64,000 nucleotides of DNA from Chlorokybus atmophyticus (Eukaryota > Plantae > Mesostigma and Chlorokybus algae), in NCBI GenBank assembly GCA_009103225.1, contig RHPI01002823.1:567104-631103 (forward strand), written 5' to 3'. Below the pieces are notes generated by a model that worked only from the letters and a program-made list of their open reading frames with translations, did not search any database and was not told the origin of the DNA. Position numbers and translations under genes: made by a program. Positions 1 through 64,000 of this stretch are shown here, one piece after another. Each line of letters starts with the position of its first letter. Positions within the stretch are counted from its first letter, which is position 1.

Positions 1-1218
1 CATTTTTCAGCGTATTATGCTTGTATTTTCCTTGCAATCATTCAAGGCGAAGAGTTCTTGCCGTTTGCATTTAAGAAAGTTTTTGAAGCTAGACCTACCC
101 GTAAGTTACCTGGTTGTGGATCCGACAATCTCTGCAATGGAACGTCCTATAAGTTTCGAACAAGAAGGGAAGGCCTGCATTGCAAATAAGTAACCATCAA
201 GCTCAAGCTTAAGCAATTTCCAACTTTCAATTGGCAAAGATAAACTCCTACCGTAAAGGAGATTTTACATAATGAAGGGAGGTCTTTATTCCAAGACTCT
301 GTTGATATAACCTCAATTGTAAGCATTTTTGTCCACGCAAATACGATGCGCATAAGAGCGCAATATCGTGTGCTTTTATTGTGCCAGCTACTGTTAGGCC
401 ACCCAACCCCCTCACAACTAATGTCAATGCCTGCCGCTGCTAGGGCACTAAGCATGCTGGGGTAAATAGGCGAGACGAGCGAGCATACGGCCTGGGAGTG
501 TTGGTTGAGGTGGTATGGTGAGAGTGTGCGATGAATGCAACATGTGTGGAGCACGTGGCTTCACAATGGACTCGAGTAAGTGAGCGTGTGTGTACAAAAG
601 ATGCAAGCTCCATCATGTGCATGCAAAGCACATTGCATGCAAAGCACACTCCAACTCAGCACACTGCATGCATTCATTTACATATAACACCACCGGGCTA
701 CATGTTAGCCTATGTACTCACTAAGCACGACACTAACTACCCTAGCACAACATACCAAGGGCTTGAGCCAGCCCTCATGCTTGAGCACACGCATAGCACA
801 TTGCACACACATCATGTGCATTCCCTTGTAAACCTATGTGTTGCATGAAGCAACAAAACACGCATGCAAACATGCCATGTGGCGTATATATGCACATGCA
901 AAAAACATGCAAGTGTAGGCAACATAAAGCATGCAGGCAGTCGCTGTGTTGGCATGTATGACTGAGCATCCTATGCACACAACACTGTGACAGCAAAGTC
1001 AATACAGACTTGGGCAATATGCGAGGTGCCTCAATTGGCAATGCACCAGTTGCCAACCTTGCATCGCAGCTGGCAGCAGCATGCAGGTTTACCGCTGTGC
1101 AATCACAGCGACCGAGTGAAGGCACTACCAATAGCGCCAACACATAGTTCCGAAAGGGAATATTGGCCGCATATTGCAAGCCATCCAGCAACAACGCCTG
1201 TACGCTGCAAGGTTCTGG

Positions 1219-3338
1219 TTAATGCGGCCCCTCAACTTCAAGGAGCTGCTTCATCAACTCATACGTCATGAATGCAATGCCAACCCCAGGCACCACTTTG
1301 GAGTATTCTGGTAGTATGCCCCTGTCCAACAGCAACAGCCACAAGTCAGTTTGTGGTGATGCATGAATGGTGATCTGTGTTTCCCCAATTGATGCTGATC
1401 GCCCTTACCTGTACAACCCCTTCAACCCTTCTGTCTTCAGTATGTACGCCAGCGTATGCAGCGCACCCCCTTGGTATACACGAGACCGACCAGCCTGTCC
1501 CTCCAGCTGCATCCTTCTCCTCACCAAGTCAATGGGAAATGTAACTGCATGCATTGACGTGTGTTAGCCCAACACGGACACCAAAGGATAGAGCGCATAC
1601 GTTGAGGCAACCATGCTGTCCACATGCATGTATCATCGATTGCTAAAGGCTGGCCGAAGGTAAGGCCAACTCAACATACCTGATGAGGATGTGATCCCTG
1701 CCAAACTTCCACACGTCAGGCTGACGGCGACTGTAGGTGCTTCAGGTCTGCACACAACATTCACGTGAGCCCCTGTGGTTTGGGCCAATCGTTGACAACC
1801 AACAAACTATCTGTGTGACGACGTACTTATGAGTCAGCCAGTATGCCTTGGTGCTCTCATATACGCAGAAGTTTATTGCCAGATTTGGTCCAACACCCTG
1901 CATGCAGAACACGGTGATGTCTCACATTGCAAGCATGAAATTGCAATCAACAAGCACACTAGTGAAAACAGGACGGCTGGCTTACCATAAGCGTAGGCCC
2001 TAGCCCTTTATAGAGGCCCTTCAGACCCTCATCAGCAGCAATTGTACGCAACGCATGCCATATCCCCTTGTAATACTTCTCTGTGGTCTGCAGCACAGCA
2101 ATGCTTTATATGTGTAATGTAGAATAATGAGATACTGAAATCAGAGTCCAGATACAGATGCATGCACCTGCATAGCACCACAAGGCCAAGGTCTGGGACA
2201 TACAACCAACCTGAGCAGCAAGGCGTGTTCTAACCAAGTCCAATGGGTATGCCATGGTGGCCGCAGTAATGCCCGCACCACCACCTGCTAGCAAGCGGTG
2301 TATAGGCTCTGGCTTGTCCTTGTTAAACCCTTGGCATATCCACTGCAAACAGTAGGCTACAGGCTCAGATCTTGACAATATGAACTTCACTCCGTCATGA
2401 CTTCACTCTTGTACATCAGAACATTTGCAAGAGAGGAGGCCATGCTAGCAAAGAGGGTACACGTGTTAGGCGCCTTTGCTAGCATGGCCTTTGCAGGGTC
2501 ACAGAAGGCGACCATGCGTGCACCCGTGCACATACACAATGCAACTTGCACACGACGACGCTGGCATGGTGGCGTACCCGCTTGTAGCGCTCATACGAAA
2601 AAAAATTGATGGCCGAATAAGGCAATCGATGAATGATGGTAACACCGTTTCCCTTCCACAACGCCCCCACACCCTCCTCTCTCAAAATGCGCAACACCTC
2701 TGCTGTTACGCCCCTTTGCAATGCAGCGTTCTGTACCCCGTGCATGCCCTGTATCTGTAACACACATGCAGTCAGTAGCTTGCATCGCATAAACAAAACT
2801 CTCAAGGCTGCCGCTTGCTGTGCAGAGCCACGCAACTACAAAACCTAGCTGCATGTTGGTACTATCAACTTGCAAGCGGACAAAATCTCACAAGCACAGA
2901 TGCCTGGCGACATGTGTGCAGATTGTGTTTGTAGCGAGCACATTGCTATAGACATGCCGATTGACATGGATCCACACATGCACAACACTACCTTGCCTGG
3001 CCACTGGCTCATGGCGCGGAGACATCAATTGCTGAACTTATGTACATGCTGCAAACACAAATGTCTAGCACAGAGGTTCATGCCGCAAGAAGGTCATGAT
3101 ATGCTACTACTATAACGGCGTCAAATACCTGGAATAGGATGGTGAGGCGCGCGAGTGGGGCGGTGCATGTCTTTGACACTGCGCCAGCAATCCCACCAGA
3201 CAACAGCAGCCTTGCTGTGTTGAATGGGCCAAAACGCAACCCCTTGATAGCCTCCCCATCTAAGTTAGGCGCCCGCGCAGCGTCTTCTGATCGTGGTGAA
3301 GTGGCTGCAATATCCACGGTGACTGCTTGGTGATGCAT
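1219..3338 (-). CDS. Mitochondrial carrier (SLC25), adenine nucleotide/ADNT-like subfamily; about 8 exons
   Basis: Spliced exons read GGIAGAVSKTCTAPLARLTILFQ | IQGMHG...LWKGNGVTIIHRLPYSAINFFSYERYK | [27 protein letters not shown] | TTEKYYKGIWHALRTI...GLYKGLGPTLM | GVGPNLAINFCVYE | CGSLAGITSSS | VTFPIDLVRRRMQLEG | GILPEYSKVVPGVGIAFMTYELMKQLL. Three PxD/ExxK/R-type carrier repeats; TAA at 1219-1221. The ATG at 3338 is the best guess for the start. Confidence 0.92.
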
Positions 3339-3684
3339 GCGGCGACACAACCAAAAATAACCCTCGCCAAAACCTGCACACATGAAGCATTGGTGTGATC
3401 GGCATGGATCAAATAGACATGTGTATTACTATAGCACAGGAGTGCACACGTGTGCTGCTGTTTACCACTGTAATTGTATAGCACTTGCGTGAACAGCTAC
3501 CATGCTAAATCATCAACTATCTCCATAGAGCCAGGTGAGGGACGGTGGTGCCGAACGAAGCGCAAAAAGTCGAGAACGAGAAACAACTCCCAGATCCCTT
3601 TTTTTCTGTATGTTTTTCTGTACTTGGCTTGTGGCAGATGTTACATAACAAGAGACAAACCTCAATTGCTTGTGAGTGATTATG

Positions 3685-4164
3685 TCAGTCATATCCACCA
3701 GTAGCATCAATCTGCTTAATATGACGTTTTGCTGCTGCCTCCGGGTAAAGCTTGGCAAAGCGCCTACACCAAAAACTACAAGTGTTGTTGCTGTGCAGTG
3801 CGAGAATAAAAGCACAGCAACGGTGTGAGGACCCTCAACTGGTGCAATTTCAGTCCACACCTGCTTATCCTCGACCATGCCTATGAGGACGCTGCTACCT
3901 ACCTTTGCCGGAACACAAAAATACGTCTCCCGTAAAATAGTCTGCAAGTTGCAGCCAAGCACATCTCGACGTGGTTAATCTGGTTGGTAGCCACATAAAC
4001 AAGTTTGTGACAGAGTTTCGACTACCAACATAACGGCCAAGCAAGAGTTGTACGCAGCTACTGATGGCTGATTAGCTCATCAGGCCCCCGCTATAGCTGA
4101 TGTTTACAAAATAAAATGTGAGCTACTGTGGAGTGACAGCAACAATGTTGCGAGAAAGCAACAT
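3685..4164 (-). CDS. Possible 51-aa three-exon microprotein (hypothetical)
   Basis: Exons 4164-4127, 3941-3903 and 3763-3685 join with consistent phases to MLLSRNIVAVTPQLFYGRRIFVFRQRRFAKLYPEAAAKRHIKQIDATGGYD*. TGTAA lies about 40 nt downstream. No family recognised, and the first donor (GTAGCT) is weak. Confidence 0.33.
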
Positions 4165-4727
4165 GCTATCAACGCGACATTGCTGGGTATAGCGCGATAG
4201 CCGCAATTGGTCTAGCAAACATCCCCTGCCGCGTACCGTTGTTTGCAGCGACGGGCAAGTGTTTTCACTGCCTCCTCTGGTTTTCGCTACACCGCAGCTG
4301 CCAACCCATACCAGAACACAGGTCCAAACACTAGTACGTCCGCCTTCCAACCAAACCCTAGCAGCCACCCGCCCAACTGGCCAAGAAAACAAGGCTGCAA
4401 GTCAAGGGAGGGATGCTGCCTGTTCGCTTCTGGCTCACAACGTTACAAACGAGGAAAAAGTAGCGCCACGCCGCTACCACCCAACGCCACAACGTGTCCT
4501 CGTTATTCCGCCTCCTACGCAACCAGCCCTTCCACCAAGTCCTCTGCCCCGCCGCCGCCGCCGCCCGAAGATGCTTTGCCGTATCTCAGCTTCACGTTTT
4601 TTGTCCAGGTGGCATAACGTCGATACGATCGATACTCTCAGCATTAAGCAACGCGTCACGCTGTATTCTTTACGTTACAAGCGGCGGCGGTGTTGGCGGC
4701 GGTCGCAAGCAGGAGGTGTACCAGCCC

Positions 4728-5514
4728 ATGAGCTACCCTCGTAGCACGCTCCGGAGCGTCCTGAGCCAACACCTTCCAGACGGTGTGAAAGTCGCCAAAG
4801 ACGCCGATCACTTGGTGAGAGAACATCGACAACCAGCAGCACAACACATTGCAAAGCAGCCAGCCTTCTGCGTCATAAGCACGTGAAGCTAGTAAAGCTG
4901 TCAACTCACTCTTTGCATTGATCCGCAATCATGTTTGCAAGCAAATCACGACGGTTGCAACGACCATGCCACCACTAGTGTTGAGCCCTCCGCTTACCGG
5001 ACCAGACAGTTGGAGCAGTGTTCGTGCACTAAGGGCATACGCTTACAGGGTTGCAGTTTATTTGATTCATAATCCATAGATAGCTGTAGTTGGTGTACTT
5101 GTTAGCAAGTTGAGCCTGGCAATTGCACGCATGGCTCTCAAGTCACTTCACCGCAAATGACTCAACTGCACTCAAGTTCTTATTGCTTGGTTGGCTACCT
5201 AACAGGTGTATTTGGACTGTTGCCTGTTCATGAAGGAGCTGAGCAAAGAGGCACAGAAGCTCGCTCAGAGGGACTCAGCCAGGACTGTTGCAGCCGAACA
5301 CGTCCAGCAAGCTCTGCCTGTGCGCACTCTATGTCATGCAAGTCTTACCCATTGCTGCTATGCGCACTAGGTAGTCGGTTGAAACTCATGCTGCTCTTGT
5401 GCATGAGACTGCAGCTTTGACCCACACATACTGCCACCAAATTAAGCCTATTGGCTGTTGTGTGCCTACCTTGTGGTTGTTGTGCAGGTGGTGCTGAAGC
5501 GCTTTGAAGCGTGA
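4728..5514 (+). CDS. CENPW: Centromere protein W (histone-fold CCAN subunit, Wip1-like), 75 aa, 3 exons
   Basis: Exons 4728-4814, 5206-5319 and 5488-5514, with canonical GT-AG introns, give MSYPRSTLRSVLSQHLPDGVKVAKDADHLVYLDCCLFMKELSKEAQKLAQRDSARTVAAEHVQQALPVVLKRFEA*. This matches the CENP-W pattern (Y/A-PRxxlkr...D-L-v-L-x-xx-LF...L-xxEa...eHV...vvLK). Confidence 0.8.
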
Positions 5515-5533
5515 CTGCAAGCTCTCGCACTGG

Positions 5534-6201
5534 ATGTCAGGTCATGTGCTGCTTGCCATGGCCGTCGGCCTGTTATTAATCGCAACAATTAGTGGCCAAG
5601 CGGTTGAGCCAGCGTCTGTAGCGCGGCCTCGCTTGACACGCCAGCTGGCCAGAATCTGGCAGCGTAGCTCAGCTCAGCACAGCATGGTCGCATCTGATCA
5701 GGTACGTTGCAATGATTGTGACAGGAAACCAGTCGTTGACAGCCGTTGTGTCTCATCTCCGCTGTTGGCAGGCGTCGGATCAGAATGCAACGAGCATCTT
5801 TGTGTATGGTACGCTGAAGAGTGGACAGCCTCGTCACGCAGCATTGCATGGTCAACGCTTCGTTGGACCAGCCAGGACGCAGCCGATGTACAGAATGGTA
5901 AACTGCGGCAGCTATCCGGCTCTTGTACAGGTAAGCCTCCAATTCAGGTTGTGTTGGTAATGATGTTGGAACAACACCAATAACCTTGTGATAGGTGGCG
6001 GCAGACTTGCAGGGTGTCTCAGTGGAGGGCGAGGTTTGGTCGGTTGATCAGGCATGTTTGGCCCGGCTTGACAATATCGAGGGCGAAGGCTTTTTGTACA
6101 AACGAGCGAGTGTCAAGTTGTTGGGTTGTGAAGATAGCGTGCAAACCTACCTGTACCTCCGCAGCATTGAGGGGCTGCCCGACTGCGGTTCGCGGTGGTG
6201 A
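5534..6201 (+). CDS. Gamma-glutamylcyclotransferase / AIG2-like (GGACT/YtfP family) with predicted N-terminal signal peptide; 3 exons
   Basis: Exons about 5534-5701, 5772-5930 and 5995-6201. Motifs IFVYGTLKSG, GSYPALV, VEGEVW, LDNIEG and LYKR. The in-frame leader MSGHVLLAMAVGLLLIATISGQA is hydrophobic. Alternative starts are at 5558 or 5684. Confidence 0.88.
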
Positions 6202-7903
6202 GGCAGCCGTTGTGTATATAGTGTCTCAGTCTGGTACATTTGTCGTTGTCTAGCCCACATCTATAAAGCTTGTTGCGCTGGATATCTGCGCCATGCCAAG
6301 TTGGGGCGTTGTCTGCCTTGATTGAGATAACCTACTAACTTGCCATTACACCAGTGCGTGCTGCGAATGCACATGTGAGAGGACATGCATCGAGCACAAC
6401 ACGACAAGTGTGTTGAGTTATTTGTTTGCCAGGTGTTTGCCGGGGTGACACAGGCCGCCAATCAGCCTGCGTTGTGCAGCCACCCACTAACCATGTACAT
6501 GTTCCTATGTAGTAGTGTATATTATCAGGAAAATGCATCTGGTACTACAATGCGCCCAACCAAGTCCATGGCCACAACATCTGGCATCTGAGGACAACAC
6601 ATGCCACATGGTCACAAGCTAGATCAGACTGTCATGAGCCAACGCAGTTACATCAATGCTAAAACTGGTGCAGCCCTTGGTTGGCATGCTGCCGGGTGAT
6701 GTATCTCTGGCTGGTACCGCAGTGATCTGGAGTAGAACGTAAGGTCCAGCAGAGCAAGCTGACGCAGCAAAGCACGTCACAGCACACAGATCAGCAGCCA
6801 CTCACACACGCCTGCCTCTTGCCACAATTGCACAGCACAAATGGCATTCTGACGACATCAATTCAAAGGCTCCGGGAGTAATCGTGGTCGTGTTGCCCTG
6901 CCTGCCTTGCTTGCCCTACCAGTGTACAAAAGATGCCAGAGGCAATTTGTACATGTCACGCTACGTTCACATGCATTGTGTGTGCACGTGTGCGCGCGTG
7001 CGTGCATGTCTAGGTGGTGATTGTTATTGAGGTTATCGAGGTGTTATTATTAAAGGTGTGTACAAATACCGGAAAATTGAATACATATATTTGTGTGCAT
7101 CACAAATCAATTGATGTGCATCAATAGAGCTAGACTGTGAAATGCATGAGTAATATAAATATACATGTGCACAACATGTGTCACGCAGCATGGTTTTGCG
7201 AGAACGCACCCGTTGCATAGCAGTTGTGCGTGTTGTGTTATTTTATCGCGGTGATTGCGACATGCATGACGAGTTAAGATGTGAACATGCACACGATACC
7301 ATTGACAGAGTTTATTTCATGAACACATAAGATGTAATATGCTTATGAAGCTAACATCATTGAAAAGCTAAGCGAGTGCTAGCGTCCACATCATGTAGCT
7401 GTTTACAATTCAATGTCGCTTTATAAATGTTCACATGCATGACTTAACAACAATACGTCCTTACCAAGCCTTGCCAATGAGGCATTGACTAGGCCAGCAC
7501 ATTGCATGACAATGACGCAGGCCTACATCATCGAGTCAGGGCACGCTTAGCAAGCGTCGCTTACGGTAATTCTGCGTGACGCAGTTATCAAATGCCACCT
7601 GGACCGTCACACTCAGCAGCCTTTGCGCGGGAAACAGCGTCGCGCACTGCTGTCCCGGCGTTTCCGCCGCACCCGGGCGACATCCGGCGATCGCAACGGA
7701 CGCAATGCTGGATGTGCTTGTCATGCCCGCCGTCGCCGTCGCCGTCGTCGTCGCTCAGGCCGGCCATGCGCATGAGGAGGTTGAGGTCGAGGACGAGCAT
7801 GGGGTTGCGCAGTGGATGCAGGGTGGCGATAGTGAAAGCGGGCAGCATTTGCAGCAGTAGCTAGCTGCTGCTGAGGTAGTTAGCTTCCTGCACTGGTGTG
7901 GCC

Positions 7904-10667
7904 ATGGGCAACAGCAGGGGGCGGCGGCTGCTGCGCTCAGCCGCCGCCGCCGCCTGCTTGTGCGTGCTAGGGTACTTCGGGTTCTTGCCGTCCGGGGGAT
8001 ACACCAGGCAGAGCAGGGGTCTCACCGGCGGGACGCTCGCGGAGGTAGCTTTTCCCCAAGGCGGATTGAGGGTTTTGCTGCAGGCGGAGGAGCTTGCCCC
8101 TTTTCCTGCAAACAGTACTATAGTAAGTTTTGCTTGTTGTACCCAACCTGGACAAACAAGAGTGCACACATTGCCTGCATTGAAATCGCAGCAGAAGTTG
8201 GTTTAAGCTGTTACAGGTGGAGTAGCACATACGGTCCATGCCCTTGCACTGTTTAGGTCATGATTCTATGCCAGCTGTTCCTCACCATTAAGTGCTGTCT
8301 GATCAACGGGAGGCGCAATCTGCGATGCTATGTGCACTCTATTACCTTTGTGGCTTCGTACGCAGCGTTTGCTGCTGTCATATCATTGATTAATTATGCA
8401 CCCCATGCATGTGGCTGTGGCATTGCATGTTATGGTTTCACTTGCACTAGTAAATAATATCGCACCCTCGCAGAGTGCCCTGCCTGTTGGACAGGTGCAG
8501 CATGAGTGCACAAGTTGCTGCTTGGTTAGTAATAGTGATGTCAGCTGTCACACTCAACACCAGAATGCCAGCTGATACGCAGAGTATCGCACGTGGATGG
8601 CTTGGTTCTGTTAAGGTGCCCATGTTTGCAATGCAGTAACACCGAGGCCAAGCAGGGTTGCGTTGCTGTGCGATAGCTAGTGTATTGCTTTAGCACGCTG
8701 CGGTGCCTGTTGCGGCATTGTTGTAGTCGCAGTTTGCAACACATCGCCTATGCTCATCTTCCATGTGCTGCTGTAACCAATGCAGCTTGCATGTTTGGCC
8801 TTGGCCATGTGTTGACACCAATTGCCTGGCAGCAGGAGTCTACTGGTGCATGCGATGATCTCAAGCATTGGGAGCGCAGCGGTGGCGTAGCGGTCTACAT
8901 AGCGGGGCTGTTGTATCTGTTGCTTGGGGTTGGCATTGTTTGCGAGGAGTATTTCGCGGTGTCATTAGAGCTCCTGGTGAAGAAGCTGAACCTGCCTGAA
9001 GATGTTGCAGGTAACAACACCACAGCACAACGCCAAGTCATGTTACTGTGCTTGCCCGCAATTGCCTATGCATATCCATGTCAAGGATGTTAGTCAGTGT
9101 GTCACACATTATGTGTCTCAATGCCTGGATTTGTGCTGTTTCAGTCGTTTAACGGAGTACTGTGATGTTGCTTGCAGGAGCAACATTCATGGCTGCGGGC
9201 ACATCCGCGCCCGAGTTGTTTGCAAGCTTAATGGCTTTGCTCAACCCGAGCGCAGACAGCGATGTGGGTATTGCCACTATCGTTGGTTCTGCGGTGTACA
9301 ACATACTTGTGATTGTGGCGCTCTGCGTGCTGGTGCCTAGGAAGAGCATACAAGTTGAACCTCGCTCGCTGTCGAGAGACTGTTTCTTCTACGGCCTCGC
9401 AATTGTCAGCATCATATGGATCTTCTACGATGGCGTCGTGCATTGGTGGGAGGGACTGATATGTGTCATGGCATACATGTGTTATGGCTGCTACATGGCC
9501 GTGGACAAGCGGTTTTCCTCGTGGTTGTATTACAAGTTCTGGGGCGCACCCAAGCCTGTATCAGTACCCGTTGATAGTGTTGATGGCTTCTCTGCTGCTG
9601 GCACCTCTGCACCGGTTGGCCAGAAGAAGGGTTACAGTGAGTTTCGTGATGAAGATGATGGCAGAGATGATTCCCTGATGATCAAGGAGCCACCTGGCAG
9701 CAATTACGAGCTCCCATCTACAGCATCGAAGCACATCGAGCTGTCATCACTCAACATGTCTATGGCAGAGTGGCCATTTGTGGGTGCGAAGCCGCTCATA
9801 TTGCCTGCAAGTCGGTTCGCAAGGACGGTCAGGATCGTCGCATACACGCAGCGGTTTTGCAAGAATTGCAGAAAAGGCGTGCTTCTGCGACGGGAGTCTC
9901 TCAAACCTCTCTCATTGCCAATTGCCTCGGCACCGGAGCAGATGACCACGATCGCTCTTGGGGATGAGAGGGTTGACGCCAACGACGATGACAGCGTCCA
10001 TAACCCCGTGCTGCGCAACGTGTACAAAATCGGTAACGAGTTGGACGGCCTTTTGCCTCACGACCCATTTCATGTAGAGAACCCTTTTGCAGTTCCCAAT
10101 CGGCGCATTGATAAGGTGTTTTGGCTGCTGGCGCTGCCTTGGCAAGCAGCGTACTTCATAACAATACCCAACTGCAAGAGGCAGAGGTGGAGGCCGTACT
10201 TCCTCCTCACATTCATCATGGCGATCGTGTGGATGGGCTTGATATGTTGGCTGCTTGTTGAGTGGGCAACTCGTGTCGGCTGTATCCTTAACATCCCCAG
10301 TGCGTTCATGGGCGTGACCATCCTCGCAGCCGGCACAAGTCTACCGGACACGCTCGCATCAGTGGCTGTTGCCAAAACCATGCCGCAGATGGCGCTGGCG
10401 AATGCGCTTGGCAGCAACATTTTTGACGTGTGGATTGCGTTGGGCGTGCCTTGGCTGTTCGTGCTGCCCTTCAAGGGTCCGATACGCGTCCCGACAAGCG
10501 ACCTGTTGTCCAACTCTCTCATTATGGCGGCTGCGCTCTGCTTGTACTACATCAGCGTGATGTTATCGAAATGGCGGATGAAAGTTGGGATGGGCTTTTT
10601 CTTTCTTTTCTGCTACGTCATGTATGTGGCGTACAATGTGGTTTTCATTTGGATTCTCAGGGATTGA
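7904..10667 (+). CDS. K+-dependent Na+/Ca2+ exchanger-like (NCKX/SLC24, CaCA superfamily); 3 exons
   Basis: Exon 1 is 7904-8122, exon 2 about 8836-9010 (GIVCEEYFAVSLELLVKKLNLPEDVA) and exon 3 about 9178-10667. Alpha-1 repeat GATFMAAGTSAPE, GIATIVGSAVYNIL; alpha-2 repeat MGVTILAAGTSLPD, ALGSNIFD. Confidence 0.92.
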
Positions 10668-12112
10668 TGTGCTGCGCTTGGGAGCTGATAATACGCCGTG
10701 CTTGTTGAGAATAAGCTTCCTGATAGAGTTGCACACAGCGTAGGTGGCAGCATGCTGTGCTATAGTAAGTAGCCACTGCAATTCTAGTTAAGTTGCTGCC
10801 GTCTGGCATGTATCGTGCGTTAGCTGTCTAGACTTTGTTTTCTAGTCAGCTAGCAGATGTCAGGTCATATTGCAAGTGAACCAGTTACAGACAATTGCAG
10901 CAGTTACATTTGCGGACTGTGCTGTGCCTTTCTCAGGTATCAGAGTTCTGTGAACTACCTCCCATTGTTGGCTGATTACCTACGCTCCTGTGCACAACAG
11001 AAAGTCAAGGGTATGTGTCGTGCAAGGTATTTTGGTTACTTGCTCAGGTACTAAGTCAAGTGAACTATCTCCCATTTTTGAACCAAGAGAGCAGGCGGCT
11101 CAAAGACGAGCGGATTGAGCGCATGCTAGTGCGAGTATTTTGTTGTGCACAAAGTGTCGAACACAATGCCCATACATAAAACATGTGTCCGGACTAGGCG
11201 CGCTCTGTGGGTGTACAAGAGATGGTACGCTACAATTAGCGCATGCATGGTGCGTGTGCTGTGCCAAGGTCGCTGCGTGTGTGGTGCGTGCAAGTGATGT
11301 CGTGTGGTGCGTGGCTAGTGAGCATAATCACAGTCACTGAGTGACTGGGCTTGACATATGTGTATATATGTAGGAGTTGCTGCCTTTGCTGCATGCATCA
11401 CACCAGTCATGACGTCACAACGCACGCACACACAATAGTTCTGGAGATCAATGGACACCTATACTACCAGCGTGGCACTGCGGGAGTACATCATAGTGTG
11501 ATTGTGGTGCTCTGGCGTTTTCAAAGTTGCAACCAATGCCGAACAAGCAGCAGCATCTGATGTTACAATTGTACACAAAGATACAGCATGAAAACCTATT
11601 GCTAAGGATGGGTCACCCGCCGAGCGATGACTGCCATTCTTGATTGGTAGGTGACGCTGCAGAGCGATACACCAACACACAGGCCTGCGACGAGACGGTG
11701 CAGTGCTACACAAGTGGATAGCAGGAGCCCACCTATGCCATAGATGATGACGTGCACTCGGCCGCAAGCTTGGAGGTCATGCAGTCGCGAGCAGCGTCAC
11801 ACAGCCATGGAGGGCTAGAGACAGCAGAGACTAGGATAGCCTAGACATACAGCTAGTGCATGCCCCTGCCTTAAGTAATAACTTGTGGCTTGTTCCTGCT
11901 GCTGTTGTTTATTGTTGGGTTCTTGCATCTGGCTTACAAATCAGCCTGTGCACTCAACCCGTGAGGTAAGTTCTGCTTCGCCAAGCCACCCCAACCCAGG
12001 CCCCTTGGTGGGCCCCTTTGGCCAAGATGGTCCGGATCCCTGGCATGTACTTCAAGGCATTTGCTATGTATTATATACCAACAGCAACATCCAATGCCAG
12101 AGGTGAGTGCAT

Positions 12113-12332
<220 letters not shown>

Positions 12333-13404
12333 NCCCGCCCCCTCTCTTAGTATGTGTTTGCGGGCAATTGCTAGCGGGTGTGGAGGGTGGCGCAAGTAAA
12401 ACATGACAAGTAAGCAAGGCCCGTGCACTGCTGTCAATTCTACACTTACAACGTACTATCAACAAAAACTCCCCGTCACCAGTACGTTAAATGTGTCAAG
12501 CACCATATTTATCGAAACACATGCACTGATTTTAGCATTGATGCCATGATGCCGTGCTGTCCTAGGCTGCTGGATAGCCTGCTGAACAGTACTGGCCAAC
12601 ACAATAGGATAAGGTCGCAGCACATTACACCCTATACTGTCACAAGACGTTTGCCCTTGCATGCTGGGCAGATTTGCGGTTGAGATGAGTTTCTAAGTCG
12701 GTGAACACCAGACACAAAGCCCAATCCTTTGCTACAAGGCAAAGAAAAAACATGAATTCGCAATGCCCAGCGGCCAAAATGCACACTTGAACACCTTCAT
12801 GCCGAAACCATGTTACACAAACACGGTGCGACACAAAGACTGTCACCCTGCTACGATACACGCATCACAACACGACATGCATGTTACACTCCGCTAACCC
12901 CCCTATGCGACACAACACAACACAAGAGTTGGTAGTGTATCATCCATTGGCTAAGCCTGCAATCAGCCTGACATGTTACTGTTGCCCCACCCGGTCGTCA
13001 ATCTTTTATGGGCTGCTGCCGCTTGGCACAAAGATGACCGCATAGGGTCCAGTGGGGAGCCCTGTGCCCAGATTGGTGATGTTGAAGCCGGGGCCGTACT
13101 CCGCACCAGAGGCCTCAAGCCTCCTGGTTCGCATGTAAATATGCGCACAAGTTTTGAGCACGCATTGTATCTCATGCAATGCGGGTAAATGCGCGTGTGC
13201 AATATTAACACATGGCGCAGGATGCCGCATCATGCGCCATGTGTTGATAATGATTGGCGATAGTGATTAGCGATCACAGACATATTTTACCGACAATCAG
13301 GGGCAATTATGAACACACGTTATGCACATAAATATACTCTACATTATGGTGTCTTGCCATGGAAGACAATAGTACACATTATTGCATGGCCCATGATGCG
13401 TATG

Positions 13405-14377
13405 TGTCACGCCCACAGGGCAGGCAAAAGTTATTCTCTGTCCCTTACATATGTGGTAAGTAAGATGAGACCAAGTGGGGACCCACACTACGCAAGCGTG
13501 TGTAGTGCTTGTGGGTGTGCTCTCATGTAGGTCTGCTCTAGAGCCTGTGCGGCCTTGAGAATGATGAATTACACAAGGCATGATGGCAAGCACAGGGCTG
13601 ATCATAGCCGATGAGACATCATGTGATGTACAAAGACATATGTGTGCATATGTCAGCATGTGTATGCATGTGTTTGCATATGTGTGCACATGTACGCATA
13701 TGCGTGCATATGCGTGCATGAGAGGTATGTACTAGATGTATGCATGTATATGCATGCGCATATGTGTGCATGAGTATGATGTCCTAGGCTGATGTGACCA
13801 GCCAAGGACGTTCACAACGTCTAAGGATGATGTGTGTGATGTCGTAGGCTGATGTGACCAGCCTAGGGACGTTTACAATGTCCGAGGCTGATGTGTGATC
13901 AGTCTTGGGCGTTGAAAGAGGTCCAAGGGCTGATGTGGCAGCCCTAGACATGAGTTGTGGTCAACGCAGCCATGACAAGGCATGTAGCCTTGGACTTGGA
14001 TGTTCTAGGTCGGAGAGCAGGAAAGAGAGGGTATATGAACGGCCTCAACATGTATTGAGGCAGCTCAGCATGTGCATACTCGACTCTTGTGTGTGGGGTG
14101 CCTAGTTTAGTTGTTTAAGGGGCTCTCCCTCTCATCCCATGTGGGGTGTGATGTCCGTGGCAGCTTTGCACATGTGTGTGAGGTGTGCTCGAGTGTTTGA
14201 GTGTGTGGGAGCTGAGTAGAGGGGTTGGTGTCATCCTCTCCTTCCTTGGTGCGGTGCTGTGACTTCCTCTGCAAGGTACTGCACCAGTGTTGCTGGTAGG
14301 GCTTCCAGTAGTAAGTCCTTGTGCTTGTGCATAAGTTTGCCAAGCCGTCCAACAAGTAAGTGAGTGGTATCGTTACA
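13405..14377 (+). mobile_element. Solo LTR of an LTR retrotransposon (973 bp)
   Basis: Begins TGTCACG and ends CGTTACA (TG...CA, 6/7 terminal inverted match). Identical 5-bp GTATG direct repeats flank it at 13400-13404 and 14378-14382. Internal tandem repeats (gctgatgtgaccagcc, about 60-bp period, 13780-13900) and a TATA-like tatatgaa near 14033 fit a U3 region. No gag/pol. The orientation is inferred. Confidence 0.8.
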
Positions 14378-14998
14378 GTATGTGCTCGTGTGTGGTTACC
14401 AGCTTACGGTAGCACTACTATTATGACAATCATGCTTGTAAGTGAGTGTTGAGCACGGAAGCTGACTCAGCTTTCGCCCACAAGGGGCCCTTATGGGCAT
14501 AGTCTTACACCCACTTGACTGAAACAAAATATCTCCTAGAGTCTGTACTTGAAGCAAATACGCATGCGCTTAAAGCTTACGTGCATCACTAATAAGTTGA
14601 CTTGGGTACACATCCTGTATACCCAAATTAACACCATTGCATTGCTGGTAGCAATGTGTTAAGAAGTTTTAAATTATACAACAAGCGGTGTCTGCAGCTA
14701 GCGATTTGCCTTGAATGATGCATACGCACACAGTTACATGAGCAGTGCATTACAACAGTGGCGTTTTAGTACTCACACTTGCTGTCTGCAAATGTTATGT
14801 ATATTTACATGACAGCAAGAAGCTGAAATGAGTTGTTGTAATGAGCATGTACATATGAAAACTACCCGACAGCCACAAATTAACAAAATGCACAAATGCT
14901 GATGCTTTCAAGGCATGGTTTGAGTGTGTTGATGGCAGCATCAAGCCTCAACCATGACGTTTCTAGGATTCACCCATTGCCCCCCTCCCCTCCCCCCT

Positions 14999-15001
<3 letters not shown>

Positions 15002-15074
<73 letters not shown>
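15002..15074. repeat. (CT)n microsatellite
   Basis: Directly visible dinucleotide run. Confidence 0.95.
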
Positions 15075-15077
<3 letters not shown>

Positions 15078-16236
15078 CACGCCAACGTNCCCGCGACGCG
15101 CGCGCTCATATGCTACAACGCTGCCAGTGACGAGCCCACGTACCTATGACGGACGTACGGCACATTCTCAGGTGGCCAACCGGCAACTAGAGCGCGCCAA
15201 GAGGCCTAGGGCCCTTCAGAGGCCCTAATAGGCTAGGGCCCCTGGCTAGGGCCCTGCCTATAGGGCAGAAAGCCTGGTCCAGGTCACCGCCATACAGGTC
15301 AGCAGTGTTGAGCAACAGCAGTAGCAACACAGCAGATCTGCTGACAATCATGACCGTGCCACGGTGGCCCTCGCGGATACGATACGTCATTTGAAAGCTT
15401 CAATCATTGGCTGACTCTCACCACTTGTGAGTCACAAGTCAGGCGGAGGGGGCGAAATCCACCACAAAAACATCCCGTCCTAATCCCAGCAGGCTTACTA
15501 ATGGCCTATTGGTGTGTTTTTGTGCTGGGCACCGCACACTTATAACATACCAGTAACTCATTAATCACTTCGGTATGTGAGCAACACATGAGCATGAGCA
15601 GCGGTCAGAGGGGTACATTTTTCGCCACCGCTGCGCGCTCTACATAACATGCTTCGCCCGCGTGATAAGGCGGCCCTGCCTATCCTGATGAGTGGAGTCT
15701 AGGGCCGCTAGGAATATATATCACCAGATACTTGGGTAGATAAAGTCCTTGCACATTATCGTATCTTGCTCGAATGAATAACAGGGCACCGCACACGCTG
15801 TCCGCGAAGTCTTTTGCTACACGCCACGCCGGTGTGATGCATGCACTGCATGCGCCTGTGTCAATATTGGCTAGTAGCGGAGATTGGCATCTGTGCAAGA
15901 AGATGGTGCCATATATAGTCAGGCTGTACCCTCAGTCTCAGTTGTCAGCACAGCAGTAGTCGGACTTTTCCCCTCTGCTTGCCCTTGGCGGTGCTCCTGC
16001 CCGGTACGTTGGTTGACCAGATGGGTGGGTGGTGTATGTGTTGGGTGGGTGGGGAAGGGATCAAGTTGGTTGCTACCACTCTGCTGTCGTTGGCATTCAC
16101 ACTCATGCTACTACTCCTTGCTGTTGCCTTTCTTGCTGGCATTGGCACCATCCGCCCTTTGAGTGTGACGCATCGCTGATCTTTGTGCCCCCGTGCATGC
16201 ATGCTTGTTGCTGCAGTGCACTGAGGAGCCAAGCCA

Positions 16237-19200
16237 ATGGCGAGGAGAGCAAAGCCTCCTCTTCAGATGATGATGATGATGATGATGATGCTGGTTGCTC
16301 TGGCATCAGCAGTGCACCATGCATCCGCACAGAGCATCTACGACACCGCTCTCACTACGCTCGTCGCGGGACACCCGCGAGCCGTCGTCACCAAGGCCAA
16401 CCTACCAGGTGCATATGTGTGTGTCTCTTTGGCCCAACATTGTGTTGTTGGCCCAACAGATGCATGCCACACATCGGCTTGTGTACTGTATATCGGTATA
16501 TGTACTGTATATCGGTATCATGCACGCACTGTGCGTCTTGCATGGTGTTCAGCAACAACACCACGTGCATGCCACGGTAGTGTAACGGTACAGTGTTTGC
16601 TTTGGGGCAGCAATCCGCGCATACAACAACAAGGGGAACAACATGTGGCCGCTCTGCCTGAGCTCCATCATGGCTGCCAACTCCACCATTGCAAGCGCGC
16701 GTCCTTCCTCCTCCAGGTATGTCATACTGTCTCACTGTTCACTGTGAATAAACTCCAAGTGTTGTCTCTGTTGCACACCCACCCACACATACGCATGCAG
16801 CCCGCGCAACTTCGCCGACCGCATGGCGACCGTCGCCGGCGGCTACCTCATCGACTCCGACCCGGCCAAGTTGCGCTACGCTCTCGCGGACCTCACGCAG
16901 GTCATCGGACTGTCCAAGTGGTAAGAGATGTGTGTGTGTAGCAGATTTGCTGCTACAAACATGATTGACCTTGCACTTACCTGCCAACATGCGCACGCAG
17001 TCTGTCCACCCTCTTCACGAATATGCATGCAACGACCCACCAACACTGTACATGGACCACAGGTGTGATGATTTCACCAAGGTGGAGGCTTACCTCGACA
17101 CCGACAACTACCTGCTGGCGGCGTCGTGGGGTTACGACTGGTTGTACGACAGGTTGACCAGCGCGCAGAAGACGAGTGCATGGACGGCCGTGAAGAACAA
17201 GGCATTCGTGCCGGCGATACAGTCCGGCATGCTGCCTGTCATTGCTTCACTGGTGAGAGGGTGTGAGTCTCTCTCTCTCTCTCTGTTGTACATTCACAAC
17301 CACACTCACACTCGCATGGTACAGAACACCAACATCGCCGTCAACTCTCTCGCCGGCTTCGTCGTGGCCGCCATCGTCTTCGCCGAACAAGACACAGCAC
17401 TATGCCAACAGGTAACCACAACTCCCACAACTCCCACCCCACCCTCCCACCTCTCACACTTTTTCTCCCCACATGCACACAACAGATCCTGTCCCTTGCG
17501 CTGCCCGGCATCCAGCGCCAAGTCCTCAACCTGAACCCGAGCGGCGCTTTCTTCGAGGGACAGTTCTATGGGAGTTATATCGGATACAATCTGCCCTTCG
17601 CTCTGAGCGCGCTCAAGACGGGGATCAACAATGATTATGGACTGAGCACAATACCGGGACTAATGGTACGTGTGTGCAAGTGCGAGTGAGAAAATGAGCG
17701 TGCACGCGAGTGCGTGCGTGTGTGAGTGCGTGAGCGTCAGTGTGCGCATGAGCATGAGCGTGAGTGTGTGTGCGTATGCGTGTGCGTGTGTGCTCTTGGC
17801 AGATGCGACGAATACGCGTGCACACGTACGCACGCGCTCTATGACTCTACACTCACTCACTATCTATCACCCCCACCCCCGCAGGCCACCGCCTACTTCC
17901 GCATCCAGTCCATCGGCCCTTCCTCCGTCTCCTTCACCTTCGCCGACGGCAACGTGGACGTGATCAACAGCATGCAGATCTCCTACTACGCCGCATCCCA
18001 GATCACGAACCTAGCGTTGAACACGTACATACCGTCGTACGAGTTCGGGCTGAAGGTCACGGGACTGCCGTTCAGGGTGTTCTGGACCAACCCGATCACG
18101 TTCAGCTCGAAGACGACCGCAAACCCGCTGCCGCTGGATGTTAGACACTCTGGTAAGTGTGGGTGGGTGGGTGGGTGTGCGTGGGTGTATGTGGAATTGC
18201 GCAAGCGCACACGCACACGCACTTGCACACAGGTTTACGCACGTATACATGCGTGAGCGTGCACTATCCTGTGTGTGCGTGTGGAGCACATATTTACACG
18301 CGCACACTGCCACTCACTCTTGCGCGCGCACGCACACACACACTCACTCACTCTCTCTCACGCACAATTTTACCTCACCACCCTCACCCACCCAACACAT
18401 TCTCACTCTCCCACCCCCCTTCTCCCAGGCTACGGCGTCAAGACCGTCTTCATGCGCACTTCCTGGTCCGACCCCCTCGCCGCGTACGTGGCCGTGAAGG
18501 GCGGCCGCAACCCGCAGCCCAAAGAGAGCAACCACGCCCACCTCGACCTCGGGACGTTCGTGTACGACAACGACGGGCAGAGGTGGTTCGTCGACCTGGG
18601 ATACGATGACTATGGACTGCCGGGGTACTTCACGCCGGGGCTGAAGTATAGATACAGGTGCGTGGGGATTTGGTCACGTGCGCTGTACAAGCACGTACAC
18701 CGCCTTGTGCTTGTGCGCGCTTGCGTACATTGTACACACAGATGAGCACGCACACGCGCAGACGCAGAGACACACGCACACGCGCACGCGCACGCACACG
18801 CACACGCACACACACCGGATGCTCACAGCACTCAGTGAGCATGCTCTGAGCATCCTCTGACGAAGCATGCTGTGAGCATTCATCCAGTGTATTGTTTTCT
18901 TCGTATGCTCATGCTTTGCCGATTGCAACAAGTCCAGATGACAACGCAACATCCTCTCACCCTATGCGTTCCCCTTTTTTTTCCCAGCTACTACCGCGCG
19001 CGCACGGAGGGCCACAACACCCTCGCCGTCTCCAACTCCACCCAAACTCAGCTCCGTTGCGGCAACCAGGCTTTCGGCGGGTTCGCCCTTCTGACGCCGC
19101 CCGTGTCGAACTCGCTGATATCGTACACCATCGCGGACCTCACCGTCTCGTACGCGGGGGCGGTCAGCGTGAAACGAGGGATCGCGCTGCTGAAAGACGT

Positions 19201-19919
19201 GCCGAAACCGCAGGGGAGACTGCTTGTGCAAGACGAGGTGGGTGTGAGTGTGTATGCACGAGGTAGTGATGGGTGTGTTGTTGAGCTGAAGCTTGACTTC
19301 TGTTGCTATCACGTCGTGTTGTGATAACGAGTCTCTGAGCAGACATCACTTGTGTGCACAGACTGCGTTCGTGTCGGCCGTGGACATAGTCAGCATGTTC
19401 CACACCTATGCCAAAGTGAGCATCACCGCCGACCGCAAAACCGCCACCCTGACCATGGTACATACATACAGATTGCAAGCACGCATGCAACCGCCATGCA
19501 TACCACCTAACATGTGTACACGCCTCTGTGCATGCGCGTGCACGCCTCTGCGCGTACACATGCACGCATCTGCAAGTGTATGCGTGTGTGTGAACACATT
19601 ACAGCGCGCACTGGCATTTATCTCTCTTTGTCTCTCTCTTTTCTTCTATTCTCGCCAGGGTGGTACTCAGTTGCAGGGTCGCATCCTCAGTCCCTCCGAC
19701 GGCTTCTTCGCCACCTTCTCCGCCAACCCGGCCTTAATCGGTCGCAGCGCAGAGAACCATAACGCCGGCTTGACCAACGTCGTGGTGAGGGTGCCCACAC
19801 TCAGACAGACTGCGGTGATAGCAGTCATTTGGACTAAGAACATCAATGATGCGCCGCTGCCGGCAGTGCAGCCATTAGCTACATGGAAGAGTTTTCAGGT
19901 GCCGAGTCTGGGGGTGTGA
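16237..19919 (+). CDS. Secreted heparinase II/III-like polysaccharide lyase (bacterial-type), about 10 exons
   Basis: Signal peptide MARRAKPPLQMMMMMMMMLVALASAVHHASA. Exons give YLDTDNYLLAASWGYDWLYDRLT, GAFFEGQFYGSY, GPSSVSFTFADG, FMRTSWSDPLAAYVAVKGG...SNHAHLDLGTFVYDNDGQRWFVDLGYDDYGLPGYF and YYRARTEGHNTLAV, the motif series of Hepar_II_III-domain proteins. TGA at 19917-19919, then TGTAA near 19967. Confidence 0.88.
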
Positions 19920-20801
19920 CATGGGGGAAGAGAGAGAGAAGGTTGGGATGTGGGTTGCTGAGTTGTTGTAACATTTGGGGTAGAAAGATTAGGTTATGTT
20001 AGAGATTGGATTACTATTGGCAGGTTAGTGCCTTAGGTTAGCGGATGCGGTAGTAGTGGACTATTGGTGCACATGCAAGGTGATGCTCCAAAGAGCCTCC
20101 CTTGTACCACAAACTGTTGTTTTTGTAGTGCAATCAAGCCACACGCACGCCTAGTGCAATGCAAAACAGGTGTTCCGTAATACAACGCATTGCTCTCGCA
20201 GAGCTCATTGGATGTGTCAAGACAATAAAAATGGCTAGCTCCAAGTCACGCGAGTTATCAATTCCAGATGCTGATTGTACAGTTGATTGTGCACGTTCTT
20301 GCATGTATCCCAACAGGCTGAGTGGCTGTCACAATGAAAGGACACCCACCCAACTAGTAGCACTCTGCTCCGTACAGCTCAGAGTGAAACGCGAGTTTCT
20401 GAGGGTTGGCCATACCCTGTCAGGTAAACATTTGCTTCATACGAGTTCTGTGCCAAGTGCACATGCAACTTGTCAGCATCACCAACACGGTTCTGCACGT
20501 GTTTGTGGTGTGCACATGTGGTGCGCACATGTTGCCACAATATCCTGCATTCGTGTCACGCACTACCAATGTCCACAAAAGTGAGACAATGTGGAGATGG
20601 TAACAGCCTGCCACCGCGCGCAGCCGAGTTGCAAAAGTTTAGCACTCCACTTGGGTAGCTTTGCAACTGAGGGGCTTATGTGCGCAACGTCCCCCCAGCG
20701 CAACAAATCTGCAGCCTTATTATACTGTGCAAATAGCATAGTGACCCGGGCCGTGGTTGGGGCGTGCTCATATCTAGTCATATATGTGCTGCGGATATAC
20801 A

Positions 20802-23800
20802 TCATCGTGATGCTGTGCCACGAGCGCTTCTGCTGCTGGCACGGGCTTTCAAATGTGCTCGGCTGATTGTCATCGGCGCGAGCTCGGAAACCTTGCTGCT
20901 GCCCTCTTCTTCATCCTGCTTCTCATCGACACGAGCTCCCTTGAGGTTGCACAGCATGTCGCCCGCAACATACCTGTCAGCAAGGCAGCACAACATTATA
21001 ATGTGGTTGGTCAAAGTATGCAGTAAAGCACATCAAACCTATCCCTGATCTGCTTCATATCAAAGCAGAATGCGTAGCATCGCTTGGCTGTCACGACTGT
21101 ACACTGCATGCAACCTCAGCCTGGAAAGCACCAACATTACCATATCATGCTTGTCCTTTTCGGCGCCTTCTGTGTATTTTGTTTGGCAACCGACATTGCC
21201 GCCGTGTAAAAGGCTGAGACTTCTCGCAGAAGTTCGTCAGATGGGCGACTCACATTGCGTCCCTTCACTAGCTTCTGCACATGATCACAGGAAAAGCTTA
21301 ATTACTACACAGACAACACACATGTGCGCGCATGCACACATATCACATGCACCAGCAAGCATGCTCCACTGCATGTACCGATCAGTCCAAAAAGCACATG
21401 AATGTGACACTCCCAACCGATACTAACCATTCTGATACCGTCATACAACTCCTCAAACAGGCCGAAGCCGTAGGCGTCGTTATCAGGCTCGGCATCTTTC
21501 AGCTGCATTATTTTAGCTGCTTGGGAGTAGTACTGACGAACCTCCTCTGTCCAGTAGTTCATGAGGTCCGGACTATGGCACCCAACAACCTGCAGCATTT
21601 CATCCAGCTCATAACTCACAGGCTCATCTGCACACATGTTGACACAAGTCAGGTTCCTTTATGCGTATTTGCATGTATGCTATCTGGACAAAAGTGGAAA
21701 CATGATGACATGGTATTATCAACTGGTTCAAGACTAACACAGCCTACCTGCACCGTACTTTAAGTACGTGTCGACCATGTCCCATATTTTTGCCAGCGGT
21801 TGTGAAGACCTTGACGCGCACTTCTTCCAGTACAAATTGGGCACCGACAGATACGACTCTGCCTTGCCCTCAAAATAGTGAGGAATTTGCAGGCGCTCAA
21901 TGAGGGCAGGGGGGATCTTCACCTGCATGGTTGCGATTGTGCAGTCAGACACCCACTCATGTTTGGTTTTCCCATGTTATGCAGCATTGCATCACATACC
22001 CACACACGAGGCACATGTTCTCAACAGCAAAGTTGCAGCCTCACCTCTTTGCCTGCTTTGCTAGCATCCAGAGCCAAGCGGTAGTAGTGGTCAAGCTGTC
22101 GACACTCGTAGCTGTCGCAGCCTGTCAAGTCCGCCTGGCATTGCCATGACACTGCCGCCAAAGCCAGTTGGGACCTGCCATGAGAGCCATCATCAAACAA
22201 GCAATCAACCAACACTATGGTTCATCTGTGCTGCAATCAACCAACCTACAAATCAGTTAGATGAGCATTTACTCATCCTGTCCATCCATTCAGTAATGAC
22301 CAGGCTGGCAGGAGTTGTTCCAAAACAACACGACACTGGTTGTCCAAGAGTCTGACGCATCACTACAATACGCTCAAAACCAAAGCATAAAAAGAAGACT
22401 TACATCGTTTGGAAACGAAGAGTTAGATACTGCTTGAACAGTTCCACTGCAAATTCATCGGGCGTGAGGCTATGATCGCAAGCCACAGGCGTCGCGGGGC
22501 TTATGTTGACTCTGTTGATATTGTTCAAAGCCTCCTGCGCCGCGGCGGGGTCCGTAAAGGTTCGGGGGTCGTAAGGCGGGCACTCCTGCAACCCCTCCAC
22601 AAACTCCCTGCGCCAGCATATCCAGAATGTGTCACCATCGTAGTCGCCCCCAGACATCATGTCCGCCAACGCGCGTGAGCCCTGCATGTCACGAACAGTC
22701 ATGCCAGTTGTGTCAACGGTTGCGTGTAAACCGTACCATACCGTATTGTAAGATCAGCAGTGCCATACCATGCCATAGCATGCCACGCGGTACAGTGCTG
22801 TACTACACTCTGCACTGACACTACCATGCAATGACACTAGGCAATGCTATGCCAAGATGGCACAGCATGCATAGTATACCCTGTACTGGTATGCTCTGCA
22901 TTAGCGTATTATGTGATGCTGTGCAATGTCATGTTAGGTGGAACACACAAATGTTTTCTTGCCTTGACAGAAAAGAAGACGCCGAACCTGCCGTCCCCAA
23001 GCGCGTCTGCCAGCACTTCAGAGTGCTGCAAACGGACCTTCCTGACGTCGCCCGGGTGTGTGCCGGGGGCTCGATACATGATCACGTGCTCGCCGTCACG
23101 GGGGTGCCTCATGCTGCTGTGCTGGAGATCCTCCAAGACTCTGTGCCTACATGGCAACATGCATACAGTCGGCTGCGTACAAAATGCAAGTCTGCCTGTG
23201 TGGTACCATGCATACACGTCTTATGCAGTGTAGCACACGCAAAGCAATGCGTACGCCATGTGTTATGCAGCAGTGTTCACTCACACACAAGTGTTGACTT
23301 AAGTAATGCATGGGAGTCTACTGCAGCAAAGGCATACATGTCGTGTTGCACTTACCCCACGATCATCACACATCCTTCTTCTAGGGTGCCTGTGGGGTCC
23401 GCTGCTCCCATCAGCATACAGGATTCGGAGATGGCGATACCTCCTTTCTGCAGCTTCTCCAGCTCTTGCTTCTGCAGCTGTTTATTGCCCCGGAGGATCA
23501 GAAATGGCACAACATACTATAAGCACACAACAGAACAAACAGCCTCTGCAGCCATCTACCTCTGCAAGCTTCTGACGCAAAAATGGCTCCGTTGTGGGGA
23601 AGTGTGCCCACAGCATCCGTACAACAACCTGAAAGAGCAAAACCTGAGCAACATACTACCAACATGTTGTCTGCACGCGTTGTGTCTCAGATGCATGCAT
23701 ATCCAACCTGGGCCCATCTGTCCTGGAACTGCGACTCTCTATACAGCCGCTCGGCCACTGAAGTTACATGACATTCTCAGACCATGCTACTGCGCAACAC

Positions 23801-26800
23801 TCGCGACATGATGCAAAGAGACACGCACTCTTTCCGGTGAGGTCCGTGTGCTTTAGCATATCTGCAACCTCTTTGATGCTCTCGCAGGCCAGCTTTAGGA
23901 TGAGGTCGTCAGGGATCCCCGCAGCAGACAAGACTGGGATGAGCTGCTTATTCAAGTGGCCTCTGAAAGGCACGGGCCTGCAGAACAACAACAACAACAA
24001 CAATGCACTATCATCATCATCACCATCACCAATACCATCAACAACGCTCCTGTAAATGATGTTTGCTCAAAGTTAACATGGCACGTACGCGGTGCTGACG
24101 ATTTCCATTGAGCTCAATGCACAGTGTTTTGGAAAGCCCGGTCGCGCGGTGATCTTCTTCATGGAGTCTCTCCGGAGGTATAGACAGCCGGGCTTAACTA
24201 TGACGTACTGTTGGCCGCTCATGATGTGAGTGCCAGGATGGACCGCTACCAGCACGCCCTTGTAGAGGTTGCCCTCGCTAAAGAGCCTTACTTGCGCCAT
24301 GCATGACCTCGCATGCCTGCAGGGCAACAACTTGGAGGATTGGGTGATTGAACAAAAGAGTAGGTGAACAACACAAACATGCAAGAAACAGAGCGGAGAT
24401 CATGCATGTGAGAGTACAAACGTAATGTATTTAAGTCGACAGATAGTACTGAAACCAGCATCTGAGCCCAGCGATGCGCTGCTGTGAAGTGCAATGCTCT
24501 TTGCTGCGCACAATGTAGCGGCAACCACATGGTTCTTACGCAGTGTCGTCAGGTGCTCGTGAATTCACAATCGGATCAACCATGCGCCCGCTGGCAATCC
24601 TCGCAGGAAGCTTATCCAGTACATCCATAGCCATTACGCCGCAGCCATCTGTCATTAAGCTCAGGCCGCCCATATCCTGCCAATGATAGCTGCTTCGGTC
24701 TTCCAAATTGTGATCAGCCAATTTGCCCGTGCAGAGTATCATTGCAGCAGCGAGCACGTGGACAACATGAAGGCAACCGAAAGAACACGCACACTGGCAG
24801 CGTAGACATCATCAATGTCGATGATGGACACGCCCTCGAGTGGAATGGGAATAGCGGGGGACAGCATCAATGCCAGTCTGCAAAGGGAACCAATAACAAG
24901 AGTCATACACGAACACAGTTCAGGAACGAGCAAACACAGATACTGTGTGCCTACTCAGCCAGCTGAGCCATGTACACATGCGAACAGGCGTACATATGTA
25001 AAAGTATGAAAGGCGGAGAGTCTTTCACCAGCAAGTATACAGCGACTGTGAGTACAACAATCCAAAGCAACACTGACACATCACTTGTTACATGTGTTCT
25101 CGCACCGACATGCGGCTTTGGCGCGTGAGGGCGCGGCCCCAAAATCGGCAAACAAGCGCAGGCCAGCGCCAACATTGATTGGCCAGAACTCCTGCTCTTC
25201 CATGTCGTGTTCCGCGTGAGACTCCGTTGCCACAAACACGCACTTCTCGTCCTTATGCTTCTCTGCATCCTTGTAGGCTGGAGGAAGCAACGAAGCAAAT
25301 CAAGTTGGGTAAGGAAGCAAAGTAGTTGAAAGATTCAGCTTTAGTGAGGATTGACATACAGCTCATCATCAACAGGCATCCGCAATAACAGAGTACTTCT
25401 ACAGTCAGCCAACGCGCATGCATCAGCACACAAAAAGCACGTATGACACATACCAAAGAACTTGTAGAGGCGGCCAGCAATTGGAATGCCTTCCCTTGCC
25501 AACCGCTCGTACAGCTCTTTGATTTGTTGCTCTCTGTGCGTCATTTTCCTCGGGATGCTATCAAACTTCACATGCAAAACACGGTCATCCCCAAAGTTGC
25601 CCTGGATAGCATTCCTCGCCTTGTCTCTGCGAATGGGCTGCAGCAAGCACACAAAGAGAATGATGAACTAACAGCCAATTAATACCAAATTAAGTGCAGT
25701 GCACTTGTTGTAATGCACGCACATAGTACCTGCAGGCTGCATTCTCCAACTGGGGAGACACATACAGAGAAAATACAGGCTCCTTCAGAAAGGAGCCCAA
25801 CGCTATGGGTTGCAACTGATGAGTCGGTGTGCTGATTGGGTCGGCAAGGGAGATCCAGAAGCGCTTCCAGATTATGCACATTTGACAACCAACTAGTGCG
25901 CGCGCATTGCAAGCCTTGCAACAGCCCCAACGCTTGAGGGTTGCGCAGCAGGCTGTCTACTTCAGCTGGCCTGGCAAAGAAGATGCATGTGTCATGTAGG
26001 CATTCACATCGCTCAAGCCTGTATAGATGACTGCACGGGGAAAGTCGCATGCACACACGTGGTGTGCATGCACGAGTGCGTGCAAGTGTGTGCTTGCAAG
26101 CCTCGGCTTGTGCGTCTCTTACCGAGTGCCTGCTTGCCATTGCAGCAGGAATCGTGTTGTGAAGTCCAAACGGCGGTAAGCCTCATGGTGCATCAAGTTC
26201 ACCAACGGAGGTTTTGACAAAGAGTGGCGCGGCGTAGAAGAACTGGCGATGTTCCCAAAAGACAATCGCCGCTGCGATGATGGTGGTGGCGTTTGCATGC
26301 CCACTGCCATCACAGTCACTGGCCCAGTATGATCGCACACATCGGCAATGTGCATTGCAGGCAGGGACTGCCGGGGTGGTCGGGGTTGTCTGTAAAGCCA
26401 TCCCACCAAATGTAAGGGCAACATACGTACATACGTTGGTGGAATCAATGGCGTAACGGCGAGGCATTACTGTGGGGAGCATATGACTGTGGGAGCATTG
26501 TTAGGGATGACAACACCAGGTGGTGCCGAATGCGCATGTCTCAGTAGGGTTGGCGTAATGGGTTCCACACCAGGTTCGAGATTGGCTCTCTTCAGTGGAG
26601 GCTGCTGATCCAAGCAAAAGTTACACAAAGCAGTTGGTGTGGAAGCAGCACCTTGTGCAGCAACGTGACACTTTCATGCGTACTCAGTATATGCTATGAG
26701 CACCATGCGCGTCCAAGTCACATATTCGATGAACGGAGTGCATAGTACCATCTGCTGCTACAGACGCAGTTGCACCATGCAAGCCGCAGCACCTCTAGAA

Positions 26801-28428
26801 TACATGCTCATCTCATGTGGCATGTTTGCAATGCCCACATGGACACAAGAATAGCAAGCAAGTACAGCAACACACACTCATTGTCGTCTCACCGGACTGA
26901 AGGCAGCATTGCGGCTTCGTTGCTCGGCCCGCTTGATGCGGTCCATGAGATATGGAGAGGGGCCTTTGCGTATGGGAGACTGATCCTGTGTGACGTCTTC
27001 CACGACAGCCTGCTGAACCTCGCAGCTGGCGCCGAGAAAGCGCCTCACCGCGAAGTTGTCGAAGCAGCCATTGCCACCAGCGGAGTTGTTATTGACGTTA
27101 TGACTCGATGAGCAAGTTGTGTGGCAGCGCAGCAACACCAGCTGCTGGATGCACCGCAACCGCTTCTCCGTCTCACTGCCGGCATTGTTGCTGGTACTGG
27201 CCATGCCTGCAGAGGAAATGTCACACTGAACGCTGCATGCAACTCCTTGCCGATGGTCGCTAATGGATCTGGCCATTGAACTCGCAACTGTGGCTCTTAG
27301 CATTGCTTGTATTGAACGAATGCACTATCTCTTCAGGGCTAGATTCTGTCTCTGTCAAGGGTGATTTTCACGCGTAAGCCTCTCATCCAATACTAAGATA
27401 GTACATTCCACTACAGTAAACCCTGGTCAAATGCGTGTCATGGCAGGAACTGGCCAGCTGTGATGCCGTTATCAGGTTTGTAGCAAACATGTGTTCATTA
27501 CACTCTCAGATGCAATGAAGGCGTCAATTCCTATGCATGCGTGGCAATGAGTTGATAAGATGTGCAGTTGAAAGGTTATATACTTATTGTTGTTGCATGA
27601 CTGTACTGAACTAGTTACACTGCTTGACAACACTGCTGTCCTGCACATTGGACTTCTACTGTTAGTGAGTTTACTAATGCAACGAGCGGTAGCGAAGCAG
27701 GACGACTTTACCAACCAATACCTTACCTTGTGTAAACGAGCGCAAACCACGCTTTCGACTGCCAGCACACCGCGCAGCAACATGCTCGCCTTGTGTTAAT
27801 ATTGTCATGCTCAACAACACATGCCCGCAGTGGCTAACTCTTCTACTACGCATAAGCCGAGCAATCAATGCCCCTTTAATTGATTGCTCTCACCAGCACC
27901 AGCATTGGATATGTCTAGTGCAGCTTGTGTTGTGTGCAACGCCTCATGCTTGCGCGCTGCTTGCTTCCAGGCCGTCCTGCCGTTGCCAATGCACTTGTCA
28001 GCTGTGTGCATTGTTGTTCAACTCTGCCACCATAAAGTGTCAATCACTGTACTAGTTGGGCGCTGCTTCCATCATACATACCGTGTAATCTGGTGAGGGC
28101 GGAGGACGAGCAGGACCAAGCCACGCCTGACGGTGCAGCATGTGGAGTGCGACCAGGCCAGCCAGTGCGCCGTGCGGCCGGCCAGCATTCACAGGGTTCA
28201 CAACTCTCCAGACCCAACCCTAACTCAGCATGCAGCGACGGGTGGCAGGCGCCCCGTCCTCTGCCAGCACGCATGCTGATATTGATGGGACGGGCATGGT
28301 CGCCGCCGCCTCTAAGCCTAGCCAAGTCCGGCCTGGAATGGATTGCGCCGACAGTGGCTTTCAAAACATGCACCGACAAATCGCCAAGCATCGACATTAG
28401 GGTTTGAGGCGTCCTCAGTGCTGGCATT
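20802..28428 (-). CDS. RDR: Cellular RNA-dependent RNA polymerase, RDR-gamma (RDR3/4/5-like); many exons, 5' end uncertain
   Basis: Exons give LDFTTRFLLQ; GDDRVLHVKFD...GIPIAGRLYKFF|AYKDAEKHKDEKCVF; LMTDGCGVM; QVRLFSEGNLYKGVL; RDSMKKI; GHLNKQLIPVLSAAGIP; MYRAPGTHPGDVRK; FFSVK; LADMMSGGDYDGDTFWICW (DYDGD at 22631-22645); YYRLALDASK. The core from about 20800 to 26450 is secure; the exons from 26800 to 28430 are tentative. Confidence 0.9.
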
Positions 28429-28571
28429 GGCGTAAGGGGCGGCGGCGGAGAGGGAGGAGCAGGAGGAGGAGCAGGAGAGAGACACAGCATCAGGAGCAGG
28501 ATTGAAAAACCACTAACCGTCTATTTTGTGATCGAGTTTGGCTGGGCGTGAGCGCCGAGGCGCTGCCTTTC

Positions 28572-29934
28572 ATGGACAATCAGATCCTGAAGGCGATCAT
28601 CCCCAGCGTTGTTGAGGTCTTGAACAGCTTGATGCAGCTTCTGTTATTTGACGTTGAAGTTGTCATCAGGTTGCTCTCGCAGTGTCCTCTGACTGCTATG
28701 CATGGTGTCTCCAGTTGATAGGCATAGTTCAAGCCTTCAAGGTGGTGCGGAAATGCGTCACTATCAACTTCACAGATGAGTAAGCGCCAGCTGTAGCTTC
28801 GTATTCCTTTATTCATCTCTGAATTTGGCTTTGCAAGCTGTTTTCAACATCAGTGCTGAAGGTAGTTGCCTGCTTTGACAGCTGCAAGAGGTGCTTTGCG
28901 AATGGGAAAGTTGTCTGCGTTGCTTGCCGCGGATTGGGCTACCTGAGGACAGCCCCGAAAATGTGAGCAAAAATGTCGTCGTTGTTTGCTTGATAACTAC
29001 CGAGCAGTGCTGTGAGCCACGTTGATTTTTCCAATAAGCATGACAATGCAGCACTTATAAACTGACTGCTTGCTCAGTTAGTTGGAGTAGCTGTATGGAC
29101 ACCATGCGCTATGCTTTGTATCTCGGCATAGCAGCATGTTGTGTTGACACGATTGTTGATACGGTTGTTGGCAGTATGTCAGTAGCTTGTGTGACAGTTT
29201 TACAGTAAGCATCATTGTACCGCATGTACGCTTGCAGGATGAACTCCATGGGGCAGGAGATTGAAGACGACGAGAACATCCGCAGTTGCAACTTGTGCGA
29301 GTTGCAGGTGTGTTGCTTGTTTACGCAAGTAAATAGAATTAGGCGTATGAAGAAAGTAGAACAAAGAAGAATTTGCTGTTATATTGGCCCACCCACATCA
29401 CAGTCAGGAACGTATATCTGTCTTGTTTGCAGGGGACAGTTGACTGTCCACAATGTAAGGGCAAGTTGTACACTCCACAGCTGCTACCCAACTTGCACAA
29501 GGTACGTGCGCTGGTAGGGCAGCTTGTGCGTTTGAACACGCAGCCTGTTGTCTGATGTTGCATGTGATCTGCAGAGTTTTCAATGGCAGACACCCTGGCA
29601 AGAACAGCTGAAAAGAGTTCTATCAAGGAGATCACGAGTGCGCCAGGTGAGAAACTTGCGGATGTGTTCTTAGGCTCGTGTTGTGGGTATTTTTGTCATG
29701 ATTGTTATTATTGTTGTTGTTGCTCAGCAGATACGTATCAACATTCTACCTGTTGTACCTGTTGTACCTGTTCTACCTCTGATACTCAACACTAATACTG
29801 TTGTTGCACAGAACCGGGCGTACAGGGGAATTACGACTGGTGGCCCATCAGCGGTATCTGGTTTCAGCTTAGATGGTATCAGCGGAGGGTTCAAGGTGAC
29901 CGGCAATGCCAACTTGCTTCCACCCGAAGAGTGA
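28572..29934 (+). CDS. DnaJ-type zinc-finger (CxxCxxxG) protein without a J domain; hydrophobic N-terminus
   Basis: Spliced model: MDNQILKAIIPSVVE|LIGIVQAFKVVRKCVTINFTD|DCKRCFANGKVVCVACRGLGYLRTAPKM|MNSMGQEIEDDENIRSCNLCELQ|GTVDCPQCKGKLYTPQLLPNLHK. It has four CxxC pairs with consistent intron phases. The frame of the last two exons is uncertain. Confidence 0.72.
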
Positions 29935-30653
29935 CGGGTTGAGTCGTAGTAGCGCGCGCTAATTTTTTTGTATTGCAAATGCAAGAAAGCTGTAGTTTTG
30001 ATAAGCATGACAGTGACTATCAGACAGTGCTTGGGCATGCAGAATCGGTTGTGCATGCCTCGGTACATCATCCTTAGCCTACTCGGTGAAGCACCTAGAT
30101 GATCTGTTGTACTATGCAATGTACTACAAACGTGCTCGCATGATATAGCTAACTGACTGCATACCCATGCGCCCTACCGGCTACTAACCTTCGGCCGTGT
30201 ATCTCTATGCGGCGCAGTGGCTTTGTGTTGCCTCAGAGATTGGCGGAGGTGTTGGGCTAAGGGGCGCAAGGGTGAAGCACAACATCAGCACGCACAGCGA
30301 CACTACGCATGCATTGCACAGCGTATCCACACTCTACATTAATGCACTCACTAACCTTCCGTTGCCCTCTGCTGCTGCAGGTTGTCCACCTACCCCTACT
30401 ATCTCCCTGCCTGCACCCAATGCTGTATTTGCATGCACATGCATTCCTTAGTGTACAAAATATGCAAGTGATGTATGCAAGTAGTTGTGAATCGGTTAGG
30501 TGGTGAGCTTGGCAGCTACACCCCCAGCCAAATTTCGTAAGATCGCTTTCCTATTCTGCATAGCCTACTGCACAGTGCCTATCTATTTGATCCTTAATCA
30601 TACTTAATACCGTATGCAGTGTTGCATTCCAGTTCGGGTTTGCTGTGATTAAA

Positions 30654-33253
30654 TTATACTACAGAAGTGGTGCCAAAAGGGTTGACACCAAACATCTCAT
30701 AACCCCTAATCGCTGCAGAAAACAGGGCTCCCACAACCACCTGAAAGGCCATGCACACAGCTTAGAACTCACTCATCTAAGTGGTTTGGTCAGGGGAAGT
30801 CACAGGATGGCATGAGGCCTGCAAGTATGTACCTCATCTTTCTTGTATGTGTAGGCGTCCCAGATTGCCTTAGCAATGTCCTCCGGCTTTTGCGCCGTTG
30901 GCATGCTGAGCACCTGTCATATGACTTGTATTGGCACCAATGAAAAATGCAAGCCCGGCGCATGTGTGCGCATATGCTCGTGTGTAGGGGTGTGGGTGCA
31001 AGCGCAGCATTGAGTGTGGCAAGCAGCATCACATTCTTTACAAGGCCGGTTGGCGGCATGCAGGTTACCTGCTGCAACTGCTTCTTGGCCTCATCAACAT
31101 TCTCCCCTCGGAACTCTGCCCGCTCCAAGAAGTCGCTGGCTATCACCCCAGGATGTACCTTGTATGCATGCGGACAAGGTTTGTACTTGGTTGGGCAAGC
31201 GCAACGGCTACTGCTTACAGACACTTAGAAAATGTGCCCATCTCACCTGTGCCACATGCACCCCTTGCTTCCCATAGTCATACCTCAGGCACTCTGTCAG
31301 CCCCTGCACACAGAACTGACTTGAGTAAACTCTCATAAACACCAGAAGTGCTCAGCAACTGATAGTGTTTCAGTGTTCATGCTATGTTCGTGATAATGCA
31401 TCACCTTGCTTGATTGACAACACCTCACCTTGAGGGCGTATTTGCTGGCAGTGTATGCCGACATGCCTTTGATAGGGATGCGGGCAGCGAAGCTGTTGAC
31501 GTTGATGAGAGTGCCTTTCGACTTGAGCAGCGCGGGCAAGAACACCTTCGAGAGGTTCACTGCGCCCAACAGGTTTACGCCGAGCTGCACAGCACACAAG
31601 TAGTACAAAGTTTAGACACAACAGTAGAACAACACTACAATGTACACGCAGGCACTTGCAAGTGCCGGCTATGATAAATTACGTTTTGTGGCGCACATAA
31701 GACACGCTGGGCCCACTGTTACCACATGTGCATGCGCATGTGAGGCTCATGCGGACTTTGAACACGTAACCACACGCATGTAAATGCGCTTGAAAGCATG
31801 TATGCATGTGTGCCTGTATGTGTGTTCATCAAAGGTTCACGCACACGCGTACTTGTGAGCCACTCACGCACATGCGCACGTGCATACAAACATGACAATT
31901 ACCAGCTTGTCCCAATCCTCATCAGTCGTGTCCAGAAACGACCCATACACGCAGATTCCCGCGCAGTTGACCAGCACGTCAACATTTGCATACTTCTCAA
32001 ACACCTTCTTGGCTGCACACCAGCTTTCAACATCACAACTAGATACCAACACAAAGCAACATCCACACGAAAATAGACTAACTCACCAGCTTGCTTGACT
32101 GACTCCCTGTCGCTTATGTCTCCCGGCACAGCAAGCGCAGCGCTCTCCCGTTTTGCATTTGCGGTTATCTCGTCTGCCACTGCTTGTAATCTCTCAGGCT
32201 TGCGAGCAATCACCTTTGGGACAGTTGCTTAATCCATGCAGTTGCATGTGTGTATATTAATCCCCCTGCCCCATGCACACGCATGTGCCAACACCCCGCA
32301 TGCACACACATGCATGTGCATGCAGCTGCGTACAAAAAACAACCACGCCCACAAGCATCGCCTCTACAGAATTGAGCGCGCACGCGCACATGTACGCGCA
32401 CACTGAAGAGATAGTTTGTGCACGTGCACACGCGCGTGGGTGTGTTTGTCATGACAATGATCTGCAACGCCAAAGACTTGCGACACAAAGCACAATAGCA
32501 CATGCAGATGCTACGCAGAACTGCTGCTCCTCACCACAACGTTGAAGCCCTCTTTCGCAAACAACCGCGCCGCAGCCCTTCCCGAACCCTTCGCGCAAAC
32601 AGTGCTAAGTATCAGCATGCAGCACATCTCGCATAATGCAAGTCTGCACATCACAGGTCTTGCATGCTTGCACATGCACGCGGCGAGGAAGAACACTCGT
32701 ACTTGTCATGCTTGCCATCATGCTGGATACAACGCACAGCGAGATTGCATGCACACAGCTTTGTCGACACACAGAGCTTGACGGTTTGACCACCATTTAC
32801 ATGTGCATTGCACGAACAGTTCCACAAACGAAGAACCAAAACCCTAACACAGGCGAGTGCGTGAGCCCAACCTGAGAGCCTCCTGTAATGACGACAGTCT
32901 TGCCCCCAACCTTGCCCCCGCCGCTCCCTGCCGGCGCCGCCTTCTCCTGGTGCTGCTGCTGCTGGCTGCTAGCTGCTGCCGACACTGCAACTGCGGCCCT
33001 TCGCTGGCAGAGCAAACAAGCAAGCTGTCAACCATACCCACAAGGACAACCACAAGGACAAGAACAAGGTTACGACAAGGTTCATGAGAGGGTTGTTGAC
33101 AGGGTTCAGGGGGGAAGGAGGGCCGAGGAGAGGGGTTGTGCCTACCCTGGCGAGGCGGAGGCGGAGTGCTGCGGCGGAGGGTATCGCCGCTGCGGTGAGG
33201 AGCATCCTGAGGGCGGCGGCCAGGGCGCAGTAGAGGACGGTCACTAGCCACAT
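30654..33253 (-). CDS. Classical short-chain dehydrogenase/reductase (SDR), possibly organelle-targeted
   Basis: KTVVITGGSQ|GSGRAAARLFAKEG (TGxxxGxG), VPGDISD, VDVLVNCAG, VNLLG, LINVNS, YTASK (YxxxK), VHPGVIASDF. Last exon VVVGALFSAAIRGYEMFGVNPFGTTSVV* with TAA at 30654-30656. Confidence 0.9.
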
Positions 33254-33475
33254 GGAGCGATGACGCGCTTGAACCCTCACACAGATGGACAGTGCGTTCA
33301 GGCGGCGGTGTGTTGTGACTGAGGTGCTGCGGGGGAGAGCCACGTCACGTGATTGAACACGTAGACTGGGCTCGAATGCATGCATTGATCGACTGATGAA
33401 CTGCACTAATTGTACTGCTTGGAGAGAGAAAAGCGACACAGTCGGTGTGCCCGAGCAGCTTCCATGGGCACACGA

Positions 33476-34019
33476 ATAACTCAGCACAGTCTACATTATG
33501 GCGCCTGTGTCTACGTCGCAGAGTGACAAGTCTTGATGCGTCGATAATCCTCGTCCATCGACGCGGACACATGAAGACCATTTTTCCTAATGACTGCGTG
33601 TGTCGATGTCGACGTGTGGGTGCCTTGTTTCGCTCAAGTTTGGGTTTGCTCTGGTTTTCCGCCAGCATTTTCCCGCCGGCAAATCGCAGGCTATTCCGGT
33701 CATTTCCGCTACATACTTTGTAAGGACCATACGATTGGGCCTACACCGACCGCACTGCACCGGCACACCTTTAGAATATGACACAACGTGCCATCCTCAC
33801 CCAACATTCTGCCCAGATTGTTGTCACAAAACCCAAGCAGCGACGTCGACAAGCACGGACAATTTCCGCCATGCCTACGTCGCTGTGCGTCGCCGTCGAC
33901 GCACAGCGACGGCCTACGCGGGAAGGTATCGACATAAAGAGACAGTCGCTCTCAGTCGACATCGACATCGCTACAGTCCCATTGTCCAAGCACAACAAAA
34001 CGTAGACAAAATGAGTTAA
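33476..34019. mobile_element. Non-autonomous TTAA-type (piggyBac-like) MITE, element A
   Basis: Left end ATAA-CTCAGC...GTCTAC and right end GTAGAC-AAAATGAG-TTAA. Many subterminal GTCGAC/GTCGAT motifs; no coding capacity. Confidence 0.5.
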
Positions 34020-34041
34020 TAGGAACCCCTCGGCCGACAGA

Positions 34042-34579
34042 TTAACAGCCAGTATGCCCGATGGGTTGCCATTAACTCATTATGTCGCTGTTTTGACGCG
34101 TTTCGGCACTGCGATTCTGGCCGTGTCGACGCCGACTTTCGCAGAATCGACCGCGTGTGTCGATGACGAATAGCGTAGGCTGTCTTGGTTTGTCGATGGC
34201 GACGTTCATAGTCGCACTTTTTGTGCGCCGTGTATGTCGACGTCGATTGGTGAACCTAACGTTGAGCCGTTTGGGCGGGACCAGTTTTGGGCTGTATGCG
34301 AAATCCAAAGTGTCTGATCAATGTGTGATAGTCGTGCAGTGCAGGGGCAAACCCTAATCCCCATCTACTGTTACATCACACGTCGACGTCGACACACACA
34401 GCCATCTTACAAATCGACTGCGCTTGTCCACATCGACTCGCAACGGCATGTCAGCCACCGCCGACATCGACACACCCAGTCCAATTACCCTACGTCGCCA
34501 TCGACACACGCGCAAGACATAAGACATCGCTGAGTTAATGCTTGCCACAGCGCAACAGCTCGGGCATACTGGCTGTTAA
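34042..34579. mobile_element. TTAA-flanked element C with perfect 16-bp TIRs (CAGCCAGTATGCCCGA), containing element B (34072-34538, TTAA-CTCA...TGAG-TTAA)
   Basis: ttaa-cagccagtatgcccga (34042-34061) is the exact reverse complement of tcgggcatactggctg-ttaa (34560-34579). The internal element is bounded by TTAA at 34072-75 and 34535-38, with ends like element A in inverted orientation. Confidence 0.7.
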
Positions 34580-35176
34580 GCTTTCCGCAACCATGGACTG
34601 TAAAGTGAGAAGACTTGATTGGCCTATTGCATCAAACGTACACATACTGCTCTCTGTGCTTTTATGAGATATTTAGCGACGTAATGCATTTGCAATTTTG
34701 ACACAGAATATCGCATTCGACATTTGTAAACATTATCATGCGTGTTTCTAATGCGTGTTGAATATGATACTACAAATGTCAAGTGTTATTAAGCATCGTG
34801 GGGCCATCAGTGTCTGAAATTTTGTGCCTATTGCACTTCAACGTTGGCCATGGCAATAATAATAATACATACATGCAAGAACTTGTTGAAAATCCTGACA
34901 ACTGCAATGCGGTTGGTTCCGCCATCTTATACTTGGCTTGCATTTGCAAAATGCATACAAAGTGAGTTTCATGCAATACATCAACACAACATGTGTACGC
35001 CGTATAACAATAGCAATACAGGTCCATCTGCAATTGTGTACTTGAGTTTTTAAATGCATATAAAGTGAGTAGCATGCAACTATTAACACAACATATATAC
35101 GCCGATGGAACAACGCTATCATCATTAATTCATGTTTATCAACGTCCATTGTCATACTGTGCATAGAATGTTCGTG

Positions 35177-35178
<2 letters not shown>

Positions 35179-35259
<81 letters not shown>

Positions 35260-35295
35260 NNNNNNNNNNNNNNNNNNNNNNNNNNNNNNNNNNNN

Positions 35296-35342
<47 letters not shown>
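35179..35342. repeat. (GA)n microsatellite spanning an assembly gap (N run 35260-35295)
   Basis: Directly visible. Confidence 0.95.
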
Positions 35343-35343
<1 letters not shown>

Positions 35344-36100
35344 ATGTGTACATAAGTCGGGAAGGCCAATGTGCACAACCATGGCAATGCATGCATGAGT
35401 AATAGGGTTGGGCTTTAGCAATAGGTAGTAGAAAGAGGTAGTTCAGCCCGGTGGTCATAATTGGTGTAAGGTGCGTACGCGCGATGAACTGAAATAAGTG
35501 GCATGCACAATATGTGGAATGTATGCGAAGCACCTTGCACGCACGTATCGCCGCGTTGCATATCTTGTACACTCCCTACCTCCATTTCCCCTCCCGCTCT
35601 CTCCCCTTTTCCCTCATCCACCTCCCGTGTACTACGTTATTAATAGCTATCAAACGACCCACTATTTGAAAGTGTTGCAATGGCCTTCAATGGAGCAAAA
35701 ACTCACACCAGGCGCTGGCATGTTTACTACTACAGAGTATGGCCCAAGAGCGCTTGTCATTTACAGAATTCACAATCTCCTTTACTTTGCCCACCACCGT
35801 CAGTGTAACTACTCATAGTACCATACCCTTTATATTCACACGGTACAACTACGTTGCTGAACCAACACAACCTGCCTGATCGCACATATAGTACACAGGC
35901 ATTCCAATATGACAGATGCAGCAAACACTCTACACATGTAGGCTATGCATCAAACTTGGCTGCCAAATATTTCACAAGCTATCACAGCGCTCATGGATGG
36001 GAGCTTGCCTCCCATAACTATCGTACAAGCTAACAATGGTGCTGCTATAGATACACACAACAAAAGGACCTCAGGCATAGTGGCTGTGCAACCAGTCCTC

Positions 36101-37235
36101 CTATGCAAATGGCCTGAAGAATGCGTTGAGAGCTGATGTAAACAACTCGAACCTGCACGAAAACAAACAGAGTTGCCAACCGCCAGCTTATACCACTGCC
36201 GAATTAAGTGGTGATACCATTTTAGCCAGAAAATCGCACCTGAAGGGTTCTCCGAATTTGTACAGGGGGTTCTTGACAACAAACTCGGCATAAAGATTGC
36301 TGTAGACATGCTGCAGAGCGTCTCGCATGTCGCCAACTTGTGGCGTTGTCATCAACACAAACTGTCAACAAAGCATTGTCCGTTGAGGAATCAATACTTT
36401 TTTACTCATTGCGAGCATGCATGCAAACACACCCTACGCACCTTAAGACCAGAGGGAGTGTCCATGTAGTGCAGCTTGTACACATTGGTGGTGAAGCTGT
36501 GGAAGGAACACGTGCCCTTGCTGCCTCTGCAAGTCGTACGCAATACTTTGACAAAACCGTTTCACACACATTGAGCTGCTCGTAGGTGCAAGAGTGACGT
36601 CCAAGTGCATGGCTATGCACAGACTGTTTGAGCATGCAACAGAATGAGCCCTGCAACAATAGTCATAACAGAGCTCACACGCGTTGCTGCAGACACATAC
36701 AAACAACATGCCTATGCATCTAGCATTCAAACTGAACAACTATTGAACAGCATTGCGAGTGTTGTTGTGTTGAAAACCTGGCAGGCCAGCCAACGTTGAA
36801 GGAGGCATTGTCTCTCTGCTGATCACGCTTTTTGCTTGAATGAAGCATATACGTTCGCACATACACACCACTAGCATACATCTGCTTCCATGCAATAAAA
36901 TTCAAGCTGCTTGTACCATCCAACTATTGCTCTCAGTGCAGCATTCGAACTTGAGCTTACGTGACGGGGTCGATCTTAGCGACGAATGACGCGAGCGAGA
37001 ACAGCAGACCAAACAGTAGCTTGTGGTCGTCGTTGGAGGTCTGCTTGCCTCCCTTCTTGGGCGGCGCCGCCTCCTTCCTCTTGGCCGCAGCCGCCGCTGC
37101 TGAGGTGGTTCTGGGCTTCCGCCACACGTGGTAATACACGTTCGCGCCGTTGCGGGCCAGCACGTGCAGCGTGAATAGGCTGTTAGGCACAGCAAGGGCG
37201 TACCCGCTCGCCAATGTCACCACCGGGCCAACCAT
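36101..37235 (-). CDS. TRAPPC1: TRAPP complex subunit 1 (Bet5), 4 exons
   Basis: LHVLARNGANVYYHVWRK...DDHKLLFGLLFSLASFVAKIDP | CSFHSFTTNVYKLHYMDTPSGLK | FVLMTTPQVGDMRDALQHVYSNLYAEFVVKNPLY | FELFTSALNAFF. TAG at 36101-36103. Confidence 0.93.
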
Positions 37236-38039
37236 GCCCACCGCCTCCTCCTCCTCCTCCTCCTCCGCCACCTGCGCCTGGACGTTGCTGAATTACACCT
37301 TACCGTAACTCTAACTGGTGTCGTGACTCAGACACGTTTCGTATCTCATTACGTTACGGACTTCTGCGAGATACGCTGCTGGCCATGCGCAGATGAAGAC
37401 GAAAGTGACTCGGCGATCAGCGCAAAAGTGACTCACTTTTGCGTCATGTGTGCGTCACTGCACGCGCGGCGTCAGTGTGACGGTTGAGGAGGCGGCTGAG
37501 CACGAGGAGGAGCAGCAGGAGGGTGGCTAGTAGAAAAAGGCGGCGAGTTGCTGGGTCTGGCCGGAGTGTTGGGTGGACGCCTGGCACGAGTGGGGAGAAG
37601 GGCGTAAACGCTTCAATCTGCGGTAAGTCAACTCGAGCTGAGCTTGGCTATGCTCAACTGAGCTCATATGTGAGCATGGACAGGTCTTGAGTCTATACAA
37701 ATAAGCTTTTCTCAAATTAGCTATGACAAAGTCGGTTGCGTCCTTGCTTAAGGGTGCAATCGGGGCTCGAGCTCGAGCTAGTACCTGCACGCAAAGTTGC
37801 AGCACTGGCTTGCGTGGTGTCAAGCTGGAATTTCGCATTATTCTGCTTCGTGCCGGTTGTCAGCTTTTCATGCGTACGTATGCTTGCACGCGTGCGTCCA
37901 GGTACAGGTATGTGTGGGTGTTTGCTAGTGCGTGTGTTTGCGTTAACACATACAGTACGCATGCTCCCGAGTGTGCGTGTAACTGTTGTGTATTCGCGCT
38001 TTGTAAAACGTGTTTTGTATTGTAGGTAGCAGTGGCAGC

Positions 38040-40362
38040 CAGTCAAGGCCTTCGCTGTAAGGCGCTTGCTTATCAGCCAAAACGAGTCCAATAGCAGCAG
38101 AGCTGGAGACCGCCGTACTGGATCGTGGTCAAGGGCAGGATGGGCCCGGTCCGTACTCCGCCTTGGGCTGGGCGTACACCACCACAGGTACATGCTGGTG
38201 CTGCTGGTGTTACGGTGTATGTGTGTGCGTGCACATGTGCAACCATGTGAAGGCGCTACGAGTACTTAACAGTATGTCTTGTGTTCTTAACTGTTTTGCA
38301 TGCAAAATGCGTATATGCAGTCCTTGTCACCTGTATTGAAGCTTCCCACAATTCATCTGCAAGTTATTGTGCCGAGTTTGTTTAGTTATGCAATTTGCGT
38401 TCGTTGTTGGTTGAACCATGAACATGTGTTTGTGCAGGACCAAAAGCAAAAACCACACCAGCCTTGGCTCCCCAGCCTTGGCTCGAGTTGCATCCGCCAG
38501 ACCTGCACCTTCCAACATTTGCCAAACAACTGATTGCAGGCGGCATTGCAGGTATGCGCATTGGTGTGACAAATGAAGCCACTTGTTACATGGTGATGTT
38601 ATGTTGATTTTTGCTTTGATTTTCACTCAGGCGGTGCAGCGAAGACACTTGTGGCGCCGTTGGAACGCGTGAAGATTTTGTTGCAGACCGGTGGTGCCAG
38701 TTACCAGACAGCAAGCATCATGCAATCGCTCAGGCGCATCCAAGCGGATGACGGGGTGCGAGGGTTTTTCAGGTAGCCCGGCAATGGTGCGTATGTCAGT
38801 TATCCCAGTTGTTGGCACCTCGTTTTCAATGTCCTCTGCTGTAATTAGAGTTGCGTTTGCTTCTAGTGTCCAACGTTATACACACGCACGCGCACGCCGC
38901 TGCTGTTATGCAGTGGTGGGTGCGCGCGTGTGTCTGTGTTTAAGTATGCTGGTGTTTATGGAGGTGCGGTCCCAGGTGCTGACTTGCCAGCATATGTTTT
39001 GCAGAGGGAATGGTGCAAGTGTGGCGCGCATCATACCTTACGCTGCATTTCACTTCATGGCATACGAACAGTACCTGCGAATACTACTGCGTGCAGGTAC
39101 GCCACCTTTTGTACGACCTTGTGCAAGCGATGCACTTGTAGTTCTCTCTGGCAGATCGTCGCGCTGTGTAGCATGTCTTCTGTACTTATGAAGCACTTGG
39201 CACCTTGATGCTGATTGTGTTGTGGTTGTGTGGGCAGGCTCTCCTTCAACGCCAATAGTGGACATGGCAGCAGGTACTGCAGTTGGTGGTGTTGCAATGT
39301 CATTCATTGATGTTCCTCGTGTCATTCTGTTTGATCAAGTTTTGTCAGCACACACACCAGACCATGACCCAATCTGTGCTTGTGTACATGTTGCAGGTTC
39401 GCTGGCAGGAAGCACTGCTGTGCTGCTGACCTACCCGCTGGACCTTGTGCGCACGCGGTTGGCTGTGCAGCTGCCGGACAATATGGTGCTGTACAAGAAC
39501 ATTCGGCACGCCTTCCGATACATTGTGCAGCAGGAGGGTTGGGTTGGACTGTACAGAGGCATAGGCAAGTGGACTTAATAATGTCTCACAGGCCCACACG
39601 GAAGTTGCCGCGCCCCCGCATGCACAAGTTCATGAGTGCTCATACAGGAGTTCGCGCAATTTGCACATTGGTTGGTTGGAGTATCGCCAAAGGTTGAGTG
39701 CTAATTGTGGTTTTGTTGTTGCAGGGCCCACGTTGTATGGCATCTTTCCATATGCTGGGTTAAAGTTTTACACTTACGAGGCATTGAAAGCACGGTGGCG
39801 GAGGCATCATTACCCCAATGTTGATGCCTCTGCTGAGTTGCAGTCACCGCCGGTGCACTTGAAGCTCGCATTTGGCGCTGCTGCAGGACTCGTCGGACAG
39901 ACCGTCACGTTCCCACTGGATGTTGTGCGCAGGCGCATGCAGGCAAGCGGATGTGTAGTGGCATAGGCAATTGCACGCAGGCATGCACACAAGCATGCAT
40001 GTACTTATATTACCTGATTGCAAGCATCAGAACAAACCAAGGGCCATATTAATGTGTGGCTTGTGGCATATGTGTGACTTGCGTGTGTATGGCTGACTGT
40101 GTTGATTGGTTGGTTGCTGTAGGCACAAGGAGCGTTTCTTGCAGCAGCAGACATACACAAGAGGCCATATGACGGGCCTGTTTATAGGGGCACATGGCAC
40201 GGGTTGCGTACTATCGTTGTCACCTCTGGCTGGAGGTCTCTCTTTGCGGGTTTAAGTATCAACTACTTGAAGGTCACACCGTCAGTTGCCATTGGGTTCA
40301 CTGTCTACGATTACATGAAAGCGCAGATGGGGTTGCCTTTGAGACCACTAGCCACAGGCTAG
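38040..40362 (+). CDS. Mitochondrial coenzyme A carrier-like SLC25 (CoAc / SLC25A42-SLC25A16 group); start uncertain
   Basis: [12 protein letters not shown]|[19 protein letters not shown]...|[23 protein letters not shown]|...[25 protein letters not shown]...LYRGIG|[18 protein letters not shown]...[19 protein letters not shown]|...[27 protein letters not shown] at 40360-40362. Confidence 0.9.
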
Positions 40363-42299
40363 GTCTTTATCGCACGTTACATTGCGCTAATAGTATGTTA
40401 CACTTTTCGGCACCACTGAGGTTTTGTTTAGAGAGTAGCACCTTGACACCCATACAATGGGATTCAGGTGTCCAGTTGTTACTCATGCAGTCTGTCAGGA
40501 ATTGCGTGGCTTCAGTATGCGTTCTATTTAAATACGTAGCTAGAACTGACACAAGTATACACTGAGATTGTGGTTCGTAGTCATCAAGTATACTTATTAC
40601 ACACTGCTGTTTTGACACCTTTCCCCAGCATCATTATCATTGATGCTGGGGTTTGGCGAGACTGACTCAGTGTGCGGGGGCAGCATAGCGCAGCACAGCA
40701 CAAGCAGCACAAAGCATCCCGCTGCAGCATCGTGTTGCCATATTGCTCACCCCCACTTCGTACAGGTTGTTCAGGAAAACACTATGGCAATACACAAATG
40801 TATTGCCATAGTGTAGCACATAGACTACATGAAAGCTATGCCACGCACCCTTCAATCGACTTATGCTCCAGCTTGTCTTTTGTTCAGGAGTTTTACCGCG
40901 TGCTATAGTAAGATAGTCTTGTTGCAAGCATCATGATGCCTTATACCTCGGGCTTTCCCGTTCCATAAGTATAATTCTGAAGCTTGCAACGATTCATGAC
41001 AAACTTGCTTAAATGCGCGTTAGTCGAGCGTAATAAGCGTTTGCAAATGTATATTATAATCTTTAACTGTTGTCTATATTGCTCAAACACAACAAAAAGA
41101 CCTCTTGCTTATTATAATCCATAGAAATTTATTCGTCCCATATCTGCCAGACTGGTCTTCACATGGTGCGCATCGGGCCTGCGACTGTGCCTTGCAATTT
41201 GCCCTCGCTCACGCCATTGCACGCACTTAGCTAGGTGTGCACGTGCTTTGAAATAAGCTGTTTCCACCCGTTGCCTAGTTGCTTTGCTTGTGGTTCATTT
41301 GCTTGCTAGCTACTGGACTATTGAGCGTCCGGGTTAAGGTGTGCGCTCATGCATTTGGACCATTGGACAGCCCATGCATTACATCACGACACACTTTTCA
41401 GAAATGTTATAACATGTTATAACATTATATACCTCAGGCGAAGAATAAATCACAATTTGCTGTTGAAGTACTGAATGGTGACATGTAATACCTCAGCCCA
41501 ACATTGTGATACTCTGTGGCAAGTCATCACGTAATCGCAGCGGGCAGCCGCATGCGGAACAAGAATGCGCTTGCCCGCTTTGTTCTGCACTAAGCACCGC
41601 GCCAATTCCTCTGAGATCTGACACGCGCTGACATGGCACTCTCGGTGACGTCGCATCTCTAACTGAACCGTTCGGTTAACCTCTAACCACACCCTTGGTT
41701 GAATGTGACGCAGGTCGCTGATATCCTTGCCACTCGTTTATGGCACGGTGCGTAAAGACCCTTCCCTCAAGTTGTTCCATCAATGCATACCTGAAGCAAC
41801 GGCTAATACACACTTGCCTTCGTCCCGTTACAGCAATGGCATTGAATGCGGATATCTGCATCTAGTCGTGGTTTGGAACTGCAACTTTAAACAAGCTAGC
41901 ATTGGTCCGTGTTCTATCCAGATGGGGGGATCTCCCGCCATCCGACGTGTTCATGTCAGCACCTTTTCAATGTCACATGTGTGCAGCTTTAACAGACACG
42001 CCAGTACCCTCTTCCCACCCATCCACGTCATGAGTCATGAAGTAAACTCCATTGCATTCTGCAACGCGCACTGCTTTAGCATCGCCTGTATTACGCAAGA
42101 AAAGGCGATGGCTCTAATGAACATGTGCAGTGAAGATTCTAACCTAGATAGACAGATACCTCATTAACGGTGCCTTTTCATCTGCCCTGTATCAACCGAA
42201 AAGGTGCTTTGTGTAAGACACCATTAGCATCATACACATGTGAATGTAAGTATATCGTTGTAGTGCTCGCCGTCGCCGTGGTTGTTAGTCTCTACAGCA

Positions 42300-44311
42300 A
42301 TGGCGTCCGCTGTGCGCTTTGCTGCCATCGCTGCCCTGCTTGCGGTTCTGTGCTGCAGCGCCACTGCTATCCGCTTCACTGAGCAGTAAGCTGAACATGT
42401 CTGAGATCAGTTCAATACACAATAAATCTCAGGTATCATGCATGTTTTGCGTGCATGTGCATGCATGGTCTTCCTCTTCGTTTGTCCATGTGTCTGTGTG
42501 CATGCACGTGCCTGTACATGCACACAGACATGTGTCGATAGTCACTGTGTGACCCCACTTTGCCTGCTGCCAACCAAACGTGTGTTGTCCTGCTGACAAC
42601 CAATAACAAAGGTGCTTGCCTTGAACCAAACATGACTAAGAAGTGTGCATGCTCATATATTTAGGTTCAAGAATGTGGAAGGATTCCTTGACCAGCGCTT
42701 GGAGGAGGTAAACCAAACAAACTTCTAACACTCCAAACCCTCATTCACCTCGAAGCATAACACTCGAGTTGTTCTCACCTCACCCTTAACCAAGGTAATG
42801 CTCTGTACAATTCTGTTGTTTCAGGTGAAGGATGTGGCCGACTCCGCCGCCTCTTTCGTCCACGACATCGACCTCAGCGACCTGCTGGGCGACAACGCTA
42901 GCGATGACAGCGAGGAGAGGCGCAAGCGCGCCGCCCACAGCGTCATGGACCTCCTCGAGGAGTTCGGCGGCAAGAGCGAGATTGGGGAGCCTTTCAGGCA
43001 TGTGGATGTGTGCCTTTGTTGTTGTGTATCATACTTAGGCAGGTGCTTACTTGAGACTCTTGTTCACATGCAGGGCTAACTATGCTTGCGGGTTTGCCAC
43101 GGCGTACCTCTGCGGTGAGAGCGAGGAGAAGTGGGGTGTGAGCGGTTCAGAGGATGTTGACGAGAAGACCAAGAAGTGCCTGGAGGACCACAAGGATATC
43201 CTGGAGAAGGTGGGCAACAGTGTTATGGTGCTCTCTCTGCCTGCGTGTGCATGCGCGTGTGTGAGTCGCTGCGTACAACTTCTGTCTGCAGGTGTGCCAC
43301 CACACGTTCGAGCAGAAAAAGGCTCTGGAGTGCGGCGTTGAGACCGCCAACGTAAGCCTACAATTGGTGATCAGTCATTATTTGCAAGCCATCTAGCAGC
43401 CATACAACTACAACCCCACATGGAGAGACACTTTATGTTGGTAGACTCTGTCTGTCAAAAACTGACACTCTTTGTGCCCATGCAGTTGTGCGGCTTGCCA
43501 ATGGTTAACGGCAAGACCAAGGAGGAGTTCAAGAAGTGCGTTGAGGACAAGAAGAGCGAGCTTGAGAAGCACTGCCTCAACCCCAAGTAAGCAGCGAGTT
43601 GCACTTGTGCTTCACATATGTTTTTGCCTGCACACATGTGCACACACACGTATGCATGCTTACAACAGTCTCGTTCCCTGTGCAGGAATGTGACCGACAT
43701 CTCTGTTGGTGAGGACTTTAAGTGTGGCCTTGCCGTGAAGGGTGCCTGCCAAAACGTCCCCTTCTTTGCAAAGAGGAACTGCGTTCGCACCGTCGCTAGC
43801 CTGGTAAGCTGACCTTGCATGCGCACGTGTGCGCGCATATATGCTGATGTGTGTGACATGTGCGCATGCATGTGTGTGCATGTGTGCATGTGTGCCTTGT
43901 ACACATGCGTGTGCATATACATGCACATGCTACGTGAGGACCTGTGTGCAATTTTGTGCATGTGTGTACCTGACTATGCTCTTTTGTGGCTATGCGTTTC
44001 GTGCACTCCAATCCTTGTGTCTCTCACACAAACCTTCTTGTGCCCAGTACTGCACCGTGCCCTACGCTCTGATGAAGTCATTCGAATGCGGCGTCGCTTC
44101 CTCCTACTTCTGCGCCCGTTCCGCCGAGTGCGACAAGAACACCCTCTTTATGTGTCTCGCCAACCACAAGCACCAGCTTGCCCTGGCGTGTCCCGCCATG
44201 ATGGGAGGCGCGGGTCGTTACCGCAATGGGGCAATTGAGGACAATAATGTGAACATTCTGGAGCAGAATGTGGAGGTGGAGAGCGATGCCTTCACGCACC
44301 TGGTCATGTAA
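42300..44311 (+). CDS. Secreted cysteine-rich repeat protein (8 exons) with four C-x7-C...C-x~10-C repeats and an RRKR site
   Basis: Signal peptide MASAVRFAAIAALLAVLCCSATA. Repeats YACGFATAYLCG...KKCLEDHKDILEKVC, LECGVETANLCG...KKCVEDKKSELEKHC, FKCGLAVKGAC...RNCVRTVASLYC and FECGVASSYFC...FMCLANHKHQLALAC. TAA at 44309-44311, with TGTAA about 85 and 95 nt downstream. Confidence 0.8.
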
Positions 44312-46039
44312 AGGACAGCGATTGTGTTGGTTGGTAGTGGTTAGTGTACATTAGCAGCTTTTGTACACATGCGTGTAGATCCCAAACAACTGTTGGTGTA
44401 ACCTCGTGTAAAGAGCCATCGCATCACGTCAAACTGTCACTATCTGTCTTCAAATATTGCAGCTTTCAAAGTTGAGTTTGTTAGTGACCTGGATGTCTGG
44501 ATGTTAGTGACCTGGAGGTAAGTTGTTGCAAGACAATTACTTGTGCTAGTAAGTCATGTGAATGTCGGACAATTCCATACCATCTTGGTAGTTTACATGT
44601 GCAAGCACGGTTATCGCTGGGAAGTTCATTGCACTGTGATACATGCGCATCGACCACGCATAGACACTGAACGATGCGAAATACACTTGTTCATGCAAAC
44701 GCATGTCGAGCAGTCATTGTGCACGCGCACAATGTGTATCGTAGGCATACAACCAACGCATGTATTGTATTGTATTGTATTCTTTGTACGCTGGGCTATA
44801 TCGCATCCACATACTCTTTGGATGTAACACGACCGTGCAGTACAACAGTAATAATGTTGTGAGTTATAAATCTGCACAGATTGGTCGTACATCAGTTGAG
44901 TACAACCTCATATACATGGTCATATACTTCTCACTCAGCCCGTGTGCATCATCTCGTGAGCGTGCGCATGTGTGCACGAGTGGTACAGGCTAATAAGAAT
45001 CAAGTGTGTAGCTCCCTGAATTTTGCACCCCATAACTTACATGCGAAGCTTGTGCACATATACCGCTGCATGTACGAGCCAATCTCATGCAGACACACCC
45101 CCACTGCCGCATGCAAGATCGTCGCAATGTACACTGGCGCGTGTCAGTGCAATGGCAGGAACGTTGCTGCTCGGTAATAGCAGCAACTGGTACACATGCC
45201 CGCACACAACAACAATGACTACAAACGTATGAGGGACTTCTCGTCCAGAGTTACAATCACAGTGAAAGAAAGGGTGGCAGAGATTACAGCAGCTGCCTGC
45301 TGGTTGTTTGCAAGTTGAACTGCAAGGCAGACACCTCGCCTTTTGCGCACGCTGCTAGAGCGACGACCAGTGCTTTGTGCTGGGCTTCCAGCTGCCCACA
45401 CGACAACAACAAGCGCACAGAGCAAAGCAAACCTCCTTGGATCATGGTAATTCACAATCCCGAGGGAAGGCCCAGCTCAGACCAGCCCAACTCAACCTCC
45501 CCCTGCGGACTACACCCCACGCCGACATCGCCCCCACCGCCGCCGGCTAGTCACAGCTAGTGCAGCTACCGAATTTGGCATAGAGCAAACCACCGAAAAT
45601 GCGATTGTGACAATTCTACGTCAAGACGAGCAACAATCAAATGCAAAACGAGGGAAGTCGTTGCTGCTGCGAAGCGGCGGTGGTGTCTGGCCGAGGTGGT
45701 GGAGTGGGCGGGCGGCGGAGGCGGCGGAGGGGCAGTGGAGCAAGGAGGACGTCCTTGAGTCAGAGGGGAGGAAGGCGCAAGCTGCTGCTGTCTGAACTTG
45801 AGCATTTAAGCATAGAGGCTGAGTTCTCTGCTAGAGACTGGGTTTGCCTGGTCTGTTGTGGCCTGCCCTGCCCTGCCTTAGAGTGGCCTGGGCTGTCAAG
45901 CACTGGGTTTACTACTCGTTCAGCGTTGCTCGGGCATGGCGCCAGACAGAGCGGCTTGCCTAGTTACGTTGAGGGCGTGATCGCTGGCTTCTGAGTCTGG
46001 CTTAGGTGGAGTTAGGCAGGACAGCTGGCTGCTGCCAGC

Positions 46040-48469
46040 ATGGCGCGGCGGCCAGCTGCCGCCTCAACTGCGCTGCTGTTAGGGTTTTTCTTAGTAGTAG
46101 CTGTGTGCGCCTGCCTTCCCGTCTCCCTGGCAGCTGCTCAGGATGAAATGGTGAGCTTGGCGCATTGCATTGTGTTGCAGTGCGTTGCTGCTAGACTGTT
46201 TGAACCACATACGTTGACGATGAGATTTGTGTGTTGAATACAAGCTCGTTGTATTCAACACACAGATTTGTGTGTTGAATACAACGAGCTTGTATATTCA
46301 ACACAGAAATCTCATCGTCAAGTGGCTTGCTAGCAGGTTTACAGCTCACTTGTGCAATCTACTACTGCAGTTGTAGTATATAGCTGCTAGACTCGTAACG
46401 CATTGCTGTACTGTACTGTGTTCGTACATCACAAGCAAGTCTGAGTGCTGTAAGTTGGGCCGTTCACAGTGCTGTCACAGTACCTTAGCCTACCGCTATC
46501 ATCAGCAACACTTTGCTGTCTTGTGCTCGGGTCTCTGACGCTCATCTCAAATGCCGGGTGACAAGCATGGCCACAGGCGCCTCCTTCACGAGCAACAGAG
46601 ACAAATGCACCTGTTCATGAGCTGCTGGTTTTTTGAATATGCAAGTTGGTAAACATGTGGTGTGGTGTGCAGGAAGCGCAGCGCCACTTACTAGAGGATT
46701 CCAGCCTGCAGAAGCATAGAAAGGTGAGTGCTAGTTCTAGTCAATGTGAGGCGTGTGTCTGTCAGCCTTAGTAGCAGTGCCTGTCTTATGGATGCCGCTG
46801 AGCCAGTGCTGCGTTCTCTTCCATGCAAATGTGAAGCAACATGCGCGCATCACTGGATGGTTGACAGGTGATAGTGGATATTCCAGTGAATACCGAACCG
46901 AAGCAAGAAGAGGAGAATGCAGCCACCAAACCGGACGAGTTTCAGTCCACAGAATCATGGACAGCAGGTGCACTTGTGGCACATGCAGGACCGCTCAGTT
47001 GCACACGCGCATGCATGTGTGCGTGCGTGCAAGCTGTGTGCATGCAAGCATGCCGGTGTTGGTCGGCCTAAATGCGTGTCTTGTCAAGGCACACATAGCA
47101 CTGAGTAAGCGCAACAGTGTCAAAGCTGGTGTCAGCAGCAGCTTGCATGCATCTGGTTGGACAACTGTCATGCGCATGGGGTAGGTCTAAGCTACTAAAC
47201 TGATAGGTCATGGCAAGGAGCACGAGAAGCAAGCCACTGGTCTCGGTGGGATGCTGGACGCCTTTGGTGCCAGTTTATCCATCATTATCGTATCCGAGAT
47301 TGGGGACGAGACGTTCATCATTGCAGGTGCTGCTATTACAACTGGTGTTGGTAAAACGAAGTTGTCAGAGTTGTTAGAGTTGTTAGCCTGCTTCACTCTT
47401 GTGTAGACTTGCTTGTGTGGTGGTGGTCGTCATTGTCTGATCAGCTCTGTTCTTGCAGCTTTGATGGCCATGCGACACCCGCGATTTGTCATATGGTTCG
47501 GAGCGATCTCAGCATTGGTAGTGATGACAGTGCTATCAACAGCTCTGGGACTGATTGTGCCAAACGTGGTGTCTAGACAACACACCAACGCCGCAGCGAC
47601 CGTCTTGTACACATTCTTTGGCTTGCGACTGCTGTGGATAGCATACAAGTCGGACAAGAGTGAGGTCAGTACATGGGTACATAAATCTGCAAGACTGCAT
47701 GCACACGCATCCGCATGCACACGCGCGTGCGGGGGGCCATGCGCACACATTCCCGCATACACACACGCACTCACACACGCTTGCGCCTGCACGTGCCAGC
47801 ATACGCGCAAGTGCAGGCGCATGCATACACATACACACGCGCACGTACGCGCACACACTCTCACAGTCGCACGCGCATGTAGATCATATGCTGCTTTTTC
47901 TCTCTGAATTGCAAAAACATGCAAGCGCGCAGTGTTGGTCTTGCTGTATCGTCCTTGCGAAGACAAGCTGTTGTCAACAAGCAGGGCACAAAGGAGTTTG
48001 AAGAGGTGGAGGAGAAGATTGAAGCCTCAACTCCTGGCGCGAAGAACCGCTCTCGGGTCCGCAAGGTTCTCTCTCGCTTCATCACTCCCATCTTCCTCGA
48101 GGCTTTCGTCCTCACCTTCCTCGCGGAGTGGGGCGACCGGAGTCAGATCGCCACCATCGCCATGGCGTCGCACAAGAACCCTGTTGGGGTGACGATTGGG
48201 GCCGTCGTGGGACACGCATTGTGCTCGGGGATTGCGGTAAGTATGGGTTGTTGACAGACTAGCACATGTTTGCATGTGCTCTGCTTGGTTCATGCTTTAT
48301 CATGACATCACACGCACATGCGTGTCAACATCATGACACGCACTCACCACCACAGGTGTGTGGGGGACGCATGCTTGCGGCGAGGATATCGCAACGGTCC
48401 GTTGCGACAGTGGGAGGAGTGCTGTTTCTGCTGTTTGCAATGCATTCATTTGTGTTCCCGCCCGTGTAG
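46040..48469 (+). CDS. GDT1: GDT1/TMEM165 (UPF0016) Ca2+/Mn2+ transporter, secretory-pathway type with signal peptide
   Basis: Two signature motifs VSEIGDETFIIAALMAMRH and FLAEWGDRSQIATIAMA, plus GAVVGHALCSGIAVCGGRMLA. TAG at 48467-48469. Confidence 0.94.
46214..46321. repeat. 108-bp near-perfect palindrome made of two nested hairpins, in GDT1 intron 1
   Basis: Arms ttgacgatgagattt...aaatctcatcgtcaa. The internal units tgtgtgttgaataca-agctcgt-tgtattcaacacaca and tgtgtgttgaataca-acgagct-tgtatattcaacaca are mutual reverse complements. Confidence 0.85.
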
Positions 48470-49512
48470 GGGAGTGGGGATTAATTGTAGGGGATGAGTT
48501 TGGTTGAGCTTGTGCTTGCAGGCAATAGATGAATGTTGATTGCTAGCGGTAGCGGTGGGCATGATGGGCATGCAATCGGCTGAGGGTCACAATGGTGTAC
48601 ACAATTCTGCATTGCATACTTTGTACACCCAATGTTGTTTACGCAGCTTCTCTTGGTTTTGCAACGGCGTATTGTGATGTAACATGGTGAAAAACCTTTG
48701 ACAACAGCAATGTACATACGACATGTAGTCTTTTCTAAACTCGATGTGGCAATGGTTTTGCTAAGACCACTGCGAACTGCTGTTACAATAGTAGCTGTGC
48801 GATGGTTGGGCAATCCCATGCTTGATGCTCGCCATCCATGAACACACGGTCGTACTGGCAGGTGCGTGTGGTTGCCTGCGATGTGTGGTGTGAAAATGCA
48901 TGTGTTTAACAGCCTTGTGCTTATCCTGTACAGTAATGACACTGCGCGTTTTTTGTACAACTTGACCAACATGGGACGAGTCGCTGACGCTGAATCGGCC
49001 ATGCTCTCTGACCCTGGATAAATTACTGACCTCATCAAGGCTTGCTGCTTTCATGTGCGTCCTTTGGTTGGGAAATTCGTATACCGAGACCCTTCGCCCT
49101 CATACAAGAACCAGCATGCTGTCAATTCACCGGCGGTAGTTCTCGTGGCGGCGGCGGCGAGCTGGCCATCAACAAGCAGGTGAGCTGAGTCACCTATTCA
49201 GCTGGCACTTATGTCGTCATGCTCTCACCCCTGCCATGCCTTGTCCGTCTGCCACCCATTCCGGAGCCTTACTGCATGCGTGTGCGTGCGATTGTAAGTG
49301 GGCGTGTGCATTCGCCTGTGCATGTGTGTATGTCAAGTTTGACCTCTCAAGCTGCTACGCATTGATTTCCTCTACAATATTGCAAGCACCATTTACTTTT
49401 GGCGCACTATACTGTCTCTTGGACATCGTGGCCAACACATCCACAGCCTTGATGACAATTGCCTCATGCTTGTATGCAGCAAGTAGATTGATCGGATCAT
49501 TCCAATACAGGA

Positions 49513-50200
49513 ATGCCCCAGGCGGTCAACCCGAACCTGGCCATCTTCATCGGCGCCACAGCGGGCGCTTTGCTGGGATTCTACTACAGCCATCAGATTG
49601 AAGAGAACTCGAGGGTAAGCAAGTAGTTAGACAATGCTTGTGCTGGACACAGCATGATACTTTGAGTGAAATCTGCTGCGTGCCTTGACACTTCTAAACT
49701 AGGGGCAGTTGTTGAGGGAGTCAAATGCTGCAGTAGGTTTTTGGGTTTCTGTGTTCTTTGTTTGTCGTTTGCGATGTGACCCGTCAGTTGCTGGGTTGAA
49801 GTGTGTGCTGCTGTTGCGTGCTAAGCAGCATGCTGGTGGTATGCTGCATTGAGGTGCATGCAACAGACAGATCTGGATGCACGAATGCACGACAGCATTG
49901 GCGTTCTCTCCAGGCAAAAGAGTCAGCTGCTGTAATACAGTGTGTCAGTTTGGCACGCACACAGTTGTCCTGTGTGTTCGGAGCTCTTCCTGCACAGGCA
50001 TCTCAGGCACTCCCTTTGTTGATCATGATGACGATGACGACGACAGTGTTGTTGATGTTGTTGTGAGTTGATGTTGTTGTCTATAGGTGCAGCGTGCTGT
50101 TGCAAGGCAGGAAGAGTTGGCTCGCTTGCGTGCTCAGCAGCAATCTGACACCAGTAGCAGCAATAGCATGCAAGAGGCGGAGGAGGGCAAATTTAAGTAG
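49513..50200 (+). CDS. 71-aa single-pass membrane microprotein (2 coding exons), unknown function
   Basis: Exons 49513-49614 and 50087-50200 (donor GTAAGC, acceptor ctatag) give MPQAVNPNLAIFIGATAGALLGFYYSHQIEENSRVQRAVARQEELARLRAQQQSDTSSSNSMQEAEEGKFK*. A probable 5' UTR intron runs from about 49161 to 49510. Confidence 0.65.
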
Positions 50201-50324
50201 CAGCAACAGCTGGGATAGAACTAGAGGAGATCATTGCGTCAACAAGCATGCAGTGATCGGTTGGGTAACAAGAGGAAGTAAATATAAAGGGTTAGGGTAA
50301 GGGCGGTGTGACAACAACATCAAC

Positions 50325-52944
50325 ATGTTGGCGTTTCGGGAGCCGAGTCTGGGCACGACGCGGCCGCTGCGCTTTGAAGACGTGTACGTGTCTGCGGAGC
50401 CGCTGATCCTGGAGAACCTGCGCCAGCTGACTTCCTACCGCCAGGCCAGTAAGGATGTCTTGCATTATATGAGCTGTGTTTGTGTATGTGTTTGTGGCTG
50501 GTCTTGTCTGCGGGCATGCGTGTGCAAGACTAAGCATGTACGTATTTACACAAGCGTATGTGCGCATTCAGAGCCACACACACACATGCATGCATGCATG
50601 CATGCCCATACGTGCAGACACGCGCCCGTGCATGTCTGCGCGTGTACACGCACAACCGTCTCTGCATGCACCCACGTGCGCATGCGCCCTTGCAAATGTA
50701 CACGCTAGCACACACATGCGCATGGCGGATAAGCGTGTTGACAGTGCATACACTAACCCGGGTTTGCTGCACAATCCGCGACCAACCATGCATGAGTTTA
50801 ACCATTCAGGCCGCACTCTCTGCACCACCCGGAGCCCGTCCGCCAGCAGAAGTGGCCGCAGATCTAGAGAAGTACTTGGGAGTAAGCACGCTTCACTTTC
50901 GTCTATTGTGATTTGACACAAGCGCGCATGCATTGTGTGAAGCATGTGTGGTTGACCTGACCCTTGTGTGGGCAGATGTTGGAGAACCTGGTGGCGAAGC
51001 TGGCGCAATCTGGCGGAGGCGCACTGGAGATCAAGCAGAAGCTCTCGGTCACGTGGTCGTCGCCGTTGGGTGGCAGGTACGTGTGCACACATACGTGTGG
51101 GTGTTTGAGTATGTGTACGTATGTGTACGTGTGTATCTGTGTGTGTGTGCATGCGTGTGCATGTGAATGTGTCAATGCGTACGTGTGCATATGTGTGCGC
51201 CTGTGCGTGTGTAACGTGCGTGTCTGCATGTGGGCGTGTGCGTATGTGTGCATGTAAGGATTCACGTGCCCTTATGTACACACAGTGGAAACTCACTTAC
51301 AAGGATGCCTCTGAAATGATTTGCCAACACTATCATGTTCACGCTCGCAGCAGCAGTAGCAAGCAATTTGCGCACGCGACGGACCACCTGCACAACATAC
51401 GGTTCGAGCAAGCGATGTCAATGAACCACTTTGCCGCCGTCTTGCGTGAGGTTGGCAGCGCAGCCCTGCACGGTAATCACATCATGTCACTGAGTTGTGC
51501 AACAACAAGTCTCTGATTGGTTGGTTGATTGGTTAGTTTGGCTCCAGCGCGCATGCACGCAAACAACTAACCAATTGCTTTGTTGATGAGAGCGGTTGTG
51601 GTCAATGCTGCCGTCCTGGCAATTGTGCATGTATCACTCTTAGCAAAGCTTACGGCAATTAGCGCGGGTACGCTTGCGCATGCGCATGTGTGGTGTGCGG
51701 GCGCACACACACACGCACATACGCATGCACGCGCTCATATCGCACACGCGCACACACTCACAGACATACATGCATTCACAAACGTTCACATACATACACA
51801 CGCTCACACGTACACGTGCGCGCGCACACATACACGCGCAAACACGTTCATATCTGCAGCTGGCGACTTGGTGTCCGCGGCGCGTCACTACCGTCGGTCT
51901 GCGGGCGTGTACGAGCGCCTCCACCTGGACGTGCTGCCGCCGCTGCAGCAGGGGCTCAGCAGCGAGCGTCCCGCCGAGGTGATGCCCTCCATGGCGGACG
52001 CGCTCAAGCAGATGACGCTCGGGGAGGGGCAGGTGAATGATGGGTTGGCTTTTGCTTTGTCGCTGGGTTGGGTTGAGTTGGGTTGTTGTGTGTGAAAGGT
52101 GTATACTGAGTTGGGCGATGCATACACGCGCGCGCAACATGTATGCGAAATTGGCGTGCGTGCACATGGACTGCTTGCGAGCTGCGGCGTTCCCACATGC
52201 TGTCTGCTTATATAGCACTTTCCTCAGGCCGTTGCTGCGCGCGGGTCAGAAACAAAGGTGTCTGCAGGGTTGCGCGCGAAGCTGCTCGCTGCAGCCGCGG
52301 CTTTCTTCGCCAATGCGGCCGCTATCCTGCAGGACCACGCCGCCGACTTTACGCGCGTGACACCCAAATTCAAGGTACACATCACTTGCGTGTGTGTGCA
52401 TGTAACGACATCGTCAACACAGATGGCCTCCCATTGCAGGTGTATTTACATCTAGCAGAGAGGCTCAACGTGGCACGGGCTTATAGAGCGCTCGCTGCCG
52501 ACGCGCGGGCCAACGAGCAGGCGGGACTCGGCATCGCGTGCTTGAGACATGCGCGGGACATATTGAAGGCAGGCTTCAACCAGGCAGGTGAGTGAGCGAG
52601 TGAGTGTGTGCTCAAGTGTGCATAACCGTGAGTGCAACCGGGCATGTGTGCGTGTGCGCGTGCGTGTGTATGTGCGTGCTTTTGTATTGTGCTATGCTTG
52701 TGGGCATTACAGGCAACAACTGTAATATAGTTTGTGTGCATCAGATGACGAAAGAGACTGGGCGCTGGTGTGGGTTCAGGAGCAGTCTTCCGTTGCGTTT
52801 GAGCTGGAGAAGCTGGAGAAGGAGAACCAGCTGGTGTACTACCAGGCTGTCGCGCGCGAGCTGCCTCAAGTGGAGAGGAAACCTATCGTTGTGCCGCTGC
52901 CGTACGATGTACCCGTGCTGCAGCACAACCTGTTTATTCTTTAA
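50325..52944 (+). CDS. BROX: BRO1-domain protein, BROX-like (ESCRT-associated)
   Basis: MLAFREPSLGTTRPLRFEDVY...LENLRQLTSYRQ; VTWSSPL; IRFEQAMS; AARHYRRSAGVYERL; MTLGEGQ|AVAARA; GLGIACLRHA; EKENQLVYYQAV. This resembles the plant BROX-type family. TAA at 52942-52944. Confidence 0.8.
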
Positions 52945-53346
52945 CGCGCGCACGATCGCTGCAAACCGCATGTGTAGAGCAGATGTTGCTTGTGGATGCG
53001 GTGCTTCTGTGGTTTGTGCAAGTGCTTCTGTGGTTTGTGACTCCTTTATCTGGCTGGCTATCTCGGTGTCGGTACAAACCTGCCAAGTTGAGCGAATTGT
53101 TTTACTCTGCACATATCAGACGTCATTTTTTGGTGGCTGTGCATAACTAGTTGAAGAGCTGCATGAAGCAGGCATAAGAATCGTTGTCGGTACACGCCTG
53201 CTTGTATGTTGCGAGAATCTTACTGCGCGCGCATATCAAACATCATGAGTTAGTATGCCTATACATAATTAATTCAAGACTCGCATAAAGCGCGCTCAAA
53301 ACTCGTAGTTCGTACACGACTACTCCAAACATATCCCACATTACTC

Positions 53347-53560
53347 GTGTTTCTCAGCACAGCCGTGTGGCCAGCAACAAATTCGAGCTCCCATGTTAAC
53401 TTGTCGAATCTCACATTGTTTTGAGAAAATTTGCGTGATGCTATTAGAAACCGTGTTTCTCAGCACGGCCGTGTGGTCCAGCAACAAATTCGTGCTCCCA
53501 TGTTAACTTGTCGAATCTCACATAGTTTTGGGAACTTTTGCGTGATGCTATTTAGAAACC
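53347..53560. repeat. Tandem direct repeat, 2 copies of about 106 bp
   Basis: gtgtttctcagcac(a/g)gccgtgtgg...gcgtgatgctatt(t)agaaacc begins at 53347 and again at 53453, with a few substitutions. Confidence 0.85.
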
Positions 53561-54362
53561 ATCAAACCACAACAAAACACGCAGCACTTGCATGAAGCGC
53601 AAGTATGTTGGTCATTACTCAGACGACGACTTGGTACCTTTACAGAGTTCCAATCAATGAGAAAGCCATTAGCAAAGCTCACTTTCAATTGCATGTGACG
53701 CACCATCCCGCAACTAGGGTTGGAGACCATGTTTTAGATAACATTTCTAAGCAAGTTTTGAGGTGCAGATCGGTTGCATTGCAATGCGCACAAGTGCCGC
53801 CACTGCGGAAGCGGTAGCGAGTTGCATGCGCTACTCAGAGTTCACCTAGTGCAGCTGCACCGACCTTATACACCGACCTGGTACGCTGATAACATCGCCG
53901 ATGTGGCCTTATTCTGACATATTCAGTGGTTGTGAAGATTTATGGACTTTGTTGCGCCCATCACAGTACAGTCACATGCAAATTTGAGTAAAACTCTTCA
54001 TACAAAATCAACCGTGCACCAACCCCAAAGCACACTACGTTTCAAGCCATCAAAGCCATGCAACTCTAACAGTCTGTTGCAGAGACAGCCAACGTGTGAA
54101 GTTGGACAGCAGTGCACACGTATTTTTGGACAGGACGGCTGTCTTATTGCAAGTCTGAAGTTGTTCAACCAGCAACAGGAGATTTCCTGTCTGTCACCCT
54201 ATCTACCTAACCTACATGACGGATATGTACACGGTTGCTTACTACACATGAATGTCACTGCATCAGTGGTAAACACCACTGAAGCAGTTTTGGAGTAACA
54301 GCACGTCGGCTGTCTACGTCGCAGCAGTTTATGTACACGCGAGCGCTGAGTGTTGATCGTCG

Positions 54363-55413
54363 TTAGGCAGCAACGGACTCCCCAACATTGCTGGCAGACA
54401 CAGCGGTACTTGAAGGAGGTGACGATGGTTTGCTTGGCGGCGACCGTGGGCTTGCTCTGCTCCCTTTGTTGTCGCCCCAATGCAGTGCTTCCGTTGTAAA
54501 CTCGGTCAACTCATTGGTCAGACCCTGTGTGCAAAAGAACAGACACGAGTTAGCTCATGCATGTGAGAAAGCCAGCTGTGTGTGGTTGGCATGCTGAATG
54601 CATACATGCAAGCCATGCATGCATGCTGTGCATGATCGCATGTGCTCCCATCCCGTACATGCAAAGCTCAAGACACAAGCATAACTCGTGTAGTACAGGA
54701 TTTTTCCTTCAACACACTAATGCTCTGGCACTTATGCTCTAGCACATGACAGGTGCAAAGGAGGGTTGTAACTGATTTTTCTAGAAACTGCGCCCTGCTG
54801 TCCTCTGCTTGCGTCAGTCCAGAGTCAACGACATCCACTTAATTGCATGAAGGTGGCACAAAACATGCAGCGTTAGCAGTCTTTTAATACCACCACCCGA
54901 ATGCAAGACTGATCACTGTAGGAGGTGCAGCTTGGAGTTGCAATCACGTGGGCCATTTGCGCGTTGCTCAAAGGCAGCACAAGGTACGGCCAACCGCGAT
55001 TTGACGCTGTCAGTGACAACGCATAATCTGAGGGCGCAACTCGCACCAAACAAAGCACCTCAGCTGGCACCTTTTCGGTAATTGTAACTGTGCGTTTGTT
55101 TCTGAACTTACTTCTAATGCGCCACCCTTATACCAACAGCATGAGTACAAGACGAAACAAACTACCCAAACGAAAAGATGGCAATCAAGACCTTCATCGA
55201 GCCAACGTCCCGGATAGCAACCTGTACCTGAATGTGCTTGCTGATGTGGTCAAAGAAATTCGGCGACGGTGGCGACAGCTGTTCACAGGACAGGTGCACG
55301 GGGCGGCGCTTTGCAGCCTCCACCTCCAGCCTCATGCGCCGGTCATCCCCATGGTGGAGATCTCTGGCGCTTTTGTTCAGCCGGGCAGGCACAAACCGAG
55401 CGCGGCTGTCCAT
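54363..55413 (-). CDS. Hypothetical protein, exon chain incompletely resolved
   Basis: First exon MDSRARFVPARLNKSARDLHHGDDRRMRLEVEAAKRRPVHLSCEQLSPPSPNFFDHISKHIQ with donor gtacag. Terminal exon GLTNELTEFTTEALHWGDNKGSRASPRSPPSKPSSPPSSTAVSASNVGESVAA* after acceptor cacacag. The middle exons are unclear. Confidence 0.35.
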
Positions 55414-56963
55414 CCCGCAGCAACAAGCTCCACTCACAACAGCTCGCCACGCTCAATTGCAGCCACCAATATCAATCAGGACAAGCGCCTTAGACACCGC
55501 CTCCTGAACACCGCCGATAACGCCACCAACGCCGCCGCCACCTCCTACACCACCGCCTTTCCTGCGCCGAAACGCCGGTGACAAATGTCAACCGTCAGTG
55601 CAGGCTTGCGCATTGCTGCCAGCTAGGCGCCAACCGCAGCCGGGCGGCGGTGTGAAAGGCGCCGACCGTCGGTGGCTACGACACCACGTCGGTTGACGGC
55701 GGCGGTAATCTCTGCTGGCCTGGCAGATGGACGCGCACTGCGCCTTAGGACAGCCTCGCCGCAGCCGGGCATTCGAGAGCATCCGCTTATCGAAAAAGTC
55801 AGCAGGGCTCTGACGTCATGATTCATGAGTCATGAATAACTGATAATCTACCACACTGTTGCTGTGGAGACAAGCAATCATCAAGGGCTAAAAATCGCTT
55901 TTGCATTAGAACTATTGATGCATAAGCGACTTTTTACTTGAGGTTTAAGTTTACATGCCGCTAACTCGCACAGCTGGCCCCCGGTTTGGGACCACAAAGC
56001 TGGGTGACTGGGTGAGCCAAAGTTTGAGTGCACTTAAAGGTAAACATTTAAGCGTAAAGTTTTGTGCGCATGGTGCAAGCTGGGGTTGCGATAAAAGGTG
56101 ATTTTTAGCAGGAGGGCCCCACGAACGAAACCTTTCGGGTCACTTTTTGCGGGTACTGGTCCCTAATTGACGGACCCGTACCTGAATAAAAAGCGCAGAT
56201 TGGGCAGCGGATGAGATTCTTTTCCCGGTCAGATGCTTGTGCGCGATATCGCGCTTTTTGCTTGTGTCGGTTGGAGTGGAGTGGATAGCGCTGCAACAAC
56301 ACACATTCTTTCCCGCCGCCGCCGCCGTGGGCGCGAGCTGGTCGACGGCGGAGTTGGCGTTGTCGCTGGCGCGGTGAGTGGGGAGCTGGGCTGAGCTGGT
56401 AGAGGCTGCTCAGCTTGACCGGCGGATTAGGGCTTAAAGGTGTTGGAGTGGAGTGTGCGAAGGTGACAGCCAGTGCTTGTATGGGCTGGGGTGGGCTGCT
56501 CGGGTGGTTTTCTTGCTTGCTTTCTGCCGTGTTTTTGGACTTTTCACCTGCGCAGCGTATCTTGCTGCGCACTTGTAGCCTGTGAAGCGTGCATTCCATG
56601 CCGCGCTAGGTTAGGCTAGCTGCTTGACTGCTTGTCGTTGCATGCGTTGACATATTAGCAAGAGAGATGCCTCCTCTCCATGTAGGCATGCATGCTGAAC
56701 AGACATCGCCTGGAACTGGGTTGTTGCATTGCGCAGCAAGGCGTGGCTTGTTGCGCAGCCGCTGTCGTGTGCAGATTTGCTGCTCATCCACAGGTCACTG
56801 GTGTCGCACCAGGTTTCAAAACTCTTGTACTCCCCCGATCAATGCACTCCAGCTGCTGTTGCAGAGCGCAGTAACGTTTGACAGAAAAAGCAAGCGCTTG
56901 TAAAGCTTTGTCGCAAACTCTTGTTGTGTTGGCAGGCTTTAGTGCGAGGCGCACACTTCAGCA

Positions 56964-59900
56964 ATGGCGGCGCTGCGCGCTGCCGCCGCCGCAGTCCCCA
57001 TCACATCATGGTTGAGCACAGGACCGACACTGCTACCCAAACCACGCAGCAGGCAGTCCAGCCAGTTGGCAGCATTGCACACGAACAAAGCACCATACAA
57101 AGCACCAAAGAGCAAGCAGCATGCAACGACACGTGCAGCGGTATCAGTTGAATCACCTCCCTCGCATGTCGACCACAGCCGCGTGTTCACTGTTGAAGAA
57201 GAAGCGTCTCCCGACACTTCATCGGCGCACAAGCAAGCTGTTGCCATATATGACACCACTTTGCGGGATGGGGCACAGATGGTAGGAGTTGCTTGTGTGT
57301 AGCTGCGCTTGTGCATGTGCGTCAGCATTGGTTGTTTAGGTCACGCTTGCAGCCTTGCACGATAACATACACGTTGCATGCATCAACAAAATTTGTGAGT
57401 TTGGGAGTGGTTGTTGATGGAATGGGCCTTATCAAAATTAACCTTAACTTCAATGGTACACTGATAGGTTGGGATATCGTTGACGGTAGCTGACAAGTTG
57501 AAGATAGCACAAGCCTTGAGCGCGCTTGGGGTTGCGTATATTGAGGGCGGCTGGTGAGTACTATAAATGGCATTGCCTTTGATCGCATAGTGCACTGGCA
57601 TGCCGCTGGCTGATGCTCAACATTAAATGGTTGTGTATTGTAATCAGGCCAGGCTCCAATCCGAAGGATGCTGAGTTTTTCCGGAGGTGGCAAGAGGTAA
57701 GCAATCGTATGACTCACTTAGTTTGATTAGATGATTAGTCAGTGTTATATATGGCTCATTTGTTACTGACATAACACGTATGCAACAGCGTGGTCATGAA
57801 GGCCCACGTCTTGCGGCATTTGGGTCCACCCGACGCAAGGTGGGTTAACACTAGGTGAACACACGGCAGTGCACGCAAGAAATGTGCATAGCGGCCTGTC
57901 ATCGCGGATCCACAGAACAGTTTTCATCATGCTCCAACTTCTATGTGCAGTTGCAAGCAATAAGACTTGCTTGTAACTTGCGGTTGGCATACAGAACACC
58001 ACATGCATGGAAGACCCTCAAGTTCAGGCACTCATCGACAGCAAAGCACCCGTTATCACACTTGTTGCCAAAGCGGTAAGTGGGATTGACATCACTCGTA
58101 TGCCTGCATGTCGCTTAGTGCTTTACCTAACAACACTTGCATGCTGATGCTCTTTGCGTGCGACGTCTCAGTGGGATGCGCAAGTCATCAGAGTCCTTGG
58201 CACGACGCTAAAGGAGAACCTTGCCATGGTGACTGAGACAGTCCAGCACTGCTGCAGCCACGGGCGTGAAGTGATGCTTGATGCTGAGCACTTCTTTGAT
58301 GGGTACGCATCACATATGTTGGTAGTCGAGCACAGCCATGTGCACCTGGTCACAGTCAGCATTGGTGGTCATGCTGACGTATTGACGTGCGTGCTGCAGG
58401 TATAAAGCAAACCCACATTATGCCATGGAGGTTATGCGTGTTGCTGCGGAGGCGGGAGCGAGCACGTTGGTGTTGTGTGACACAAATGGTGGTTCAATGC
58501 CTTGGGAGGTAGATCTTGAGCACAACACATTCCACGCAATCATTGCATGAGATGTGTTGCAACTCATCTGCATCAACGCATGCATACAGGTTGAGGATGC
58601 GGTGCGCGCGGTGTGTGGAAGTTTACCACATGTGCGTGTGGGGATACACACGCACAACGACTGCGGGCTTGCTGTGGCCACGAGCATCGCCGCCGTGCGC
58701 GGGGGCGCGTCTCTCGTGCAGGGCTGCGTGAACGGCTATGGCGAGCGCACCGGCAACGCCAACATTATTAGCGTAATCGGCATACTCCAGCTCAAGATGG
58801 GCTACTTTTGTGTGCCGGATGAGACCATGCCCAGGCTGTTGGAGCTGTCATCAGAAGTTGCATTGATCGCTGGGGTCGGGGGAGTACCCGCCAACCAGGT
58901 TGGCTTGCTGTAATCAGCGTTGCACAGATTGTCGTACTTGTTACTGGTTTAGTCTTTAGGTGGCTTGTGCTGTACTTGTTGTGCAAATAACAAATACACT
59001 GTTGCTTGCAGAACATGTTGTACATGCTGGTTGAGCAACAGTTATGCTGGTGCACTTATTGTTGCACATGTTGTCATCATGTGCAATAACAATCACAGCA
59101 ACACATACACTTGCATTATGTGTGGTTGTGGTCAGCAATTCTTCTGTCTGTTGTCACAGCCGTTTGTGGGGAGTAGTGCCTTTGCGCACAAAGGCGGTTT
59201 GCACGTGGCAGCTCTGCGTAAGATGCCTGAGAGTTACAACCACATCGACCCGGCGCTGGTCGGCAACCGCATGAAGTCAGTTGTGAGCGAGCTTAGCGGC
59301 CGAGGCAACGTCCTCGATCGCGCCGAAGCCGCGGGGTTGGAACTTAGCCAAGGCGCTGCTGGAAATGTGCTGACACGCATCAAGCAGCTTGAAAGCCAGG
59401 CAAGTGACAGAAAGTGTGCGTGCGTGTGTGCGTGTGCGCCTGTGTGTGCGCGCATTGAAAGCCTGGCAAATGTGCATGCAGATGTGCTAGCAGATGTGCA
59501 CGCTTGCTTGTATGCACTGCTTGTGACCCCTTTTTGATGAGTGATGGCTGTTATCTGCAGGGTTGTGCATTTGAGCATGCTGGTGCTTCGGTAGAGATGA
59601 TCATTGTCCGAAGAGGACCCGACTACAAGCGACCTTTCACGGTGCTAGAGTACTCTGTCATCAGCAGCAACCGTGGATCGGAAGGCATCGGCGATGAGTG
59701 CGACCATCACGACAGCCACAACATCTGCGTCAATCAGGTAAGAGTCGAGTGACAAGGACACACGCTATGTAGTTGCATGCAAGCAGTCTTCCTGATGTAT
59801 GGTCATCACTATAACACTACTGGCATCACAGGCCATAGTCAAGCTGGACATCCCTGGAGTCACAACGCAACAGCCTATGAGTGCAGCTGAAGGCAACGGA

Positions 59901-60466
59901 CCGGTTGATGCCTTGAGCACTGCGTTGCGATCAGCATTGCAAGTAAGTCACCATACGTGCACCACCCATCTTGTCTGACACGACCACCTCAGTATGCATT
60001 CTTCTGATATGCCCGCACACAGGTGTTGCATCAGTGGTTCACAGTGAAGCATGTCTTTACAGACACGTCTGCGTGTGAGTGCACACGTGTGTATGCATGT
60101 GTGTGCGCGCATGGGTAAAATACATGCATGCACATATGCAAGCATACCCGAGCATCGTGTGTTGATATATACCAGTTATACTGAGGTTAGCAGCTGAGCT
60201 GTTTCTGTCGCTGCCGTCCACAGGTTGTGTACCCCCAGCTTCAGCGTGTGGCGCTGAAGGACTACACGGTGCGTTTGCTGGAGTCCGATGGTTCGGGCGC
60301 AACAACACGTGTGACGATTGACTTTGCGGACGAGTCGGGTAGCACGTGGAGCACGGTTGGAGCGCACACGAGCATTGTTGAGGCCAGCTTCCGCGCACTC
60401 ATGGACGGACTCGAGTTTGGAATCATCAACTGCTCAAGCGAAGGATGCACCGTGCCGTACCGTTGA
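56964..60466 (+). CDS. cimA: Bacterial-type (R)-citramalate synthase (CimA; LeuA-related DRE-TIM family) with plastid-like transit peptide
   Basis: [15 protein letters not shown]|[23 protein letters not shown]|[81 protein letters not shown]. The N-terminus is A/S/R-rich. TGA at 60464-60466. Confidence 0.88.
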
Positions 60467-61955
60467 GCGGTGCTGTTTAGTCCTTCATGGCACAGGCTTG
60501 GGTGTGTGGTTTGTGGGTATATATGCAGTAAAGTTTTGGTAGTTGGCACATAGCAGCACGTCACAAACACAGATACCCTATCTTTAAGCACAGGGTGTAG
60601 CAGCGTGCGGGCGGGTAGCAGCTGATCCACTTGCTTCTGTGCGTTGACGTCGATGTCGTCGTCTCAACCTCGGCGTCGACAGCACCCACCAGTGTTGACA
60701 ATCAAGCAGTGCTGGGCGAACAGGCAGATTGTCTTGTGAATGACTGATGGGTTTGCTGCTGGTAACAGATGTTGCGCGGGCCCCCATAGCGTTTTGTGGT
60801 GTGCTGTCATCGTGTGACTCGTGACGCCTCAGGGACTGCGGCAGTGATGCGGAGAACCGGTCTAACTCACCCTTAAGAGATCTTATGAGGGTGAGTTGGT
60901 CTACACCAAGGACTAAGGCGAAATCTGCAAATTAACAATGCAAATCTAAACCAAATCTGCGAGGGGGTGTTATGCAATGATTATTTTGCCTCACGCCTCA
61001 CAAGGCAAAGGGGAAACTTGCTGGCAATATTGTAATTATGTTCTAATTGAACCTGTGGGCCTGTCATCTACAAAAGAACGACAAGAAGACGAAGAAGAAT
61101 ATAATTTTATAAGGCTTAAGAATGAAGCCACATTTTCATGAATTGCGGTGGCGGATATGCCAATGATGGCACTTGGGGCAAACCACGCGGAAAAAGCATT
61201 GCAGCCGTGCATTGTGGTGGTAGAGATGTTATTGTTCGCACCTTTTGGCAGACCTCGTGGAGAGGCTTTGAGGACGTTCATTGCGCTGACGGAGATGCTA
61301 GCATTAACACTTGTGGTAGTCCATGAGGGAGGAGCGGTGAAGCTGCACGGTGGTGGTCATGTAAGTGTTGTTCGTATGACGGATTTTAATGTCAAGCATT
61401 GATGCCGTGTATTGCGAGGTGGCGGATGTCGGGAGATGTCGATGGTAAACAATGCTACCGACCTTCCGCGAGCAATATTGATGCGTGCATTAGGCATGGT
61501 GATAGTTCTGCATGTAGCTCGGGTGAGCTACAGTGTTGAGGGAGAGGACGCGATAGATCAAGCGGTTGTGAACATCTACCAGGCTTGGGGAACATGGTGA
61601 AAAGAGTTTGTAAATGAGCAACCACCAGACCTACACAAGTTGTGGTGCTGAACAAATGGGAGCAGTCAACGTGGGGAGGACTACACTCGACTCGGGAAGG
61701 GGAACATTGTGCGATAGCATGAAGAAAATGAACATCTATTCCCGCAATCACGTGTCCTGCGAGTCACACCAGGGCATCAACCCCTTTATTAATCACAACC
61801 ATTTCCTTGCGTAAGACCCGTGGCTTTTAGTGAGAAGTTCTCACACATTGTTGCACCGAGCTAAAAAAGCCCCCTGAAACAACCCAAACAGCCGACCAAA
61901 TGTGGCACTTCAGCCTTCCGAACTACAGTGAATCTGTGTGTGCATGTGGTTCAGC

Positions 61956-64000
61956 ATGTCGTCGGCGGCGGCGGCGGTGGGCGGCGGTGCCCGCGATGGC
62001 GTCGCTCGCCGCGAGTCCGCCGTGCTGAAGGGCCACGAGGGCGCGGTGCTGTGCGTGGCGTTCAGCAAGGGGGCGGCGCAGTACGCTGTGTCGGGAGGAA
62101 AAGACAAGGTGGGGTGAGGTGGTTTAATTGTTGTTGTTGGGGGCGGGTGGGGATTGGGCAGAGACTGTCAGGCTCAGCATCCGGCTGCTTTCTGTGTCAT
62201 GGGCTTTCTGTTGCTTTTCGCTTCTGACTATGCGTAAACCTCCGTCTATTTGTTTTTCTTTAGCTTAATCTCTTGGGTAGACCGGTGTGCATGCTCGTCC
62301 ACATTGCGTGACTATTATCTCGCATGCAGCAGCATTGCACTTGTGCTTTGTTCTTTTGTGGACTGTGCATGTGCCGTTGAGCAGCTTGAAACATACCAAT
62401 CGTTGTTGTTGTTGTTGTTGTTGTGCTCAGGCAACTGATGTGTTGCTCCCACAGACGGTGAGGTTGTGGAACCCTAATCGCTCCCTGCTCATCAAGACGT
62501 ACGTCGGGCACACGTCCGACGTACGCGGCGTCACATGTTCAAGGTAGGCACTTGTGTTGTTTGTTCACAGAACATGAGTATCATGCAGGCAATCAGCTAA
62601 GTTTTTGTGCAATACTACTGCCACTAGAACTTCTATTACTCTGTTACCTCTGTCATCATCACCTCAACCACAACAACAACGTCCACTACTAGTACTACTA
62701 CTACTGCTACTGAACATGGTGTCTTGGTATTCATGTCTCAAGCGTGTGTGCAGTGACAACAGCCGGCTGGCGTCGTGCGGGACGGACCGAACGATCGTGT
62801 TGTGGGACGTTGCCAGCGGCCGCATCATACGCAAGTTCCGCGGACACACGCACGAGGTTGGGTGTGCGCATGTTGATGTGCTCGCGCCTGCACGTGCGCG
62901 TGCGCGTGTGTGCCCACATGTGTGCATGTGTGTGCGTGAGTGCACGTGTCTGGGAGTGTGCGCGTGCATGTGCGCGCGTGTCAATGTGTGTTTGTACGCA
63001 TGTGCATGTGCATGGATGCCTATGGATGCGCGTGCATGTGAGTGCGTGCGAGTGCATGCGTGGGCGCATGTGTGCCTGGTCTTTCTGGGTTGTTGGTGTT
63101 GGCGGATTGTGAAGTGACTGCAGAAATGCATGCTGGGCTGCAGGTAAACGCGGTGAAGTTCAACGCTGAGTGCTCGGTGGTGGTGAGCGGCGCATACGAC
63201 AAGACCATACGCGTGTGGGACATGAAGTCACGCAATGAACGACCCATCCAGGTGCGTCTGATAAGATTAATAGATGGTTTGGCTGCGATATCAGTCTGCT
63301 ATCAACTGCTTGCATTGAATGCAGTACAACATGATATAAACATCAACAACATAGCTCATCAGGAATAGGAGTACATTGCCATGCTTCACGTGAAGTACCA
63401 CTATGAATGCTACTACTACCACTAACAGTTGAGCACACATGACATTGATAGAGTTTGAAGTACATTCTGCTGGTATGTATGTGTGATGACTGTCACACCA
63501 GTGCGATGGGCTCATAAACTCTGCTGTGGCACACGCACACGCACGAGTGAGTGTGGCGCAGCATGCGTGCGCGCATCCGTATATGCACACAGACACACAC
63601 ACAGTCATGTGCACGCTGTGACCCGCACAACCTCAAGTCCAAGTTTTGCTTACCTTTTGGGTCTCAAACAAGGTTCTGGATGAGTTTCGGGACAGTGTGA
63701 CATCGGTGATCGTGACGGACACTGAGCTAATTGGCGGCAGCGTCGATGGCTCCGTGCGGACCTTTGACATCCGAGCAGGCAGGCAAGAAGAGAATTATGC
63801 ATCGTGTGTATTTACGATGTGACGTGTGCGCACGCATGCATACGCGCGTGCGCACACGCACATGTGCACAGTTGCAATGCGCAGGCACACGCACACTCGC
63901 GTGCGCGCACATGCAAGTGCCCAGACGTGTGCGCGCATACGCATGTGCGTGTGCACAGATAGCTTAAAACACTCTGTGTTATTAGGACTGTCGCGGACAT
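61956..64000 (+). CDS. WDR83: WD40 protein WDR83/MORG1 (truncated by the window end)
   Basis: LKGHEGAVLCVAFSKG-AQYAVSGGKDK|TVRLWNP...LIKTYVGH...|DNSRLASCGTDRTIVLWDVASGRIIRKFRGH|VNAVKFN...VVSGAYDKTIRVWDMKSRNERPIQ|VLDEFRDSVTSV...GGSVDGSVRTFDIRAG. Confidence 0.92.

Follow-up and report, generated by a model that had tools for sequence, protein, structure and literature searches.

Two RNA assemblies join a small histone-fold ORF to a bacterial-type cyclotransferase-family ORF in the alga Chlorokybus atmophyticus

Catalogues of nuclear polycistronic mRNAs exist for chlorophyte algae, and from land plants one case, CDC26_TTM3, is known. Chlorokybus is an early-branching streptophyte alga, among those most distant from land plants. 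In a 64,000-nt stretch of its genome (the window), a sequence-only reading had placed a tiny CENP-W gene just upstream of a GGCT-family enzyme gene on the same strand and had proposed that one mRNA makes both proteins. We ask here whether a single transcript bears both ORFs, what the two ORFs encode, and how ribosomes might reach the second one.

Both ORFs can be read in the genome as proposed. The upstream one (ORF1) runs for 75 aa through exons 4728-4814, 5206-5319 and 5488-5514, with its TGA at 5512-5514, and the downstream one (ORF2) opens at ATG 5534 into a 177-aa, three-exon frame (5534-5701, 5772-5930 and 5995-6201) with a further in-frame ATG at 5684, 169 nt past that TGA. All introns of these two models are phase 0 and bounded by GT..AG. 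The ORFs lie on the same strand without overlapping, and each is backed by a Pfam match above the gathering score. No second copies were found in the 64-kb window. A readthrough protein fusing the two ORFs was considered and rejected: ATG 5534 is in another frame, and an in-frame TGA lies between them. The parts of the locus are collected in Table 1.

Table 1. Parts of the locus and of the divergent neighbouring gene, in window coordinates. X1 and X2 are the RNA assemblies of 2013 and 2021.
Feature	Position	Strand	Evidence or remark
5' leader	4683..4727	+	Illumina adapter remnant abuts 4683 in an X2 contig; X1 contig starts at ~4718
ORF1 exon 1 (29 aa), weak start context cccATGa	4728..4814	+	joint 4813>5205, GT..AG, X1 and X2
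ORF1 exon 2 as in RNA contigs	5206..5370	+	joint 5368>5486, GT..AG with cut +2, X1 and X2; intron is 5371-5487
ORF1 exon 2, first part	5206..5319	+	encodes histone fold, helix 2 to helix 3
ORF1 exon 2, second part	5320..5370	+	tail VRTLCHASLTHCCYAH, stop TAG 5368-5370, three ATGs
Intron 2 of the sequence-only reading, donor cct/GTGCGC	5320..5487	+	required for the 75-aa C-terminus VVLKRFEA
Shared exon: ORF1 end (earlier model), spacer, ORF2 start	5488..5701	+	unbroken cover in X1 and X2 (5486-5698)
ORF2 exon 2, start of GGACT/AIG2-like domain, YGTLK motif	5772..5930	+	PF06094 2.5e-09; joints 5698>5769, 5928>5993
ORF2 exon 3, rest of GGACT domain, conserved Glu (NIEGEG), stop TGA 6199-6201	5995..6201	+	PF06094 1e-08
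3' UTR and poly(A) site	6202..6299	+	X1 contig ends at 6299, then 24 A absent from genome
Mitochondrial-carrier-like gene, first non-coding exon	4235..4580	-	X1 and X2 contigs; joint 3371>4235, CT..AC

Two RNA assemblies made in separate studies cover the locus. In X1, a single 964-nt contig leads from the upstream exon 1 into all three GGACT exons, in blocks of 96 nt of exon 1, 5205-5368, 5486-5698, 5769-5928 and 5993-6299, followed by A24; X2 has the same joints. Both assemblies cross stop, spacer and ORF2 exons unbroken from ORF1 exon 1. Depth in X2 is 1567 at the ORF1 intron-1 joint (4813>5205) versus 1604.5 at the three downstream joints, and among the contig ends listed for the two assemblies no loose end with an A-run lies elsewhere than at 6299. 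At the contig level, these data show how the exons are chained, a shared exon at 5488-5701, one poly(A) tail, placed after ORF2, and joints of equal depth for the two ORFs. The proposal of one mRNA for both ORFs fits this evidence in that contigs of two studies span both, but contigs are not single molecules: assembled from short reads, they can run across two genes without proving a single molecule, they cannot separate molecules that share at least 31 bases, and they drop rare variants. With this contig-level support we regard it as very likely that a single spliced, polyadenylated mRNA bears both ORFs. The public gene model on this RNA comprises ORF2 alone.

The 5' end of the transcript falls, with some uncertainty, at about 4640-4718, which gives a leader of about 10-90 nt, and the genome sequence has no ATG between 4574 and 4727. 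On the opposite strand lies a carrier-like gene (ORFs at 2106-3383, - strand). The 5' ends of this gene and of the ORF1 transcript are about 60-140 bp apart, which makes a bidirectional promoter region between the two likely. At the other end, a TATAAA at about 6263-6268 precedes cleavage after 6299. The sequence-only reading had drawn attention to the lack of TGTAA in the spacer, and there is indeed none on the + strand from 4000 to 7333, but this absence is uninformative: TGTAA occurs 63 times on the window's + strand versus 57 expected, and the poly(A) site at 6299 is also without one. We rejected TGTAA as evidence of a poly(A) signal in this genome.

The splicing of ORF1 is where the RNA departs from the earlier model. 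The donor at 5320 that this model used for intron 2 is not borne out, since both assemblies covering the locus use a donor at 5371 and the joint 5319>5488 is absent from every X1 and X2 contig. In the donor-5371 isoform ORF1 has 83 aa and ends at TAG 5368-5370, at the exon edge, with an odd Cys/His-rich tail in place of the CENP-W-like C-terminus; neither isoform loses the histone-fold part. The proposed spacer of 19 nt before ATG 5534 therefore exists in the genome for the donor-5320 model, but in the observed RNA the spacer is 46 nt. The donor used determines how ORF1 ends, whether the spacer measures 19 or 46 nt, and whether scanning ribosomes meet three extra AUGs. Coverage of intron 2 is essentially nil (X1 bin depth 17.4 observed versus 17.1 expected from exon sequence alone), which argues against a start site within it; an internal start for ORF2 would have to fall within a 46-nt window.

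What ORF1 encodes is clearer in its fold than in its name. Searched exon by exon against Pfam, exon 2 matches PF00808 at 5.8e-07 and 30.1 bits, above the gathering score of 21.4, and the match reaches the last profile position (65/65) at exon-2 residue 37; a generic histone fold is a solid prediction. The more specific CENP-W label is only weakly supported: the generic fold passes Pfam, but exon 2 alone scores 16.4 bits (0.011; 35 of 88 profile positions) against PF15510 CENP-W, whose threshold is 25. CENP-X gives no match to exon 2 in the Pfam search even at E up to 10. Among PDB chains, the alignment of exon 2 to human CENP-W (chains such as 7qoo and 7r5s) is gapless and covers positions 44-78 of 88, with NC2-beta-type chains scoring slightly above CENP-W chains. 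Neighbours in the ESM Atlas are generic histone-fold proteins (0.81-0.84), among which CENP-X ranks fourth and CENP-W eighth. Exon 1 alone has no Pfam or PDB match, and a word search with the 54-aa exon-2 ORF as query found no relatives among public proteins of 30-94 aa. Like CENP-W, ORF1 is a minimal histone-fold protein (75 aa with donor 5320, 83 aa with donor 5371) with no extra domains, and in the 75-aa model the aligned block ends 10 residues before the C-terminus, as it does in human CENP-W. Unlike in CENP-W, the exon that would supply this matching C-terminus is joined through a donor absent from the RNA contigs.

The identity of ORF2 is firmer. Its protein is identical to the public Chlorokybus atmophyticus JGI model Chrsp27S04238, and it scores 78.1 bits against PF06094 (threshold 22.8), in line with the GGCT-family assignment made earlier. 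The YGTLK motif, F66-K72 and E138 are invariant in the alignment with bacterial homologues, and the ORF2 Glu aligns with the catalytic residue of human GGACT (3JUB) that is mutated E-to-Q in 3JUD. We predict a bacterial-type GGACT/AIG2-like gamma-glutamyl(amine) cyclotransferase-family enzyme. With bacterial YtfP-type GGACT/AIG2-like proteins ORF2 shares the full domain, YGTLK, the Glu and the DCGxxW end, and bacterial relatives are 50-58% identical over the whole domain up to this C-terminal DCGxxW. The nearest relatives are all PVC-group bacteria (Planctomycetota, Verrucomicrobiota), and the 120 best relatives include no other protein from a eukaryotic source (EukProt). This makes the ORF2 gene a candidate for horizontal transfer from bacteria; if it was indeed recently acquired, the ORF1-ORF2 pair cannot be anciently conserved. 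Compared with its bacterial counterparts, the gene is interrupted by two spliceosomal introns, its transcript ends in a poly(A) tail, and it has an additional N-terminal exon of 56 aa; unlike bacterial genes it sits as second cistron behind a eukaryotic gene. The 56 aa of this first exon include a hydrophobic N-terminal stretch, match nothing in Pfam and have no counterpart in the bacterial homologues; the exon appears lineage-specific and looks like a signal peptide. An exact look-up of the ORF2 protein returned no genomic-context record.

Taken as a whole, the locus is best explained, with a probability that we put somewhat above even, by a five-exon bicistronic mRNA with two non-overlapping ORFs. 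One nuclear transcription unit starting at about 4640-4718 and polyadenylated at 6299 would yield the mature five-exon mRNA, from which both ORFs would be translated; that both protein products are made is probable. Ribosomes would get to ORF2 chiefly through leaky scanning past an ORF1 AUG that is weak (C at -3, A at +4) and follows a short leader; for leaky scanning as the main route we put the chances at about even. The earlier description of the ORF1 start context (cccATGa) as weak was correct. With AUG contexts graded as generic Kozak-like ones, those at 4728, 5230 and 5534 (tggATGt) are weak and those at 5558 (gccATGg) and 5684 (agcATGg) strong. Scanning ribosomes would also have to bypass the weak in-frame AUG 5230, and could initiate ORF2 at 5534 and/or at 5558, which is in frame with it. 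It counts against this explanation that ORF2, too, opens with an AUG in weak context.

Scarcity of AUGs lends this scheme less help than had been suggested. The claim that ORF1 holds only one other ATG (5230, ttcATGa, in frame) is right for the donor-5320 model, but the observed RNA adds 5331, 5336 and 5360. The donor-5320 isoform has 2 AUGs before ORF2 versus 3.75 expected (obs/exp 0.53, P ~0.26, not significant), and the observed isoform has 5 versus 4.5 expected, that is, no depletion. AUG scarcity thus speaks for leaky scanning in the donor-5320 isoform only, without significance, and not in the isoform seen in RNA; such depletion is a statistical trend across loci rather than a strict requirement for one locus. 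A G at -3 in two of the three extra AUGs should reduce initiation at ORF2. The three open short ORFs of 6-19 codons that end at 5497-5507, 27-37 nt before AUG 5534. Since the donor decides the ORF1 tail, the spacer length and the extra AUGs in the scanning path, its choice may set the ratio of ORF1 to ORF2 output.

One rival explanation is that the RNA functions as a monocistronic GGACT mRNA. Abundant as it is, it would mainly serve the enzyme, whose translation ORF1 would merely damp; the histone-fold ORF would be a long uORF, either a remnant (decaying or regulatory) or an ORF made productive solely by a rare splice isoform. The sole isoform seen, with its unusual tail and without the CENP-W-like C-terminus, fits this, as do the sub-threshold CENP-W score, the failure to find a relative or annotation of ORF1 while the public model keeps ORF2 only, and an X2 depth about 10x that of neighbouring genes, unusual for a kinetochore protein, though depth is a poor measure. 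It sits less well with an exon 2 that on its own exceeds a curated histone-fold threshold, with an ORF1 divided over two or three exons, each in phase 0, with the gapless human CENP-W alignment and its matching distance to the end in the 75-aa model, and with a histone-fold part kept whole in both isoforms. We consider this reading unlikely. Another rival is that a de Bruijn assembler merged two overlapping transcripts, an ORF1 mRNA ending in the GGACT gene and a GGACT mRNA starting within 5488-5533. The inability of contigs to separate molecules with at least 31 common bases leaves room for this, but the identical full chain recurs in two studies, the equal X2 joint depths leave only about 3% for a GGACT-only RNA, the empty intron 2 confines any internal start to 46 nt, and 6299 is the sole poly(A) end among the ends listed. 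Such a merger strikes us as improbable.

Two further readings accept a true bicistron and differ in how it works or arose. ORF2 might be translated by termination-reinitiation after ORF1 or after the short ORFs from AUGs 5331, 5336 and 5360. The distance at which these three stop in the observed isoform is a favourable geometry, and its undepleted AUGs point the same way, but reinitiation is generally inefficient after an ORF of 75-83 codons, the ORF1 AUG context is weak, and in vivo mutagenesis in green algae favours leaky scanning as the main route (PMC11892635); we hold reinitiation to be highly improbable here. A bolder proposal, which we regard as doubtful, is that a PVC-type GGACT gene, acquired by the Chlorokybus lineage, came to be expressed without a promoter of its own: lying directly behind a tiny host kinetochore/histone-fold gene, it would ride as second cistron of that gene's mRNA, having later gained introns and a secretory N-terminal exon. 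In this proposal a 5' splice-site switch within ORF1 would tune the amounts of both proteins. Donor 5320 would then give an AUG-poor leader and canonical CENP-W, and donor 5371 an AUG-rich leader and an altered ORF1 tail.

The preferred reading, a bicistronic mRNA, would appear to make this locus a further example of a known algal oddity, with no new mechanism. Exclusively polycistronic nuclear loci are known in chlorophyte green algae (Gallaher et al. 2021, PMC7896298; Duenas et al. 2025, PMC11892635), and the in vivo mutagenesis reported for green algae in the latter supports leaky scanning as the main route. Like those loci, that of Chlorokybus combines, in its contigs, two co-linear ORFs in one RNA that is spliced and polyadenylated. 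Its ORF1 is small and has a weak start context, its spacer and leader are short, and the public gene set lacks ORF1 but annotates the longer ORF2. Its dimensions (ORF1 228-252 nt, spacer 19-46 nt, leader about 45 nt) are in the ranges for curated algal bicistrons, for which PMC11892635 gives medians of 291-357 nt for ORF1, 40-183 nt for the spacer and 54-83 nt for the 5' UTR. It differs in its host, a streptophyte alga, in the AUG depletion that the observed isoform lacks, in being known from short-read contigs rather than from Iso-Seq, H3K4me3 or proteomics, and in an alternative donor within ORF1 that shifts stop and spacer. In the parts of these sources covered, the main text of Gallaher 2021 (PMC7896298) makes no mention of a histone-fold/GGACT pair, and the Duenas 2025 supplements (PMC11892635) have no CENP, centromere, cyclotransferase or AIG2 entry.

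A close parallel is the CDC26_TTM3 bicistron of land plants and green algae (Lorenzo-Orts et al. 2019, as discussed in PMC11892635), where likewise one mRNA encodes first a cell-division protein of very small size and then a metabolic enzyme unrelated to it, and the upstream stop precedes downstream exon junctions. An interplay with NMD is to be expected for a stop so placed. CDC26_TTM3 is deeply conserved, whereas the Chlorokybus enzyme looks like a lineage-specific bacterial acquisition, and for this reason the ORF1-ORF2 pairing is probably young.

The locus recovers a small histone-fold gene missed by the search of public 30-94 aa proteins, and a well-supported Chlorokybus case would help bridge chlorophyte and land-plant bicistrons. 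It could also serve as a natural test of two points: what a splice-site choice within ORF1 does to the path of ribosomes scanning towards ORF2, and whether a gene for a bacterial-type enzyme can gain expression from a host transcript on which it rides. If the bolder proposal above is true, bicistronic capture would be one way in which transferred genes were domesticated, placed at the streptophyte base.

The sequence-only reading proposed that one mRNA encodes both a small histone-fold protein, CENP-W (ORF1), and an unrelated enzyme, GGCT (ORF2), and its coordinates for both ORFs are correct in the window sequence. In those models all introns of both ORFs are GT..AG and phase 0, and neither ORF has a second copy within the window. 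We examined four runs, all as assembled contigs only, three of which contain 24-37% of the words sampled from window 4500-6700, a share that would fit spliced RNA or low-coverage DNA. In X1, an RNA assembly from 2013, one 964-nt contig comprises 96 nt of exon 1 followed by 5205-5368, 5486-5698, 5769-5928 and 5993-6299, and ends in 24 A that are absent from the genome. The same four joints are found in X2, from a different study (2021); its 837-nt contig spans 5212 to 6299, and the X2 depth at the joint over ORF1 intron 1 is 1567, against 1604.5 at all three joints downstream. ORF1 ends and ORF2 begins within a single exon (5488-5701), which also holds the spacer and has unbroken cover in both RNA assemblies. 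Intron 2 is essentially without coverage (17.4 observed in the X1 bin 5401-5591, where exon sequence by itself would give 17.1), so any internal start would be confined to the 46 nt before ATG 5534. X3 behaves as a DNA run: it covers intronic and intergenic sequence at ~3x, and its listed pieces contain no other letters. A minor GC..AG joint in X2, 4878>5206 (window 4879-5205), has a depth of 4.8 versus about 1567; it would shift the ORF1 frame and is probably splicing noise. The joints and cover in X1 and X2 are what a bicistronic mRNA predicts, although a contig over two genes is no proof of single molecules. The one-mRNA claim is supported for contigs rather than molecules, by a chain through both ORFs in X1 with its joints repeated in X2, and both ORFs very probably belong to a true bicistronic transcription unit.

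Features of the two ORFs and their neighbours, with the context of candidate start codons
Feature	Position	Strand	Remarks
Mitochondrial-carrier-like gene	2106-4580	-	
Carrier-like gene, 5' UTR intron	3372-4234	-	863 nt
Carrier-like gene, non-coding first exon	4235-4580	-	
ORF1 exon 1	4728-4814	+	opened by ATG 4728
ORF1 exons 2 and 3, sequence-only model	5206-5319, 5488-5514	+	75 aa total, TGA 5512-5514
ORF2 exons	5534-5701, 5772-5930, 5995-6201	+	177 aa, opened by ATG 5534
Na/Ca-exchanger family gene	7740-10667	+	PF01699, 2e-45; next on this strand
AUG	4728		cccATGa, weak
AUG	5230		ttcATGa, weak
AUG	5534		tggATGt, weak
AUG	5558		gccATGg, strong
AUG	5684		agcATGg, strong

Since the carrier-like gene and the ORF1 transcript run in opposite directions from 5' ends only about 60-140 bp apart, the segment from 4580 to about 4700 is probably a bidirectional promoter. 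At the other end, the poly(A) site at 6299 is followed by about 1.4 kb without transcription, AT-rich in part (GC 0.39 at 7000-7500), before the exchanger gene, whose RNA contigs begin at about 7740 and reveal an intron at 8123-8832. TGTAA is the chlorophyte poly(A) signal, and its absence from the spacer had been noted from the sequence. It is indeed missing there, as on the whole + strand of 4000-7333, but this says nothing, because the motif is not enriched in the window (63 on the + strand and 69 on the other, against 57 expected) and also fails to precede the observed site at 6299, which has TATAAA about 32-37 nt upstream. A ~34-nt piece at 6921-6955 is common to otherwise unrelated X1 and X2 RNA contigs, with loose ends on both sides, and may be a short repeat or mobile-element fragment. 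X4, a run of the 2021 study under the same species label, matches 3300-9000 at 90-99% identity only, with many substitutions, which points to a diverged strain or a cryptic species that could serve for dN/dS analysis of ORF1.

The RNA departs from the sequence-only model at the donor of intron 2. ORF1 has two alternative 5' splice sites separated by 51 nt (window 5320-5370), and both RNA assemblies use 5371 (tag/GTAGTC); for the donor originally proposed, 5320 (cct/GTGCGC), there is no 5319>5488 joint among the joints listed, in contigs from which rare variants are lost. In the RNA seen, ORF1 encodes 83 aa, the tail being rich in Cys and His, and its stop codon, TAG 5368-5370, forms the final three bases of exon 2; the 19-nt gap between TGA and ATG 5534, true of the sequence, is thus replaced by a 46-nt spacer. 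The argument from scarce ATGs fares similarly. The originally modelled spliced ORF1 does contain one other ATG (5230, in frame), with an observed/expected ratio of 0.53 ahead of ORF2 that is not significant (P about 0.26), but the 51 nt kept in the RNA bring three more (5331, 5336 and 5360, whose ORFs are 6-19 codons long and terminate at 5497-5507), and AUGs in the observed isoform are not depleted (5 versus 4.5 expected).

We searched Pfam and PDB with the ORFs exon by exon. ORF1 exon 2 matched the generic histone fold PF00808 at 30.1 bits (curated threshold 21.4), while alone it reached 16.4 bits against PF15510 CENP-W, below the threshold of 25, over profile positions 44-78 of 88. Human CENP-W matched it without gaps at the same positions (PDB, E 0.53), NC2-beta-type chains matched at E 0.02-0.25, and no CENP-X match appeared in Pfam even at E up to 10. 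Exon 1 alone had no match in Pfam or PDB, and Atlas neighbours were generic histone-fold proteins only. With the originally modelled exon 3, ORF1 ends 10 residues past the CENP-W-aligned block, as human CENP-W does, but this C-terminus is confined to the unobserved 5320-donor isoform. From these results ORF1 can firmly be classed as a predicted minimal histone-fold protein, whereas CENP-W, the original call, is the best label but unproven. ORF1 appears to lack public annotation, since no protein of 30-94 aa in a 5.8-billion-cluster collection shares words with exon 2.

ORF2 exons 2 and 3 match PF06094 (GGACT/AIG2-like) in Pfam, and a full HMMER scan with exon 3 returned P0001, a public 177-aa protein identical to the spliced model (EukProt EP00898, Chlorokybus atmophyticus; JGI Chlat1 model Chrsp27S04238), so that public annotation begins at ATG 5534. 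P0001 scores 78.1 bits against PF06094, and the Glu of its NIEGEG falls, in the alignment, at the position that is mutated in the human GGACT structure 3JUD; human GGACT itself gives only 39 bits. Among its best 120 relatives listed, none of the other 119 is a eukaryotic-source (EukProt) protein, and those named are all bacterial, of the Planctomycetota or Verrucomicrobiota group (Planctomicrobium, Prosthecobacter, Opitutaceae, Planctomycetes, Phycisphaeraceae). The 119 are 45-58% identical across residues about 63-177, in alignments reaching the C-terminal DCGxxW, and two belong to compact gene neighbourhoods of prokaryotic style, on long metagenomic contigs. The N-terminal 62 residues are unmatched in these relatives, and exon 1 stops just ahead of the domain. 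Contamination is ruled out by the introns, the poly(A) tail and the eukaryotic neighbours. Together, these comparisons point to ORF2 as a candidate horizontal transfer followed by domestication (two introns, an extra N-terminal exon), which would imply a young pairing with ORF1, not one conserved since ancient times.

How might ORF2 be translated? By the general rule (A/G at -3, G at +4) that grades the AUGs in the table, the ORF1 AUG is weak, as had been proposed. The locus shares with curated algal bicistrons (PMC11892635) a small ORF1, a short spacer (here 19-46 nt), a short leader (here ATG-free) and a weak ORF1 context, and for these leaky scanning is supported by in vivo mutagenesis (PMC11892635). 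By this analogy, leaky scanning past the ORF1 AUG is the most likely route to ORF2. Starting at 5558 would retain the hydrophobic stretch VGLLLIATISGQA; starting at 5684 would lose it, leaving 127 aa, the length seen in bacteria. In the observed isoform, the short ORFs from the three added AUGs stop 27-37 nt before ORF2, which may leave room for some reinitiation, and donor choice in intron 2 could plausibly regulate the ratio of the two products. As in CDC26_TTM3, a known bicistron of land plants and green algae, two more exon junctions lie downstream of the ORF1 stop, which would lead one to expect an interplay with NMD.

Nuclear polycistrons are established in chlorophytes (PMC7896298, PMC11892635). 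No member of the CENP-W, centromere, cyclotransferase or AIG2 kind is mentioned in the main text of the former or in the supplementary files searched for the latter, and the matches listed for Chlorokybus and "polycistronic" concern, by title and abstract, organelle genomes or unrelated subjects. Altogether, this locus is very probably an instance of a known phenomenon, the nuclear bicistron, in a lineage without an earlier description of it, and two of its traits deserve follow-up: the isoform-dependent end of ORF1 and the bacterial-type second cistron.
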